DNA from: a virus
Virus record (IMG/VR): IMGVR_UViG_3300022924_000016
Span: 77,324-141,323 of that record
Strand: one strand, 5' to 3'
DNA: 64,000 bases
Position numbers and translations under genes: made by a program. Of this stretch, positions 1-64,000 are shown piece after piece. Below the pieces are notes generated by a model. That model saw only the letters and a list, made by a program, of their open reading frames with translations. It did not search any database and was not told where the DNA came from. Numbering within the stretch: position 1 is the stretch's first letter; each line of letters opens with the position of its first letter.

Positions 1-2
1 TA

Positions 3-869
3 GTAGATGCAATTCAAAGTGTTGGATGCGAGGTAGAGGAGGTTCCACCTGAATGTTCTTCAAATTGCGAAATATTAGAAGGAATGTGCACTTGTATTTT
101 CACGGAAACTCCTACTTATGAAGACATAAGAATACCTATTGAAGTTTCAAATCCTGAATACTTTGAAGATAGATCTTGGACTATAAGCTATAAATTTGAA
201 AGAAAAGGATGGAACAGCTATTTTAGCTCAACTCCAAATTACTACAATTCCCATCAAGATTTTTTCCAAGCGGGATTTAATTCAAATCAGTCAAAACTGT
301 GGTCACACACTTTGGAGAATACTTCCTTTCAAGTCTTTCAAGGAGAATTAAAACCTTTCTTAGTAGAGACAGTTTATGCAAATAAAAATGCAAGCAAGCT
401 TTTAGATAACTTAAGTATAAATTCAGAAGCTTTGAGATATCAAGACAACTGGTCATATTCAGAGTGGGCGAATAAAGGGTTTAATAAAGCCATTATTTAT
501 AATAATACAAATAACTCGGGAAAACTAAACTTGAAAGAGCAAAAAACAGTCTCTGATATAAGAAAATATCCGATAACAAACCCTGATAACACTCAAGACA
601 TCTTATTTGTTCAACAAGATGAGAAACAGCACATAAACTATTTCTATAACCGCGTAAAAAAAGAGAACAGAAATATTCCGCAATGGACTTGGGATGATAA
701 CAATATCTACAGAGAGATTGACAGAAGAGCGGTAAATTTCGCAAATAAAAAACTTCTAGAAAGAATGAGAGGAGATTCATTCATAATAAGACTTGAAAAT
801 GATTTAGAGTCTAGATTTAAGATTAATTACAAAAACACAGAAAACGATGCCACCTATTACGACAATTAA
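3..869 (+). CDS. Tail tubular/stabilisation-like virion protein, C-terminal part (5' end outside window)
   Basis: Frame is open from position 3, upstream of the ATG at 84. SWTISY..W.SYFS..PNYY and RMRGD..IIRL resemble podovirus tail stabilisation protein C-termini. Lies directly upstream of the internal virion genes. Confidence 0.5.
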   Translation, partial: VDAIQSVGCEVEEVPPECSSNCEILEGMCTCIFTETPTYEDIRIPIEVSNPEYFEDRSWTISYKFERKGWNSYFSSTPNYYNSHQDFFQAGFNSNQSKLWSHTLENTSFQVFQGELKPFLVETVYANKNASKLLDNLSINSEALRYQDNWSYSEWANKGFNKAIIYNNTNNSGKLNLKEQKTVSDIRKYPITNPDNTQDILFVQQDEKQHINYFYNRVKKENRNIPQWTWDDNNIYREIDRRAVNFANKKLLERMRGDSFIIRLENDLESRFKINYKNTENDATYYDN

Positions 870-2619
870 GTCTTTTCAGAATGACCCTTATGAGCAGTAT
901 ACCCGAAAAGTGGCATCGGCAGAAAGTGGAGAAAAAACAACCGCCAAAAATCCTTTCGGTGCGGCGGGACTTTTCCAATTTGTACCTTCTACTTGGAGAA
1001 ATCTTACTCAAAAATATAATCTGAATTACTCTCAAGATGACAGGCTAGACCCCGAAAAATCTAAGCAGGTAATGAAACTGTTCACGGAAGAGAATAAAAA
1101 ACAGCTTTCTAAAAGATTAGGTAGGCAACCTGATGACTACGAACTTTATCTGGCACATGGGTTTGGAGCGGCAGGAGCGGGAAGATTAATCGAAGGTGTA
1201 AATAAGAACCCAAACATAAGAACAGATCAATTTTTCTCTCCCATAATTTTAAAGCAGAACAGAACCCTTTTATATAACAAAGACGGTTCTGCAAAAACTT
1301 TAGGAGATATAAGCAACCACTTCAAGGCAAAGATGAGTGCGCCTGTAACAAGGTATACAAATAGTGAAAAACAAATAACACCACAAGAAACAGTCCAAAA
1401 CCTTCAAGAAGTTAATAACAGATTAACAGATTTGGTATTTACCAAAGAACTCCCTAATTTTGCAGGAACTTCCTATATTCCCGACGAGGATGAAAATATA
1501 CAAAAACTTGAACAAAAACAGGCGGAAAAAGAAATAATAAGAGAAAAGGAAGTCGTAGTACAACAAGCACCTCAAGAAGAGTCTCAACCTATTCAAGAAG
1601 ATACTACAGAATACTATATAGATCCCAATCAAACTTACGCTGAAATAGACAGTTTCTTACAAATGCAAAAAGGGGGAACTCTATACGTAGATAATACTAA
1701 TGACCCAAGATATCAAGCGTACCAAGATAGTTTATATCTATATGAAGAGAACAGACAGACTAAAGAAGATATGCAGAAAAGACCTTTAGTGTATATGGGA
1801 AGCTTGAGAGACGTTGATAATAGTAATAACGGAAGAGTTTTTGATATGAGCGTTACTGAGGATGATAACGGAAGACAAATCACAGGCATAAACCCAATTT
1901 CCCGTACAACTTTTAAGAACACCATAAAAAATCCGATACAAGGTAGACCTGATATAAACACTCAAATTTCAATAGGTAATTACAAAAAGCCAGAACAAAC
2001 AGTTACTATAAAAAATAAAGCAGGTTATCAACCAAAAGCCGAAATTTACAAACAACAAAGAGAAATACAAAGTACAGTCTCAAAAGTAGAGGAGCAAGGA
2101 GTAGCCCAAGTTTATAATAACATTGTACCTCAAGCAAGTTTAGAAGTATTACCAAATGCTCAAATACCAAACAGTTTCAGCCTATCAGAATACAATGAGA
2201 GAATGAATAATGCTCAAGGCTATGGTTCGGGTAGGTATGATGAAAACGCAGACATTCTGAAAGCTGAGAGAGCTTTGGATTATCAAGAGAAATACAACCA
2301 AGATATAGAAAGGCGTTACAACAATCCCGAAGCTCAAAATAACCCAAAGGCTCAAGAAAGGTATAATACTTTGAGAAATTACCTGAATATAACTCCAAAC
2401 TATCAAATAGGAGGAGAAATACCGACCTCACCTTTGGGTATGTGGCAATATCCAAATCAAACAGTAAGAGTACCGAGCGGGAACATAACAATGAATTTTA
2501 TGAAACACCCTATAGAGGCAATTTCAGAACAAACAGGTGAAAGAGTAGTGTTAAGACCCAATGAAAACTACTCTTTCAAAAATACAACATCCGTAATAGA
2601 AAAACCCATAAGACTATGA
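847..2619 (+). CDS. Internal virion protein with N-terminal lytic transglycosylase (SLT/lysozyme-like) domain
   Basis: AESG (catalytic Glu), AAGLFQFVPSTW, DRLDP and LYLAHGFGAAGA motifs. Confidence 0.8.
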   Translation: MPPITTIKSFQNDPYEQYTRKVASAESGEKTTAKNPFGAAGLFQFVPSTWRNLTQKYNLNYSQDDRLDPEKSKQVMKLFTEENKKQLSKRLGRQPDDYELYLAHGFGAAGAGRLIEGVNKNPNIRTDQFFSPIILKQNRTLLYNKDGSAKTLGDISNHFKAKMSAPVTRYTNSEKQITPQETVQNLQEVNNRLTDLVFTKELPNFAGTSYIPDEDENIQKLEQKQAEKEIIREKEVVVQQAPQEESQPIQEDTTEYYIDPNQTYAEIDSFLQMQKGGTLYVDNTNDPRYQAYQDSLYLYEENRQTKEDMQKRPLVYMGSLRDVDNSNNGRVFDMSVTEDDNGRQITGINPISRTTFKNTIKNPIQGRPDINTQISIGNYKKPEQTVTIKNKAGYQPKAEIYKQQREIQSTVSKVEEQGVAQVYNNIVPQASLEVLPNAQIPNSFSLSEYNERMNNAQGYGSGRYDENADILKAERALDYQEKYNQDIERRYNNPEAQNNPKAQERYNTLRNYLNITPNYQIGGEIPTSPLGMWQYPNQTVRVPSGNITMNFMKHPIEAISEQTGERVVLRPNENYSFKNTTSVIEKPIRL

Positions 2620-5600
2620 GCTTCGATAATTTAAAAAAATTCCTTACATTACCAAAAATGCAATTTGGCGGAGGATTTGATCCAAATAATCCTATGTCAA
2701 GATATGATTATACTTCACCATTTCAATTTCCGCAAAGCCAGCAAAATCCGAATTCGGGAATGTCAGTCTATAGTGGGTATAATCCCGATTTGCAATATCA
2801 GCAGGCAAATCCTTATTATGGGATGAGTGTGAATAGCGGATATGCACCAGCCCAAGCTCCCGCACCTGACATAAACTGGCTTTCGGATTTGACTAAAACC
2901 ATGAGTCAAAATATCCAATCCGCACAAAACCCAGTAACTCCAATAGCACAAAATACATCAACAGTCCAGACACCCCCACTGACGGCATATGATGATGGGT
3001 CAGCTCCTCAGCTAGGGGCAATCAGTTCAAATTATAAATCACCCCAAACAAACATATCGAATTTGAATACCCAAGGAGGTTACCAATTTAATACTTCGGG
3101 TAATAACGTAACAGCAGGGCAAGCTTTAGACGCACAAACAAATTATAATAAACAACAGGCAGAACAACCTCTCAAGTTATTCAATCCGTTTGGAGGAGTA
3201 GATGTATCAGCAGCATTACAATACGGTTTCTATAACGCTGGACAAGGGAACGGAGGTCAAGCCACACTAGGTTTTGGAAAAGGACTATTAGGCTTAGCTA
3301 GGCAGGGATTTAGTGCATACGGAGCAGGGAAGGAACAGAGAAACCTTATGAATCAGCAGAATAATCAACCTATTTACAACTCAACACCTCTAGAAAAAGG
3401 GGGATTTGTAGATTATATGCAAAAAGGAGGGTCGGTAAGTGTAGGGAAGTTTCTAAGTGGTAAATATATTACTGACTCATCGGATCAAAATGTTGAAATA
3501 GAAAAAAATGAATTTGTGTTGAATGCAAAAGATGGCCAAGTACAAAAAGCTATCGGAGAAACTCACGAAAAAGGAGGAATTAAAACTAATCTGCCCGAAG
3601 GTTCGCAAGTTTTATCAGACCATACAAAAATCGGTGCAAAAAATGCTAAAGAGTTATCTAAAGAATTAGATATTAAAGTGAAGGCTAAAAATACTTTTGC
3701 AGATGTTTTAGACAAATATTCAAAGAAAATTGGCGTAGAAAAAAATATAGAAGAGGGAGAAAAATTAGTAAACCAAACAGAAGAAACTCTAAAACTTGAA
3801 GAAACAGACACTAAACAAATAAATTTAGATTTCATTCAACAAGAAACAGCTAGAATAGAACAAGAAAAAGAAGAATTGAACACGCAACAACAAGAAGCTT
3901 TTAAGACAATTTTCGATAAGCAGGAATCTCAGAAAGGGAACTTTTTACAGGAGGGAGGAGAAACTGTAGCGACAGCTACTCAGGAAGAAGAAATAAATCC
4001 AAATGATATAGTAGTCCAAGTTCAGCAAGCAGTTGCTCAGGGAGCACCTATTGAAGAAATAGTGAACAATCTTTTGTCGATGGGATACTCAGAAGACGAA
4101 GCATCTCAAATCATACAAGCTTCACAATCAGAACAGCAACCTCAGATGCAAGAGGGAGGCGTAGCAGGAGAGCCAGGAGCAAGAATAGGTGACTTTTTAA
4201 AATCTGCTAATTTAATAGCACAATCAAAAGGGGTAGAGCCTCCAAAACTTGATTTAGAGAAAGGAGATATCACAAAAAATTGGACAGAGCTTCAAAATTG
4301 GTTTGTAAAAAACGCGCCAGAAGAAGTAATAAGCTACTTTGACGAGCAACCTATTACTAACAAAGGTATGGAAATACTTTTAAAGAATAATAAGACAGCT
4401 CTTAAAAACTTAGGTATTGACACCAATAGAAAACCTAACAGTTTTAGCCTAGAAGAAAAAAGAGCAATCCAAGAAGCTATTCCTTTAGATGATAAATTTA
4501 TTTTAGATCAATTTGCAGACGGTAAAGTAGACTACAGATTTCCACAAGTAAGTGCGAATTCACTTTCTTCAATCACTCCTCAAAATCAAGCAATAAACGC
4601 TTCTATGGTTTCGCCAAGTGGTAATGGATTTCAAGAGCAAGAAATGACTGCTCAAGCTACTGATAATAATACTCAACAGAATTCCGCGCAGAGAGGAAGA
4701 AATGTAATCCCGATGTTACCTGTCCTTGAAGGACTTACCCCTAGTGCCGCGCTTATTCCAAGAGCAGACCAAGTAAGATTCAATAGGCTAGAACCTACTT
4801 TAAGAACACCAGAGGCTTCAATAGCCGCAATAAATAATCAGACTAATTTTGTAAACCAGCAGGCATTTCAGTCAAATCCAAATCTTGCACCTTTCTTAAC
4901 GGCAACAAATTTAGGAACAACACAACAGTCTGTAAATAAAGCAATAGCAGAAACAGACGCTTATAATGCCGAGGCAGTTAATAGAGCCAATACTTACAAT
5001 GCAAATGTAGGCGATAAAGAACAGTTGATGAATATAAATCTCGGTCAAAACTATGAGCAAAGGTTATTCAAGACTATTGATAATCAAGAGCAGGCTTGGA
5101 GCAGATATCTGGTAAACAAGCAATTGCAAAACAAGCAGAATTGGATGGACGTAAATAATTTGAATTTGACAAATGCAATGACGCCTAATTATCAAACTGA
5201 CGGATCAAATGTGTATTTTTCAAATCCAAGAGATTATTCAACTAGAAGTGAACAGGACATACAGTTTGATAATTGGTATAGAAATGCAACACCACAAGAA
5301 CAGATAGCGTACAGAAATAGCGTAATTTCTAAAAAACAAGATGGTGGGTATATTTATGAGTTTGAAGATGGTGCTCAGCCTATGACTGACCAGCAAGCTA
5401 GAGAAGTGGCACAAGCAACAGGTTTCACAGAAGATTTTGCAAGAGAGTATTTCAGACAGCAAGGGGCAAATCAAACACCTCAATATCAGCAAGCTCCTCA
5501 AAGACCAAGAGTCAATCTTGAGACGGATATGATTGCAGATATAACTTCGGGAACTAATAGATATACACCTAATGGTGGAGTTATCGTAGGAGACTATAAA

Positions 5601-5768
5601 AAAGTATGGCTCAATAACAGACCTGAGACTTTCACAGCAAGAACCCAGCCACAGGAGGGAAGGGATTTTACATACCTTTCACCGCAAGATTTTGTTAAAT
5701 TTCAGCAAAGTCAGAATTACAAGCAGTATAAGTCTGGATACAAGACTTCAAACATAGCTTCTCGATAA
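2616..5768 (+). CDS. Large Q/N-rich internal virion (ejection/cargo) protein
   Basis: 1050 aa, low complexity, NVEIEKNE...GETHEKGG segment, repeated xQxGG motifs, ATGA overlap with the upstream gene. Confidence 0.55.
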   Translation: MSFDNLKKFLTLPKMQFGGGFDPNNPMSRYDYTSPFQFPQSQQNPNSGMSVYSGYNPDLQYQQANPYYGMSVNSGYAPAQAPAPDINWLSDLTKTMSQNIQSAQNPVTPIAQNTSTVQTPPLTAYDDGSAPQLGAISSNYKSPQTNISNLNTQGGYQFNTSGNNVTAGQALDAQTNYNKQQAEQPLKLFNPFGGVDVSAALQYGFYNAGQGNGGQATLGFGKGLLGLARQGFSAYGAGKEQRNLMNQQNNQPIYNSTPLEKGGFVDYMQKGGSVSVGKFLSGKYITDSSDQNVEIEKNEFVLNAKDGQVQKAIGETHEKGGIKTNLPEGSQVLSDHTKIGAKNAKELSKELDIKVKAKNTFADVLDKYSKKIGVEKNIEEGEKLVNQTEETLKLEETDTKQINLDFIQQETARIEQEKEELNTQQQEAFKTIFDKQESQKGNFLQEGGETVATATQEEEINPNDIVVQVQQAVAQGAPIEEIVNNLLSMGYSEDEASQIIQASQSEQQPQMQEGGVAGEPGARIGDFLKSANLIAQSKGVEPPKLDLEKGDITKNWTELQNWFVKNAPEEVISYFDEQPITNKGMEILLKNNKTALKNLGIDTNRKPNSFSLEEKRAIQEAIPLDDKFILDQFADGKVDYRFPQVSANSLSSITPQNQAINASMVSPSGNGFQEQEMTAQATDNNTQQNSAQRGRNVIPMLPVLEGLTPSAALIPRADQVRFNRLEPTLRTPEASIAAINNQTNFVNQQAFQSNPNLAPFLTATNLGTTQQSVNKAIAETDAYNAEAVNRANTYNANVGDKEQLMNINLGQNYEQRLFKTIDNQEQAWSRYLVNKQLQNKQNWMDVNNLNLTNAMTPNYQTDGSNVYFSNPRDYSTRSEQDIQFDNWYRNATPQEQIAYRNSVISKKQDGGYIYEFEDGAQPMTDQQAREVAQATGFTEDFAREYFRQQGANQTPQYQQAPQRPRVNLETDMIADITSGTNRYTPNGGVIVGDYKKVWLNNRPETFTARTQPQEGRDFTYLSPQDFVKFQQSQNYKQYKSGYKTSNIASR

Positions 5769-5784
5769 ATTTTCAATTAACGAA

Positions 5785-5816
5785 TTTGTATAACTCAAAT
5801 TAAATCATTAAATTTG
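5785..5816 (+). promoter_or_regulatory. Bacteroidota sigma-70 promoter
   Basis: TTTG (5785-5788), 20-nt spacer, TAAATTTG (5809-5816). Confidence 0.55.
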
Positions 5817-5846
5817 CCTGCTTTACATCAAGAAGTGGGCATTTTT
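5815..5846 (+). terminator. Intrinsic terminator-like hairpin overlapping the -7 element
   Basis: TGCCTGCTTT/GAAGTGGGCA stem followed by TTTTT. Confidence 0.5.
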
Positions 5847-5855
5847 ATTTAAAAT

Positions 5856-8504
5856 ATGGCAAACTATACTTCCAAGGACATAACCCTAGCTCCCGTAACA
5901 ACGAGCATTAATCTGCCTCTGATACAGCAAGTATTGCAGGTAAAACAGGGTACGTACAATCAGGCGGATGCACAAGTCCAAGCAGGATTATCTTCTCTTG
6001 AAAACTTAAAACTTTTAAGACCGCAAGACACAGAATACCTAAACTCTAAGATTAGAGGTATGACGGCTTCTTTGGATAATATGCAGGATAAGGATTTATC
6101 TAATCCAAATGTAGCTTCAAATTTCTATTCCACTATAAAATCAGTAGCGAGAGACCCATTTGTAGTAGAGGCCGCATCAAATACAGTGAAGTATCAACAG
6201 TTTCAAGCACAGATGCAAGACATACAGAAGAAAAATCCTGATAAGTTCCATCAGATAAACTATCAGTTTGCTTTAGATAAGGCAGGATTAAACCAGTATA
6301 TGGAAGGAGCTACAAACTCTTTGGGCAGTTTCTCTTATCATAATTATTCCGATTATAATAAAAATCTTTTGGATAGGATGAAGACTTTGAAAGATGTCAG
6401 AGGCGACAGGGAAGTCCAAATACAAGGAAATGGAGTAAATGGCTATCCTGAAGGAACACTGATAACTAAAAAATTAAGTGGTTTAACACCTCAAGAAATT
6501 GTAGATTATGTTCCAGGCATGATGACTTCAGAAGATGATATGCAGATGAGGATAGAGGGTTGGTGGACAGGTAAGCAAAATCCGCAACAACTAGACTCAG
6601 AATTTTCGCAATACACGGAAAATAAAAAAGAACAGCTTGATTCAAGTATAAATCTATTAGAGACTAAGGTAAATAATAAGCAGAATACGGAAGAAGAAAG
6701 AGAAACAGCCAGACAGCAATTAAGGGCTTTCAGAGCGGAAAAAGAGAATTTCTTGAAAAATAGCGCAACGGCAACTTTAGAAGAGAAGGGATATTTTGTC
6801 AAAAAGAATGATTATGTAAAAGCATTGGCAACAAGTGCAGGAGCATCTGAGAGTGTAAGTATATCCGAAGACAAAGCTTACTTTGCACGTCAAAATCTAC
6901 AGTTAAAAACAGAAGAGCTAGATATAAAAAGAGCAGAGTTAGCACTAAAACAACAAAAAGCTGGAACTACAGGAGGTCTCTATGGCATGGAAGGTATTAG
7001 TGAATCGCCACTCACAGCAGAAACAGCCCCTAATATTGACCCGATAGAACAAGTTACAGAAAACTATAAATTAACACAAGGACAGCTTACAGAAAATATC
7101 TTAGATATATACAAATCTAACGCTACAGCAAGTGAAATAAAAGACCAATACTCGGCATCTATGAATGCTATGGGATACACGCCAGAGGGGAACTTGTTAA
7201 ATGCAAATAAACAGCCAACTATAGATAAGGCAACGGCTATGTCTAAAGCTTTTGAAGACTCAAAAATGTATTTATCTAATCCTGATAAAGCAGCGGAGAT
7301 TGTAAGATTGAAAACATTAGCTGATAATTCAGCCTTAGATTATAATAACACTATAGGCTCCGCTTCCAAAGAACTTTTTAACAGTGCTCCCCAAAAATAC
7401 ATTAGTGAATTTGTTGAAAAAATAAAAGCTTTGGAGATGGAAGATGACGGATTTATAACAGGATTATTCGGTATTGGAGGAGGTTCGGAAAGAGTACAGA
7501 ATTTAACAGCTGAAGCAAGAAAGTTCATAAATGAAGTAGGGGGAGAGAGAAATTTAAAGAGTATAGGAAGCAATAATGCGAGACTAGAAAAATTTAGAGA
7601 CCTTTATGGTAAACTTTCGCAAGAAAAAGAATATAATCTGAATTTTAGATTAGGGAATATGACGTTCGCTAGAGATGTGGAGGCAAAAGCAGGAGAACTT
7701 CTTAAATCTACAGGAGTGATGACTTCTTATGGAAGTGCCAATCAAGCAACTCTTAGTAATGAAAGTCAAAATCAAAGACTTATATCAATGATTCCTACAA
7801 CGGAAGAGAGTAGACCATTTGACCCAAAGAAAAAAATAACAGTATATCAAAGAATTGTAGATGGAAGCCCTTCATTTGTAGTAGAGCAAAATGTCGGTTT
7901 TAATGAGAAAATGGGACAGATTAAAAAAGCAACAGCTGTACTGACTCCTAAAATGGCAGGATATGAATTCCTAAGACAAAGCTTAGATATGAATGAATCT
8001 TCAAGAGGACTCAGTGCAGAAGTAGCAAAAGAAAAAATAAGTATTGCGAAAAATCCAGCATATATAAAAGATGACGGAAAGTACGCACCTAAAATTGCAG
8101 ATTACCTGTTAAAAAACACTCCTCCTAACTATATAGGAAAAGCATTTTTCGCAAACCCAGCAAATTATTTGACTAAAACTAATACGGAAGAGGCTTATTC
8201 AAATGTTTTAAGGAATAACTTTACTCCCGAACAAATACAGCAAGTTACAGAGCATATTTCAAGCCGTCTATCCCAATATAAAATTGATCTAGAACCCTTG
8301 GATGGAGAATGGTATATGTCTCTGGAAGATAAAGAAACAGGTGCAGATTATAGAGGTGGAAAATTAGGACAGAAAAATTTAGAAACTCAATTTTTAAACA
8401 TTGCTCAAAATTATCCTCATACAATAGTCTTAGACTTCTTTTTAAGAGACCTAGCTACAAACAATAAAAATGCATTTAATAGAATTATGAATAATGGCAG
8501 ATAA
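5856..8504 (+). CDS. Internal virion (ejection) protein, helical/coiled-coil
   Basis: 882-aa ORF in the large-protein operon; no catalytic motif recognised. Confidence 0.5.
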   Translation: MANYTSKDITLAPVTTSINLPLIQQVLQVKQGTYNQADAQVQAGLSSLENLKLLRPQDTEYLNSKIRGMTASLDNMQDKDLSNPNVASNFYSTIKSVARDPFVVEAASNTVKYQQFQAQMQDIQKKNPDKFHQINYQFALDKAGLNQYMEGATNSLGSFSYHNYSDYNKNLLDRMKTLKDVRGDREVQIQGNGVNGYPEGTLITKKLSGLTPQEIVDYVPGMMTSEDDMQMRIEGWWTGKQNPQQLDSEFSQYTENKKEQLDSSINLLETKVNNKQNTEEERETARQQLRAFRAEKENFLKNSATATLEEKGYFVKKNDYVKALATSAGASESVSISEDKAYFARQNLQLKTEELDIKRAELALKQQKAGTTGGLYGMEGISESPLTAETAPNIDPIEQVTENYKLTQGQLTENILDIYKSNATASEIKDQYSASMNAMGYTPEGNLLNANKQPTIDKATAMSKAFEDSKMYLSNPDKAAEIVRLKTLADNSALDYNNTIGSASKELFNSAPQKYISEFVEKIKALEMEDDGFITGLFGIGGGSERVQNLTAEARKFINEVGGERNLKSIGSNNARLEKFRDLYGKLSQEKEYNLNFRLGNMTFARDVEAKAGELLKSTGVMTSYGSANQATLSNESQNQRLISMIPTTEESRPFDPKKKITVYQRIVDGSPSFVVEQNVGFNEKMGQIKKATAVLTPKMAGYEFLRQSLDMNESSRGLSAEVAKEKISIAKNPAYIKDDGKYAPKIADYLLKNTPPNYIGKAFFANPANYLTKTNTEEAYSNVLRNNFTPEQIQQVTEHISSRLSQYKIDLEPLDGEWYMSLEDKETGADYRGGKLGQKNLETQFLNIAQNYPHTIVLDFFLRDLATNNKNAFNRIMNNGR

Positions 8505-11500
8505 CAACTTAAATGCGCTTATAGATAATAAAACTATTTCGCCAGAACTTCAGGCAGTTGAACAGGATATTAGAACTAGAGCAAGTACTCCTCAAATAGA
8601 CCCTTCTAAAACTAACGGAATTATAAGCAATATTAAAACCGATAATGACTATTTTTACAAGGCTCCTATTAACAGTCCTCAAAAGATAGCATTAGAGTCG
8701 AAAAATTACAATATAAATGATGCTTATGCTCAACTTAATGATGGTACCTACATAGCAAAATATGATACTTATAAAGAAGGAGCAAACAATAATGAGATTC
8801 ATGCACAAAATCAAGGAACAGGAGAAAAGTGGCTTAATGGCTTAGCTAAATTTGGAGGCAAAACTCTAAACGCAGTTATAGGCGGAACAGCAGGAGTTGT
8901 TTATGGAGCAGGGGCGGGAATAGCAGATTGGAAATTTGACTCTGTTTACGATAATAATTTTTCAAACTGGCTAGGAGATTTAGATACCAAAATGAACTAC
9001 AATCTTCCTAACTACTACACGCAACAGGAAACACAAAAAGGATTGGGAGGACAATTATTCACTTCTAATTTTTGGGCGGATAAAGTTCTAGGAGGATTGT
9101 CTTTTACAGCAGGAGCAATTGTATCAGAGGGTATATGGGCTTATGCAACAGGAGGAACTTCTCTAGCAACCACTACCGCAAGATGGTCTACAAGAACAGC
9201 GGGTATGGCAAGAATAGCTAGCGGGACTTCAAAGTTTTCAAGACTTTTAAAAAATTCACTCACAGTAGGAGAGGATGTAGCAAGAGTAGGTACGGGATTG
9301 GTAGATGATTCTATAAACGTGGGAAGAGCCGTAGCTTTTGGTAAGGCGGGAGATGCTTTAAACACTTTAAGATTTACAATGACTTCGGCAGGATATGAAG
9401 CCTCCGTTGAAGCCTTGCAGTATAAAAAAGAACAAGAGGAAAACTTTTATAGAAATTTTCAAGAAAAAAACGGAAGACAGCCCGATCAAGAAGAGATAAC
9501 AGCTTTTCAAGAAAATCTAAGTTCCTCTGCAAATGCAGTTTTTGGAGTGAATATGGCTTTGGTGGGAAGTTCTAATTTGGTAACTCTAGGAAGAGTATTC
9601 AATCTAAAATCACCTGTAAAAACAGGTTTTGGAGAGATGTACAACAGAGCCTTGTATGGAATAGGAAAAGCAACGCCTTCAAGACTCCAATCCATTAATA
9701 GAAGAATATTACCCTTTGTTCAAAATGCAGTAACTGAGGGACTTTATGAAGAAGGTGGTCAATCGATTACTTCAGCTACGGCAGGAAAATGGCTAGAACA
9801 TGCTTACGATACAAACAACACAAAAGACTCTTTTGATTTAGCAGGGGCTTTATATGAAAACATTTCTCACCAATATGGTTCAAAAGAAGGATGGGTTGAG
9901 AATGGAGTAGGTATAATCATTGGTCTTTTAGGAGAGGCTGGGACAGGAAATACAAGAGGAGGAATAAGCAGGCAAGTTCAAGAATTTGAGAACCGTTCAA
10001 AATTAAATGAAACTTATACTTCAAAAGCATTATCGGAGCATTTCTTGATGATGAACCGTATTAACGGGTTTAATAAACAATCAGAAGATGCGCAAAAAAG
10101 AGGCAATCTTACAGAAGCTAGAATAGCACAAGACGGAGTAATATTTTCACTTTTAAACAATCGTTACCAATTAGGAGATTCTGTTTCAGATGTAGGCTTA
10201 GATATTGAAAAAGCTTTGGGAACAGTTACGCAAGACCAGCTAACAGAAATGGGAGTAGAAACTGATTTAGACACTTGGAAACAAGAACAGTCAACAGCGT
10301 TCTCAGAAGTTGCAAAATCTTTCAAAAAGAACAGACAGTTTGCAGAATATATAATAGGAAGAAATCCTGTTGCGGGAATACAGGAATTAGAGTCAGTTAA
10401 CCAACTCAATGGAATTACGGACGAAAATGGAAACTCTCGAATAAATAATCAAGAAGCTCTTATACAAAGTCTAGCTTTTACAATGATGGGTGGTCAAAGA
10501 TCGCATACCACCATGAAGGAAGCTGTTCAAGAGATGTCTGAGATTTTAGATTATGAAAAAGTAAAGGCTTTAGATACAATATCTAGCTTAGAAACAGTAA
10601 CTCAAGAAAAAAGAAATCAAGTAAATATTGCTATAAACAGAAGCAATTCTTTAGAGGAGCAAAGAGGAAGACTTGTAGAACAGTTAAGAAATATTCAGGA
10701 AACCACGCAAGGGGATACTGACACAGGAACTAAAGTTTTGAGGTTATCTGACAGGCTTGCAAAACTTACAAACCTGATTGATTCTAATAATACAGAATTA
10801 CAGCAACTTGCAGATGAAGTAAATCTAAATAACAAAACTTTAGAACAGACCACAGGCGTAAACCTAAATCAAGGTTTAGATATTCAGAGTATCAGTGTAG
10901 AGGACTTAAAAAACCTTGATTCAAATATCAAAAATTTAGGGTCTGTAATGGATGCTATAAAAGCTTCTAATCCTGAAAATTCTGCCAGACTTGAAGCAAT
11001 TTTAGAAGAGTACAAGAACTCTAGAAAAACATTTGGAGCTTATCAGTCAACTGTATTAGCTTTCAGGGATGGAAAAGTAAACATTGATAACATCAATACT
11101 TTAGTTGGGCGCAAAGTCTTAAAAAAGAACAAAAACTTAGATTCGGCAACAAAAGAGTGGCTGTCAGAAATTTTAGGAAATTACTCAAAACAAGCTGTAG
11201 ACGCTTTAGATGAGTTAACTAAAATTAACAACAGAACCACTGTTATTTCAAACGAGTCTATAGTAGATAAGAGAAGAAGAGGTGATACTTTATCAGAAGA
11301 GGAACAAACGTACTACAACGAAAATAAGACGGAGATAGATACTTTTATGAAAAGAGAGCCTATACTTCCAGTTGTACCCTTACCAACAGCTAAAACTAAA
11401 CTTCAATACCTGAGAGAAAGACTTGCTAATTTAGTTTCTAGGTCTAATAACTCCTTGACTTTTATTGGGACTTCAACAGACGAATTTCTTTTAGAAAAAC

Positions 11501-13746
11501 CAACACAAGCGGAAGTAGCAGAATACCAAAATCTATTAAGAGGAGAAACGGGGGAAAAAGCACAACTTTATCAAAAACTTGACAATTTATATGAAACACT
11601 TTTATCCAATGGGAACAGTGAATCAGAAGCAGAAAGACTAGCTTTAGAATCGCTAACAGAGCAAGAAAGAAATCTTTTAAGACAGAGAAGTCCGAAAAGA
11701 AGAGAAGTGGAAAACTCTTCTGAATTAATAGTAGGCCAAAGGGTAAGCACTCTGACCGACCAAGGAACGGTTACTTCAATTGATGGAGAATTGGTAACTA
11801 TTGACTTAGACCAAAAAGGAACATTGACCGCAAACCCAAGACTTGTAGAAATTTTTACCGAGCCTTCAGTAGTAAACGTAGATAGATTAGAGCTGTTAAG
11901 GGAAAAATTATCAAATTGGAAAGTTTTAGACAGTTTCATAAATGAGGAAGGACTAACAATGGCTGACCTTGCAGAATTGATTCAACAGCAACAGCAGAAC
12001 ATTTCAGAGCAAGAAACCATAACTGAAATCACAGAAGATGATTCTTATGCTATGACTCAAGAATCTCAAGCAGGAGAAAAACTTGATGATTATACTCTGG
12101 CACAAAATGTCACAGGAAATGCCACAATAAAGAGAAATAAAGACGGCTCTGTGACTTTGCATCACATATCAGCACAATCTCTGGTAAATATCATAGGGGA
12201 GCCTTTCCAAGCTACAAGAAAAGGCAAGCCTATTGATATATCGGAAATCGCAATAGGCGATATAGTTACGACAGAAAGTGGATTAATGTTTTCAGTAGAG
12301 TCAGGAAACATCTTGAAAACGAGGAGTGAAGCATTTGATAACATCCCTCTTTTAGTAGTAAGAAGTGCCTCTACAAGCTGGACTTATGCAGATTTATACT
12401 ATTTTAACGGTTCGGAGTATGTAAAGAAACCTTCAGACTTTTTTGAAGATATCCAAGCAGATGAGATTTATAATCTTGAACAAGGCGCGCCTATAAGATT
12501 TGAAATTGACAGGCAGGACAGTTACACAAAACAGCTTTTAGATAAATACAAAAAATCACCCACGGAAGAAAATCGAAAAGCTTTAACAGACGGTATTAAA
12601 ATTTATTTAGTTTCAAAGGGTAGAAGAATTTCAACTTTAAAAGGAGAAAGAGGCGCATCACCTGATAATTTCAAGCTTTTAAGAGAAAAGGCTTTTGAAT
12701 TAGCTATACAGGACAGCTATGAAGCAGACCTCCAAGCAACTTCAACAGTTTCGGCAGTATTTTTAGGGAGCCCTCAATTTTTCATTTCAGAAGACGGGCA
12801 GTTAGAATCAAGACCATTCACAGAAACTTCATTAGATAAAGTTTTGACTAAAGGGTATATTTTAAATGGTGAAGTCGTAACATCAGAAGACCTACCACAA
12901 GTAAATACTTCCTACGTATCTAAGATTTCAAGAAAATACCCTCAAAGAAAAATGCCCTTGGTGGTTGTAAAAAGAGGTGAAAATTACGTAGCTTTGCCAA
13001 TATTTTTGAATAAATCACCTTTAGGGCAAAGAGGATTAGACATGGTGGAGAATGCCATAGAAACAGCCACGAGTCCAATAGAAGTTGCAAAGAACTTGAA
13101 TGCACTGATTAACCAAGAAGGTATCAGAACTGAAAAGGTACTACCGCAAGAAGTTACAGATGAAAATCTTGAAAGAATCAGAACAGCTTTTCAAGAACAT
13201 TTAATTTTCACAACAGCAGATGAAATAGCTTCACAAGATTATAACAAATCTAATCTTTTAGTGGATGCTCAGATGTATATTGACGCAGATAATCTAGAAC
13301 AGGTAATCAATGCTCCAAAAGTAAGAATAGATATTCAAAATATGCTTTTCAATCAAGAAGCAACCTTTGATACATCTGATGTCAAAACTTCGGTGGAAAA
13401 TGAATTAGATACTTTAGCAAAAGACCTTTATAACGATTTCATAAGAAATGCTTCCGCAACTTACGTAAATTCCAAAGGAGATATCATAGAAAATTCCTAT
13501 ACGGATGCCTTTGACGAAGAAAGTATGATGGAAGGGAGTTCACACCTTGATAAACTTCACAACATACGAATTTTAAGAGAAGCTTTCAAAGTGGATTTCT
13601 CTAAAAATAAGATTTTGAGGGATGCTGTAGGAAACGACAAGATTGAAAGAATAAAAATTCTTTTCGGTATTTTAGATAACATCAACAAACAAGTAAAGCC
13701 TAAAGAAGATATTCTGAAATCGGGCAATAACAACACTAAATGTTAA
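8494..13746 (+). CDS. Giant ejection protein with N-terminal Gly/Ala-rich hydrophobic segments; ends in Cys
   Basis: 1750 aa; AVIGGTAGVVYGAGAGIA and VLGGLSFTAGAIVS hydrophobic stretches; coiled coils; C-terminus ...NNTKC. Confidence 0.55.
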   Translation: MADNNLNALIDNKTISPELQAVEQDIRTRASTPQIDPSKTNGIISNIKTDNDYFYKAPINSPQKIALESKNYNINDAYAQLNDGTYIAKYDTYKEGANNNEIHAQNQGTGEKWLNGLAKFGGKTLNAVIGGTAGVVYGAGAGIADWKFDSVYDNNFSNWLGDLDTKMNYNLPNYYTQQETQKGLGGQLFTSNFWADKVLGGLSFTAGAIVSEGIWAYATGGTSLATTTARWSTRTAGMARIASGTSKFSRLLKNSLTVGEDVARVGTGLVDDSINVGRAVAFGKAGDALNTLRFTMTSAGYEASVEALQYKKEQEENFYRNFQEKNGRQPDQEEITAFQENLSSSANAVFGVNMALVGSSNLVTLGRVFNLKSPVKTGFGEMYNRALYGIGKATPSRLQSINRRILPFVQNAVTEGLYEEGGQSITSATAGKWLEHAYDTNNTKDSFDLAGALYENISHQYGSKEGWVENGVGIIIGLLGEAGTGNTRGGISRQVQEFENRSKLNETYTSKALSEHFLMMNRINGFNKQSEDAQKRGNLTEARIAQDGVIFSLLNNRYQLGDSVSDVGLDIEKALGTVTQDQLTEMGVETDLDTWKQEQSTAFSEVAKSFKKNRQFAEYIIGRNPVAGIQELESVNQLNGITDENGNSRINNQEALIQSLAFTMMGGQRSHTTMKEAVQEMSEILDYEKVKALDTISSLETVTQEKRNQVNIAINRSNSLEEQRGRLVEQLRNIQETTQGDTDTGTKVLRLSDRLAKLTNLIDSNNTELQQLADEVNLNNKTLEQTTGVNLNQGLDIQSISVEDLKNLDSNIKNLGSVMDAIKASNPENSARLEAILEEYKNSRKTFGAYQSTVLAFRDGKVNIDNINTLVGRKVLKKNKNLDSATKEWLSEILGNYSKQAVDALDELTKINNRTTVISNESIVDKRRRGDTLSEEEQTYYNENKTEIDTFMKREPILPVVPLPTAKTKLQYLRERLANLVSRSNNSLTFIGTSTDEFLLEKPTQAEVAEYQNLLRGETGEKAQLYQKLDNLYETLLSNGNSESEAERLALESLTEQERNLLRQRSPKRREVENSSELIVGQRVSTLTDQGTVTSIDGELVTIDLDQKGTLTANPRLVEIFTEPSVVNVDRLELLREKLSNWKVLDSFINEEGLTMADLAELIQQQQQNISEQETITEITEDDSYAMTQESQAGEKLDDYTLAQNVTGNATIKRNKDGSVTLHHISAQSLVNIIGEPFQATRKGKPIDISEIAIGDIVTTESGLMFSVESGNILKTRSEAFDNIPLLVVRSASTSWTYADLYYFNGSEYVKKPSDFFEDIQADEIYNLEQGAPIRFEIDRQDSYTKQLLDKYKKSPTEENRKALTDGIKIYLVSKGRRISTLKGERGASPDNFKLLREKAFELAIQDSYEADLQATSTVSAVFLGSPQFFISEDGQLESRPFTETSLDKVLTKGYILNGEVVTSEDLPQVNTSYVSKISRKYPQRKMPLVVVKRGENYVALPIFLNKSPLGQRGLDMVENAIETATSPIEVAKNLNALINQEGIRTEKVLPQEVTDENLERIRTAFQEHLIFTTADEIASQDYNKSNLLVDAQMYIDADNLEQVINAPKVRIDIQNMLFNQEATFDTSDVKTSVENELDTLAKDLYNDFIRNASATYVNSKGDIIENSYTDAFDEESMMEGSSHLDKLHNIRILREAFKVDFSKNKILRDAVGNDKIERIKILFGILDNINKQVKPKEDILKSGNNNTKC

Positions 13747-13750
13747 TAAA

Positions 13751-16048
13751 TTGAGCTGTAATATAATAAGAGAAAATGGAGAAATAAGAGTAGTGACGGA
13801 TCAAGATACTCCGTCATTGCTTTTCCAGGAGCTAAAAGAAAAATTCACCCAAGAAGAAGCTTTAGAAATCTATAAGGCTTCTAAATCAGAGGCTTTTGAA
13901 ACTGTCAACAGAGCTAAGAATGCTTTATTATACTCAGTGAACCAAACTGATGTAAGACTTTCTAGGCAAATCAATGGAAACTCAATCTCCTATATTCCGA
14001 CAATCAGAGGAAAAAGAATAGGAACTTTGAGGATAAAAGGGGACAGGGTAGATATGATAACTATTTATGACGCTTTCAAAGGCAAAGGATACGGAAAGAG
14101 TCTTTACAAGCAAGTGGCTAAAGATTTATTTCAGAGAGGAGTACAGCTAAAAAGCGATAATGCTTCAAGTCAAGATGATTTGAATGTGTGGGAGTCCCTT
14201 GTGAGAGATAATCTTGCCGAGCAGACACCGGACGGCAGATATCAGTTCCTACTCCAAAACAGCTACCCAAACGGCGAACCCTCAATGCAAAGCGTCTTAG
14301 AATTCCTAAGAAATCAAAACCGCACACAAAGGGAACTTGACACAGAGGAAAGAATAGAACTTAAAAATTTATCTTTAGGATTTCAAGGAGATTTAAAAGC
14401 GGAGATGAACAGGGTATTTTATGACCAAGAAAATTTTTTTACAATAGTCCCGCAAAAAATGCAATCTTTATATTCGCAATATGAAATTGACAGGATTTTG
14501 AAATCACCAAGCCTGCAAAATCAAATAAAAGAAAGTTTAGAAGCATTTCAAAATACGGAATTTGATTTAGTTACAGAACAAGAGGTGCCACAAGAACAGT
14601 TAGTAAAATCAAGCACAATAGGAAAGTTTGGAAAAGCCCTTTATGAGAATCCAAACCGTCTAAAACAAGATTTGATGGAGGAAATTGCTGGCGTAGAGGA
14701 AGACATGTTTGAAGAAAATCCTTTTATAACTTTAGAAGAATCACAAGAATTTGTAAAAGCAAGAGTTTTAGCAGATGTAGACGGAACGATAGTAGAGCCT
14801 AATCTAGGAGACCGTTTAGCGATTTCGGCTACAATCTTAAAGAATCCTTATAAGGCTGTTTCTGCAATTGTCAAAATTACAAATATCTCAGATGAAACTC
14901 TTCTAGAAAATCCACAAGAAACTTATAAAGCTCTGAGCAACATTGAAAACGAAGCCTTGAAAATGGGGATAGATGTCATAGGAATAAAAGACCAAGCAGA
15001 TAATCCAACTCTGAAACCTTTCTTAAATGCTTTAGGGGGTGTTATGGAAAATCCCATAGAAGAAAACTTGGCAACATTTTCTAAACTCTACTCAGAATTC
15101 TTTCCAAGGCAAATCCAAGAAACAAAAGCAATAAGACAGCCTAATGACAGAGATTATATCTACCTAAGAACAGCTTTGAGTGAGGGTGAAGTTTTCAATC
15201 AAATAGGGGCGATAAAAAAAGCGGAAAACGTTTATGTTCAAGTTAATGATAAAACTTTAGAAGAACTCTATGAAATAGCTTCATATTACAACCCAAGCCT
15301 CACACAACAGGAGAACCAAAGACAGGCTCTGAGAATAGAATCGCCCGAAAGAGAAACAGCAGAAAAAATAAATTTATTTAAAACTATTTTAGGTTTCGAG
15401 GGTGTAAATGAGGGAATTAGTGAGGGTATGAACGAAACTGCTTTCACAGGAAACTACGAATACCTTACAAATGATTTCGTGGCAGAATTCAATATAAAAT
15501 CCCTAAGAGAAAAGAAAAAGAATTCTCCAATGTGGCTCAATTTCTATTCAAATTTTGAAATTAATGAGCAAGGTATAAATTTAAAATATACAGACGACTC
15601 AACACTGTCAACAGTAGAAGAGTTAGCTGATGAAAATTTAAGGCAGTACTCTTTGATTTCAAAACAAATGCCGAATCTGAACCAAACTACTTTAGATGAG
15701 AATCCAGATATATCTCAAAAAGAAAGAGATTTTTACGTGAACAATCCACAGATGGCACCTCTGATGCAAAGTCCCACAATAGTAGATTCAGAAACCCTAA
15801 TATCGGATAGTCAAGAAAGGTTCACTAAAAGACAAGATGGAAGTTTATGGGAAAATGTGTTCACTCAAAATGGCAAAAGCTTATTTAAAAGACAAATGGT
15901 AAACAGATCGCAATACAATACCTTTGGAAACCCAAAACCACAATTTAATGAATATGACTTTGACTTGAAAGCAAGCATGTCAGATAATTCAAATGTTAAA
16001 GATTCCCTAAAAGCAAAAAATATATTAAAAGAAAGTTTTGATTGTTAA
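13751..16048 (+). CDS. Ejection protein with GNAT acetyltransferase domain; starts MSC, ends in Cys
   Basis: TTG start; FKGKGYGKSLY acetyl-CoA motif followed by LKSD...VWESL; C-terminus ...ESFDC. Confidence 0.6.
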   Translation: MSCNIIRENGEIRVVTDQDTPSLLFQELKEKFTQEEALEIYKASKSEAFETVNRAKNALLYSVNQTDVRLSRQINGNSISYIPTIRGKRIGTLRIKGDRVDMITIYDAFKGKGYGKSLYKQVAKDLFQRGVQLKSDNASSQDDLNVWESLVRDNLAEQTPDGRYQFLLQNSYPNGEPSMQSVLEFLRNQNRTQRELDTEERIELKNLSLGFQGDLKAEMNRVFYDQENFFTIVPQKMQSLYSQYEIDRILKSPSLQNQIKESLEAFQNTEFDLVTEQEVPQEQLVKSSTIGKFGKALYENPNRLKQDLMEEIAGVEEDMFEENPFITLEESQEFVKARVLADVDGTIVEPNLGDRLAISATILKNPYKAVSAIVKITNISDETLLENPQETYKALSNIENEALKMGIDVIGIKDQADNPTLKPFLNALGGVMENPIEENLATFSKLYSEFFPRQIQETKAIRQPNDRDYIYLRTALSEGEVFNQIGAIKKAENVYVQVNDKTLEELYEIASYYNPSLTQQENQRQALRIESPERETAEKINLFKTILGFEGVNEGISEGMNETAFTGNYEYLTNDFVAEFNIKSLREKKKNSPMWLNFYSNFEINEQGINLKYTDDSTLSTVEELADENLRQYSLISKQMPNLNQTTLDENPDISQKERDFYVNNPQMAPLMQSPTIVDSETLISDSQERFTKRQDGSLWENVFTQNGKSLFKRQMVNRSQYNTFGNPKPQFNEYDFDLKASMSDNSNVKDSLKAKNILKESFDC

Positions 16049-16066
16049 TAAAGTTTACTATATTTG
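16037..16066 (+). promoter_or_regulatory. Bacteroidota sigma-70 promoter for the methyltransferase
   Basis: TTTG 16037-16040 and TATATTTG 16059-16066. Confidence 0.65.
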
Positions 16067-16082
16067 CTGAAAATATAAAAAT

Positions 16083-17003
16083 ATGGATAGAGGAATAAAT
16101 GTTTTTGGAGCTTTTGATGGAATGAGTAATGGTCAAATAGCTTTAGAAAAACAAGGAATTAAAGTAAATAAATATTATGCTTCTGAAATTGAAAAAGAGC
16201 CTATAGTTATAACGCAAAAAAATTATCCAAACACAATTCAATTAGGAAGTATTACCGAAATAGAGAATATTGATTGGCCAGCAAGGAAGATTGATCTATT
16301 TATAGGAGGAAGCCCTTGTCAAAATTTCAGTTTTGCAGGCTCTGCACAAGGATTGAGACAAGATAATATAGAAATTACAAATCTAGAAAAGTATAATAAA
16401 TTAAAACAAGAGAATTTTGTCTTTGAGGGACAATCTTATTTGTTTTGGGAATATGTTAGACTTTTAAAAGAGGTTCAAAAAGTGAATCCTCAAGTAAAGT
16501 TCCTCTTAGAAAATGTCAAGATGGCAAAAAAATGGGAGAATGTAATTACAGAAGCTTTGGGTGTAAAACCAAAAGAAATAAATTCAAAACACTTTTGTGC
16601 CCAAAATCGACCTAGACTATATTGGACTAACATACAAATAGACAGTTTACCAAATAATGGCGATGTTATAAAAGACATACTAGAAAAAGATGCAGATTTT
16701 AATTTCAACTATGCAGGATGGATGCTAAATAAATGGGGTGAAAAAAGAAGATTGGATCAATTCTTTAATGTAGATAATAAAGCTAGTTGTTTAACTGCAA
16801 ACATGGCAAAAGGTCAAAAACCAAGCTACTGTGTAAATGACGAAAAAGCAATACATAAATTTACAGTTAATGAATGCGAAAGGCTCCAAACAGTACCCTT
16901 TGATTACACGAAAGGTGTTTCTAATGGAGCAAGATATAAAATGCTCGGTAACGGTTGGACAGTAGATGTCATAGCCCATATATTTAAAAACTTAAAACAA
17001 TAA
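16083..17003 (+). CDS. dcm: DNA (cytosine-5)-methyltransferase
   Basis: Motif I FDGMS, IV GGSPCQ, VI LENV, VIII QNRPRLYW, ECERLQ, X LGNGW. Confidence 0.93.
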   Translation: MDRGINVFGAFDGMSNGQIALEKQGIKVNKYYASEIEKEPIVITQKNYPNTIQLGSITEIENIDWPARKIDLFIGGSPCQNFSFAGSAQGLRQDNIEITNLEKYNKLKQENFVFEGQSYLFWEYVRLLKEVQKVNPQVKFLLENVKMAKKWENVITEALGVKPKEINSKHFCAQNRPRLYWTNIQIDSLPNNGDVIKDILEKDADFNFNYAGWMLNKWGEKRRLDQFFNVDNKASCLTANMAKGQKPSYCVNDEKAIHKFTVNECERLQTVPFDYTKGVSNGARYKMLGNGWTVDVIAHIFKNLKQ

Positions 17004-17004
17004 A

Positions 17005-20000
17005 ATGGCTTGTGAAATAATTTATAAGAATGGTAGACAAGTTGGAGTAAACGCTCCTGATGGCAGACCTTCTTTAGTTTTCAATCAAATACTCAATATC
17101 CCACATATCCAAGACTTTCAAGAAGCTCTAAAAGGGTATACAAATCTTTTAGCGGATAATAACAATGAAGAATCTCCAATCAGCTTTCAAAACCAAGGTC
17201 AAGAATTTCAAACTTTAAAAGAGGCTCTTAAAAACAGCCAACCAAATTCTGAAATCCAAGTAGTTACAAACGGAAAGTCTTTTATGACAATTGACACTAC
17301 AATAAATCCTCAGACTCGTTCAGGACTTTTAAATTCCCTAATCAAAGAAGACATTCTGACGGGAAATTCTTTTTTAGACGTTGACGGCGCAAAAGTCTTA
17401 GAAGTAACAGGAAACAACGAACAGGAAAAAGCGGTCTACGCCGATGTAGCCAGAACAGTTTCAAAACGATATAAAGGTGCATTTTCAGCCTTAGTTGGAC
17501 AGGATAATAATATTACTTTCAGAGAAAGACAGGAAGTTCCCAAATCAGAAACTTTTACCCAGCTTACTCAAAGATTTGATGAACCAACAGCAGTTTTTAT
17601 CAAGACTTTAGAAGAAATAAGTTTGGAGACTAATGCAAATAATTCTGCTTTAGAAGAGATTCAAATCATTCCTGAGAATCAGCTACAAGAAAAACTATTA
17701 CAGCTACTAAACAAGTTAGGCGTAAAGACTACATCCATTGAAAAGTGGGCGGAAAAATACGCTCAAAAGAATGGTTATGAACCATCGGCAAAAGCTCTAG
17801 CAGATTTGGCAAATAACATCGTAGCCTTTAAAGATGGTATTATCACGCAAGCAGATTTAACAGAGGAAGTGAGTCACTTTATTATTGCAACTTTAGATGA
17901 GGAGCAGATAGCAAACCAAAAAAGAAATGTACATAGAACTAAAGAGTGGGCGGAATTTGCAGAACAATACTTCGAAATCTACTCAGAGACTTTAGAGGGA
18001 GAAGGCTTAGAAGATGCTGTCAGAGAAGAAATTTTAGGAAAGGTTTTAGCTAATTCACTTTTAGATAATTTTGCAAGAGAAGGTGAAACTACTTTGGAAG
18101 GCGGTATTGTTGCAACTTTAAGAAACTTCTTCCAAGACTTCTTTAATAGAGTTTATGACTTCTTTCAGCCAAACTATCAAACCCAACTAGAAACATTCAC
18201 AGAACAAGTTTATAGAGACCTTATGAATGACTCCTTGGACGTAGATGTAAGAAACAAGGAGAACAAGTCTTATACGCTCTATAATTCAGCAGGACGTACA
18301 GCTTTAGCCCAAACTATTCAGAAGTCTTATGAAACACTTTTGAATCAGCAATATGCTCTAAGAAATTCTTCGGCGAATAAAAATACCTTAAACAAATTAA
18401 AGCAGACAATTGCACTTACAGATGAAGCTTCCTTGAAAAATTCAACTCTACAATTAGTAGCAGTTGCAAATTCTCAAGCAAATTCACTTTTGAAATCTTT
18501 AGAAACCGCCGATAAAAATTCAAGACACTTCACGTCAGAAGAAAATGGAGTATTTCAATCAACAGTTTCAAGACTTGCTCCGATGCTAAGACAAATCAGA
18601 GAAAGCATAAATGACAAGGCTATTGCAAAACAGATCGATGATGTCCTGCAAAAGATTTCTACAATTGAAGGAAGAGTTCCCGCAACAAATACAAAGGCAA
18701 GAGATTTGATTGTTGAGAGAGTTATTAGAAAGAACAATATGACTCCTGAACAGGCTAATAAATACCGTGAGTATATAGACAACATTTCAAGAACAGCAGA
18801 AGCAGATACAGGCTGGTTGCATGCCCACTTGGGAGGATTAATCAATTCAAGAGACGGACTTTTAAATTTGGCGGGAGAAATTATAGAGAGAACACAATAT
18901 CAAGAAAGAACAACACATCAAAACCAAACTAAGCCTTTTTTAAACCGTTTAGAAGCTTTAGGACTGACAGAAAGCCAAATTCCCACAACACTAAAAAAGC
19001 TTATCTATAATGGCGGAATAATAAACGAAACAGATCCTCAAAAAGTATTGGAAGTCGATAATACAGAAAAAGCTAGAATTTTGTCTGTAATTTTAAGAGA
19101 GCCTCTAACAAAAGAAACAGTTCAAGAAAAGATTGATTCTATGCAAAGCGAATATGACTCCTTGCAAAGAGAACTCACAGCAAATAAAGAATTAAGCCAA
19201 GAAGATATTGACAAGAAAACGCAAAACAGGGACGAGATATCAGGACAGCTTGCTAACTTGGAAAAAGAGTTTAGAAAGACTTTTACTCAAAGATTCGAGT
19301 CTTATTTTGATCCAAAATACTTAGAGAAACTTCAAAACTTCTCTATTGTGACAAACGGCGTAACAATTGACAGAACTTCTATTCCAGATGATGTCTTACA
19401 GTTGGATAAATTGTATCGTTCTCAAATCGGGGAAATAAAAAAACAAGGAGAACTTACTTCAAGTGAAATCGCGGAAATAAAAAATTTAACAAAACAAAAA
19501 CTCCAAGAGGCAAATCCAAGGTATTCTGATGGAAAATTGAAAAAAGGAGTTTTGGAAGTCTATGATAGAGAGTTAAAAAAGTTTACTTATTTCTTAGATG
19601 CCTCGGAAGACTTATCAGATTTAGATTTTTCAGAAGCTCAAAAAGTCGTAGGATTGCAAAACCTGATGCTTCTAAATTCAGAATTCTATAAAGGCAATTC
19701 AAACTCACAAGGAATCACTCAGAAGTTTTTAGATGAATTAAACAGCTTGAGTACAGAGCAAGAAAAATTTGACTTCTTGAACAATAATGCAACAACAGCT
19801 TTCACTCAAGATTTCTGGGACAATTTCGATCCTAACAACTCTTTGGTGGCAAGACTTTTGGAGGTGGGTTCGCCCGAAGCTTTAGAATTCGCGCAAAACA
19901 TCAGAGAACAGCAGTCAATAATCTCTACAATAATTCGCGGGAATAAAAGTATGTCAAATCCTTCGGAGGTAGACGTATTTGATATGAATGACATAGAAAT

Positions 20001-22569
20001 GTCAGCTGTCAGGGATGCCCAATCTATTTTGGAAGTTCAGACCGCCGAGGCAAGAAACATTCTAGAAGAACAAGAAACAACAGAAATTCAATCAGTTTCA
20101 ACAGTTAATGAAAGCTACAGAAAAGATTTACAATCTAATGGAATCACTTCAAACAGTCCGCAAGAAATTGATTTTATATTAAAACACGTAACTTCAAACG
20201 GTAGAAGCAGTATAGAATCTTTAAGAAGAAACTTGCAGAGATTGCAAAAAGGAGAGTCTGTCATTATGACTGATTTTTTAAGGAACTTAACTGATGGAAG
20301 AACAGACTATGACAATGTCTTATCAGAATTTGCGAGAAGAAAACTTTTACCATATTATAAAAGAACAGAACCGCAAGGATTTACGGAAGCCTATGAAGAA
20401 CTAAAAAGAAATGTCTCTGAAAACCAATCGGGAGCAGTTTTAGATTTTATTGAAAGCGGTATAGTAGAAGTAAAACCAAGTTGGAGCTATTATGACGCAA
20501 TGGCAAATGTAAACCCTAAATGGATTGAAAATCGTGACGCGCAAAGAGACCAATACACAGAAGCCTATAAAAACTCTGTAAGGAATGATGAATACTACCA
20601 AAGATATGGAATAGACGAGCAAGGAAACGCCACACAAAACATTCAAGAGTTCGAAGCCAGAAAAATACTTCTAGAATATAACGACCAAAGTTTGGAAAAT
20701 TATGGTATCCAAGCAACACATGACAGATACCAATTACCGCAGTTTTTAAGGAGCGCGACAAGAAGATTAACAGACGGCTCAAATAAACTAAAATCCCTAA
20801 AAGAAATCGCCTCAGATATGACAGGTATCAGAGAGGATGAAGCAGATTTAGGACAGGATGTATCAGGAAATCTCGCCAAAAAAGGAGACAGCCTATTATC
20901 GGTTCCAACTTACGGGGTAAGAAAATTGAAAGACCAAACAGATGTAACAGACGAACTTTTATTGTCTTATGCAATGTTCAACCAACAGTCAGCATTATAC
21001 AAAGCAAGAAGAGAAAACATCTCAGATATGCTGGTATTGGAAGATTTCATATTGTCAAAAGAAAGAGATTATCCAGGCAAAAAAGCGGAAGCAACAAACA
21101 CCTATAAAATGTTCAATTCATTTCTAAAATCAAATTTCTATGGCGTAAAAGAAACATTCAGCCAAGAAGTAACAGTTTTAGGGAAAAAAGTGGATTTAGG
21201 AAAACTGGCAAGAACTTTCAACAGCTGGGTAAGATTCTCAAATTTAGCGGGTGTGACAGTACCATTGACTTCGGCTCTGCAAGGAAAAACTCAAGAATTT
21301 TTAGAGGTGGCTGTAGGTGAAGTTTTAGATAGAACGGCTTACAAGGAGGCGCAGAAAGAATTTGCAAGGAAAGGAAGTCAGCAGGCGGGAGAAATTTTAA
21401 AATATAATGGGAAAGCTGAGATTTCAGTCTATGGTGAGCGTTTTGGATTATACAATCTGACAGAAAGATTTGAAAACTCTTACATTGGAAGAGCGGGGAG
21501 AGGTATTTTGAAATCATCGTCACTTTTGCATAGTTTGGGCAACTTTCCTGTAACAACGACCGTGATGCTTTCTGTAATTTACGACTATAGAGTTTATGGA
21601 AACGAAGTTATTACATATAGACAGTTTAAGGAGATTAATAATGGAAAAGACGACAGATTACTTTGGGAAAAACAACCTCTATTCAAAGATTTAATCCCTG
21701 TAAAAGATGGTGTTATTGCGCCTAATTACAAAGGTATCTCTGAACAGTTAAACATAAGTGAAGAGGAAGCTGTTGAAAAAACAGACTTGATTTTAGAAGC
21801 AATTAATGCTAGAACGGCTTCGGCGGTTCAGAGAGTCGATTCTCAGATAAAAGAAAGTGACAAGTCAATTGCGGCTAGGGACAGTCGATCTAACTTTTTC
21901 TTACTTCATCAAGGATGGTTTTTGGTTGCGCTACAAAATAAGACAAAAAACTATCACTATAACATTTCGGAGGGGACATATCAGGAAGGGAACCTAAGAA
22001 CTACCTTAAATTTAATAAACAATCTTGCCCAAAATGTTTTAAAACCAAAAGAATTAAAAAGAATTTGGCAAGAAAATATGGCAGATGAGTTATCAAGAAG
22101 AAATCTTAGACGTACGGCATATGAGATAGCTTTAGCCAATATATTAGCAATTGCGGCAATACTTTTAGCCAACATGGCAGATGAACCCGACGATCCAGCA
22201 TACCTACTGACAATGAGTGATTACTTTCTTACAAGAGTAGCGGTTGAGCAGATTTCAGGAACAGTTGCTCTACCATTAAATGTTGACCAAATGCTTTCAG
22301 ACCCTTTGATTATTAAAACTAAATTTGAAGACTTGATGAAAATAGATGAACTATTTAGTTCTGACTTGGTATCAACAGGAAGTTTCGCAAATGAGACAAA
22401 AAGATACCGTTGGCTATCTAAAAACTTACCTTTTGTTAAAGACTATCACAGGTTTTCTGACCTATCCAAAGCCCGTGATACCTATGCGTACTTTTCAGTG
22501 GAAAAACCAAATTTGTTTAGGAATTGGGCTTGGTTATCAAATTTAGCAGAAAACGAATCAGAAGAATAA
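17005..22569 (+). CDS. Giant ejection protein with degenerate zincin-like metallopeptidase segment
   Basis: 1854 aa; starts MAC; LTEEVSH...EEILGK; hydrophobic helix near the C-terminus; no RNAP DxDGD motif seen. Confidence 0.55.
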   Translation: MACEIIYKNGRQVGVNAPDGRPSLVFNQILNIPHIQDFQEALKGYTNLLADNNNEESPISFQNQGQEFQTLKEALKNSQPNSEIQVVTNGKSFMTIDTTINPQTRSGLLNSLIKEDILTGNSFLDVDGAKVLEVTGNNEQEKAVYADVARTVSKRYKGAFSALVGQDNNITFRERQEVPKSETFTQLTQRFDEPTAVFIKTLEEISLETNANNSALEEIQIIPENQLQEKLLQLLNKLGVKTTSIEKWAEKYAQKNGYEPSAKALADLANNIVAFKDGIITQADLTEEVSHFIIATLDEEQIANQKRNVHRTKEWAEFAEQYFEIYSETLEGEGLEDAVREEILGKVLANSLLDNFAREGETTLEGGIVATLRNFFQDFFNRVYDFFQPNYQTQLETFTEQVYRDLMNDSLDVDVRNKENKSYTLYNSAGRTALAQTIQKSYETLLNQQYALRNSSANKNTLNKLKQTIALTDEASLKNSTLQLVAVANSQANSLLKSLETADKNSRHFTSEENGVFQSTVSRLAPMLRQIRESINDKAIAKQIDDVLQKISTIEGRVPATNTKARDLIVERVIRKNNMTPEQANKYREYIDNISRTAEADTGWLHAHLGGLINSRDGLLNLAGEIIERTQYQERTTHQNQTKPFLNRLEALGLTESQIPTTLKKLIYNGGIINETDPQKVLEVDNTEKARILSVILREPLTKETVQEKIDSMQSEYDSLQRELTANKELSQEDIDKKTQNRDEISGQLANLEKEFRKTFTQRFESYFDPKYLEKLQNFSIVTNGVTIDRTSIPDDVLQLDKLYRSQIGEIKKQGELTSSEIAEIKNLTKQKLQEANPRYSDGKLKKGVLEVYDRELKKFTYFLDASEDLSDLDFSEAQKVVGLQNLMLLNSEFYKGNSNSQGITQKFLDELNSLSTEQEKFDFLNNNATTAFTQDFWDNFDPNNSLVARLLEVGSPEALEFAQNIREQQSIISTIIRGNKSMSNPSEVDVFDMNDIEMSAVRDAQSILEVQTAEARNILEEQETTEIQSVSTVNESYRKDLQSNGITSNSPQEIDFILKHVTSNGRSSIESLRRNLQRLQKGESVIMTDFLRNLTDGRTDYDNVLSEFARRKLLPYYKRTEPQGFTEAYEELKRNVSENQSGAVLDFIESGIVEVKPSWSYYDAMANVNPKWIENRDAQRDQYTEAYKNSVRNDEYYQRYGIDEQGNATQNIQEFEARKILLEYNDQSLENYGIQATHDRYQLPQFLRSATRRLTDGSNKLKSLKEIASDMTGIREDEADLGQDVSGNLAKKGDSLLSVPTYGVRKLKDQTDVTDELLLSYAMFNQQSALYKARRENISDMLVLEDFILSKERDYPGKKAEATNTYKMFNSFLKSNFYGVKETFSQEVTVLGKKVDLGKLARTFNSWVRFSNLAGVTVPLTSALQGKTQEFLEVAVGEVLDRTAYKEAQKEFARKGSQQAGEILKYNGKAEISVYGERFGLYNLTERFENSYIGRAGRGILKSSSLLHSLGNFPVTTTVMLSVIYDYRVYGNEVITYRQFKEINNGKDDRLLWEKQPLFKDLIPVKDGVIAPNYKGISEQLNISEEEAVEKTDLILEAINARTASAVQRVDSQIKESDKSIAARDSRSNFFLLHQGWFLVALQNKTKNYHYNISEGTYQEGNLRTTLNLINNLAQNVLKPKELKRIWQENMADELSRRNLRRTAYEIALANILAIAAILLANMADEPDDPAYLLTMSDYFLTRVAVEQISGTVALPLNVDQMLSDPLIIKTKFEDLMKIDELFSSDLVSTGSFANETKRYRWLSKNLPFVKDYHRFSDLSKARDTYAYFSVEKPNLFRNWAWLSNLAENESEE

Positions 22570-23327
22570 TGGCAATAAAAAGATCAGATAGAGTAGGAGA
22601 AAAATTCATAACTAGGCAGGGATACTCAGGCGAAATAGTAAGTTATACAAATTCTTATGTTTCAACAGTTAAGTTATCAGATGGCACTTTTATTGATAAT
22701 GTAGCCTATGAGAGAATAAGTGACGGATGTCTTAAAAACCCTAATCATAGAAATGCTTTAGGTATTGGGTTCCAAGGACAGGGTAAATATACTTTTACAC
22801 AATATCCTGAAATAGAACAAAAATGGAGATCAATGATATCTAGATGTTATTCAGAAGCAGTTCATAAAAGACAACCTGCTTATATTGGGTGTTCTGTCTC
22901 AGAAGAATGGCATAATTTCCAAGTTTTTGCCGAATGGTATGAAAATAACTATAATCCTGAGTATATGAATTCAAGTTGGCATTTAGATAAGGATATTATT
23001 TGCAAAGATTGTAAAACTTACTCATCAGAAAATTGTGCTTTCATACCTCGTGAAATCAACAACTTATTTTTAAAATCTGCCAAAGTAGATAATAATTGCC
23101 CAAGAGGAGTGTCTAAGAAAAAACAAGGAGGGAAGTATCACATTAATTTATCTCTAAAGGTAACTAAAGGTTTCAAAGGATATTTCATTACACCCGAAGA
23201 AGCTTTTAAAGTATTCAAAGACATGAAAGAGCAACATATAAAAGAAGTCGCCGACAAATGGAAAGACCTAATCGATCCAAGAGTTTACGAAGCACTCTAT
23301 AATTATAGAGTAGAAATAACAGATTAA
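22569..23327 (+). CDS. HNH-like homing endonuclease with AP2-like C-terminal domain
   Basis: WRSMISRCY, GCSVSEEWHNFQ.FAEW, LDKDII, YSSENC.FIP..IN. ATG at 22569 overlaps the upstream TAA and is preferred to the annotated TTG. Confidence 0.75.
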   Translation: MAIKRSDRVGEKFITRQGYSGEIVSYTNSYVSTVKLSDGTFIDNVAYERISDGCLKNPNHRNALGIGFQGQGKYTFTQYPEIEQKWRSMISRCYSEAVHKRQPAYIGCSVSEEWHNFQVFAEWYENNYNPEYMNSSWHLDKDIICKDCKTYSSENCAFIPREINNLFLKSAKVDNNCPRGVSKKKQGGKYHINLSLKVTKGFKGYFITPEEAFKVFKDMKEQHIKEVADKWKDLIDPRVYEALYNYRVEITD

Positions 23328-23351
23328 AAATTAACCCAAACACAAATAAAA

Positions 23352-23507
23352 ATGAACAGATTCAGATTAAGCTGGTTTAACCTTTTCACAACCCTTAACG
23401 CATTAATCCTGCCAAAAGATGTAGTAGTTGAAAAAGTAGAAGATGGGGATGACATCCTCACAGCAATAGCAAAATTACAAGCCCAAATTGATGAATTAAA
23501 CGCCTAA
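23352..23507 (+). CDS. Small protein (51 aa), not in the ORF track
   Basis: MNRFRLSW...GDDILTAIAKLQAQIDELNA; A-rich start context; followed by a terminator. Confidence 0.55.
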   Translation: MNRFRLSWFNLFTTLNALILPKDVVVEKVEDGDDILTAIAKLQAQIDELNA

Positions 23508-23511
23508 AACG

Positions 23512-23546
23512 AAAATCCCTGAGACTAAATATCAAAGGGATTTTTT
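23512..23546 (+). terminator. Intrinsic terminator ending the virion operon
   Basis: AAAATCCCT...AGGGATTTTTT. Confidence 0.7.
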
Positions 23547-23587
23547 AATTTAACAAACCTTTGGCTTTTATTTTGAATTAAACTTCC

Positions 23588-23595
23588 TATATTTG
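23588..23595 (+). promoter_or_regulatory. -7 promoter element
   Basis: TATATTTG followed by CAGAAGAAAA, just after the terminator. Confidence 0.65.
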
Positions 23596-23616
23596 CAGAA
23601 GAAAAATAAATAAAAT

Positions 23617-23844
23617 ATGGAAGATTTTAAATGGAAAACTTACGCACCTCATTCAAATAACAATGAAACTATGGATGATTTCTTGACCAATTACCTCGAT
23701 AACCATTGCGGGATAGACTTCACCATTGTTTATGAAGATGGATCGTATGCTGAGATAATTAATTCAGAAAAAGAGCATTATGCAATCCATGCCTCGGGAG
23801 ATGGGGATTTCTTTAACCATAAAATTAGATTTGAAAAACTATGA
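23617..23844 (+). CDS. Hypothetical protein
   Basis: ORF downstream of a promoter. Confidence 0.6.
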   Translation: MEDFKWKTYAPHSNNNETMDDFLTNYLDNHCGIDFTIVYEDGSYAEIINSEKEHYAIHASGDGDFFNHKIRFEKL

Positions 23845-24053
23845 AAACAGCAATGCAAGATATGATACAGTTTTTAGAAGAAAACTGCATGGATGGAGCA
23901 ACAGAACCAAAAGAAATTCTTTTTAAAGCTTTTGAACTCCAAGACAAAGAAAAAAAGCAAATTTCTGATGCTTGGGAATTTGGAAAGTCGGCTGGGTACG
24001 CTAATGCCGATTATACAGTAGGAGATTATTTTAACGAAATATTTAATTCATAG
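23841..24053 (+). CDS. Hypothetical protein, paralogue of 28074-28283
   Basis: Shared EENC.DG.TEPKEILFKA.EL..KEK.QI.DA. Confidence 0.7.
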   Translation: MKTAMQDMIQFLEENCMDGATEPKEILFKAFELQDKEKKQISDAWEFGKSAGYANADYTVGDYFNEIFNS

Positions 24054-24056
24054 CTT

Positions 24057-24461
24057 ATGAAAACACAAGAAAACAAACAAAAAGCTATTGAGTTGGCTTA
24101 TGGGGATTATTATTTAGAAGGTAGTTCAATTGATGAAAACGGATGGACTGATTCTATTAGTTCTGAAATGTTAAATACAATACCTTGTGATTATAAATCA
24201 TTAGAAATAGAATATAAAAGAACTAGTCATTTTTATAGACCAAAATCACTTTCAGCAATCGAACACAACAACAATTGGATTTCCATACGTTCAAAAGAAG
24301 ATTTGCCAAATAATAATGGTCATTATTTAGTATTTAATAAACACAACAATACCATTGATATTGATTATATACATTCTGACTATGATTCTCATTCAGAAAG
24401 ATGGATGGAATTTAATTCACATTACCAACCTATCGAAAAACCATCAAAACCACTGTACTAA
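24057..24461 (+). CDS. Hypothetical protein with DUF551-like C-terminus
   Basis: WISI....DLP....YLV ... SHYQPIEKP. Confidence 0.5.
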   Translation: MKTQENKQKAIELAYGDYYLEGSSIDENGWTDSISSEMLNTIPCDYKSLEIEYKRTSHFYRPKSLSAIEHNNNWISIRSKEDLPNNNGHYLVFNKHNNTIDIDYIHSDYDSHSERWMEFNSHYQPIEKPSKPLY

Positions 24462-24693
24462 TGAACACAAAAATTAAAATTTTTAGAAATGGAAATAGTG
24501 ATAGTTTACTAGAATCACAAGTTAACCAATTTTTAAACAAGTGCAAAAGCATTCTATCAGTAACGGCTTTAAGCACTTCAAAAGTAGGGGATATCGCAAT
24601 AGTTGTGGTATTTATCGATAATTTATAAAAAGCAATATACTATAAAACAGCAAAAGGAATTTAAAATATAAATTCAACCACTAAATAAAATAA

Positions 24694-26745
24694 ATGAAAA
24701 CATTATTAACAGCATTACTTATTACAACATTATCTTTCGGGCAATTTAATCCCCAAACACAGCAAAACACTGTAAACCAACCAACAACAGCTTCAAACAC
24801 TTACTCACACCCTAGTGAGCTTAAATTAGACAACACACTAACCTTAGTAGAAGGAGCAAACCTTACAATAAACGGCAATTTGTCTAGGCTAGGTAATAAT
24901 GGTAGAATCATTATGATGGGTAATAACAAGCTCATAGTAAATGGAAACATAAACAGTAACATTAAGTTTGAAATGAATGGAAATTGCTGTATCTATTCTT
25001 CTTCCAATATCAATATCCAATCAGGCGATGTTACTTCAAATAACTCTGGAAACTATATCAGCAGTGGGGGAAATATTAACGGGCTAAGCAACATCCCACA
25101 ATCAATTTGTGCCAACCAGCAAATCTCTAATCCTTGCGCCAATCCTAATACGATTAACTGCGGAAACCAATGTTCAACCGATCCGAATAACACCGCCACT
25201 TGGAAGACAGTGAATGGAGTTTTAGGCTGGTATAACGGACAGAACCCTACTACACCGGCAGACAAGACAGCTATCATAGCGGAGGACTTTTCAGGTTTTG
25301 GATTCAGATGTTGCTCTCTTACAATCAATACAGGAAAATCATTAACCGTTAATACAGGCATTACAGTTTCAGTTACAAACTCTGTTAAAAACTACGGCAA
25401 CCTAACAGTCAATAACGGAGGAAATCTTATTCAAGTGAACGACTATTCCATTAATTTAGGCAACGCCATAGTAAAAAGAACAGCAAAACCTATGACAAGA
25501 TATGACTACACTTATTGGTCTTCTCCTGTTGCAAATCAGACTCTTTTTAATCTATCACCTCTAACTCTATCAGATAAGTATTTTAAATGGAACTCAACCA
25601 ATCAAAGCTGGCAGGTAATTCCATCAGGGAATGAAGTGATGCAGAAAGCCTTGGGGTATATTGTTAGAGCACCTCAGACATTTACAATCTCAGGAACGCC
25701 TGAAGTATTTTCAGCCACTTTCTCAGGAGTCTTAAATAACGGCTTAGCAAAAGTAACAACATCTACAGGCTTGGCACTTTTAGGAAATCTTTATCCGAGT
25801 TCTCTAGACGCTAGAAAATTTATCTTGCAAAATTCTGTAGGAACACTATATTTTTGGACGCACAACACAAAGGTAAGCAGTATTCCTAATTCAGAGGGTC
25901 ATTACAGCTACAATAGTGCAGACTACGCATGTTTTAATCTAACAGGCGGAACAGCCACAGGAGTAGGAGAAACGCCTAATGGATATATTGGTTCGGGACA
26001 GGGATTCTTTGTGGAGACTTCTACAAGCTCAGAGATAGTTTTTAATAATTCAATGAGAACTTTAGGCAGTACCAATACGCAGTTTTTTAGGAATGGTCAA
26101 GAAGGCAGATTATGGCTAAATCTTGTAAATTCTGAAAATACTAGATTCTCTCAAATTCTTTTGGGGTATTTAGCAGAAGCAAATGATGGGTTTGATAACT
26201 TATATGACGGAAAAACAAAAAGTTCAGGAAGTTATTTATATTCTATTTTAGATGATAAAGAATTGGCAATCCAAGGAAAGGCTGTTTTTCAAGATACAGA
26301 CGAAGTTAAATTAGGATATTCGGCGACAACACAGGGAAGCTTTAATATTTCTTTGGATAGCTTTGAAGGAGTTTTTGATAATCAAGATATTTACTTAGAG
26401 GACAAGCTTTTAAACTTAGTTCATAACTTAAAAAACTCTGCTTATTCTTTCAGTACTTCGGCGGGAAACTTTAAAGAGAGATTTGTTTTAAAATATAGAC
26501 AGGCGAATTTAGGGGTAAAAGAAAGTAAACTAGAATGTAATATCTATGCTTCAAATAACATAATTAGAGTAAATAGCAAAGAAACAGTAAAATCAATAGA
26601 AGTTTATGATTTATCAGGGAAATTACTATATAAACAAACGGTTAACAACACTAATTTCAAAACAGAAAGAATTGAAGCTGATTGTGTAATAGTGAAATTG
26701 AATATTGAAGTAAAGACATTTTCAAAAAAGATTCTGCTAAAGTAA
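24694..26745 (+). CDS. T9SS sorting-domain-containing secreted protein (Flavobacterium-type)
   Basis: Sec signal peptide MKTLLTALLITTLSFG/Q; YTYWSSPV, GNLYPS.LD, GQGFFV, GFD..YDG, YLEDKLL, ERFVLKY; C-terminal domain ...VKSIEVYDLSGKLLY...VKL...FSKKILLK. Confidence 0.85.
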   Translation: MKTLLTALLITTLSFGQFNPQTQQNTVNQPTTASNTYSHPSELKLDNTLTLVEGANLTINGNLSRLGNNGRIIMMGNNKLIVNGNINSNIKFEMNGNCCIYSSSNINIQSGDVTSNNSGNYISSGGNINGLSNIPQSICANQQISNPCANPNTINCGNQCSTDPNNTATWKTVNGVLGWYNGQNPTTPADKTAIIAEDFSGFGFRCCSLTINTGKSLTVNTGITVSVTNSVKNYGNLTVNNGGNLIQVNDYSINLGNAIVKRTAKPMTRYDYTYWSSPVANQTLFNLSPLTLSDKYFKWNSTNQSWQVIPSGNEVMQKALGYIVRAPQTFTISGTPEVFSATFSGVLNNGLAKVTTSTGLALLGNLYPSSLDARKFILQNSVGTLYFWTHNTKVSSIPNSEGHYSYNSADYACFNLTGGTATGVGETPNGYIGSGQGFFVETSTSSEIVFNNSMRTLGSTNTQFFRNGQEGRLWLNLVNSENTRFSQILLGYLAEANDGFDNLYDGKTKSSGSYLYSILDDKELAIQGKAVFQDTDEVKLGYSATTQGSFNISLDSFEGVFDNQDIYLEDKLLNLVHNLKNSAYSFSTSAGNFKERFVLKYRQANLGVKESKLECNIYASNNIIRVNSKETVKSIEVYDLSGKLLYKQTVNNTNFKTERIEADCVIVKLNIEVKTFSKKILLK

Positions 26746-26799
26746 AGTTAAAAAATAATTGGAAAATATTGCGTAGATTTGAAGAATAAAATAAAAGAT

Positions 26800-27291
26800 A
26801 TGGACAAGATTAAACAACTACAAAAACAACTTGATGTTGAAAGAGCCAAAGAAAAAAGTAAAGAGCTTGAAAAAATTAATAAATTGACGGGTATTAGAAT
26901 TGGGGATGTTGTTGAATTTACTTATGAAGATGGATCAGGTGGTTATGACAGTGAATACTACTGGTCAAAGGGAGAAGTATACGATATTCATAAATCCTTT
27001 GAATCTATTTTTCTCTATATAAAAGGACGACACACTTCTATAAATTTAAAAGATGCTAAATTATTCAATGAAAATGACTATGAGATGCGTCACTCTATCT
27101 ATGAAAGAGAGTTAGACTTAGAAGATGAGTTTCAATTGATTGTTGAAAAACCAAAATCTACAAAAGGAAAAGTGTATAAGGTATATAAAATATTAAAGGA
27201 AGTAGGTGAAAATATTCAATATTTTTATTGGAATGATTATAATAAATCGCAATCCTTATACGAAGGAGAGTTTTACGTAACAAAACCTTGA
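26800..27291 (+). CDS. Hypothetical protein
   Basis: ORF; TAGATTTG promoter element at 26774-26781 favours the ATG at 26800. Confidence 0.6.
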   Translation: MDKIKQLQKQLDVERAKEKSKELEKINKLTGIRIGDVVEFTYEDGSGGYDSEYYWSKGEVYDIHKSFESIFLYIKGRHTSINLKDAKLFNENDYEMRHSIYERELDLEDEFQLIVEKPKSTKGKVYKVYKILKEVGENIQYFYWNDYNKSQSLYEGEFYVTKP

Positions 27292-27741
27292 AATGGACAA
27301 ACATCTAAAAGAGCTGTATAACGTGTCAATGGGATTACTTTTAAAAGATACTCAAAATAAATCTTTTTTCACGCAAAAAGAGTTTGAGAAGAACAGAGCT
27401 AAAATTGGAATTATCCATAACGCAAAAGATAAATTAGAAGAAAAATTAAAAGTATGAGATATTACTATCATCACTTTGGAGACGATGAGCCTGTAGAAGT
27501 TTTCATTATACAGGAATCAAAAGGCTTAGTTGAAATTAACCGAGACCCAAAAGCAAGAGCAGGGCATTGGAAAAGTAAAACACAATTAATCATAAAATAA
27601 TGGAAAAATCTTTCAAAGAGTTTATTGATATAGTTTTTGGAACGACTATGTTTTTTCTCCTTTTGGTAAATTTTCAAGAGGATTTAGGAAGTGCTAAACT
27701 ACTATCGATATGTGCAGTTTTATCTATATTTTATAGAAAGT

Positions 27742-28077
27742 ATGACAACAGAACTAACTAAAGACATTTGGAATAACTTCATAGCAATTCCATTCAACAA
27801 AAACAAGTCACACAACTTTTCGGTAAAAGATTTGAAAACAATCATAGAAAAGCATTTAGGTAAGGAAGAAGTAAAGAAACAGTTTAAACCTTTTAAAGTT
27901 GGAGAAGTTTACCAAACCAAAGGGCAAGTTTCAGAACCGTTCAAAATCGCGGAAATAAAAACTAAAATAAAAGAAGGCAAAACAGTTCCATATTACTTTA
28001 ACGGATTTTATTTAAACAGAGAACACTTAGGAATTTGTCCAATAAACGCAGAACAATTAATACAGAAAATAAGATGA
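27742..28077 (+). CDS. Hypothetical protein
   Basis: ORF; ATG at 27742 preferred. Confidence 0.55.
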   Translation: MTTELTKDIWNNFIAIPFNKNKSHNFSVKDLKTIIEKHLGKEEVKKQFKPFKVGEVYQTKGQVSEPFKIAEIKTKIKEGKTVPYYFNGFYLNREHLGICPINAEQLIQKIR

Positions 28078-28283
28078 AAACAATAATTCAAGAATTAATT
28101 GAGTGGATTGAAGAAAATTGCATAGATGGTGTGACAGAACCTAAAGAAATTCTTTTCAAGGCTATTGAACTTAAAGAAAAAGAAAAACAACAAATTATGG
28201 ACGCTTATCAATATGCAGAAGACGTTTGCTATGCAGAATCTGATTTTACCGCAGAGGAATACTATAATAAATACTTCAAATAA
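28074..28283 (+). CDS. Hypothetical protein, paralogue of 23841-24053
   Basis: Sequence similarity; ATGA overlap. Confidence 0.7.
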   Translation: MKTIIQELIEWIEENCIDGVTEPKEILFKAIELKEKEKQQIMDAYQYAEDVCYAESDFTAEEYYNKYFK

Positions 28284-28285
28284 GA

Positions 28286-28636
28286 ATGAATATATTTACT
28301 CTAACCGAATATGACTACGATGGAAACAGCTGGTCATTATGGATGCACAAGACTAAAGAAAAAGAACAGTTTGTTGAAGATTGTCAATGGATTGTAAAAA
28401 CTCATTTGGAATTGTTATTTAAAGCCGAAGAAGAGGGATTTTACAAGAGAATTGGAAGTGAAGAAGTAATAAATTTAATAAGAGAGTATTTACCTAAGCT
28501 AGGCTATGAAAACACCAGAGCCTGGGATTATGGTTTTAGATGGCAAATCCGTGCTGAGGAAATCTTAGAAGAAATTGTAGATGAAAGTACTCTATCTAAG
28601 TTAAAGCAACACAATAAAAAAGCATTTAAGAAATGA
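28286..28636 (+). CDS. Hypothetical protein
   Basis: ORF in a tightly packed operon. Confidence 0.6.
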   Translation: MNIFTLTEYDYDGNSWSLWMHKTKEKEQFVEDCQWIVKTHLELLFKAEEEGFYKRIGSEEVINLIREYLPKLGYENTRAWDYGFRWQIRAEEILEEIVDESTLSKLKQHNKKAFKK

Positions 28637-28890
28637 AAAACTTAATATTATTTTTACTCTTTCCAATTTTAATTTTGGCGCAAGAAAAAGAATTAGAAGT
28701 ATTCCAAACAAACGAAATAGGGTTACAACAGTTAGTACCAAGCCAAATAGTTATAGAAACAGAGTACAAAACAGAAATCTATAAAACTAATGAGTTAGGT
28801 ATTAGAAACCTAATACCCGAAGTAATTATAGAAAAGAAAAACGAACAAGATTTAGAACCAATTAATTATATAGATGGAAACAAGAATTAA
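28633..28890 (+). CDS. Small secreted protein with two internal repeats
   Basis: Signal peptide MKNLILFLLFPILILA/Q; repeats EVFQTNEIGLQQLVP and EIYKTNELGIRNLIP. Confidence 0.6.
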   Translation: MKNLILFLLFPILILAQEKELEVFQTNEIGLQQLVPSQIVIETEYKTEIYKTNELGIRNLIPEVIIEKKNEQDLEPINYIDGNKN

Positions 28891-29134
28891 ACTTACATTT
28901 GGAAGCTTCAACAATAATCAAGGAGAAGTAGAGGTTACAAATAATATCCACAATCAAACTTATGAATTATCAGAAGAATTTTTAGGAGAGATGGAAAAAG
29001 TTCTAAGGTTAGACAGCTCTTTTAAAATCGGCGGGAAAAGTATTGAAACACAAGAAATTGAAATTCATGGATTCAGATTCCTAGACAGAAAAGAGATAGA
29101 ACAGTTTTTAAATTGGTTTGACAAAAATGTTTAG
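28874..29134 (+). CDS. Hypothetical protein
   Basis: ORF. Confidence 0.55.
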   Translation: METRIKLTFGSFNNNQGEVEVTNNIHNQTYELSEEFLGEMEKVLRLDSSFKIGGKSIETQEIEIHGFRFLDRKEIEQFLNWFDKNV

Positions 29135-29522
29135 CTTCAACAACAATATCGCCGAAAAACAAGTAAGAGATAAAATCACGTCAACTTGTAAAAAGATTAA
29201 GGTAAAGGTAGGTAAAATCTCATGGACGTACAAATGCCATTTGAATTCTGTTGATAGCGCCATAAAAAAGAAAGATAAAGAGATTGCTATGGTTATGGCT
29301 TATAAAAACGGCTATGGGTTCATTCATTTCATAAATCTAAGAAAAGGTAAATACACAGACAATACTTGGGGAGTTTGGTCAGCAGAGTATGATTACTATT
29401 TAATCAAGAAAATACCAAGAGAAGACTTTTATAAGGTTGGAGATATTTTTGACAGCTACCGTGCGGAGTTAAGAAACAGTCTACGATGGTATTTGAGGAT
29501 TACTTCTACAGAAACTTGGTAA
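29127..29522 (+). CDS. Hypothetical protein
   Basis: ORF; ATG at 29127. Confidence 0.55.
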   Translation: MFSFNNNIAEKQVRDKITSTCKKIKVKVGKISWTYKCHLNSVDSAIKKKDKEIAMVMAYKNGYGFIHFINLRKGKYTDNTWGVWSAEYDYYLIKKIPREDFYKVGDIFDSYRAELRNSLRWYLRITSTETW

Positions 29523-29560
29523 TAAAACGTTAAAAACAAAAAACTAATTAAATTTTTAAG

Positions 29561-29568
29561 TATCTTTG
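29561..29568 (+). promoter_or_regulatory. -7 promoter element (near-leaderless transcript)
   Basis: TATCTTTG 4 nt before the ATG. Confidence 0.5.
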
Positions 29569-29572
29569 AATT

Positions 29573-30019
29573 ATGGAAAATAAAACTTTAGAATTCGTAA
29601 GGGAGTTCAACACAGCATTAGGAGAAACAGATGAATATCTTTGCTTAAATTATAATCAAGATGGATTTTCAGAATCAATTACATTTCCAAAGCAGATTTT
29701 ATGGGATGATAATAATGACAATGAAGATTTTCAGAAACAGCATACACTGTCAAGGCTGTATAGAATCTTGATTCATACAGAAGAAGTGGTTCAGCAATTT
29801 ATAGTAGATGAAGTAGATAAGTTTTTTGCGGAAAAAGTAAGACAGAGTGAAGAAAAGTTTTCAAATATAAAATTAAATTTAGACAGACAAACAAAATGCT
29901 TATATAAATTATCTGTAGAAGGTAATTATAATGAGGATAGAATGGAAGAATTTGTAGATATTTTTAAAGAAGATTTTCAATACCTTTTTGAAGGTTTTAA
30001 ATTAGAATATGAGTACTAA
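29573..30019 (+). CDS. Hypothetical protein
   Basis: ORF. Confidence 0.6.
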   Translation: MENKTLEFVREFNTALGETDEYLCLNYNQDGFSESITFPKQILWDDNNDNEDFQKQHTLSRLYRILIHTEEVVQQFIVDEVDKFFAEKVRQSEEKFSNIKLNLDRQTKCLYKLSVEGNYNEDRMEEFVDIFKEDFQYLFEGFKLEYEY

Positions 30020-30263
30020 AACTGTATCACAATTCATTCAATAAATAAAAAATGAGACAAATAGGTAAACAAAAACTTTCATACTTACAAATTATAGATA
30101 GATGCAATTTTAATTTTATGCCTTGCGTAATTTATACATCGAATGAAGAAAAATCAAAGAATAATTTCTTAAGTTTTCTAGATTATTTAAAAAAGGATTA
30201 TAAGGTAGTAGACAATATAGTTGAGTTAAATTTAAGGGAAGTAGAATTTAAAAACGTAAAAGG

Positions 30264-30770
30264 ATGATAACAGAAGGACAATTTATAATAGGGGTAACAT
30301 TAATTTATTGGATAACATTTATAATTTTATGGAGAAAAGCTTGCGATGAAGCTATAGATTGGGTTTTTAATATTTTTCTTAATTTACTTTTATCAGTTTT
30401 TCTAATGTTTGGTACTTTATCTTTGGACGTAAAAGAACAGAGGATAAATTACGAGTATTATTGTAAGATACAATCTCTCAAAAATTCCAATGATATACAA
30501 GGCAGTTTTGTTTTGGGGACAGGTTCAGTGGAGCAAGTCGAATACTACTATTATTATTTTAAAGATATCAATGGTTATTTCAGGCGCGGCAAAAAACAAG
30601 TAGAAAACACAGTTATTGAAGAAAGAGGAGGAACGCCACACATAGAAAGAAAATACATAAAAAGGGTATCAATAACAGGTATTGTAAAATCTTATAAAGA
30701 CCAACCTTCAGAAGAATATAAAATAGTAGTGCCTAAAGGAACAGTTATTAACAAATTTGAAGTATATTAG
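30264..30770 (+). CDS. Membrane protein
   Basis: Two N-terminal hydrophobic helices; GSFVLGTGSV..YYYY segment. Confidence 0.6.
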   Translation: MITEGQFIIGVTLIYWITFIILWRKACDEAIDWVFNIFLNLLLSVFLMFGTLSLDVKEQRINYEYYCKIQSLKNSNDIQGSFVLGTGSVEQVEYYYYYFKDINGYFRRGKKQVENTVIEERGGTPHIERKYIKRVSITGIVKSYKDQPSEEYKIVVPKGTVINKFEVY

Positions 30771-30772
30771 AT

Positions 30773-31711
30773 ATGAAAGTAAAAGGCTACACAATAGAAG
30801 ATAAAGGAGTAAATGTATTGATTTTTCCAAGCACAACTTTAGTAAAGAGTAAAGTAAACGGCAAGACATTTGAAGCAAGTGGAGAAGTTACAGTAGACAA
30901 TTTCAATGATTTAGTGAGGCTTAATACTAAGACAAGAGTTAAGTCAATCCAGCACAAAGAAACCAAAGAAGAAATAAGTGAAGTTGAATACTTAGATCGC
31001 GAGAAAAAACTTCTAGAAAAAAGAAAATATGATAAAGACGAATACACGCATTATTGGGAAAACCTAGACGATGAATTCAACTACAGAAAATTCATAGCTT
31101 CCTATGATAACGTTTTAGAAACAGTTTATGAAGAAGAGGAAGTCATTGTGGAAGAACAAAAGAAAGTACTCTTAGACACAAACCATCCTTTCATAAAATC
31201 TAAATTTCAAAATTCAGGAGAGATTTCAGATGTGTGCGTGTACAATAAATTTTCTGCTTATAAAGAAATTCTAAAAGAAAAGATGGATGAAATCGGAGCA
31301 GTAGAACTTCCAGGAGGAGGTTTTAGTGACCCGACAGAGGGAAAATTGTCTTGGGCAAATTCCACACATTCTTGTATCAGATATGCTAAATTTGCGGGAG
31401 GCTATTTATTCGATGATTCTTATGATGTAAAGAGTGTCAGAGTCGGAACATTTGAAGCTTTGAAAGAGGAGTATGAAAATGATAAATTGCGCATAAGAAA
31501 AATTATACAAGACAAATATCTTTTAAAATTTGGAAAATTCAATGAAGAAAAGACACCTTTAGTTTTAGAAGCCTTAAATAAAATTGAAGTGGCTTACAGA
31601 ACCTTGCAAAATCTAAAACCTATGAAGTCAAGTTATAATGACAAATCCTCGGCGATGAAAAGCATAAGGGAAGCAAAAGAATTATTAAACAGTAGTTTTA
31701 AAGTAGAGTAA
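30773..31711 (+). CDS. Hypothetical protein
   Basis: 312-aa ORF. Confidence 0.7.
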   Translation: MKVKGYTIEDKGVNVLIFPSTTLVKSKVNGKTFEASGEVTVDNFNDLVRLNTKTRVKSIQHKETKEEISEVEYLDREKKLLEKRKYDKDEYTHYWENLDDEFNYRKFIASYDNVLETVYEEEEVIVEEQKKVLLDTNHPFIKSKFQNSGEISDVCVYNKFSAYKEILKEKMDEIGAVELPGGGFSDPTEGKLSWANSTHSCIRYAKFAGGYLFDDSYDVKSVRVGTFEALKEEYENDKLRIRKIIQDKYLLKFGKFNEEKTPLVLEALNKIEVAYRTLQNLKPMKSSYNDKSSAMKSIREAKELLNSSFKVE

Positions 31712-31877
31712 ATATGGAATTAGAATTTTACAAGTGGTTAGATGAAGCTCTTGAAGAATTTTGTAGAGAAAGATACATAAGACCAGGGGAGGTATTACCT
31801 ACCATAAACATAACCAAGGCAAAACTTTCTTTTATTAAAGGTATTTCGGCGAAAGAATATTTAAAAACAGTTTAGTT

Positions 31878-32423
31878 ATGAACACAGAAAAAAGAACAAC
31901 AGTAGACTTTAGCAAACACATCATCCTAGAAAGTCACTACCAAGACGGGGAATATAATTTAGATGTGTGGGATTTCAAACTACCTGATAGTAATTATAGA
32001 CATAGAATAACATTCATAAACAGTTGTGGTATTTTAGCCGTAAAAGGAGATTTTGGAAATTGGATATTTTGCAGAGAATTTCATCCTTCTAAAAATGGAT
32101 TTGTTTCGGGTGGATATTGGGATGAGAAACTAGCAATAAGTTCTCAGCAAGAGTCTTCTAAATATTCAGCAGAAGCTACAAGAAAAGCTATTGAAGAGTT
32201 TGAAAAGAAGCATGAGGATTCACAAGAAGATATAAAAGATTGGATTGGATCCTTAAAAGACTCAGTTGAGGATGAAGAAGAATATATATTCAAAGCTTAT
32301 AGAGAAACTCCAAGAGATATTGATTATGAAGATGTACCTTTTGAAAAAGAGAGACATTACTATCTGAATGTAATTTATGATGCTTTTGATGAAATGTGTA
32401 GAAAAATCGCGGAAAAAGACTAA
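31878..32423 (+). CDS. Hypothetical phage protein
   Basis: ILAVKGDFGNWIF...YWDEKL motif. Confidence 0.65.
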   Translation: MNTEKRTTVDFSKHIILESHYQDGEYNLDVWDFKLPDSNYRHRITFINSCGILAVKGDFGNWIFCREFHPSKNGFVSGGYWDEKLAISSQQESSKYSAEATRKAIEEFEKKHEDSQEDIKDWIGSLKDSVEDEEEYIFKAYRETPRDIDYEDVPFEKERHYYLNVIYDAFDEMCRKIAEKD

Positions 32424-32435
32424 AAACAGCAAAAA

Positions 32436-32609
32436 ATGACCTACATTTACAAACAAAAACAATACGAAATCCTAGACAAAGAACTAGAGCTTAAAAACCC
32501 AGAAACAAGAGAATGGCATAAAGCAGTTTTATATAGGCAAATAGAAACAGGACTTTGGTTTTGTAGGGATAAGAATGAATTTTTTAAATTATTTAGGGAG
32601 GTAGAGTAG
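32436..32609 (+). CDS. DUF1653-like small protein, not in the ORF track
   Basis: MTYIYKQKQYEIL...PETREW..AVLY......WFCRDKNEF. Confidence 0.55.
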   Translation: MTYIYKQKQYEILDKELELKNPETREWHKAVLYRQIETGLWFCRDKNEFFKLFREVE

Positions 32610-32610
32610 T

Positions 32611-34614
32611 ATGAATTTAGATAGTGCAATAGTCTGTGACATAGAATCGGTGGGATTTCTTGATAGTTTAAAGAGCTTTGAAGATTTACACGTATTCTCT
32701 TGCTGTTTTAAATCTGAGGGCACTTGGAAAATAAAGAGCACAAAATCTAAAGAAGACATACAAAAAGTTGTAGGTAATAAGAATAATACACTGATATTTC
32801 ATAACGGAATTTCATATGATAAGCCAGCACTTGAAATTATGGGTTTAGATTTTAAGGCTGAAATAATTGACACATTACCACTAAGCTACTATTTATATAG
32901 TGAAAGAGATAAGCACGGATTAGCCCAATGGGGAGAATTTTTCGGCGTGAAAAAGCCCGAAATAGAGTCGTGGACTGGTCTATCGTATGACGAATATCGA
33001 GTAAGATGTGAAGAGGATTGTAAGATAAATACAAACCTATGGATTATGATTTTAGATTATATGAGAGTGCTGTACGACAATGATGACGAGCTCATAATCA
33101 AAACAATAAGGTATTTGAATCATAAGGCTAATATGCTTTATATTCAAGACCAAAATCCCATATTAATAGATGTAGAGCAGTGCAAGAAGAATTTACAATA
33201 CTTAGAAGGGATAATTTCGGAGAAAGAATTGGAATTAAATGCCATAATGCCTAAAATCCCTATAACTTCTCGAAGAAGTAAGCCCAAGGTAATGTACAAA
33301 AAGACAGGCGACTTATCAGAGGCGGGGATAAAGTGGCAAGAACTGCTTAAAAACTGCAACTTAGAAGAAGATTATGAAGGACAGATAGATGTGGTTACAG
33401 GTTATACGGAGCCTAATTGCCAAAGTTCTGCACAAATGAAAAAATTTCTTATGCAGGAAGGTTGGGTTCCCACAATATTTAAAGATGGGGCAAATGGTAA
33501 AGTTCCTCAGCTAAGGGACGATGAGAAAAATTTATGCCCTAACATACAGAAATTGATAGAAAAAGTTCCAAAACTTCAATCACTTGATGGACTATCTGTT
33601 GCACAACACCGCTCAGGCTATTTAAAGGCTTTCTTAGCTCATATAAATGATAAAGGGTACGCCAAGGCTTGGGCACACTCTTTTACCCGCACATTGCGTT
33701 TAAAACACAGTAATCCATTTGTAAATCTCCCAAAACCTAAGTCTAAATATGGAAACCTAGTTAGAGCCGTTATGATTGCCCCTAAAGGGTATGTTTGTAT
33801 AGGTGCAGATTTATCAAGTATAGAAGATAAGTGCAAGCAGATTTCCATATTTTCTCTAGACAGAGAGTATGTAGAGTCTATGAACAGTAAGGGTTGGGAT
33901 GCACACTTAGCTCTGGGGCTAAAAGCAGGAATGTTTACAGAAGAGGAGGTTCAATTTTATAAATGGTTTAACTCTAAGGATAAAAAAGAAAATGATTACA
34001 CTTGCCCTAAGAGTTTTTCTCACCTTTCAGAGGAAGAGCAAGAAGTACTTTTTGACGTATTAAGTAAGAAAAGGGCTACAAGTAAGACAGGAAATTACGG
34101 ATTGACTTATGGATGTGGTGTGGCTAAACTTATGGAATCCACGGGATTAAGTAAAAAGGAGTCTGAAAACCTACATAAAGGATACCACGCCATAAATTGG
34201 GCGGTTAAAAAATTCGCCCAGGATAGAGTGGTTAAAACTGTCAAGGGTAGGAACTGGTTAAGGCTTAATAAAAAGGCAGGGGGGTTGTCAGAAGTAAATG
34301 AAACAACTTGGATATGGAACGAGTACTCTAATATGTGGCTATTTTTAAAAAATGATAAGGATAGGTTTTCTAGCTGTAATCAGAATTTTGGAGTGAAGGT
34401 TTTTGATGTTTGGAGTTGGTATTTGATTCAAGGAGGTATCACTCCCTCATATCAAGCGCACGACGAACAGCTCTGGTACTGTAAAGAGGAAGAAGTAGGA
34501 AAACATATCAAAATTATAGAGGAAAGTATTACAAAGGTTAATGAAATATTTAATCCTCCTATTCCTTTGGAGTGCGATTATAAGATAGGAAAGACATACG
34601 CGGACGTCCATTAA
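32611..34614 (+). CDS. polA: Family A (T7-like) DNA polymerase with 3'-5' exonuclease
   Basis: ExoI DIES, ExoII HNGISYD, ExoIII YRVRCEED, motif A GADLSSIE, motif B KRATSKTGNYGLTYG, motif C AHDEQ. Confidence 0.92.
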   Translation: MNLDSAIVCDIESVGFLDSLKSFEDLHVFSCCFKSEGTWKIKSTKSKEDIQKVVGNKNNTLIFHNGISYDKPALEIMGLDFKAEIIDTLPLSYYLYSERDKHGLAQWGEFFGVKKPEIESWTGLSYDEYRVRCEEDCKINTNLWIMILDYMRVLYDNDDELIIKTIRYLNHKANMLYIQDQNPILIDVEQCKKNLQYLEGIISEKELELNAIMPKIPITSRRSKPKVMYKKTGDLSEAGIKWQELLKNCNLEEDYEGQIDVVTGYTEPNCQSSAQMKKFLMQEGWVPTIFKDGANGKVPQLRDDEKNLCPNIQKLIEKVPKLQSLDGLSVAQHRSGYLKAFLAHINDKGYAKAWAHSFTRTLRLKHSNPFVNLPKPKSKYGNLVRAVMIAPKGYVCIGADLSSIEDKCKQISIFSLDREYVESMNSKGWDAHLALGLKAGMFTEEEVQFYKWFNSKDKKENDYTCPKSFSHLSEEEQEVLFDVLSKKRATSKTGNYGLTYGCGVAKLMESTGLSKKESENLHKGYHAINWAVKKFAQDRVVKTVKGRNWLRLNKKAGGLSEVNETTWIWNEYSNMWLFLKNDKDRFSSCNQNFGVKVFDVWSWYLIQGGITPSYQAHDEQLWYCKEEEVGKHIKIIEESITKVNEIFNPPIPLECDYKIGKTYADVH

Positions 34615-34635
34615 AGTTAATCTTTACTTAATATA

Positions 34636-34667
34636 TTTGCTTTTCTGAAATACTTTTTGTAAGTTTG
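34636..34667 (+). promoter_or_regulatory. Bacteroidota sigma-70 promoter
   Basis: TTTG 34636-34639, 20-nt spacer, TAAGTTTG 34660-34667. Confidence 0.7.
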
Positions 34668-34678
34668 CAATGTTGAAA

Positions 34679-34801
34679 ATAGAGAGGGCAAGTCTTTATG
34701 AGTAGACAAATTAAAAATAATAAGAATAGCAATAAAATATTTCAAAAAGCTTTCATAGATTGTTTTCACTTGCCCTGAATACAGTCCTTGGGAGCTTTTT
34801 G
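34679..34801 (+). ncRNA. Putative kissing-loop cis-regulatory leader RNA (copy 1)
   Basis: Hairpin loop GGGCAAG (34686-34692) is complementary to hairpin loop CTTGCCC (34769-34775). Confidence 0.65.
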
Positions 34802-34814
34802 TATTTAAGATAGT

Positions 34815-35543
34815 ATGGAAAAATTAACAAACGAACAAAGGCAAGTACTCTTAAGCGGTATTTTGGGAGATGGGCACTTAAAGAATGGAAGAGCAATTTT
34901 TAGTTGTATACACAAGGAGTATATGGAATTAAAAAAGAAGTTATTGGGGGATTTATCTCTACTTGTAGAAAGAAAACAAAACAGCGGTTTTAAAAAAGAT
35001 GCTTTCATCTATAAATTAGGTACTTTGGCACACCCTGAGATAAAAGAGATGGAAAAATACTCTACAAAACGAATTCTTGAAGAGATTGACGAGTTAGGTA
35101 TTGCGCTATGGATTGCAGATGATGGCTCAAGGCACAAGAAGAATAACTTTTATAATATAAATACACACGCATTGCCAAGATATGAAGAGGAGCAACACTT
35201 ACTACCATTCTTTAACAGCATCGGCATATTTCCTAGAATTACCACAGAAACTAAAAAAGATGGTAGATGCTTTTCTTACCTATATATCCCTAAGTGGGAG
35301 GGAGCTATGGAACTTTCGAGAATTCTAAGAAAACTAGAGTTAAATTGCTATGATTATAAGCTTATGCCTATTGAAATGGAGGAGGCATATTTTAGAAACA
35401 AAGATTTAGAAGAGTTCAAAATGGCAAATAGTTATGGGAGAACTAAAATAATTAAGAATGGAATGGGGCTGACATATAAGGACATACTTCATAAGAATGT
35501 CACATCAACAGAAATGAGAATTACTAATAGCGCAAACATATAA
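34815..35543 (+). CDS. Free-standing LAGLIDADG homing endonuclease
   Basis: VLLSGILGDGHL and GIALWIADDGS motifs. Confidence 0.85.
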   Translation: MEKLTNEQRQVLLSGILGDGHLKNGRAIFSCIHKEYMELKKKLLGDLSLLVERKQNSGFKKDAFIYKLGTLAHPEIKEMEKYSTKRILEEIDELGIALWIADDGSRHKKNNFYNINTHALPRYEEEQHLLPFFNSIGIFPRITTETKKDGRCFSYLYIPKWEGAMELSRILRKLELNCYDYKLMPIEMEEAYFRNKDLEEFKMANSYGRTKIIKNGMGLTYKDILHKNVTSTEMRITNSANI

Positions 35544-35568
35544 AAATGAAAAATTTGAATGGTCTGAA

Positions 35569-35874
35569 TTGGATAAGTTGTGGGAAAATACATTTCCTAA
35601 TACTAAAATTATATTTTCAATGTTTGACTTCGATGAAAATGATTCAGAAAATGTTGTAATACCCACAGTAGATTTTACTTCCGAAATTCCAATTATAAAA
35701 GGAAAGTTTAGTGTAGGGTTTCACACTTGGAAAGGATTGATAACACAATCAGGCACAGATTTGACTTGGAAGAAGCTTATAAAAATTTTAGATAAACATA
35801 ATGATGGAAGCCACATATTCCTAGAGGTTGTAGATGTTATAGGTGATAAGGCTTTTGTATTCTTAGGGTCTTAA
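35569..35874 (+). CDS. Hypothetical protein (start uncertain)
   Basis: TTG start; frame is open upstream to 35518. Confidence 0.5.
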   Translation: MDKLWENTFPNTKIIFSMFDFDENDSENVVIPTVDFTSEIPIIKGKFSVGFHTWKGLITQSGTDLTWKKLIKILDKHNDGSHIFLEVVDVIGDKAFVFLGS

Positions 35875-35918
35875 GTTAAAAAATTCATAAAAAGAATTTA
35901 CTAAAGAAAACTATTAAG

Positions 35919-35986
35919 TATATTTGTAGAAGAAATGCTGAAAAATCTGTTTTTTAAATCTTTTTCGGCGAAAATTAAATAAAATG
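35919..35986 (+). repeat. Promoter/5'UTR cassette, copy A (copy B at 47936-48004)
   Basis: TATATTTGTAGAAGAAAT...TTTTTAAATCTTTTTCGGCGAAAATTAAATAAAATG. Confidence 0.7.
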
Positions 35987-36126
35987 GAGAAATTAATACT
36001 GAATAATCAACTAATACTAATGCAGATTCAGCTAGATAAAAGTCGAATTGGGGTTAGCTATATATCAGATGAAACCAAGAACAGATTAAAGGATCAAATT
36101 TTAATAAGTAAAAAAGCTTTAGAAAA

Positions 36127-36423
36127 ATGCTCGAAATAGGACAAACAATCGTATGTATAAACTCGTCTATGCAAACACACACAAAAGACGAAATTGAAAA
36201 AGACATGCCAAATTGGATCAAAAAGGATAAGAAATACACAATTAGAGCCTTGCACGATTTCGATTTTGTTTTAGGAATTCTTTTAGAAGAGGTTAGAAAC
36301 GATTTAAAGTATTTTAAGGTGGTAAACAAAACTATAGAGCCTGCTTTTGCTTCTTGGAGGTTCAGGGCATTAAAAGAGAGTGAAAAAGAAGTAGAAGTTG
36401 AACAATTAGAAACAGTAATATAA
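36127..36423 (+). CDS. Hypothetical protein (SH3-like)
   Basis: IGQTIVCIN...YTIR...FASWRFR. Confidence 0.55.
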   Translation: MLEIGQTIVCINSSMQTHTKDEIEKDMPNWIKKDKKYTIRALHDFDFVLGILLEEVRNDLKYFKVVNKTIEPAFASWRFRALKESEKEVEVEQLETVI

Positions 36424-36598
36424 TGAAAAAATATGAGTATGCTAAATTAGTTGAAGAGTATGAATCTATGGGCTCTGTAGAAATAGGGGATATTAATAAA
36501 CCTTACTTTTTCCCGAAATTATCAGAAGAAGAAAAGAAAATATATTCAAAACAGTTTAAGTTATTATGGGGTGATAAATATTTAAAAAAATAAATAAA

Positions 36599-36829
36599 AT
36601 GGAGAATCAAGTATTAAATTACAATTATAGAAAAGGAGTAAGGGAAGTAAAACCAGCTCATCCAATGGTTCAGAATTGGTTATTTTCAGAAGAAACAGAA
36701 GACCAAGCAGTTTTGGCTAATTCTTTAGCTATAGTGGCTGAGAAGAACGGGTTAACGGCTAATGATTTGATTCATCTTTTTCCCGCGATTTTAAGAATGC
36801 TTAAAGATAACTCAAACTGGTCGAAATAA
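36599..36829 (+). CDS. Hypothetical protein
   Basis: ORF. Confidence 0.55.
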   Translation: MENQVLNYNYRKGVREVKPAHPMVQNWLFSEETEDQAVLANSLAIVAEKNGLTANDLIHLFPAILRMLKDNSNWSK

Positions 36830-37092
36830 TGGCAAAGATACTAAAACTATATAATGGAGGACAGATTTATACAGGAGATTTTAAAAGGTGTTACTTTTAT
36901 GTCGCCGCGTATAGTTTCAAACACTGTATAGAACTTTTAAATGAAGCTACAGGAACCAATTCAATACCTTCTCAAATGAATCCTTATTGGAATAAAGATT
37001 GTTGGGGAAATGCTATGCAAGGAATTGAGCCTACTGAACCCTGTGTTTATTACACTAATATTTCGGAAAAAGGACCTAAAAGATTATTATGA
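36829..37092 (+). CDS. Hypothetical protein
   Basis: ORF, TAATG-coupled. Confidence 0.55.
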   Translation: MAKILKLYNGGQIYTGDFKRCYFYVAAYSFKHCIELLNEATGTNSIPSQMNPYWNKDCWGNAMQGIEPTEPCVYYTNISEKGPKRLL

Positions 37093-37274
37093 CACTAATT
37101 ATTTTAATACTTCTGTTCATAGCCTATAAATATTTTAAGCCTGACATTGAATGGATTGAAGAGAGTGAGATTTTGATTATGCACTATCGTAAAGGGTTAA
37201 GTAGGGATTATATGATTTTGTGGAGAAAGAACCGTTCGTTTTAATTCTTTTTTTCCGCGCTAAAAACTAAATAA

Positions 37275-37673
37275 ATGACAGATTGGCAACCCCACCCCGA
37301 CTATAAGAATATGTTCTTTAAGATCAAGGATTTCAATGACTTTACATACTCTGTACAAATCACTTTATTAGAGAACAAAAGGTCTCAAAAGTTCTATGTC
37401 ACAGCTTCTTCGGGTAAAAAGAGAAAAGATATGGAAGTATTTGAACAAAAAGCTGATAAATCCCTAGGCGGGATGAAAGCTTTACTGTGGATAAAAGAAA
37501 CAGCTTTAAGTTTTACAGAGTGGTTTAATTTTCTGTATAAGGTAAAAGAAAATCAATATCTTTGTATAGGTTGGGCAGATAGCCGTAGAAGAAATATTTA
37601 CGAGAGGCTTAAAAAAGACGGTTTTATCTTTATGATGGATGAGGGACAGAAAATATTAATGAAGAAATTATGA
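37275..37673 (+). CDS. Hypothetical protein
   Basis: ORF with WADSRRRNIYERL segment. Confidence 0.6.
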   Translation: MTDWQPHPDYKNMFFKIKDFNDFTYSVQITLLENKRSQKFYVTASSGKKRKDMEVFEQKADKSLGGMKALLWIKETALSFTEWFNFLYKVKENQYLCIGWADSRRRNIYERLKKDGFIFMMDEGQKILMKKL

Positions 37674-38102
37674 TAGGAGAGTGGTATAAGTGGGAAGAAG
37701 ACTTCAATAAAGTAAGAACAGCTTTGAAATTAGAAATAAAAAAGTTTAATAAAGAAAATCAGTTATGTTACTATGATTCGATTGATTTGACAGGTAAAGG
37801 ACTAGATGAAGAAACCGCCGAAGAAATTGAGGGGATAAGATTCGGAGTTTCTAAAGGAACGGAAATAACACCGATATAATTATGATAAAAGAAAATTTTG
37901 AAAAATTAACAGAAGAAGATTTAATATTTGACTCACTCAGTATCCCGCAATGCTGGGAAGAATTCGAGAGAACAGGAGACTTAAAACCTCTAGAGAACGC
38001 TTCAATAGCTCTAAATAAAGTCCTAAGAGAAAGCGTTGAAATTTTAAAAACAACAAATCCTGAGAATGTATATTTAATTAACCGCTTAAAACAGTTTATA
38101 TA

Positions 38103-38573
38103 ATGAAAAAATATTCAGATAATCAATACCGAGGAATTTTTAGAAATAATAATCTTACAGATTTAGCATTAATAAAGAACAAAAAGAAAAAAGGATTAGG
38201 TGCAAACTTAGTCTCTTTGGAAGCATTGACTTATATTCTAGAAGATTTCGGAATTAGTGTTTTTGGGGCAACAAAAGTAGAAAACACAGAATTAGAATTT
38301 TACTATGCTTGGGTGGATTTAGAAGTGCCTTTAGAGAATGAAGAACTACTTAGACAGCTTTATGGGTATGAAGATATAACAGTTGATGTCGGAATAACCC
38401 AAAATTTTGTTGAGAATTGTCAAATTTCTTTTGGATATAACACTAAGAATTTTACTTGCCAGCTTAGAAAAAATATTTTTGGAACAATTGAAGAAAGAAA
38501 ACTTTTCACTAGCTTTACAGAAATGATGGAAAAGATTAACTCTACTGAAGATGTAGAAAAATGGTTTGAATAA
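38103..38573 (+). CDS. Hypothetical protein
   Basis: ORF. Confidence 0.55.
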   Translation: MKKYSDNQYRGIFRNNNLTDLALIKNKKKKGLGANLVSLEALTYILEDFGISVFGATKVENTELEFYYAWVDLEVPLENEELLRQLYGYEDITVDVGITQNFVENCQISFGYNTKNFTCQLRKNIFGTIEERKLFTSFTEMMEKINSTEDVEKWFE

Positions 38574-38779
38574 TGCAAGAATATAAAAAATACAATACAT
38601 TCAAAGAGTGGAGCAATGAACACTTGATGCTGGCATTATATCAAGTAGAAGAAAGCTTTGATTATTTCTTAGAGCTAAGAATTTCAGAACTTGAATCTCT
38701 ACAAGAAAAGTGCGAGACAGAATGTGAGAAGCAAGCCAACATTAGAGTTATTAACGAGTTAAAAAGATTGGGGAAATAG

Positions 38780-39700
38780 ATGGATGAAAGTTTTATTGAC
38801 AGTATATCTTTTCCTTGGTATGAGGCCGATATCAGAAAAATAAGACCGAAAGGAAACATTACTCTCAGGCAAATGATTAACTCTACCATAGCTCCAAAAG
38901 AAGTACTAAAGCAAACTTTTAGAGAAATTGAAAAAGCTTCTTTGGCGGGAGATAAAACTTTGAAAGCAGAATTAAAAAAAGGTCTTTTTGCAATGACTCC
39001 ATGTGTTCAAATAGAGGGTTCGAGAAATTATGAAAGTGTTAAATCATTCAACAATATTTTAGTAATCGAGTATGATGGAATTGAACATTCTAATATCTTG
39101 AGAGACTATGTTTTTGAGAAATTTGACAGTTGTTTTTTTGCCTTTTTGTCACCGAGTAAAAGTGGTTGTAAATTTTTATTCAGAATCAGTCCAGTAACGA
39201 CAGTTTTGGAATTCAAAAGGCTTTTTTGGGGACTTGCTTATGAGTTAGATAAGTTTATAAATTTGGATTATTCGGGAGCCAACCCTGTATTACCTTTGTT
39301 TATAAGCTGGGATGAAGAGGCCAAAGTGAGAGAAAACCCAACAGAATGGTCAAGAGGCGGGTATAAGGAAGGAAGTTTTGTTGCGTATGAAGGAGATTTC
39401 GAAACCCCAGAAGATGTAAATGAAGAGGATAAAAAAGAAGTTATAAATAAGATAACGTACTTATTCAATAAGATTGAAGATAATGGCCATCCACAATGCC
39501 TTAAAGCTTCCTGCCTCCTTTCAGGTTATGTAGCAAGCAATTATATCTCATTTGATGAAGCGCAAGATCTACTGATAGAACTTATTGACAATAATGACTA
39601 TCTTTCAAAAGACCTGAATAACTACAAAACGACTGCTAAAACAATGCTATTGAAATGTCTCGGAAGCCCTGTTCTTTTAAAACGCCACCAAAATGACTAG
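38780..39700 (+). CDS. VirE-N/BT4734-like primase-polymerase domain protein
   Basis: KAELKKGL.AMTP, VIEYDG, FLSPSKSGCKFLF, LFISWD; helical C-terminal domain. Confidence 0.7.
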   Translation: MDESFIDSISFPWYEADIRKIRPKGNITLRQMINSTIAPKEVLKQTFREIEKASLAGDKTLKAELKKGLFAMTPCVQIEGSRNYESVKSFNNILVIEYDGIEHSNILRDYVFEKFDSCFFAFLSPSKSGCKFLFRISPVTTVLEFKRLFWGLAYELDKFINLDYSGANPVLPLFISWDEEAKVRENPTEWSRGGYKEGSFVAYEGDFETPEDVNEEDKKEVINKITYLFNKIEDNGHPQCLKASCLLSGYVASNYISFDEAQDLLIELIDNNDYLSKDLNNYKTTAKTMLLKCLGSPVLLKRHQND

Positions 39701-39835
39701 AGAAGAAAAACTGATTAGTTTATTACAACCTAAAGATTATGTTTCAAAATTAAAATTGTATTGTAGAGACAGCGTTTTTAAAATAGAAAAATTCCGCGAA
39801 AAAGAGAAACACACTAAAAGAGTAAAAATAACAAA

Positions 39836-40081
39836 ATGGACAGAAGAAGGGTAGAAATAGAAGGTAGGTATGTAGATCAAGAGGGGGGTGTAACAGTAAT
39901 TTCAGTGCCTATTAGAGAGCTAATTGAAACATTGGACTATAATGGCTACACTGTAGTTCAAGATAGCGAAGTTAACCTGGATTATTCAGATAAGATAAAA
40001 TTTGAAGAACTGGTAGAGAAGTACTTAAAAGCCTCTTGGAGTGAAAGAGAAGAAATTTACAAAAATGCCACGAAACAATAA
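39836..40081 (+). CDS. Hypothetical protein
   Basis: ORF. Confidence 0.5.
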   Translation: MDRRRVEIEGRYVDQEGGVTVISVPIRELIETLDYNGYTVVQDSEVNLDYSDKIKFEELVEKYLKASWSEREEIYKNATKQ

Positions 40082-40307
40082 AGAGTATTGCCGTAATTGG
40101 CACGCTAAGAATAGAGAAAGAAGTAGAGAACTAGCCAAAGAATATTACCAAAGAATCTCAAAGCCAATAGAGCCTTTAAAATCACAAAAAGAAGTGAATA
40201 AAATACTTAAACATAATTCTGAGTGTTTTTTATACGATTTAGAAGTTGAGAAATGGTCTTTAAGGCATTGGAGAATATTTGAAAAATTAACAGATTAAAA
40301 ATACTAT

Positions 40308-40568
40308 ATGAAAGACAAAACCCTAGAATTAGACGAAAATTACTCGATAGAAATTACAACAAACGATTTCTACTTGAAGTATGAGAACAAGTACCTGAAA
40401 GACGGCAAAGAAGTAAACTCCAAAAACGGATGGTCTTATCCAAACCTAAAACTGAGCCTAAAAAAGTATCTAGAGGAAAGCCAAAAACAAGATAGTTTAA
40501 ATGGTATTTTAGAAGCAACAAATAGAGTAGAACAAACAATTGAAGCATTATGCAAAACTTTAAAGTAG
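40308..40568 (+). CDS. Hypothetical protein, tandem paralogue of 40550-40765
   Basis: LDENYSIEI...FYL...YPNLK..LKKYL vs VDTNYTIEV...FTL...HKTLK..LQQYI. Confidence 0.6.
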   Translation: MKDKTLELDENYSIEITTNDFYLKYENKYLKDGKEVNSKNGWSYPNLKLSLKKYLEESQKQDSLNGILEATNRVEQTIEALCKTLK

Positions 40569-40765
40569 ATACAAATTACACAATTGAAGTAGCAGAGGAA
40601 GCATTTACTTTAAATCATAAAGATAAAACTTATCCCCATAAAACCTTAAAAGACGTACTACAGCAGTACATAAGCTTGGCTTTGGACGAGGATAATTTTG
40701 AATTGGTTTTTAAAAACGCCGAGACAGTAGAAACAAAGATAAAAAGACAGTTTAAAAAGAGATGA
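40550..40765 (+). CDS. Hypothetical protein, tandem paralogue of 40308-40568
   Basis: Same alignment as the upstream paralogue. Confidence 0.6.
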   Translation: MQNFKVDTNYTIEVAEEAFTLNHKDKTYPHKTLKDVLQQYISLALDEDNFELVFKNAETVETKIKRQFKKR

Positions 40766-41192
40766 AAGAACTTAGAAAAAATGAGTACGTTGAGCTACTT
40801 GAAATAAATGAACTAATTTTTGAAGAAAAAGAACATTCAATAGTAGCGGACATACCAAAAATAGGTAAAACAACCTATTATCCAAAATCGAACAAAGTTC
40901 TAATCCACAAAGAAAATAAGTGGGAAGAAGATGGATTTTACTACATTAAAAACAAACTAAAATGAAATATCAAGAATTAGAGGATAACAAAAATTTCCAA
41001 AAAGGGGATCGTGTGATTATTCCCGTAGGCTTCGGATATAAGATACTTGATGTATTGGAAGATGATTTAGGATTATACTGTGTAGATCCCTGCGGAGGAA
41101 AATCAAGCAAAAGACATATTTTCATATCCGAGCATGATAAGTGGGATACTTCGTTAATAAAAGAATTAGGATTTAGAAAAATAAAACAATAG

Positions 41193-41555
41193 ATGCAAAA
41201 AGAAATTAATACGTTAAGAGATATCTGCTATAAAAACTCATTTAATGCAGGCTGGCATACAAATTTAGCAACAGGGGAGATATTGAAAAGAAATAAAGGC
41301 GAAATGCTGATGTTAGTAGTCACTGAAATAGCTGAGGCGATGGAAGGGGAAAGGAAAGACTTAATGGATGACCACTTACCAAACAGACCGATGGCAGAAG
41401 TAGAAATGGCGGATGCTGTAATCAGGATTATGGATTATTGTGGTAGATGGGGATATGATATTGGTGGAGCGATTGAAGAGAAGTTGCAATACAACAAAAG
41501 TCGTTTAGATCACAAAGTAGAAAACAGAATAAAAGATGGAGGTAAAAAGTTCTAA
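41193..41555 (+). CDS. MazG-like nucleotide pyrophosphohydrolase
   Basis: EIAEAMEG...EVEMADAVIRIMD...K..YN..R. Confidence 0.85.
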   Translation: MQKEINTLRDICYKNSFNAGWHTNLATGEILKRNKGEMLMLVVTEIAEAMEGERKDLMDDHLPNRPMAEVEMADAVIRIMDYCGRWGYDIGGAIEEKLQYNKSRLDHKVENRIKDGGKKF

Positions 41556-41798
41556 TGTCTAACCGACAAAAAGCATTAGAGGCACTAAATTCAAAAACAT
41601 TGCCTCTAAATTTAATTTGGAATTGCTACCTAGAAGAATGCCATGAAAGAAAATTCAGAGCACATCCAATAAGCACATTCCAAACAGCAATCAACCAATG
41701 GATAAGGTTTACAGATACTGACTTAAATTTGTATTTGGTTAAGAAGTTCAAAATAAACAGTCTAGAGAAAGACGGAGAAATCATAAAATATTATTAGA

Positions 41799-42416
41799 AT
41801 GTTCGTCAATTTTAAAGTTGTAGATAAGTTCTTAAAAGAATTTAAGATAGAAGATTTATTTTTTATTCTCGCCGTAAAACAGCAAGACCGAGAAAACATA
41901 CAAGAGTATTGTAATTTAAGTTCAAGCCAAAAACTTTTAGATTCAGGCTATTTAAAACGAATCAAAAACGGTGAATTAAGGCTTGATAAAAAAGGTACAG
42001 AGTTTTTAAGGGATTTGGGTAAGTCAGACAAGATTAGCGAGGATACAGAGAAACTATGTTCTTGGCTGGTTGAATTGTATCGAGGTAGAGAAGATGGAAT
42101 CGTGAAAAATAAACAAGAAATTCGTAGAAAGGCTCAGTGGTATTCGGACGAGACAGGGATCTTTAAAAATCGTTTAGCTGTATTGTTGCAATGTTTTATG
42201 CAAGACTGCTACACAAAGGAATCTGGCTTGACAATACAAGAGTTTAAAGAACAGAATCCAAGAATGTGCATGAACAATATGTTGGACAATTTATTCTATA
42301 AGCCCGAATCAATGTTCGACAAGCACTACACACTTGCCAAATCTCCTTTGAATAACTACTTTGAAGATAACCAACAGTACATTGAAGAGGTTTGGCGAAA
42401 AAACAATTTAGAATAG
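41799..42416 (+). CDS. Hypothetical protein, possible winged-helix N-terminus
   Basis: LLDSGYLKR....LRLDKKG pattern. Confidence 0.5.
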   Translation: MFVNFKVVDKFLKEFKIEDLFFILAVKQQDRENIQEYCNLSSSQKLLDSGYLKRIKNGELRLDKKGTEFLRDLGKSDKISEDTEKLCSWLVELYRGREDGIVKNKQEIRRKAQWYSDETGIFKNRLAVLLQCFMQDCYTKESGLTIQEFKEQNPRMCMNNMLDNLFYKPESMFDKHYTLAKSPLNNYFEDNQQYIEEVWRKNNLE

Positions 42417-42418
42417 AA

Positions 42419-43072
42419 ATGAGAAAGAAAAAATTAGTTGAATTATTTGCAGGCTCAAGATGTATGAGTAAAGAAGGTGAAAAATTGGGAATGGAGACAT
42501 TTTCTATTGATTGGACACCTTATGAAGATATTGATTTATCTATTGATATTGAATATTTACTTTTAAGTGATATTCCTTTTATACCCGATCACGTTCACGC
42601 ATCTTTCGACTGCACTACTTACACCATTGCCGCTATCTCGCATCATAGAAATGGCACAGAACCAAAATCAGACTATGCAAAAAAATGTGATAGAGTGAAT
42701 CAAAGAGTGATTTTTTTAATTAAAGAATGGATGAAAGTAAACCCAAACTTAACTTTTACTTTTGAAAATCCAAGAGGAATGTTGAGGCATATGCGATGGA
42801 TGCAAGAATTTAAAAGATACACGGTTTGGTATTGCCAGTATGGAGATGAAAGAGCTAAACCAACAGATATTTGGACTAACTTGCAGAATTGGAAACCTAG
42901 ACCTATGTGCAGAAATTACAAATATGACAAAGAGGGTAATATAATAGATAAGCATTGTCATCACGAAAGTGCAAGACGTGGAGCAAAAACAGGAACTCAG
43001 GGTAAAAAAGGAAGTTATGAACGATCTAAAATACCAGTAGAACTCTGTCAAGAAATCTTAAAATCAATTTAG
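42419..43072 (+). CDS. Small phage-type DNA (cytosine-5)-methyltransferase
   Basis: VELFAGS, ASFDCTTY, FENPRG, YCQYG...KPTDIWTN, RSKIP.ELC. Confidence 0.8.
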   Translation: MRKKKLVELFAGSRCMSKEGEKLGMETFSIDWTPYEDIDLSIDIEYLLLSDIPFIPDHVHASFDCTTYTIAAISHHRNGTEPKSDYAKKCDRVNQRVIFLIKEWMKVNPNLTFTFENPRGMLRHMRWMQEFKRYTVWYCQYGDERAKPTDIWTNLQNWKPRPMCRNYKYDKEGNIIDKHCHHESARRGAKTGTQGKKGSYERSKIPVELCQEILKSI

Positions 43073-44223
43073 ATATGAAAATGGAGTATAAGGGTAGATG
43101 GGGGATTGCAGTATGAAAGGGGAGGAGGTAAAAACTTAAACTTAATCATGCCAAATCATTTATACACAGACTCCACACGAACAGATCAGAAAAGTATTAA
43201 GAAGAAACGGTACAACCATCTTGAAAGATATTTCAGATGAGTGGTTAGATAACATTATTATTTATGAAGAAGACCAAAGACCTGATAATCCTTTTTTACC
43301 TATTTATCACGCGGAAAAAGAGTTTAGAAAAATGAATGATATTTCAAACAAAACTGACGATAATGATTGAAATAACGGACAATAAAAAATGAAAAATGAA
43401 TTAAAACCACTCAAAAACCGTCTAAATAAAATAGGAATCGAAATGTCAGGAAACGTTCCTTGGATATATTTAGATAAAGTAAACGGCAAAAGAGTCCAAG
43501 AAAAACTACATTCCGAACATTATTTTACAGTAGCTTTTTATAGTAGTAAAGGTTACATCTTGACAGACCTAAAAGAAATATTTAAAATTATTAGAAAATA
43601 TAGATGACAACAAGACACGAACTATACTCAGAACTTGAAATTTGGGTGAAAGATAAAATAGAAGATTTAGAAATCGAAAGGGATGAAGAATCAATGATGT
43701 GGCAAGAGGGCGCAGAAAACCCAAGCCACGAAGATTATGAAATCTGTATACAAGCTTTAAATCAAATCAATAAAGACTATCACGAATCAATGGAATTTTT
43801 AGAGAATTTATTATGAAAGTACAAGAGTTTTTAAAAGAAATTTCAATGAACATAGGAGTAGTTGACAATCATTCTTACTTAACAAAGGCAATGGAAGATT
43901 TTGCCGAATATAAATTAAAAGAGTATCAAAAAAGTCTTGCAAGTATGTGTGAAGAAGAAATCAAAAATTGTTGGGATTTTGGAGAAATGTCTGAAACAGA
44001 AGAAGATGCAGTGATGTGGATGCACAGAAGAAACACATTTGAAGAACTACAATCTAAGTTTGAAAATGAAACTACTTAAAGACCGTTTAAACCATTTAAA
44101 ATCAGATTTGGCGGGAGAAGAAAATCCAAAACTAGATAAATTTCTAAATAAAGAAAAAATAAACAGTTTAAAAATAAGAATCCGAGAATTAGAGTATTTA
44201 ATATTTAAAAGCGAAAAATAATT

Positions 44224-44607
44224 ATGTCATATCAAGAATTACACTACGGAAAATTAAAAAAGATTCAGCAATTACCACTACAAGAACTTGTAACTTGGGT
44301 AGAAACAAAACCAAATTTAGAAATTGAGGATTTTGAAGAGAAAATGGAAGATGAGTATGACTACTTTGAAATCCGCGATAAAACTAAAAGATACAAAGAA
44401 CCGTTTTATATAAAATATATCTGGAATAAAGGTAATTTATACGAAATGGTAGAACACTCAGGAGAATTAGAATCAGATGATTTATATTTGACAACAGAAA
44501 ACTCTGATGGTACAATCAGTTTCACATATTCATTCTATAACGGTGGGACTTGTCTTTCAGAGCTTTTGGAAGAAGGCCTTGATAAAATCCCGAAAAAAAG
44601 AAACTAA
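44224..44607 (+). CDS. Hypothetical protein
   Basis: MSY.ELHYGKL...FYNGGTCL.E motif. Confidence 0.6.
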   Translation: MSYQELHYGKLKKIQQLPLQELVTWVETKPNLEIEDFEEKMEDEYDYFEIRDKTKRYKEPFYIKYIWNKGNLYEMVEHSGELESDDLYLTTENSDGTISFTYSFYNGGTCLSELLEEGLDKIPKKRN

Positions 44608-44886
44608 ATGAACATATTCAAAAGATTATTCGGCAAAAAGAAATTGGAACAGGAAAGAATAATTCCAAGACCATATTCCTCATTTTATGCTAGCAGAACA
44701 GCAAGTACTAGCACAACATATACTGACATCAACAGTATAATTTTTACAACCTCAGATTATTCTAACGACTCTAGTAGTTTTGATTCAGGATTTGGAGGAG
44801 GAGATTTTAGCGGAGGCGGTGCAGGAGGAAGTTGGGATTCGGATAGCAGTTCCTATGATTCAAGTAATTCAAGTGGAGATTATTAA
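44608..44886 (+). CDS. Small Ser/Gly-rich protein
   Basis: GFGGGDFSGGGAGGSW tail. Confidence 0.65.
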   Translation: MNIFKRLFGKKKLEQERIIPRPYSSFYASRTASTSTTYTDINSIIFTTSDYSNDSSSFDSGFGGGDFSGGGAGGSWDSDSSSYDSSNSSGDY

Positions 44887-45002
44887 AATAATGTTAAAGC
44901 AGTGCAAATCGGCGCAAAAAACAGTTAAAAACAAATGAACATAAACAGAATCAAAGAACTTTTCCAAGAGGAAGACAACATTACAAAAACGACTTAAACT
45001 AA

Positions 45003-46592
45003 ATGGGAAAAAAGAGATATTCACAAGAGCAGATAGACTTCGTAGTAAATCTAGTAGGTAATGGAGATACTGTTACAGGAGCTACTAGAAAAATGTGCGA
45101 GCATTTCGAGATAAAATACGATGAAACTGCGGGCAGAAGATTCCGAGATATTTTACAAAAGAAAGGAGTCACAAGCAATACAGTAACTGTTGAAGACACT
45201 GATGTATTTAAAGAAGCTCAGCAGAAGCAGCATGACTCCACAAAGAAACGGTTTTTAATTTCGTGGGCGCAGTCAGAAACACCTGTACATAAGAGATTTC
45301 TTAAAAATATGGAAGCTTACGCAAATCATATTGATGGAGATATACTTATCTGTGCTGGGCGCTATCGTAACCCATCATCCCTGTCTTCAAGTAAGCAATT
45401 AAAGAAAAAAGAAAAGGATGTTAAAAATACATGGGATGCTTCGATAATACCTTATCTAGATGCTAACAGGCACAATTTACACCCTTTGTTGTGTGTCCTT
45501 TCTAATTTGAAAACGCAACCTACCAGCTCGATGCCTCTGAATGGTTTGAATGGAATTACAGGATTAGAGTCTTGTATAATTGGTCATCCTAGAGTACACA
45601 TGAAGTCTTTGCCTGTTGTAGAGGGGTATCCACATAAGATTTTGATGACAACGGGAGCAGTAACAGTTGAAAATTATACAGATACAGCAGTGGGTGTTAA
45701 GGGAGCTTTCCACCATCAGATAGCTTGTGTTATCGTAGAAATTGATGGTGAGAATTTTCACCTCAGACATATTATAGCAGATAAAAAAGGCGATTTTCAA
45801 GATTTAATGTATTGTGTCACTAATTCTGAAGTCACAGTGTGTAGTAAACCTGTGGAAGCTCTGATATTTGGAGATCTCCACATAGGGGAAACAAATCCTA
45901 TTGCGGAAGAGGTTTCTTTTAAAATGGCGGAATTGTTGAAACCTAAAAAAATTATAATTCACGATGCTGTAAATTCTCACTCTGTAAGTCACCACGAACA
46001 GAAAAATCCATTCCAACTATTAGAGAGAGAAGAAAATGGCAGTTGGTCGTTACAGAGGGAATTAGACGAAGCTGTTTCTTGGTTTAATAAGTATCCTCAG
46101 TACCAATTTGTAACTGTCCGTTCGAACCACTGTGAGCATATAGATGGTTGGGTAAAAAATACAGACTGGAGAAAATCTACAAATAAGAAATTATACTTAA
46201 AATTTGCTAACATTTTGGCAGAAGGATTAGCTCCAAAAGGTATAGTGCCGTATGTATTTTCTACTGAATTGAACAACGTTTATCCGTTAGGTTTAGATGA
46301 GGCATATAATGTAAAAGGTATTGAATTAAGTATCCATTCTCACGTTGGTGTCCATGGTTCGAGATCGAGCCCAACACAACTTAAAAATTTACCAGTGCGT
46401 ACTATAGTCGGCCACAGTCATGTACCAAGTAGAATAGATGGAACAATATCGGTGGGGACTCTGACACATCTAAGAATCTCTTATAACTCTGGAGCATCAG
46501 GGTGGTTAAACTCTAATGCGGTCATTTACCCTAACGGAAGAGTAGCACAACTTAATATCATTAATGGTAGATTTACAACGTTATTAGATTAA
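45003..46592 (+). CDS. T5 A1-like metallophosphoesterase/nuclease with N-terminal HTH-like region
   Basis: KRFLISWAQ.ETPVH..FL..MEAYA, TTGAVT..NY, FGDLH, IHD, SNH, HSH.G..GSR, GHSH, YN.GASGW. Confidence 0.8.
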   Translation: MGKKRYSQEQIDFVVNLVGNGDTVTGATRKMCEHFEIKYDETAGRRFRDILQKKGVTSNTVTVEDTDVFKEAQQKQHDSTKKRFLISWAQSETPVHKRFLKNMEAYANHIDGDILICAGRYRNPSSLSSSKQLKKKEKDVKNTWDASIIPYLDANRHNLHPLLCVLSNLKTQPTSSMPLNGLNGITGLESCIIGHPRVHMKSLPVVEGYPHKILMTTGAVTVENYTDTAVGVKGAFHHQIACVIVEIDGENFHLRHIIADKKGDFQDLMYCVTNSEVTVCSKPVEALIFGDLHIGETNPIAEEVSFKMAELLKPKKIIIHDAVNSHSVSHHEQKNPFQLLEREENGSWSLQRELDEAVSWFNKYPQYQFVTVRSNHCEHIDGWVKNTDWRKSTNKKLYLKFANILAEGLAPKGIVPYVFSTELNNVYPLGLDEAYNVKGIELSIHSHVGVHGSRSSPTQLKNLPVRTIVGHSHVPSRIDGTISVGTLTHLRISYNSGASGWLNSNAVIYPNGRVAQLNIINGRFTTLLD

Positions 46593-46642
46593 TATAAAAT
46601 TTACACATTTTGTAAACCAATTATAGTTTCGTATTTTTTTTT

Positions 46643-46740
46643 TCAGATTCTTACTGGCATATTTATCTGATATAAACGAATTATTTATTGAGAGACTCTT
46701 TTCATTAACTGTGCCAGCGGTTTTTGATTGGGGTTTTCTT
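46643..46740 (+). ncRNA. Putative kissing-loop cis-regulatory leader RNA (copy 2)
   Basis: Loop CTGGCA (46654-46659) is complementary to loop TGCCAG (46712-46717). Confidence 0.55.
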
Positions 46741-46757
46741 GTTTTTAAGCCGAAGTA

Positions 46758-47864
46758 ATGGAGCATTCAGAGTTTTTAAAAAGATTAGAAAAAAATGAAC
46801 ACTTTGTAAGTGGGTATTTTAAAGTTATAAGTAAATATCAATGTGATAAATGTAAAGTACTGGTTGAAACACCTTATGGGGTTTGTGCATGTGATCCTAG
46901 AAATTTATATGAGCATAATACAAGACCCACAATTATGACAGCGGTTGATAAAAATAGTTACTATTCAAATTATATTAAAGAACACAATGAAAACTATAAA
47001 AATAATAACTTTGAAATTGTTTCAGACTTCATAGGTTTTAATAAGGAGATATTTGTTAAAACAGAATATGGAGTTCATAAAACAACTGCCAATAGCTTAA
47101 AACGAGGAGAGATGCCTGGAATAAACAGTGCTGTTAATAAGGTAGATTATGTTCATAACCAATTAATTGAAACAAACGAATATTACAGAAAAGGACTATT
47201 TAAAGTAATAAGTTATAAAAGAGGAAAAGTCACTTTAGAAGACAGTTTTGGGTTGTGTACTATGTTATTAAATGATTTGGTTAACAACTGTCAACCCACT
47301 ATTTTAAGTGCTGTGGACAAGACAGATTATATTAAAAATAAATTTAAGGATTTAATACACTATGGTAATTATGACTATTCTAAATTTGTATATGATTGTG
47401 CTAGATGTAAATCTATAATAATCTGTAGAGAACATGGTGAATTTTATCAAACCCCCTCAAAACATTTAGGTAACCAAGGGTGTCCTAAATGTGGTAGTAT
47501 AAGAACTGGAAAATATATGCTTGAAAACCCAAATGGTTGGAATTATACGAATTGGCAAAATGCAGGAGATAGAAGTGATAATTTTGACTCATTTAAAGTA
47601 TACATAATCAGGTGTTGGAATGAGCAGGAGGAGTTTTATAAGATAGGAAAGACTTTTGTAACTGTAGAAAGTAGATTTAGGTTAAAACTATTGATGCCGT
47701 ATAATTATGAAATTATTGAACAGTTTATTTTTAATAGCTCAAAAGAAGCATCCAGGTATGAGTTACACTTACAAAAATTGAATAAAAAGTCTACCTATAA
47801 ACCTTTTATTTTATTTAATGGGTCAAATGAATGCTTTAATAAATATTCTTTAACAGTCCTATAG
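46758..47864 (+). CDS. Free-standing GIY-YIG-like (T5orf172/MUG113-type) endonuclease with repeats and Zn-binding motif
   Basis: Three N-terminal repeats ending SAV.K.DY; CREHGEF.Q.P..HL...GCPKC; VYIIRC...FYKIGKT...RF...E..L...F.G.NECF. Confidence 0.7.
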   Translation: MEHSEFLKRLEKNEHFVSGYFKVISKYQCDKCKVLVETPYGVCACDPRNLYEHNTRPTIMTAVDKNSYYSNYIKEHNENYKNNNFEIVSDFIGFNKEIFVKTEYGVHKTTANSLKRGEMPGINSAVNKVDYVHNQLIETNEYYRKGLFKVISYKRGKVTLEDSFGLCTMLLNDLVNNCQPTILSAVDKTDYIKNKFKDLIHYGNYDYSKFVYDCARCKSIIICREHGEFYQTPSKHLGNQGCPKCGSIRTGKYMLENPNGWNYTNWQNAGDRSDNFDSFKVYIIRCWNEQEEFYKIGKTFVTVESRFRLKLLMPYNYEIIEQFIFNSSKEASRYELHLQKLNKKSTYKPFILFNGSNECFNKYSLTVL

Positions 47865-47935
47865 GTACAACTGATACCTCATACTATCAAACCTAATCTT
47901 TTGTTAAATAAAATTTGCAGTTAAAACTAATTGTA

Positions 47936-48004
47936 TATCTTTGTAGAAGAAATCAGGAAAATGATTATTTTTAAGTCTTTTTCCGCCGAAAATTAAATAA
48001 AATG
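47936..48004 (+). repeat. Promoter/5'UTR cassette, copy B
   Basis: TATCTTTGTAGAAGAAAT...TTTTTAAGTCTTTTTCCGCCGAAAATTAAATAAAATG; TTTG at 47914-47917. Confidence 0.7.
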
Positions 48005-48421
48005 ACACTAAATGTAAAAACACTCGCTCAAGAACTTGAAGATTTTCGCAATCCAGAAGAAGGTAAAGCAGTCTTGAAAGAGTGGGGAGAAAAGCTAATT
48101 AGAGAGCATGCTCACAAAAACCGCTGGCAAGAAAAGACTGCCAAACTTCTAGAGTCAAAAACAGATGAAGAATTGGACTCGCTTTACGCTAAGTATTTAA
48201 AACATGCACAAAAAAGAAGTGATATTCTTTATGAGCAAAATATTGATGGAGAGAGTAGTCTAAACGCAATAATTCTAGAAGCTTTTTCAAAGGCAGGTAA
48301 AGTTTCCAAAAAGAAAAAAGATTACGGCATGTTCACTTCTATTGTTTATCGTTATAGGGGATTTAAAGCTGAGTTAATTTGTGGTCAAGGCTGTTTTATA
48401 TCAATTGATAAAATTAAATAA
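48002..48421 (+). CDS. Hypothetical protein
   Basis: ORF ending in GQGCFISI. Confidence 0.6.
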   Translation: MTLNVKTLAQELEDFRNPEEGKAVLKEWGEKLIREHAHKNRWQEKTAKLLESKTDEELDSLYAKYLKHAQKRSDILYEQNIDGESSLNAIILEAFSKAGKVSKKKKDYGMFTSIVYRYRGFKAELICGQGCFISIDKIK

Positions 48422-48727
48422 TTATGGATATATTAGCATTTATGACACCATTTTTTAAGAGTAAGCAAGATGTAATGGCTGAAAAGAAAAGAGAATTATT
48501 TAAAGCTTACAAGTGGATTAGAGAAAACAACAATACTATATCAGATGAAATTTTAGATTTGATGTATAATTCAGCGAAAGAAAAGATTGAGACAAACCCT
48601 GAAATGTTTAAATTATGAAAAATAAATCATATTGGTATTATTTGAAACAACAGATTAAGAAAGATAGCACTGAATTATTAATTGTAGTAGGTTCAGTTAT
48701 TGTAGGTATAATTTTAGTCAATTTAAT

Positions 48728-48967
48728 ATGAAAAAACTGTTTTTATTTTTAATTCTTTTTTGCGCGATTTCGTGCTCATTCAAAGAACCAAAACCAATAG
48801 AGAGGTATCAAGACAAAGGGTTTGTGCTTATTGAAGAGCCTATGAAATGGAACGGCTCTAAATTATTTTTAAAACTTAAGAATGCAGATACTATTATTGA
48901 AGTAGCTGTCCCACCATTCGATGCTTTAAATCTAAAAATAGGCGACACATTAAAATCAAAATTATGA
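48728..48967 (+). CDS. Putative lipoprotein
   Basis: MKKLFLFLILFCAIS/C lipobox-like signal. Confidence 0.55.
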   Translation: MKKLFLFLILFCAISCSFKEPKPIERYQDKGFVLIEEPMKWNGSKLFLKLKNADTIIEVAVPPFDALNLKIGDTLKSKL

Positions 48968-49356
48968 GAGAAGAAATTATAAGTTTCGAGACGGCTAAAG
49001 TAGCTAAGGAAAAAGGATTTGGGTGGTTTATTGGAGATAATAGAGATGTCTATTTTTGGGGAGAGCTACATAAAAGGGAAGACGTTGATTGGAATATAAC
49101 GCACCCTGATTTTCAAGATAGATTTGTCCCTGCCCCAACACAATCGCTCTTACAACGTTGGCTTAGAGAAGTACATAATATTATAGTTGATGTTATATAT
49201 GATGAGAACTCTGAAGACCAGTTTGAATATCTTTTATCAATCTATAAAGATAAACTAGATATTATAAATTCCGAACATGAACTTTATGAGATGTTTTGGG
49301 ATAATTACGAAGAGGCTTTGGAAGAAGGGTTACAAAAAGCTTTAGAACTAATATGA
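48964..49356 (+). CDS. Conserved Bacteroidota-phage hypothetical protein
   Basis: ISFETAK.AKEKGF...APTQSLLQRWLRE.H...YEEALE.GL..AL.LI. Confidence 0.7.
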   Translation: MREEIISFETAKVAKEKGFGWFIGDNRDVYFWGELHKREDVDWNITHPDFQDRFVPAPTQSLLQRWLREVHNIIVDVIYDENSEDQFEYLLSIYKDKLDIINSEHELYEMFWDNYEEALEEGLQKALELI

Positions 49357-50570
49357 GCAGTTTAGCACACAAAGAAGAGCTGTTTTTTATTTTGTCCGCC
49401 ACAATGGAAAAAGAAGAAGCAGAAAGAATTGCTAGTAATTTTTCTCCTAAGAAACCTACTTTAAATCCTATCAAAGGTTCGGACACTTATAAATATTATA
49501 TCCAAAAATATATAGAAAATGGTTGGAATTCATATTGGGAATCTAGAATTTTCAAGTATGTGAATGGGAAGTGGGATACTTTTATGAGATGGGACAGTTC
49601 GGGATTTATCCAAGCGGAGGAAACAGTAAAAAGACTAGAATTAGGAGGTAACACAGTAATAGAAAATTAATTATGGAAATTACATGGACTTGGAATTGGT
49701 TAGAAACTGTTGGTTTTGTTGTTTTAACTGTTTTCGGCGGATTTTATTTATTAAGGCTCCTGTTGCAACTATGGCTCTATCTTAAATTTAAAGGTAAGAT
49801 ATGAGAGGATATTTAACACAACTAGGTGGGTATTTATACTTTACCGAAATGAATAGACAACCTCAATTAGATTCTTTTATTATTCAGGGAAAAGTAAAAT
49901 CAGTTTATTTTTACACATTTAATGAGGAATCCACTGAATTATGGATGAGTTATAATCCTTTTCCGCGTAAAAGAAAAGTAGATAAATATTCAAGACCAAT
50001 AAGATTAAGTAATAATCCAGAATTAGGTTTGCCAAATTTTACATCAGATCAATTTTTAGAGATTATGAAATATGTTGAAAAACCAAATGAAATTATAAGA
50101 TTATGAAAACAAACTATGATGTTGCAATTGGCTATAGGGCCGTGATTACAGCTACGATAAAAGCAGAATCAGAAGAACAGGCTAGAGAACTAGCTTTAAA
50201 AGAATTTGAAAAGTTCAGGTCTAATGCTAACAAAGGTAATTTACAGTTATCAGATGATAGTTTTGAAATTGCAGGTGTTTTAGACTTGGATAAATCTTGG
50301 AATATATTATAGAATGTTTTCAAATGAACAATGGCGTACTCTATCAGACCGCTTTAACAAAAATACCTTCACAGGAAAACTTATTTTAATCAAGAGTAAT
50401 CCTGAGATATTTAAGCTAGAATATGATGGAGACTGTTTTTGGCTGAGACTACACGATAACCAAGCACAGTTGAAAGAATTTGACAGGCTTTTTAACTTTC
50501 CACAATTATTAACTTTTGAACAGATGAGGGATTTATTTTCTCTTTCTGATTGTAAACTTTTTCCCGCGAA

Positions 50571-50870
50571 ATGATAAAACACTTCATAAGATTTATAAAA
50601 CCAATACTACTTGAACCAATAAGGTACTTAGAAAATATCCTAGTTGTCATAGAATGGAGCTTTAAACTATGGTTAATGACCTTAGTAATACCGTTAACTG
50701 TAACTGTTTTAGTAGCCTTCTTCAGTATTTTAGGTGGATTTGAGAAATTCAGTCTAGAGTTTTGGATATTTTACTACTACGACGGCTATTTGTGTGGTTT
50801 GATAGCATGGAGAATACATTTAGGCTTATTGTTTTTATGCGGAATATATGTAATTAATAAAATAATTTAA
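50571..50870 (+). CDS. Membrane protein
   Basis: Hydrophobic helices. Confidence 0.5.
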   Translation: MIKHFIRFIKPILLEPIRYLENILVVIEWSFKLWLMTLVIPLTVTVLVAFFSILGGFEKFSLEFWIFYYYDGYLCGLIAWRIHLGLLFLCGIYVINKII

Positions 50871-51762
50871 AATGGAAGAAATTAAAGGATTTACAATATT
50901 AAAAGAAATACCATTGTTCGATGTATTTGAATACTGCGAACTCGATGAAGACGATTTAATAAGGTCAACAGAGGATTATGAGATAGCCTACACAAAAGAG
51001 CAGTGCTTAAGCCTACCTGAATTTTTTAAACCAATTTATGAATAATATGTACGCAATTGACGACAACTTTTTTGATGAGATTCAAGATATAGCAGAACAT
51101 TTTGAATATGAATTTTTAATAGAGCAACCTGTAGATTTTACAGTGGAAGCTTATGAATGCGATTTAGAGAAAATAGGCATCCTCAGTGGAGAGGAAATAG
51201 CCGAGCGTGTTTTTAGTGAAGACAGGTTTTCAGAGGAAATGTATGAAGACCAAGAAAAAATCGCAAAAATACTAAATGAAAATATAGATTTTGAAAAGAT
51301 AAATACCCTGTTGCCTAGCTTATGGTATCCGAGCAATAGAAAAATAGTATTAACAAGAGACGAATTGATAAACGAAATTAAATAAAATGAAACAATACGA
51401 AATCCAAGAAAAGAACGATTGGGACTTAGATAGTTACTCTATTGTTGAGCCAAAATTAAAAACCATTACTATTTTTGAATAAAATGCAAGAACCAGATAA
51501 AACAAACGGTATGTACTTAGTGTACAAAAAATACAAAGGATTTAAAGTTAAGCATCAAAGTTATGAGGCTTTGGTATGCGGATTTAACGAAAACAAAATA
51601 TTGTGTGCTACAGAACAGAGACCTGCCTGCTCCTTTAAAAAGTCAGAGTTAGATAAAGATTCTTATATCGACGAAGACTATAAAGATAAAAAGTATTACT
51701 ATCTATACAGTGATGAGATTTTACTTGATAAGCAAACAAAATCAGGGAGGAAAAAGAAATAG

Positions 51763-52104
51763 ATGCTTACCTATAAACAGATATCTCAAAAGTATTCAAT
51801 TCCTTTGAGCCTTATTTATAGAAGAGTTCATGTCTTAAAATTAAAAGGTTTCAAAAAAGGGCGCGAAATAAAATTTAAAGAAGACCAGATTTACCAAATA
51901 CTATACTACCAACCGCAAACAAATTCAAAACAGTTTGATCGAAGAAAACTTGCAATTATAGAATTCTATGAAAAATTTGGTACAGGTAATAAAGTATCCA
52001 GATTCTTAAATATACATAGAAATGTAGTAAACCAAGCAATAAGGGAATATAACGAAACAGGCTTTGTAATAGTCGAATCCAAAATGAATAAAATTGAACA
52101 GTAA
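51763..52104 (+). CDS. Putative HTH DNA-binding protein
   Basis: Two HTH-like segments: TYKQISQKYSIPLSLIYRRV and NKVSRFLNIHRNVVNQAI. Confidence 0.6.
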   Translation: MLTYKQISQKYSIPLSLIYRRVHVLKLKGFKKGREIKFKEDQIYQILYYQPQTNSKQFDRRKLAIIEFYEKFGTGNKVSRFLNIHRNVVNQAIREYNETGFVIVESKMNKIEQ

Positions 52105-52441
52105 AATGCAACTTCTGGACGTTACAATCCAATCACAAATTCTTCTTGAATCTTTAGAAAGCTTGCAAAGAACAGAATTTAATAAACAGTCTTTGAAATC
52201 AGCTTTGAAAGTCTTGATTAAGCAGTTAGAACCTTTATCGGAGAAGAATTATAATAAAGCTTTTGGTTTGGATGAATCAACTTTAGTTAACATAACTTAT
52301 GAGTACTCTCAATTAGCTAAAACCTTGTCAACTTTAAATATTCCAGATAAAGTCGGCTTGTCTCAAATGCTTTCCGCCTTTCAATTAGATCCTGAATCAA
52401 TGCAAGCAACAACACATAGAATATTAAAAAAACATAAATGA
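52094..52441 (+). CDS. Hypothetical protein
   Basis: ORF. Confidence 0.55.
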   Translation: MNSKMQLLDVTIQSQILLESLESLQRTEFNKQSLKSALKVLIKQLEPLSEKNYNKAFGLDESTLVNITYEYSQLAKTLSTLNIPDKVGLSQMLSAFQLDPESMQATTHRILKKHK

Positions 52442-52758
52442 AAGAAAAACAATACATAGAAAAATACGGCTTTGATATATTCTTTCCAGAAGACGTTAAG
52501 AAAATGCTTGGAAAAGAGCTTATTGAGGAAACAGATAGCTATACAATAGAGGGTAAAATTATAGATTACAAATTTAGTGAAGACTGTATTTTGAAAGAGG
52601 GAGAAAAATACCTAGCCTTTCAGATGCTTTTTAAGACTGACGATAACAAAGAGATTTGGAGCCTGGCTTATCCCACTGATATAAAAGCCCCACCAATTTA
52701 CGATGACTATACAGATGGATTGACCAAAAGATTTAAAAAACATATAAATAATAGTTAA
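52438..52758 (+). CDS. Hypothetical protein
   Basis: ORF. Confidence 0.55.
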   Translation: MKEKQYIEKYGFDIFFPEDVKKMLGKELIEETDSYTIEGKIIDYKFSEDCILKEGEKYLAFQMLFKTDDNKEIWSLAYPTDIKAPPIYDDYTDGLTKRFKKHINNS

Positions 52759-52795
52759 AATTAAGACCGTCCCTTGTGAGCGGTTTTTAATTTTT
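52757..52795 (+). terminator. Intrinsic terminator
   Basis: AAGACCGT/GCGGTTTT stem followed by a T-rich tail. Confidence 0.55.
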
Positions 52796-52796
52796 A

Positions 52797-52804
52797 TATA
52801 TTTG
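52797..52804 (+). promoter_or_regulatory. -7 promoter element for the RNA ligase
   Basis: TATATTTG. Confidence 0.65.
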
Positions 52805-52829
52805 CTGAGTAATATTTAAAACAATAAAA

Positions 52830-54089
52830 ATGAAGTTATCAGTTAATGAACACAGTAAGAACTATGCTTGTTCTGTTGTAGAAATTAAAGATTTGTTTCC
52901 TATTGAAGGGGCGGATAAAATATTAAGAGCAGTTGTAAACGGTAATAATGTAGTAGTTCCAAATACAACACAATTGGGATCAAAAATGCTTTACTTTGTT
53001 TCAGGAACAAAACTATCTTCTGACTATTGTCATAAAAATGATTTGTATGATAAGTCTGAAGAGAACTACAATAAGGATAAACGAGGTTTTATAAGTTTCA
53101 ATCAAAAACGCGTCAAAGCAATTAAGCTTAGAGGTATTGTGTCAGATGGTATGTTGATGCCTTTAACTTCACTATTGGCTTTTTTAGAAGATGTAAATAT
53201 TAGTGGTTTTAAAGCGGGCGATGAGTTTACAGAAATTAATGGAAATACTTTATGTGAAAAATATGTAGTACCCGTGAAATCTAATGGGCAAGGTTCTGTA
53301 AAAACACCTAAAGAAAATAAACTCAAAGATTTGATTATAGAGAGCCAATTTCGCTTTCACCACGAAACTGAACATTTTGTAAAGAACATAGACAAATTTA
53401 ATCTAGAAACAGAGATTATCATAACTAGAAAATTGCACGGCAGTAGTTTAATACTTTCCAATGTTTTAGTTGCAAAGAAACTTTCTCTCAAAGAGAGGGT
53501 TTTAAACTTTTTTGGCGCTAACATACCTAAGACAGAATATGGATATATTTTTTCATCGGGAAAACCAAAGGGAAAATTACCTAAGGGAGTTGAATCTGAA
53601 ACAAACAAATGGGAAACACCAAACCCAAGCTACTATAATTCGGATATTTGGGCAAGAGCTTATAATGAAAACAAGCACTGTCTTGAAAAAGGTATCTCTT
53701 TATATGGCGAAATTGTGGGTCAAGGTATTCAAGGAGAACAGTTCACTTACAATATAGAGCATGGTATTTTTATTTATCGTATAACTCAAACATCCGTTGA
53801 TGGAAATGTGTATGAGTTTTCTTGGGAACAAGTTAAAAGATATTGTGAAAAATATGGTCTAAATTATGTCCAAGAATATTTTTCAGGAAAGGTTAAAGAA
53901 TTCGGAGAAGATTTCCTAGAAAGTTTGAGAGAAAAATATTTAAATAAGAGTTACAAGGACTGCAAGATTGATGAAGGCGTATGTATTAAAATAAGAAGCA
54001 CGGATGAAATCTTTAAGTTTAAAAGTCCTAACTTTATAAAGATGGAATCAGATAATCAAGAAAATGAAGTTCAAGAAACAGAAAGCTAA
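52830..54089 (+). CDS. RNA ligase (Rnl2/DRB0094-like) with N-terminal OB-fold
   Basis: PIEGADKI, VKAIKLRG.VS.GML, motif I TRKLHGSS, LYGEIVG.GIQ, DEGVCIK, FKFKS..F. Confidence 0.85.
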   Translation: MKLSVNEHSKNYACSVVEIKDLFPIEGADKILRAVVNGNNVVVPNTTQLGSKMLYFVSGTKLSSDYCHKNDLYDKSEENYNKDKRGFISFNQKRVKAIKLRGIVSDGMLMPLTSLLAFLEDVNISGFKAGDEFTEINGNTLCEKYVVPVKSNGQGSVKTPKENKLKDLIIESQFRFHHETEHFVKNIDKFNLETEIIITRKLHGSSLILSNVLVAKKLSLKERVLNFFGANIPKTEYGYIFSSGKPKGKLPKGVESETNKWETPNPSYYNSDIWARAYNENKHCLEKGISLYGEIVGQGIQGEQFTYNIEHGIFIYRITQTSVDGNVYEFSWEQVKRYCEKYGLNYVQEYFSGKVKEFGEDFLESLREKYLNKSYKDCKIDEGVCIKIRSTDEIFKFKSPNFIKMESDNQENEVQETES

Positions 54090-54091
54090 AT

Positions 54092-54229
54092 ATGAACATA
54101 AAAATAACACAAGAACAGCATTTAGAGTTATGTAAGTGGGAATATGAAGAGTACTTATTTGGCTCACAATTGCACGGTAATGCTGTCAAGAATTTAGGTG
54201 AGTATATTGTAAAGCTCTTGAAGAAATAA
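54092..54229 (+). pseudogene. Truncated Pol-beta nucleotidyltransferase (RlaP-like) fragment
   Basis: 45 aa with YLFGSQLHG; the expected DxD that should follow is absent. Confidence 0.45.
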
Positions 54230-54234
54230 TTTCT

Positions 54235-54266
54235 ATTCCCCATTCAGAAATGTTTGGGGATTTTTT
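54235..54266 (+). terminator. Intrinsic terminator
   Basis: ATTCCCCA...TGGGGATTTTTT. Confidence 0.7.
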
Positions 54267-54341
54267 ATTTTAACAATATTTTAAGTTTTTAATACCGAAT
54301 TTATTGTTATCTTTGACTATTAATAATTTAAAAAGTAAAAT

Positions 54342-54506
54342 ATGCACTTAGATCAAGTAATCAAAGACTTAAAAGTTAAACAGTATGGGTATAATGACGT
54401 AGTAGAAGTGCTTCAATCTGTAACGGCTATAAGCAACTCTAAAATTCGACCAAAGGAACTTAAAAAGCACGATGTTATAAGAACTTTTGAAGTCCGCAAT
54501 AAATAA
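54342..54506 (+). pseudogene. N-terminal fragment paralogous to 55887-56300
   Basis: ..LQSVTAISNSKIRPKELKKHDVIRTFEVRNK* vs ..INSITSIETKRPIKLRKGDVIVRECFTTTKKRP; own TATCTTTG at 54308-54315. Confidence 0.6.
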
Positions 54507-54519
54507 TAAATTAACACAT

Positions 54520-54550
54520 TTTGTTTTTAAGATATTAGTCTTTATATTTG
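54520..54550 (+). promoter_or_regulatory. Bacteroidota sigma-70 promoter
   Basis: TTTG 54520-54523, 19-nt spacer, TATATTTG 54543-54550. Confidence 0.7.
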
Positions 54551-54560
54551 CATTAGTATA

Positions 54561-54665
54561 AAGCTGTAGTATCTCACAATAAACAGTTTAATTATTTACA
54601 AACCTATTTATTTACAATAAGAAGCGAGGTGAGATACGCTTTTTAACATGTAAGTAGATAGGTTT
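54561..54665 (+). ncRNA. Putative kissing-loop cis-regulatory leader RNA (copy 3)
   Basis: Loop TATCTCAC (54570-54577) is complementary to loop GTGAGATA (54629-54636). Confidence 0.65.
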
Positions 54666-54678
54666 TATTATTATAAAA

Positions 54679-55395
54679 ATGTGCGAAAATAAAAAGAAAT
54701 GTAATGCCTGTCTTGAGTATAAAACCCTAGATCAATACTCAATAAATTCAGGTCTCAAAAGTCTGAAAAGTGTTTGTAAAAACTGTGAAAAATCACGCAA
54801 AAAGGTTGTCTGTGACAGTAGAAGATCTGCTTTAGGTGAGGTGGGGAAAATTTGTAAAATTTGCAACATAGATAAGCCCCTATCAGATTTTAAACTTTTA
54901 AAAAGCGGCCTTTTAGGAGTAGTCTCAAATTGCAAAACTTGTAAACTCCCTAAAAAAGAACCTATAAAAAGAAAGCTTATATGTGAGTGTGGTAATGAAA
55001 GGAAAGCCAGGAGAAAATTATGTGATAACTGTCAAGAAGAATTAAATAGAAATATAACTGAAAAGTTATGTAGAAAATGCAATAGCATTAAATCCTTAGA
55101 AGAATTTGGTAAAGGTAAATACTGTAAAACCTGTAATCAAGAGGAGTACTATAAAAAGACAGGTAGAGTAAGAAAAGAGCCTAGTTATACAGAAGATGGT
55201 AGAAAAGTCTGCTCGAGATGCAAGGAAACTAAAAACCTGGAGATGTTTTCAAAAGATGGGCACAGACACAGATCTGAATGTAAAATTTGCAGAAGCAATT
55301 TTAGGAAGTTACCAGAACAAAAAGAAAAGGAAAAATTAAATTATAGGAATTACATTGAGAGAAATTACGATAGATACAGAGAATCTTCAAAATAG
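54679..55395 (+). CDS. Multi-CxxC zinc-ribbon repeat protein (N-terminal half of a split HNH endonuclease)
   Basis: Repeated KxCxxC..K.L..F....CKxC units. Confidence 0.7.
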   Translation: MCENKKKCNACLEYKTLDQYSINSGLKSLKSVCKNCEKSRKKVVCDSRRSALGEVGKICKICNIDKPLSDFKLLKSGLLGVVSNCKTCKLPKKEPIKRKLICECGNERKARRKLCDNCQEELNRNITEKLCRKCNSIKSLEEFGKGKYCKTCNQEEYYKKTGRVRKEPSYTEDGRKVCSRCKETKNLEMFSKDGHRHRSECKICRSNFRKLPEQKEKEKLNYRNYIERNYDRYRESSK

Positions 55396-55828
55396 AGCTT
55401 TAGCTAAAAGAAAAAACAATAACCCTCTTTTTAAATTAACTTGTAGCGTCAGGGGTTTAATTCAAGGATCATTTAAATCAAATCTTGGTAATAAGTTTAA
55501 AAAGAACTCTAAAAGCCAAGAAATTCTAAGTTGTAATTGGGAAGAATTTAAAAATCACATTGAATCTCAATTTTTACCTTGGATGAATTGGGAAAATCAC
55601 GGTAGATGTGATGAGTTAGACTATAATTGTACATGGCACTTGGATCACATTGTTCCAATGAAATATGCAAAAACAGAAGAAGATATTTATCTTTTAAATC
55701 ATTGGTCAAACTTTCAACCTATGTGTGGTTATAAAAATATGTACCAAAAAGCCGACACATTTTATCCCTGTACTAATCTAGAGCTGAGAGTAACTTTTCT
55801 TGAAAATGAAATTTTATCATTAAATTAA
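55355..55828 (+). CDS. HNH/EndoVII-like nuclease domain (C-terminal half, +1 frame)
   Basis: PLFKL...R, EILSC..EEFK.HIESQF..WMNWEN.G, WHLDHIVP, NHWSNFQPM; weak TTG start. Confidence 0.7.
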   Translation: MREITIDTENLQNRALAKRKNNNPLFKLTCSVRGLIQGSFKSNLGNKFKKNSKSQEILSCNWEEFKNHIESQFLPWMNWENHGRCDELDYNCTWHLDHIVPMKYAKTEEDIYLLNHWSNFQPMCGYKNMYQKADTFYPCTNLELRVTFLENEILSLN

Positions 55829-55886
55829 CTTTTATATTCTTAATAATAGTCTATCTTTGGATTATTAATTTTAAAAATATTTAATT

Positions 55887-56300
55887 ATGCCCAGTAAAGA
55901 GCAAGTTTTAGCAACTGTCAAGAATGAAGCACATTCAGGTGCTATGGTTAAACACTTAATCAACTCAATAACTTCTATTGAAACTAAGCGTCCAATAAAA
56001 CTCCGCAAAGGAGATGTTATAGTCAGAGAATGCTTTACAACTACCAAGAAGAGGCCATATGTTCTGGTAAAAGTACTGAAAGAATTCTCTCTTGCACTAC
56101 CCTTATCTACAACAGAAGACTCTTTAAATTTATGTGAGAGTGATTCAAGATTCTTCAGAACAGGGTTTTTCTCAAACCAATTAGTGACTATAAAGAATCA
56201 AGACGCTATGGATAACTTTGCAGGTATTTACGATAATCCTAGAAGTTTAAACAAGGCTGTAAAAATTATGAAAGAATTCCTAGCTAAAAATCTAAGATAG
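55887..56300 (+). CDS. PemK/MazF-like endoribonuclease with N-terminal extension
   Basis: LRKGDVI...KKRPYVLV...ALPLST...QLVTI...G and a C-terminal helix; TATCTTTG at 55852-55859. Confidence 0.6.
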   Translation: MPSKEQVLATVKNEAHSGAMVKHLINSITSIETKRPIKLRKGDVIVRECFTTTKKRPYVLVKVLKEFSLALPLSTTEDSLNLCESDSRFFRTGFFSNQLVTIKNQDAMDNFAGIYDNPRSLNKAVKIMKEFLAKNLR

Positions 56301-56310
56301 TAAACAAGAA

Positions 56311-56351
56311 AATTCCCCTACCTAAACCAATTAAGGCTCAAGTAGGGGATT
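56311..56351. terminator. Hairpin at the convergence of the + and - transcription units
   Basis: TCCCCTAC...GTAGGGGA inverted repeat with A/T flanks. Confidence 0.65.
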
Positions 56352-56357
56352 ATTATT

Positions 56358-56615
56358 TTAGAGTAATTCTAAATTTGCTTTTTGTATTCTTGTATCGGCG
56401 AAATAAGACTTCAAAAGGATGTGCAATTGACTGAGTTCGCTATAATCTAACTCTAATCCTTTAAACTTTACACCATTACCTGTATCTTCGATTTCAAAAG
56501 CCATTTCTCCTGGATCAATCCATAAATCATTATCTGAGTAATATAAAATATGCTGTCCATTTAATTCTTCATAGTCATATTCGTGCTTACCATCTTCAAA
56601 TACTGCTGTCTTCAT
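56358..56615 (-). CDS. Hypothetical protein
   Basis: ORF. Confidence 0.55.
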   Translation of the reverse strand: MKTAVFEDGKHEYDYEELNGQHILYYSDNDLWIDPGEMAFEIEDTGNGVKFKGLELDYSELSQLHILLKSYFADTRIQKANLELL

Positions 56616-56866
56616 AGCAAATTCTTTTTTAAGATTTCGGTAATTTCATCTATTCTTGAAGCATATTGCATTTGTTCTTGTTGATTTGAAAACGTTTTTG
56701 CGAATAAGCCTTGAAAACCTGACCCTTTGCTTTTCTCTAGACTATCTATTAACTTTTCTATTTCAGCTTCTTTTGCGCGATATCCCGCTTTAAAAGCAGT
56801 AGCTTCAATGTACATGTTGTTTCTACTTGATATTCTATAATCTTCTGCTAATTTATCTAATTTCAT
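56612..56866 (-). CDS. Hypothetical protein
   Basis: ORF with AFKAGY motif. Confidence 0.55.
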   Translation of the reverse strand: MKLDKLAEDYRISSRNNMYIEATAFKAGYRAKEAEIEKLIDSLEKSKGSGFQGLFAKTFSNQQEQMQYASRIDEITEILKKNLL

Positions 56867-57367
56867 AATTCTCTCCTTTTTTGTTTATATAAACGCTCAG
56901 TTGTGCACAATTTTGAACCATTTTCATATATCTATAACCTAAATCATCAGGATCTAAGATAGATATATAAAAACAGTCCTCTTTTAGGTTAGGTAAAATT
57001 TTATCTTGAAATCTTACTTGACTTAGTATTAGTGGTAGATTCATTAAGGTTTTATTACAGCTATGTCTTTTAAATTTTTCTCGGCGTATTTCACACAATT
57101 ACTGCCTCATCTTTTTATTTAGGTCTATAAGTTTCCCTGAAATTTTATATGTTTCGTTAATAATACTATTTGCTTTTATTATTTTTCGGGCTTTAAATTC
57201 CTCACAAATAGTTTTTAATCTTTCTGAATCACATAAATGTATAGAGTCAGTAGTTTTTCCACCACTGTAGTAATAGTCTCCTATATTCACCTCAAATAAT
57301 AATATAAAATCTTCTTTTTTATTTGTATCCCTATTTAAAAGTGAAATAAAAATCTCATTGTCATTTA

Positions 57368-57751
57368 TCATAATATCGCCTTATTATCTTCAGTTAATTT
57401 TATTATTCTCAAAGGTATTTCTTTCTTCTGTGCAAGTTTTATAGTATAAGCAGTTCCTTTTGACACTTGATTATGAAATGCGATTAACAAGTCCGCGTCA
57501 TCTACAATCAAATGATTTCTTTTAATTGGTGCTACTTTTCCTGAATATTTTTCATAATCGGGTAAGTGTTCTATGAGTTTATAGTTTTCTTCCGCGCAAA
57601 AACGTTTTATTAAATTATCTGCTCCTGATTTGGCACCACCGCTTACAAACTGAATATCTTCTTTCAAGTTAGAAATCAAAAACTGTAATTTATTTTTGAA
57701 ATACTCATATTGATTAAAACTTCTCGAACCTATTACTGCTATTGTTTTCAT
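57368..57751 (-). CDS. SLOG family (DUF2493/YspA-like) protein
   Basis: IAVIGSR, VSGGA.SGAD, APIKRN..IV..AD.LIAF, SKGT. Confidence 0.85.
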   Translation of the reverse strand: MKTIAVIGSRSFNQYEYFKNKLQFLISNLKEDIQFVSGGAKSGADNLIKRFCAEENYKLIEHLPDYEKYSGKVAPIKRNHLIVDDADLLIAFHNQVSKGTAYTIKLAQKKEIPLRIIKLTEDNKAIL

Positions 57752-58122
57752 AATAATTCTACCTCTCCTATAGTGTGCGCATAACAGTTTGTCTTTTGAT
57801 GAAATTTAATTCTTACTTCGTGTTCATTTATAGGCTGACAAATCACTTCCCAAGCATCTGGATAAGAATCATAACCAGTTGACCCTCCTCCATATCTGGA
57901 ATCAATCACTATAAATTCTTTCCAATTATTTTCTTGTTTGTGTCTACTCGTGTAAAATTCTCCACTATTATCAAGAGTGTAGTACCTTAGTTTATTTTCT
58001 GTGTGTTTTACATAATCTTCATCACTGTAACACATATTGTAGAATTTATCTCGGCAACAAACTAACTTGTTTAAGTCTGAGTGATAAAATTTTTGGTCGT
58101 CTTGTAGTTTATCTGTTTTCAT
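57748..58122 (-). CDS. Hypothetical protein
   Basis: ORF with GGGSTG.DSYPDAW.V; start MKTDKL preferred. Confidence 0.55.
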   Translation of the reverse strand: MKTDKLQDDQKFYHSDLNKLVCCRDKFYNMCYSDEDYVKHTENKLRYYTLDNSGEFYTSRHKQENNWKEFIVIDSRYGGGSTGYDSYPDAWEVICQPINEHEVRIKFHQKTNCYAHTIGEVELL

Positions 58123-58481
58123 TAAAATGTTTTTAAAGCGTCTTCTTTTGTTTCGTAATAACCTCCAATCCAAGGTTGTAATAGTGTATCTAAATCAAGT
58201 TCAAAGTTTAGACCCACAGACAATATACCTTTCTCTGAATTACCCCACATCCTTCCCTCCATTGTGTCAATGAATTTTAACCTTGCTTTCAGTTCATATT
58301 TGATACAAGCCACTTTAAAACTAATAGCCATTTCTTCTCCTACTTTTTCAGGGGTTTCTCCTTGATGAGATCCTTGACCCAAAGAATAATTACCTGTCCA
58401 AATTTCGTATTTTTTCATAGCTGTTTTTTGAGATTCCTGTGCTAAATCCCAACCAACTCCTTTATAAGATTCTTTTTCCAT
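58122..58481 (-). CDS. Hypothetical protein
   Basis: YEIW.G.Y...A.SF..AC...YETKEDALKTF. Confidence 0.55.
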   Translation of the reverse strand: MEKESYKGVGWDLAQESQKTAMKKYEIWTGNYSLGQGSHQGETPEKVGEEMAISFKVACIKYELKARLKFIDTMEGRMWGNSEKGILSVGLNFELDLDTLLQPWIGGYYETKEDALKTF

Positions 58482-59494
58482 TAGTTCCAATTTTCATTTT
58501 GTATTTCAGGAATTTCTGCTTCTTCATCCCAGGCACTCATAATCAAGAATCCTCCCTCAACTTCTAAACAGGCAATCGGGTCTAAAACCTCTCTATTGTT
58601 TTTATTTACTTCTTCTACCTGCTTATTATTGAACTCAAACATACGAGTTTCAGGATTCATTACAACCGCAAATATTTCTACAATCGTTGTCTCTTCCCTC
58701 CAATTTTCTTTACGGAGTTTTAATTTGGGTATTTCAAAATGACTTTCGGGTGCAACCATTTTAAAGTTAGACACGGTAAAACTAGCCAATCTATCTATCG
58801 AATCTCTACTACTAATGTGAATATGAAACTTGTCAAAGTCACCAAAAGCTTCTTCCAATTTATTTCTCTGCACAAAATCATAACGAGTCGATCTACCAAA
58901 TGCACTTGAAGAAGTAGTTTGAATAAAATCAAAAGTCTTCTCAGTCTCTTTAATCTCTTTTTGAAACCCTTTGATAATTTCTAAGTTTTCTTGTGGAATT
59001 TCTCTACCATAGAAACACGCATCTGCTAGAACTAAACTATACTTCTTCATTATTTGAATCATCAAATCGCGGGAAACAAATTTATAATGTGGATAACTTA
59101 AAGAGTGTTTAGCAACTAAATCTTTATTGTATTTTGCTCTTGAAATCTTTTCTTGAATTTCTCTGACCATGAGATTATAAGTCTTTTCATTATCTTCCAG
59201 TCTTTGTAATTGTACTCTGACAGAAGGTGTATTCACCAAACCTAGATTTTTTAAATCCTCAATTTTTCTGTAAACTTCCTTGTTAGCTTTCTTATATGAC
59301 TCAATCCTAGCTTTCAAATCATCTATCTGAGATTCTTGGGACAAATCAATATCAAACTGATTTAGAATTACTTCGAAGCTTTCTTGAATATCTTTTTTGA
59401 TATGTTTGGAATCAATTATAATTTCACTTTTTACTTCTAAAACTTCAGTTGGTACATCTTGAATGTGTTCTTTCTTTTTAAATAAATTTAGCAT
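58481..59494 (-). CDS. Conserved Bacteroidota-phage hypothetical protein
   Basis: Coiled coil, then YKFV...KYSLV...IP..NL and DPI....V.GG.LI.SAW.EEA. Confidence 0.65.
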   Translation of the reverse strand: MLNLFKKKEHIQDVPTEVLEVKSEIIIDSKHIKKDIQESFEVILNQFDIDLSQESQIDDLKARIESYKKANKEVYRKIEDLKNLGLVNTPSVRVQLQRLEDNEKTYNLMVREIQEKISRAKYNKDLVAKHSLSYPHYKFVSRDLMIQIMKKYSLVLADACFYGREIPQENLEIIKGFQKEIKETEKTFDFIQTTSSSAFGRSTRYDFVQRNKLEEAFGDFDKFHIHISSRDSIDRLASFTVSNFKMVAPESHFEIPKLKLRKENWREETTIVEIFAVVMNPETRMFEFNNKQVEEVNKNNREVLDPIACLEVEGGFLIMSAWDEEAEIPEIQNENWN

Positions 59495-59976
59495 TGTATT
59501 GTAATTTAAGGTTAATTTCTTTCTATCAAATATTTATCACGGGCACTATAATGGTAAAAAATCTCGTCCGCCGTGAACAGTAATTCGTCATTTTTATACC
59601 AAACTTCTATGAGTTTTGGATTAGATTCATAAACTCTTTGCTTTATATTTTTCTTACACCAACTTAACATTTCATCATCCTCTAAATATTCTTTTAATAT
59701 ATGAGTTGTATTTAAACGCACATCGATTAACCAGAGAGCTACTAGTTGTTTTTCTAAATCCTTGTCCATAATCTTTAAATTAAGCTTAACATATATTCAA
59801 TGTATTGTTTCTCTAAACTTTCTAGCTTATCTTCATATTTTTTAAAAATTATATGGCAGATGTCTTGATAAAACTCTTCAGGTATTGGTAGAGATTCTTT
59901 AGGATCTCTAAATTTTAGAATATTATCTCTGGTGTCATTAATATTGTACAATAACTTACTTACGGCTTTCATTTCT

Positions 59977-60525
59977 TTATCCATACTTCAAATGTCTTAG
60001 TTCTGAGGTTAACTCTCTTATGTATCTATCAGACTCTTTTTCTACAAGCTCTTTATTAGCTAAAGTCTTTTTTAGATTGGAAAGCTCTCGTTTTATTTCC
60101 TTGTAAGTATCCTCAGATTTAAACTGTTGTAGTTCTTTATAGGCGAAATACAATTTATTGAAAAGTTTATCCTTATAAGGCAGTTTGTTTTTATGAAGCA
60201 ATGGTGCTTCTTTTATCTTCTCTAAAGTTCCATACCTGACATAAAATAATCCTGCATAAGAAGGAATTTCTTCTAATTTTATTAAGTTTTCAGGGCAGAC
60301 ATAATAAAAACGGTTTGGCTTATCAAAGCAGTTACTATCTCGTAAGCATAGATGTTTTTCTACTTTTGCAAAATCCTTTTTAAAATCGGCGCGAGAAATC
60401 TTAACTTCGCATTCAATTAAATACTCACTCTTATTTATCACAAGAACATCACACTCCCAATTAAAGAAATAGACATTGTGTATGTTATTGTACTGCTTGA
60501 AATACAGGCTTATAGCTTCATACAT
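59977..60525 (-). CDS. MmcB-like PD-(D/E)xK nuclease
   Basis: WECDVL......IECEVKISRADFKKD...PNRFYYVCP..LI...EIP.YAGL. Confidence 0.75.
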   Translation of the reverse strand: MYEAISLYFKQYNNIHNVYFFNWECDVLVINKSEYLIECEVKISRADFKKDFAKVEKHLCLRDSNCFDKPNRFYYVCPENLIKLEEIPSYAGLFYVRYGTLEKIKEAPLLHKNKLPYKDKLFNKLYFAYKELQQFKSEDTYKEIKRELSNLKKTLANKELVEKESDRYIRELTSELRHLKYG

Positions 60526-60529
60526 AGTC

Positions 60530-60742
60530 CTAGTTAAACTTTTTATTTTTTATTGTATCGTTCCAAACCTTACCTATAAAGTAAATATTACCGTTAATCT
60601 CTTTGGTGTGGAAGTATTCAAAGTCTGGGCAGGAATAAATATTAGAAATTATATTTACATCTCTGGTCATAGATTTATATACCATATAGGATGAGGATAC
60701 AGAAATCGCAAATAATACACTAATTAGAATCTTGTTTGTCAT
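60530..60742 (-). CDS. Small membrane/secreted protein
   Basis: N-terminal hydrophobic helix. Confidence 0.45.
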   Translation of the reverse strand: MTNKILISVLFAISVSSSYMVYKSMTRDVNIISNIYSCPDFEYFHTKEINGNIYFIGKVWNDTIKNKKFN

Positions 60743-60743
60743 T

Positions 60744-60941
60744 TTATTTTTGATTTAATTTGTAAACATAAATTGTATCAACTTTCTTACCGTCTGTTGT
60801 AAGTACTTTTTCGGGCACTATCTTAGTTGTTGATTTGAATTCTTCTGTGGGTTTAGTAAGTGCAAAACCTAATACAGTGAAGATAGTTCCACTAACAATC
60901 CAACCTACTATTAGGCCATTTTCAAATTCTGAGTTTTCCAT
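60744..60941 (-). CDS. Small membrane protein
   Basis: GLIVGWIVSGTIFTVLGFAL; start MENSEF preferred. Confidence 0.5.
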   Translation of the reverse strand: MENSEFENGLIVGWIVSGTIFTVLGFALTKPTEEFKSTTKIVPEKVLTTDGKKVDTIYVYKLNQK

Positions 60942-60943
60942 AA

Positions 60944-61171
60944 TTATTTGTTTTTGGGATTTAAAGACTCTATAAGCAAGTTCACATAGAAACCTAACAT
61001 TATAACCAGACCTAACATAAAGGCTAGGTAGACTGATGTAACACAAAACCCTACTAAATTCTTTCCCGAATGATTAAAGCAGTATTTTACATAATTCCAA
61101 GTAATTGGTAATGAACAAATAGAAATGATTGTAAAAATACCTTTCCATAAATAGTATAATAATTTTCTCAT
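60944..61171 (-). CDS. Small membrane protein
   Basis: Two hydrophobic helices. Confidence 0.5.
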   Translation of the reverse strand: MRKLLYYLWKGIFTIISICSLPITWNYVKYCFNHSGKNLVGFCVTSVYLAFMLGLVIMLGFYVNLLIESLNPKNK

Positions 61172-61232
61172 AATTTTGATTTATTTTTTGTAAATATCGG
61201 GCGAAAAAATTTAAAACAATCACAACAAACTG

Positions 61233-62357
61233 TTAAAAAGGAGGCGCATTATCGTCTTTCTTTTCAAAACTCTGACCAAAAGCATCAAAAGGTTTAACTG
61301 TTGGTAGTGGAGAAGTAGAATTTGTAAATCCTTCAAATACTGGTAGGGAAATTGTTTTGGCCGAACTAATATTAGTAGATGTAGGATTATTATTTAAATT
61401 TTCATCGGGCTTAAAAACTTCTTCTATATATAAATTTCTAAAGTCTTTTAATCCATTTTTTAATCTCACTTTCACATAATGGAAAAATACTAAACCTTGA
61501 GTTTTAAAACTTGAATATTTATTTTGTGGAATTAAGTATTTCTCCAAATAAGCGTATCTCTCTGTATTCACTGCTCCATAAGAATCCAGACCTAGTAAAA
61601 ATGGATTGTGAATGACAATTTGTACATCAGAAGCATGTTCAATCTTAGATGAATAGTAAAAATCACTCGTCTTTGGAAAATGTTCTTTTGGACTCAATCT
61701 TTCTCCTAAATTTCTATTGAGCTGACATAAGATCAAGACAGTTAAGTTTTTAACTTCTCTTTTAAGTTTAATAATATGCGTAATTAATTTCGCAATAGCT
61801 TTAGATTCATCCGAATTTTCCGTGTCTACAAGATTAATGTTATCTATGGTAAGTACTATTTGCTTTTTATCTTGATGTAAGTCTGTAAAAGCTCTCACAT
61901 CTGTATAAAATTCATCGGGTCTATAAGTATCAAAAGTTTCATATATAAAATCCGAATGAAGTTCTTTGTATACTTCGTTAAAAGCTTTACTAGTATCTTC
62001 ATCTGGGGTTTTGTACATTAAATCTCCATAATCTTTACCTGTTTTAGCATGTACTTTTGCTAAAATCATTTCTTCTTTACTCATCTCCCAATCCACCTTC
62101 AATAAAAGAACATTCTTCCTAGATCCTGGATTAAGATGTTCATCAAATATGTCGGTTTCTATCTGTCTTAAAATATGACTTTTTCCAAATGACGATAATG
62201 CGCCTAGGCTATAAATTTTCTGCTTTGTTAGCCCACCGTGTGTAATTTCATTCAAATGGCTAAACCTAGTCTTTATTGGTGAATACTTTCCTGATTGACC
62301 CTCTTTAATCCTATTATAACTTTCTTGTGTGGTTTCTTTAGAACTTCTAATTGCCAT
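61233..62357 (-). CDS. DnaB-like (SF4) replicative helicase
   Basis: Walker A ALSSFGKS, Walker B LTIDNINL, LCQLNR, SDFYYS..IEHASD, VKVR. Confidence 0.85.
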   Translation of the reverse strand: MAIRSSKETTQESYNRIKEGQSGKYSPIKTRFSHLNEITHGGLTKQKIYSLGALSSFGKSHILRQIETDIFDEHLNPGSRKNVLLLKVDWEMSKEEMILAKVHAKTGKDYGDLMYKTPDEDTSKAFNEVYKELHSDFIYETFDTYRPDEFYTDVRAFTDLHQDKKQIVLTIDNINLVDTENSDESKAIAKLITHIIKLKREVKNLTVLILCQLNRNLGERLSPKEHFPKTSDFYYSSKIEHASDVQIVIHNPFLLGLDSYGAVNTERYAYLEKYLIPQNKYSSFKTQGLVFFHYVKVRLKNGLKDFRNLYIEEVFKPDENLNNNPTSTNISSAKTISLPVFEGFTNSTSPLPTVKPFDAFGQSFEKKDDNAPPF

Positions 62358-62366
62358 ATTGAGTAA

Positions 62367-62435
62367 TTAATCTGTTATTTCTACTTGGTAAGCGTACATT
62401 GCTTGGTAAACTTTTTCGGAAATCTGTCCCCGCCA
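62367..62435 (-). pseudogene. 3'-terminal remnant of an HNH/AP2-type endonuclease
   Basis: Translates as WRGQISEKVYQAMYAYQVEITD*, matching WKDLIDPRVYEALYNYRVEITD* of 22569-23327. Confidence 0.75.
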
Positions 62436-62555
62436 AATTAACTTTTTCCAAGATTGCCTGTATGGCAAGTTCTCTTGTTATATTGTAAGTTGTCTTAATT
62501 CCCATTTATTTATCTTTTTTCGCAAAATTTACAATCTCGTCAATCAATTCCTCAT

Positions 62556-62945
62556 TTAGATATTCCGTAGTCTTGGCATTACCTCTCCTAAATCTATAAA
62601 AATTTCGCCTCTTTTTAAAATATACCCAAATTTATCTACGTCTTCAATTTCAAAACCTTCAAATAAAACATCTGATTTTGCTTCATTGAAAAGATACATT
62701 TCTTCTTTAAAATCAAAGTTTGTTGAGAAGAATTCTCTTTTAGGTTCTTCTAAAAAATTTCCTTTTTCATCACACGGCACGAATTGCGAAAGCTTTAAAG
62801 GCTGTGATAGGAATTTAGCGTAGTTGTGAATTCTATCGATTAAATCTGTGTTAGCAGAATCTTGATCTACATAACATTTATCAAAATGATGATTTGTTTG
62901 CTCCAATACGTAATCCAAAAGCGGAATTAGTTTTTGTGTTTTCAT
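62556..62945 (-). CDS. Conserved Bacteroidota-phage hypothetical protein
   Basis: YAKFL.QPLKL.QFVPCDE.GN.LEEP...VLFEGF. Confidence 0.65.
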   Translation of the reverse strand: MKTQKLIPLLDYVLEQTNHHFDKCYVDQDSANTDLIDRIHNYAKFLSQPLKLSQFVPCDEKGNFLEEPKREFFSTNFDFKEEMYLFNEAKSDVLFEGFEIEDVDKFGYILKRGEIFIDLGEVMPRLRNI

Positions 62946-62961
62946 TTGTTTAGTTTAAGTG

Positions 62962-63483
62962 TTAAATTTTTGATTTATCGATTGCCAAACCTGCATTAGG
63001 GTAAGACCTACCGCTTTTTATATTTGATATTATTTGCTCTGAAACATTGTATTTTTTGGCAATATCTCTTTGCTTTATTTTATTAGATATAAGAATTCTT
63101 ATTTCAAAAACTTGTTCGTCGGTTAGGGACGAATTATAGCAATCTTTAAAAGTTTTACTCATAAATCCGTTTTTATAAGCGTGGTTTATATTTTCTGATT
63201 GACTACACCATTCTAAATTACAAACTTTATTATTGGACTTATTTCCATCTTTATGATTAACCTGTGGTTTGTTTTCTGGGTTAGGAATGAATGCCGTAGC
63301 TACAACTCTATGCACCAAAAGGTCTTTTCTTTTGCCTTTATGATACATATAGCAAATCTTATATCCTTTAACGTCTCCGTAAGAAATAACGTTTTTGTGC
63401 ATTCTTTTAGTAGAAAATATTACGCCCAAATCATTAACCAAATAATCCAAAATTTCTCCATTAACTTTTACAACTTTTTCCAT
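62962..63483 (-). CDS. HNH endonuclease with C-terminal HTH
   Basis: VHRVVA.AFIPNPENKPQVNHKDGNK.NN...NLEW....EN..HA; QRDIAKKYNVS..IISNIK. Confidence 0.9.
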   Translation of the reverse strand: MEKVVKVNGEILDYLVNDLGVIFSTKRMHKNVISYGDVKGYKICYMYHKGKRKDLLVHRVVATAFIPNPENKPQVNHKDGNKSNNKVCNLEWCSQSENINHAYKNGFMSKTFKDCYNSSLTDEQVFEIRILISNKIKQRDIAKKYNVSEQIISNIKSGRSYPNAGLAIDKSKI

Positions 63484-63493
63484 ATTTTTTTAA

Positions 63494-63501
63494 CAAATAT
63501 A
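63494..63501 (-). promoter_or_regulatory. -7 promoter element for the HNH gene
   Basis: TATATTTG on the minus strand, 10 nt before the ATG. Confidence 0.6.
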
Positions 63502-63582
63502 CGAATACTTTTAGTATATATTGGTGGTGTGTATCGTTTATTTTTACCCCGCTATTTCTTTAAGTGTGATCGATTCCATTTT

Positions 63583-63969
63583 TTAGTCGTTTTTAATATT
63601 ATATTTTTCTTGGTGTTCTAAACTTAAATAACATGCATAGTCATCAGCCCCACTGTCATCTAAAACATTCCTTGCTGATAAGTAAGGAATTGTAGAACCA
63701 TCCCCACTCAAGCAGGCATTGAAATCTATATTCTGATAATTTGCGGCCTCTTCAGTATAGGCTATCAAAACATCGGATTTTCCGTAAAATCTTAAACCCG
63801 TTTTTTTAGCATTTTTCATGGCAGATTCAACCTTTTTAAATGCTTTTTCCTGTTCATGTGTTGGATTGTGATTTTTTTTAGGCTCTAAAGAATCACCTTG
63901 CATATTAACCTTTTCGCCTTTTTGGTTTGTCCAACCGCTATAACTTCCATCTGGTAAATAATCTCCCAT
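63583..63969 (-). CDS. Hypothetical protein
   Basis: ORF with DSGADD motif. Confidence 0.55.
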   Translation of the reverse strand: MGDYLPDGSYSGWTNQKGEKVNMQGDSLEPKKNHNPTHEQEKAFKKVESAMKNAKKTGLRFYGKSDVLIAYTEEAANYQNIDFNACLSGDGSTIPYLSARNVLDDSGADDYACYLSLEHQEKYNIKND

Positions 63970-64000
63970 TTTACTTTTGTTTTAAATTTTTAATTTTTCT

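Follow-up and report, generated by a model that had tools for sequence, protein, structure and literature searches.

As selfish genes, homing endonucleases have to remain almost silent to avoid harming the phage that carries them; to our knowledge, little is understood of how this silence comes about beyond the T4 family. T-even homing-endonuclease genes such as I-TevI and Aeh1 mobE are controlled by ribosome-binding-site hairpins, which cover that site and often contain a late promoter, and we know of no matched loop pair in their regulation. Matched loops are a feature of antisense control RNAs. In ColE1 RNA I/RNA II, R1 CopA/CopT, pT181, pIP501, and P1/P7 c4, fully complementary loops of ~7 nt set specificity, and they vary by compensatory change from one related element to the next. 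For pT181 and pIP501, formation of the leader terminator depends on this pairing. The pRNA of phi29 is a single-copy packaging RNA with 4-nt loop contacts that are solely intermolecular.

An intrinsic terminator limits transcript levels of the T4 homing endonuclease mobE, and the account of T-even mobE regulation mentions no matched loop pair (PMC2790892). In the guanidine-IV (mepA-motif) riboswitch, the kissing contact is reported to engage the terminator-hairpin loop and, through the short linker between hairpins P1 and P2, to be in steric competition with the complete terminator, which produces antitermination without strand overlap (PMC7736828; PMC11611296).

The leader described here lies in a 64,000-nt stretch of viral DNA (the window, to which coordinates refer unless another sequence is named). 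Positions 54508-54678 are best explained as the promoter and ~125-nt 5′ leader of a free-standing HNH homing-endonuclease cassette. This leader, copy 3 of its genome, belongs to a kissing-loop leader family that is absent from Rfam and most likely throttles the nuclease. No Rfam family matched the whole window at gathering threshold, and a search of 54480-54720 at E up to 10 returned chance matches only. Literature searches on kissing or loop-loop leaders of homing endonucleases returned no earlier description.

Guanidine-IV is the closest analogue. Both RNAs consist of two hairpins with kissing apical loops, the second hairpin being an intrinsic terminator in the riboswitch and terminator-like here. 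Guanidine-IV has conserved loop nucleotides, a contact that needs guanidine, and guanidine-related genes such as sugE, whereas the phage leaders have no common loop sequence and precede homing endonucleases or primase-like genes. Across these leaders the P1 and P2 loops can form 6 to 9 Watson-Crick pairs, with duplex energies of -4.6 to -14.3 kcal/mol (-11.7 kcal/mol in copy 3), so the contact is probably stable without ligand. Judged from its sequence, the copy 3 leader is not a guanidine-IV member, as it has no Rfam match, no mepA loop conservation, and no guanidine genes.

T-even homing-endonuclease signals are likewise RNA-level brakes on selfish phage nuclease genes, a role that we infer for copy 3. 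The T4 mobE terminator is inside the gene, which has no promoter of its own, whereas the copy 3 promoter is upstream of both hairpins. Unlike the T-even hairpins that sequester the ribosome-binding site, P2 of copy 3 ends before the AUG and leaves the promoter outside, and the hallmark of the leader is its matched loop pair. Antisense systems pair two RNAs, transcribed from opposite strands or released from a processed precursor, whereas the copy 3 loops are on a single sense transcript. The phi29 pRNA is similar in that its two complementary loops covary among related phages, but kissing-loop leaders occur several per genome, each heading a gene.

Promoter and fold of the copy 3 leader

The Bacteroidota promoter consensus is TTTG / TAnnTTTG. 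The copy 3 promoter is of this type, with TTTG, a 19-nt spacer, and TATATTTG (Table 1), confirming the consensus promoter claimed in the initial annotation, whose coordinates for copy 3 all hold, base for base. The extended -33 element is common to copy 3, copy 2, and the further family instance L145. Copy 2 (46597) and two further genes in the same genome also have upstream elements of the AAATTTACACNTTTG type, each 19 nt 5′ of a TAnnTTTG. From known Bacteroidota promoter geometry, the copy 3 transcript probably starts near 54554-54556. Ordinary genes in this genome have leaders of ~10 to 25 nt. An HNH gene on the minus strand (62962-63483), proposed earlier as an internal control, serves as one: its ATG follows TATATTTG after only 10 nt, and the leader is absent. 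A sigma-70-like TTAACA-17-TATTAT inside P2 was not accepted as a promoter, and TAGGTTTG on the minus strand at 54606, which is without a properly spaced TTTG, was rejected.

Table 1. Features of the copy 3 locus and positions of copies 1 and 2 in the window.
Feature	Coordinates	Strand	Comment
Extended -33 promoter element, AAATTAACACATTTTG	54508..54523	+	TTTG at 54520-54523
-7 promoter element, TATATTTG	54543..54550	+	Sequence reading
Hairpin P1	54561..54589	+	Stem 54561-54567/54583-54589 (AAGCTGT with ACAGTTT; 7 bp, one G-U) and 15-nt loop 54568-54582; in MFE, centroid, and constrained folds
Kissing segment a, (G)TATCTCAC	54570..54577	+	In P1 loop; optional G at 54569
Linker P1-P2	54590..54599	+	10 nt; sequence reading
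Hairpin P2	54600..54665	+	26 bp; basal stem, upper stem, and loop; -27.4 kcal/mol folded alone
P2 basal stem	54600..54616 with 54649..54665	+	17 bp, two G-U
P2 upper stem	54618..54626 with 54637..54645	+	9 bp, one G-U
P2 loop, AGGTGAGATA	54627..54636	+	10 nt
Kissing segment b, GTGAGATA(C)	54629..54636/37	+	In P2 loop
U-rich tract, TTTTATTATTAT	54663..54674	+	Starts within the last P2 pairs
ORF1, homing endonuclease	54679..55395	+	238 aa; five CxxC...CxxC zinc ribbons
ORF2, same endonuclease, +1 frame	55355..55828	+	HNH motif (WHLDHIVP...N)
Inserted cassette	54335..55851	+	54-aa ORF, promoter, kissing-loop leader, split HNH gene
Copy 1	~34632..34814	+	Before LAGLIDADG gene 34815-35543
Copy 2	~46593..46757	+	Before 368-aa phrog_681/T5orf172-like endonuclease gene 46758-47864

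The leader folds into two hairpins with complementary apical loops. The 8 bp of loop-loop complementarity first noticed by the sequence reader are exact, GTGAGATA at 54629-54636 being the complement of TATCTCAC, and G54569-C54637 is a possible ninth pair. Shuffled loops attain 8 complementary bases with P = 2.8e-4. The kissing segments are 52 nt apart and both on one sense transcript. On the plus strand, P1 plus P2 is the minimum-energy fold (RNAfold; -34.6 kcal/mol, z = -4.9); among 200 shuffled sequences, none was as stable. The reverse strand reaches just -22.5 kcal/mol (z = -2.4). The four G-U pairs become A-C mismatches on the reverse strand, so the fold is specific to one strand. P2 is the most stable local hairpin within the surrounding 4 kb. 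When folded at nascent lengths, transcripts ending at 54638 or 54648 have the helix between segments a and b as their minimum-energy structure, and from 54656 P2 prevails. The ATG at 54679 is 13 nt past P2, and the identical spacing reported for copy 1 (34801 to 34815) is correct.

An AU-rich weak helix, 54551-60/54672-81, would cover the AUG of copy 3. It was left out of the copy 3 model as a P0 closing helix, being only a weak option there. The helix is also partly upstream of the likely transcript start. The loop-shuffle probability, the stability of P2 within 4 kb, and the excess in the hairpin scan described below exclude a chance origin, and the copy 3 structure is very probably a selected, functional RNA structure.

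The leader family and its loop pairs

The initial annotation placed copy 3 in a family of leaders preceding homing-endonuclease genes. Copies 1 and 2 share its layout, have unrelated loop pairs, and precede such genes, so copy 3 is indeed a third copy; the restriction to endonucleases does not hold, since a primase-like gene also has a leader. This genome, of a Flavobacterium-type phage (G000), has four copies, namely copies 1-3 and the primase-like gene leader. From 5′ to 3′, the family layout is a strong Bacteroidota promoter, a short hairpin P1, a long terminator-shaped P2 with a U-tract, and the start codon. The copy 1 loops, GGGCAAG and CTTGCCC, are both 7 nt and exact complements, and those of copy 2 carry CTGGCA and TGCCAG. 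Loop pairs within this genome are orthogonal: the two loops of a copy match at 6 to 9 bases, those of different copies at no more than 4.

The relative G001 has three leaders and the relative G003 one. At the G001 site after the DNA polymerase gene, a different nuclease and a different loop pair are found with the same promoter. Further instances, L037 and L145, precede T5orf172-like and GIY-YIG-like genes, and the leader is present in 10 of 11 fetched metagenomic homologues of the copy 3 HNH gene. The genes behind the leaders encode nucleases of at least four unrelated families (HNH, LAGLIDADG, T5orf172-like, and GIY-YIG) and primase-like proteins. The family of kissing-loop, terminator-type leaders is defined from 19 instances, nine tabulated leaders and ten metagenomic leaders. 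Family copies have almost no sequence in common. Each independent copy examined has a private matched loop pair, with no loop sequence common to independent copies, and one pair is common to three closely related metagenomic leaders.

Of 17 leaders with a measured P1-P2 linker, ~11 have one of no more than ~12 nt; copies 1 and 2, G001_92k, L166, and L168 have linkers of 18 to 35 nt. In L168, L173, and L174, a P0 helix is formed by 5′-GGCUUAAA pairing with UUUAAGCC directly 5′ of the AUG; P0 is absent from copies 1 and 2. Some sub-families have a loop-E-like motif and the P0 helix. In copy 1, an ORF of 26 codons extends from P1 to the loop of P2; copies 2 and 3 lack one, and a leader peptide was rejected as a family feature.

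A hairpin scan of four related genomes found 107 non-coding hairpins before an ORF start. Three have an upstream apex complement of at least 9 nt (shuffled-loop null expectation 0.2; downstream control 0), and these are copy 3, copy 1, and the primase leader. Three other candidates were rejected as members: window 12953-13028, inside a large ORF and matching through a palindromic TACGTA; G001 30394, a long palindrome beside a tRNA; and G003 47713, coding on the other strand. The primase-site P2 stem pattern, searched against metagenome contigs, matched only the source contig of G001. Of 119 IMG/VR loci that matched the promoter pattern, nearly all were chance AT-rich matches, and the only real instance was L145.

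At the primase site, the loop pairs are GTGGAAAGG/CCTTTCCAC in G000, GTAGCACT/AGTGCTAC in G001, and GTGGAAACC/GGTTTCCAC in G003, and the P2 stems remain alike. Aligned over five sequences, the kissing helix has paired bases in 97.5% of cells, and three of eight pairs change on both sides. The observed covariation score was reached in 0 of 500 shuffles, and slid controls gave ~50% pairing. The proposed kissing-loop pairing is borne out in that homologous leaders in other phages keep the match via compensatory changes. By these alignments, loop-loop covariation in the family is formally supported. No homologue of the copy 3 leader or of ORF1 was found in the sequence collections searched, and the covariation is therefore that of the family and not of the copy 3 sequence itself.

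Loop turnover also bears on a different role, in which promoter, P1, P2, and U-tract would be mainly a small RNA gene. Terminated leader RNAs would pair through their loops with one another or with nascent leaders and give dose-dependent, cassette-specific feedback, as with plasmid copy-control RNAs and the c4 RNA of P1/P7. The unit is complete from promoter to terminator-like hairpin, loops are replaced faster than stems among related leaders, and the four copies of one genome are orthogonal. Loops of 7 nt that are complementary throughout, which copy 1 and L145 have, also match the kissing geometry of ColE1 RNA I/RNA II. However, intramolecular pairing is kinetically favoured, orthogonality is expected of unrelated sequences anyway, and no stand-alone unit without a downstream gene was found in the four genomes scanned. 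A small RNA gene is considered unlikely.

The nuclease gene and its mobile cassette

The downstream gene was first annotated as a zinc-ribbon/HNH endonuclease. This identity is confirmed by the zinc ribbons, the HNH motif, and phrog_1035 (endonuclease VII), with the qualification that the gene is split into two overlapping ORFs. ORF1 matches phrog_1035 positions 50-125 as well as HNH phrogs, and ORF2 matches phrog_1035 positions 107-216. Homologues of the nuclease are single ORFs in 43 of 43 cases (280-476 aa), so in this genome the gene either has a frameshift near 55380-55395 or is misassembled. Neither a DNA match to 52800-56400 nor a protein match to ORF1 was found among GenBank phages. 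No homologue of ORF1 was found in IMG/VR or a 5.8-billion-protein set, and none of ORF2 in IMG/VR.

The inserted cassette is flanked by two native-promoter copies, TATCTTTG at 54308 and 55852. The closest relative, G001, is without the cassette, and there window segments 54237-54334 and 55852-56360 correspond to overlapping segments of L001 (8875-8971 and 8945-9454). For copy 2, comparison of G000 with G001 gives 93.4% identity for promoter plus leader, 94.9% for the nuclease gene, and 74%, 78%, and 44% for the flanks. On these comparisons, leader and nuclease are one mobile cassette.

The position of the element at the edge of a mobile cassette would also suit a signal that acts in DNA, for example a nuclease target, recombination site, or replication origin. 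Such a signal, or a chance inverted repeat, is extremely unlikely: G-U pairs make the fold strand-specific, compensatory changes preserve RNA pairing, and the chance probabilities from the loop shuffle and hairpin scan are low.

Possible termination, translation, and dose control

The 3′ end of P2 in copy 3 is ...GATAGG, followed by TTTTATTATTAT. In all 19 leaders examined, the stem has a G-rich 3′ end and runs into a U-rich tract, most weakly in L170; with these features, P2 resembles an intrinsic terminator. Counted from the sequences, the nine tabulated leaders have 5 to 7 U among the 8 nt after the stem. We see about an even chance that the leader acts mainly as a transcription attenuator limiting nuclease expression. 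Against this, the P2 stem of copy 3 is AU-rich, and its 10-nt loop exceeds the 3-8 nt allowed by the rule of a simple consensus terminator scan, which left P2 unflagged.

P2 stems are 17 to 29 bp across leaders, exceeding terminator needs. This length would suit an RNase III processing site, for which T7 early mRNAs and the lambda N leader are precedents. Cleavage of the near-continuous 26-bp duplex would release the start region or determine how stable the mRNA is. This explanation is very unlikely; it gives P1, the loop match, and the U-tract no role, and internal loops break many P2 stems.

Another explanation makes the leader a 5′ stabiliser or translation-control domain. P2 would be read through, and the P1-P2 kissing fold, with or without P0, would shield the 5′ end of the mRNA from nucleases; the fold might in addition restrict how readily ribosomes reach the AU-rich start region 13 nt past P2. 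In most copies P1 is ~5 to 10 nt from the predicted transcript start, and across leaders examined the start codon is always 8 to 21 nt past the core P2 stem. The P0 pairing before the AUG in L168, L173, and L174 and the weak helix that would cover the copy 3 AUG are in keeping with such a domain, as is the control of I-TevI and Aeh1 mobE by ribosome-binding-site hairpins. It is nevertheless rather unlikely as the main function. P2 stops short of the start codon in every leader, so that the codon is never within P2, and P0 is missing from copies 1 and 2 and weak in copy 3. The G-rich stem end and U-tract of the 19 leaders are also left unexplained. The start codon near P2 and the P0 helix of a sub-family do point to translation or stability control as well.

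If the leader is an attenuator, most transcripts from the strong promoter would end at P2 as a leader RNA of ~115 nt. The nuclease would be encoded by read-through transcripts alone, and the selfish gene would be held at low dose. The loop-loop contact would form once the P2 loop exits the polymerase and would then set the read-through fraction. The short 10-nt linker and 26-bp P2 of copy 3 bear on a steric-competition model, in which the kissing complex and the last basal pairs would strain each other and termination would be weaker. This strain step is the mechanism proposed for the guanidine-IV riboswitch, but in copy 3 it would require no ligand. In copies with long linkers, a complete P2 is compatible with the kissing complex, so steric antitermination does not hold as a general rule, and the kissing contact could equally speed terminator folding. 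The sequences show the structure, its strand, its recurrence, the covarying loop pairing, and the link to mobile cassettes; termination at P2, the sense in which kissing acts, and the resulting nuclease dose are what we infer.

A further version of attenuation, which we regard as distinctly unlikely, is a dose-sensing, self-addressed attenuator. Intramolecular kissing would promote read-through, and accumulated terminated leaders would compete in trans and cause shut-off. If this were true, the nuclease would limit itself without protein, ligand, or cross-talk between cassettes of one genome, and homing-endonuclease cassettes would carry an RNA-only analogue of plasmid copy control. The sub-families with a loop-E-like motif and P0 would then have the three-way-junction complexity of a riboswitch.

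The leader is a compact RNA module of promoter, hairpin, and terminator-like kissing hairpin that travels with the nuclease gene in a mobile cassette. If the loop-loop contact sets terminator read-through, it would be a natural ligand-free counterpart of the guanidine-IV mechanism, a portable expression limiter for mobile genes, and a source of ready-made, mutually orthogonal RNA parts. The kissing-loop leader family merits an Rfam entry, which would aid annotation of cassette boundaries in Bacteroidota phage genomes.

Structure of the copy 3 leader

The virus record is 141,323 bp long with 33% G+C, and the window is its right-hand 64 kb. Its nearest named relatives by protein are Flavobacterium phages (A1-like DNA transfer protein, 47% identical), and promoters in the window fit the Bacteroidota pattern TTTG / TAnnTTTG. 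Ordinary leaders of this phage are ~10 to 25 nt long. An extended -33 element, AAATTTACACNTTTG, occurs at window positions 46597 and 54508 and genome positions 48414 and 51341, with TAnnTTTG 19 nt downstream of it. Two of these sites belong to endonuclease cassettes and two to large genes in the genome's left half; the element may mark one temporal promoter class.

The initial annotation described a promoter, P1, P2 stems, loop, loop match and ATG distance for copy 3, and all were recovered at the same coordinates. A ninth loop-loop pair, G54569-C54637, is possible. On the sense strand, P1 and P2 were present in both MFE and centroid folds (RNAfold, -34.6 kcal/mol, z = -4.9). The opposite strand reached only -22.5 kcal/mol (z = -2.4) because four G-U pairs turn into A-C mismatches, and the fold is therefore a sense-strand RNA feature.

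Features of the copy 3 leader, its HNH gene and the other leader copies in G000, the genome under study (window coordinates)
Feature	Position	Strand	Basis or detail
Promoter, copy 3	TTTG 54520-23; TATATTTG 54543-50	+	sequence
P1 stem, copy 3	54561-67/54583-89	+	sequence, RNAfold
P2 basal stem, copy 3, 17 bp	54600-16/54649-65	+	sequence, RNAfold
P2 upper stem, copy 3, 9 bp	54618-26/54637-45	+	sequence, RNAfold
P2 loop, copy 3, AGGTGAGATA	54627-36	+	sequence
Kissing segments, copy 3	TATCTCAC 54570-77 opposite GTGAGATA 54629-36	+	
Start codon ATG of HNH ORF1	54679, 13 nt 3' of P2	+	sequence
HNH ORF1	54679-55395		zinc ribbons
HNH ORF2	55355-55828		+1 frame; HNH motif
Copy 1	34632-34814		before LAGLIDADG gene
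Copy 2	46593-46757		before phrog_681 endonuclease gene
Fourth copy			before BT4734/PriCT_1 primase-like gene

Loop shuffling attained the 8 complementary loop bases of copy 3 at P = 2.8e-4. Both strands of four related genomes were scanned for the longest apex complement within 120 nt upstream of each stable hairpin. Complements of at least 9 nt were found for 3 of the 107 non-coding hairpins preceding an ORF start, with 0.2 expected from the shuffled-loop null and 0 in the downstream control. These were copy 3, copy 1 and the primase-like gene leader (genome position 40.6 kb), whose P2 hairpins also rank as the three most stable (-25 to -27 kcal/mol). The loop-loop match is beyond chance. It is highly improbable that the leader is a DNA-level signal or a product of chance.

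A family of kissing-loop leaders

G000 carries four copies of the leader. No two of them have related loop pairs, and the pairs are orthogonal to one another: 6 to 9 bases match inside a copy, and at most 4 between copies.

The closest relative, G001 (a 144-kb IMG/VR contig), also has copy 2; a 231-nt segment that covers the leader is 97% identical. G000, G001 and the related phage G003 have homologous leaders at the primase site. Their P2 stems align and their loop sequences differ (P1 and P2 loop segments GTGGAAAGG and CCTTTCCAC in G000, GTAGCACT and AGTGCTAC in G001, GTGGAAACC and GGTTTCCAC in G003). The genes behind these leaders are homologous in G000 and G003 (38% identity); G001 has an unrelated gene there. 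In G003, the leader comes immediately after a tRNA-Asn gene (L029 13814-13888), and no tRNA is found at this site in G000 or G001. Further instances precede a T5orf172-like gene (L037) and a GIY-YIG gene (L145). In the copy 1 leader, a 26-codon ORF (34699-34779) runs from the P1 3' strand to a stop codon in the P2 loop; no such ORF occurs in copies 2 and 3.

ORF2 has 43 full-length homologues in metagenomes, and upstream DNA was taken for 11. Promoter, P1, P2, U-tract and matched loops were found in 10 of these; the eleventh, L171, has no leader. The ten matched loops are CTACGAA, GTACGAA, ATGCAA, GTCGAACA (three times), CCGCCAAG, TTCGGAC, GTCAGACA and GGTCTCAA. When five homologous leaders were aligned, 97.5% of the kissing-helix cells were paired, with both sides changed in 3 of 8 pairs. 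This covariation was attained by 0 of 500 shuffles, and pairing fell to ~50% when partner columns were slid.

In a sub-family (L168, L172, L173, L174 and L169, alignment A5, plus L037), P2 contains a conserved AGUA/GAA internal loop that resembles the loop E motif. The sub-family also has a P0 helix, which closes the leader: 5' GGCUUAAA pairs with UUUAAGCC, and the helix stops 3-4 nt short of the AUG. The internal loop, P0 and the kissing loops add up to a predicted three-way-junction fold. Copy 3 has no AGUA/GAA loop, and its P0 is only a weak AU-rich version.

Mobile cassettes and a split nuclease

Window 54335-55851 is absent from G001. The G001 positions matched by the two flanks of this insert overlap, since the window carries two copies of the native promoter TATCTTTG (54308 and 55852). 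At its left edge, the insert contains a 54-aa ORF (54342-54506) that is a diverged duplicate (33% identity) of the N-terminus of a 137-aa gene lying just after the insert (55887-56300). The doubled promoter and the duplicate look like a footprint left when homing or recombination introduced the cassette. For copy 2, G000 and G001 share 93.4% identity in promoter plus leader and 94.9% in the nuclease gene, versus only 74%, 78% and 44% in genes flanking the cassette. By these comparisons, the leader is a component of the mobile cassette.

The HNH endonuclease of copy 3 is split into two overlapping ORFs, with the frame shift near 55380-55395, adjoining an A-run. Each of its 43 homologues consists of one ORF of 280-476 aa. 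Decay of the nuclease, a programmed frameshift or an assembly error could account for the split.

After the DNA polymerase gene, G001 has the same promoter as copy 1 and a different nuclease (T5orf172-like, 491 aa) with its own loop pair, TGGCGG/CCGCCA. The family-A DNA polymerases (window 32611-34614; G001 92735-94822, L019 12735-14822) are 23% identical in otherwise syntenic phages. The promoter just downstream is nearly alike in both, and a different endonuclease cassette follows each. Diverged polymerases, near-identical promoters and differing cassettes suggest that modules were replaced at a homing hot spot.

In G001 (L001 7263-8853), the RNA ligase gene is followed by two extra genes encoding 228-aa and 303-aa proteins; judged by eye, the latter combines a kinase P-loop with a phosphatase-like half. 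Both genes are lost at window 54090-54240, where a 45-aa ORF (54092-54229) is the sole remnant, and the RNA-repair module is therefore incomplete in the G000 phage. A 201-nt direct repeat (70% identity) occurs at 23834-24034 and 28067-28267, 4.2 kb apart.

Candidate attenuation of the nuclease gene

The P2 3' end is G-rich and followed by a U-rich tract in 19 of 19 leaders examined, most weakly in L170. We counted 5 to 7 U in the 8 nt after P2 in nine leaders. In copy 3, P2 ends ...GATAGG then TTTTATTATTAT. Judged from sequence, P2 and the U-tract are shaped like an intrinsic terminator that separates a strong promoter from the gene. We infer throughout, with moderate confidence, that the copy 3 leader is a transcription attenuator, our best reading. 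Most transcripts would halt at P2, leaving the nuclease to be encoded by read-through RNA alone. A terminator has been shown to be able to limit a homing endonuclease in T4 mobE (PMC2790892). A 5' stabilizer or translation-control domain is possible though unlikely, a small RNA with intermolecular action is doubtful, and an RNase III site is improbable. The leader differs from T-even endonuclease hairpins: P2 leaves the start codon uncovered, and the promoter lies upstream of both hairpins.

Under attenuation, the loop-loop contact would form first and then tune the P2 terminator. When copy 3 was folded at growing lengths, the loop-loop helix was most stable with the RNA ending at 54638 or 54648, and P2 took over from 54656, once its 3' strand was out. 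Predicted kissing duplex energies range from -4.6 to -14.3 kcal/mol across leaders (copy 3, -11.7). In copy 3, the kissing contact and P2 basal pairs would strain each other because the linker is 10 nt and P2 is 26 bp, and termination would therefore be weakened, although the direction of the kissing effect is conjectural. The P1-P2 linker is at most ~12 nt in roughly 11 of 17 measurable leaders. Copies 1 and 2, G001_92k, L166 and L168 have linkers of 18 to 35 nt, at odds with the steric model.

By analogy, the known system whose working copy 3 would most resemble is the guanidine-IV riboswitch, for which the same strain between contact and terminator is proposed with single-molecule FRET support (PMC7736828, PMC11611296). 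However, no loop sequence is common to independent copies of the leader, as guanidine-IV would require, the genes behind it are unrelated to guanidine, and the Rfam guanidine-IV model does not match copy 3. Literature searches found no published description of such a leader. We rate the kissing-loop leader as a cis-acting leader or attenuator RNA, a new form of that known kind.
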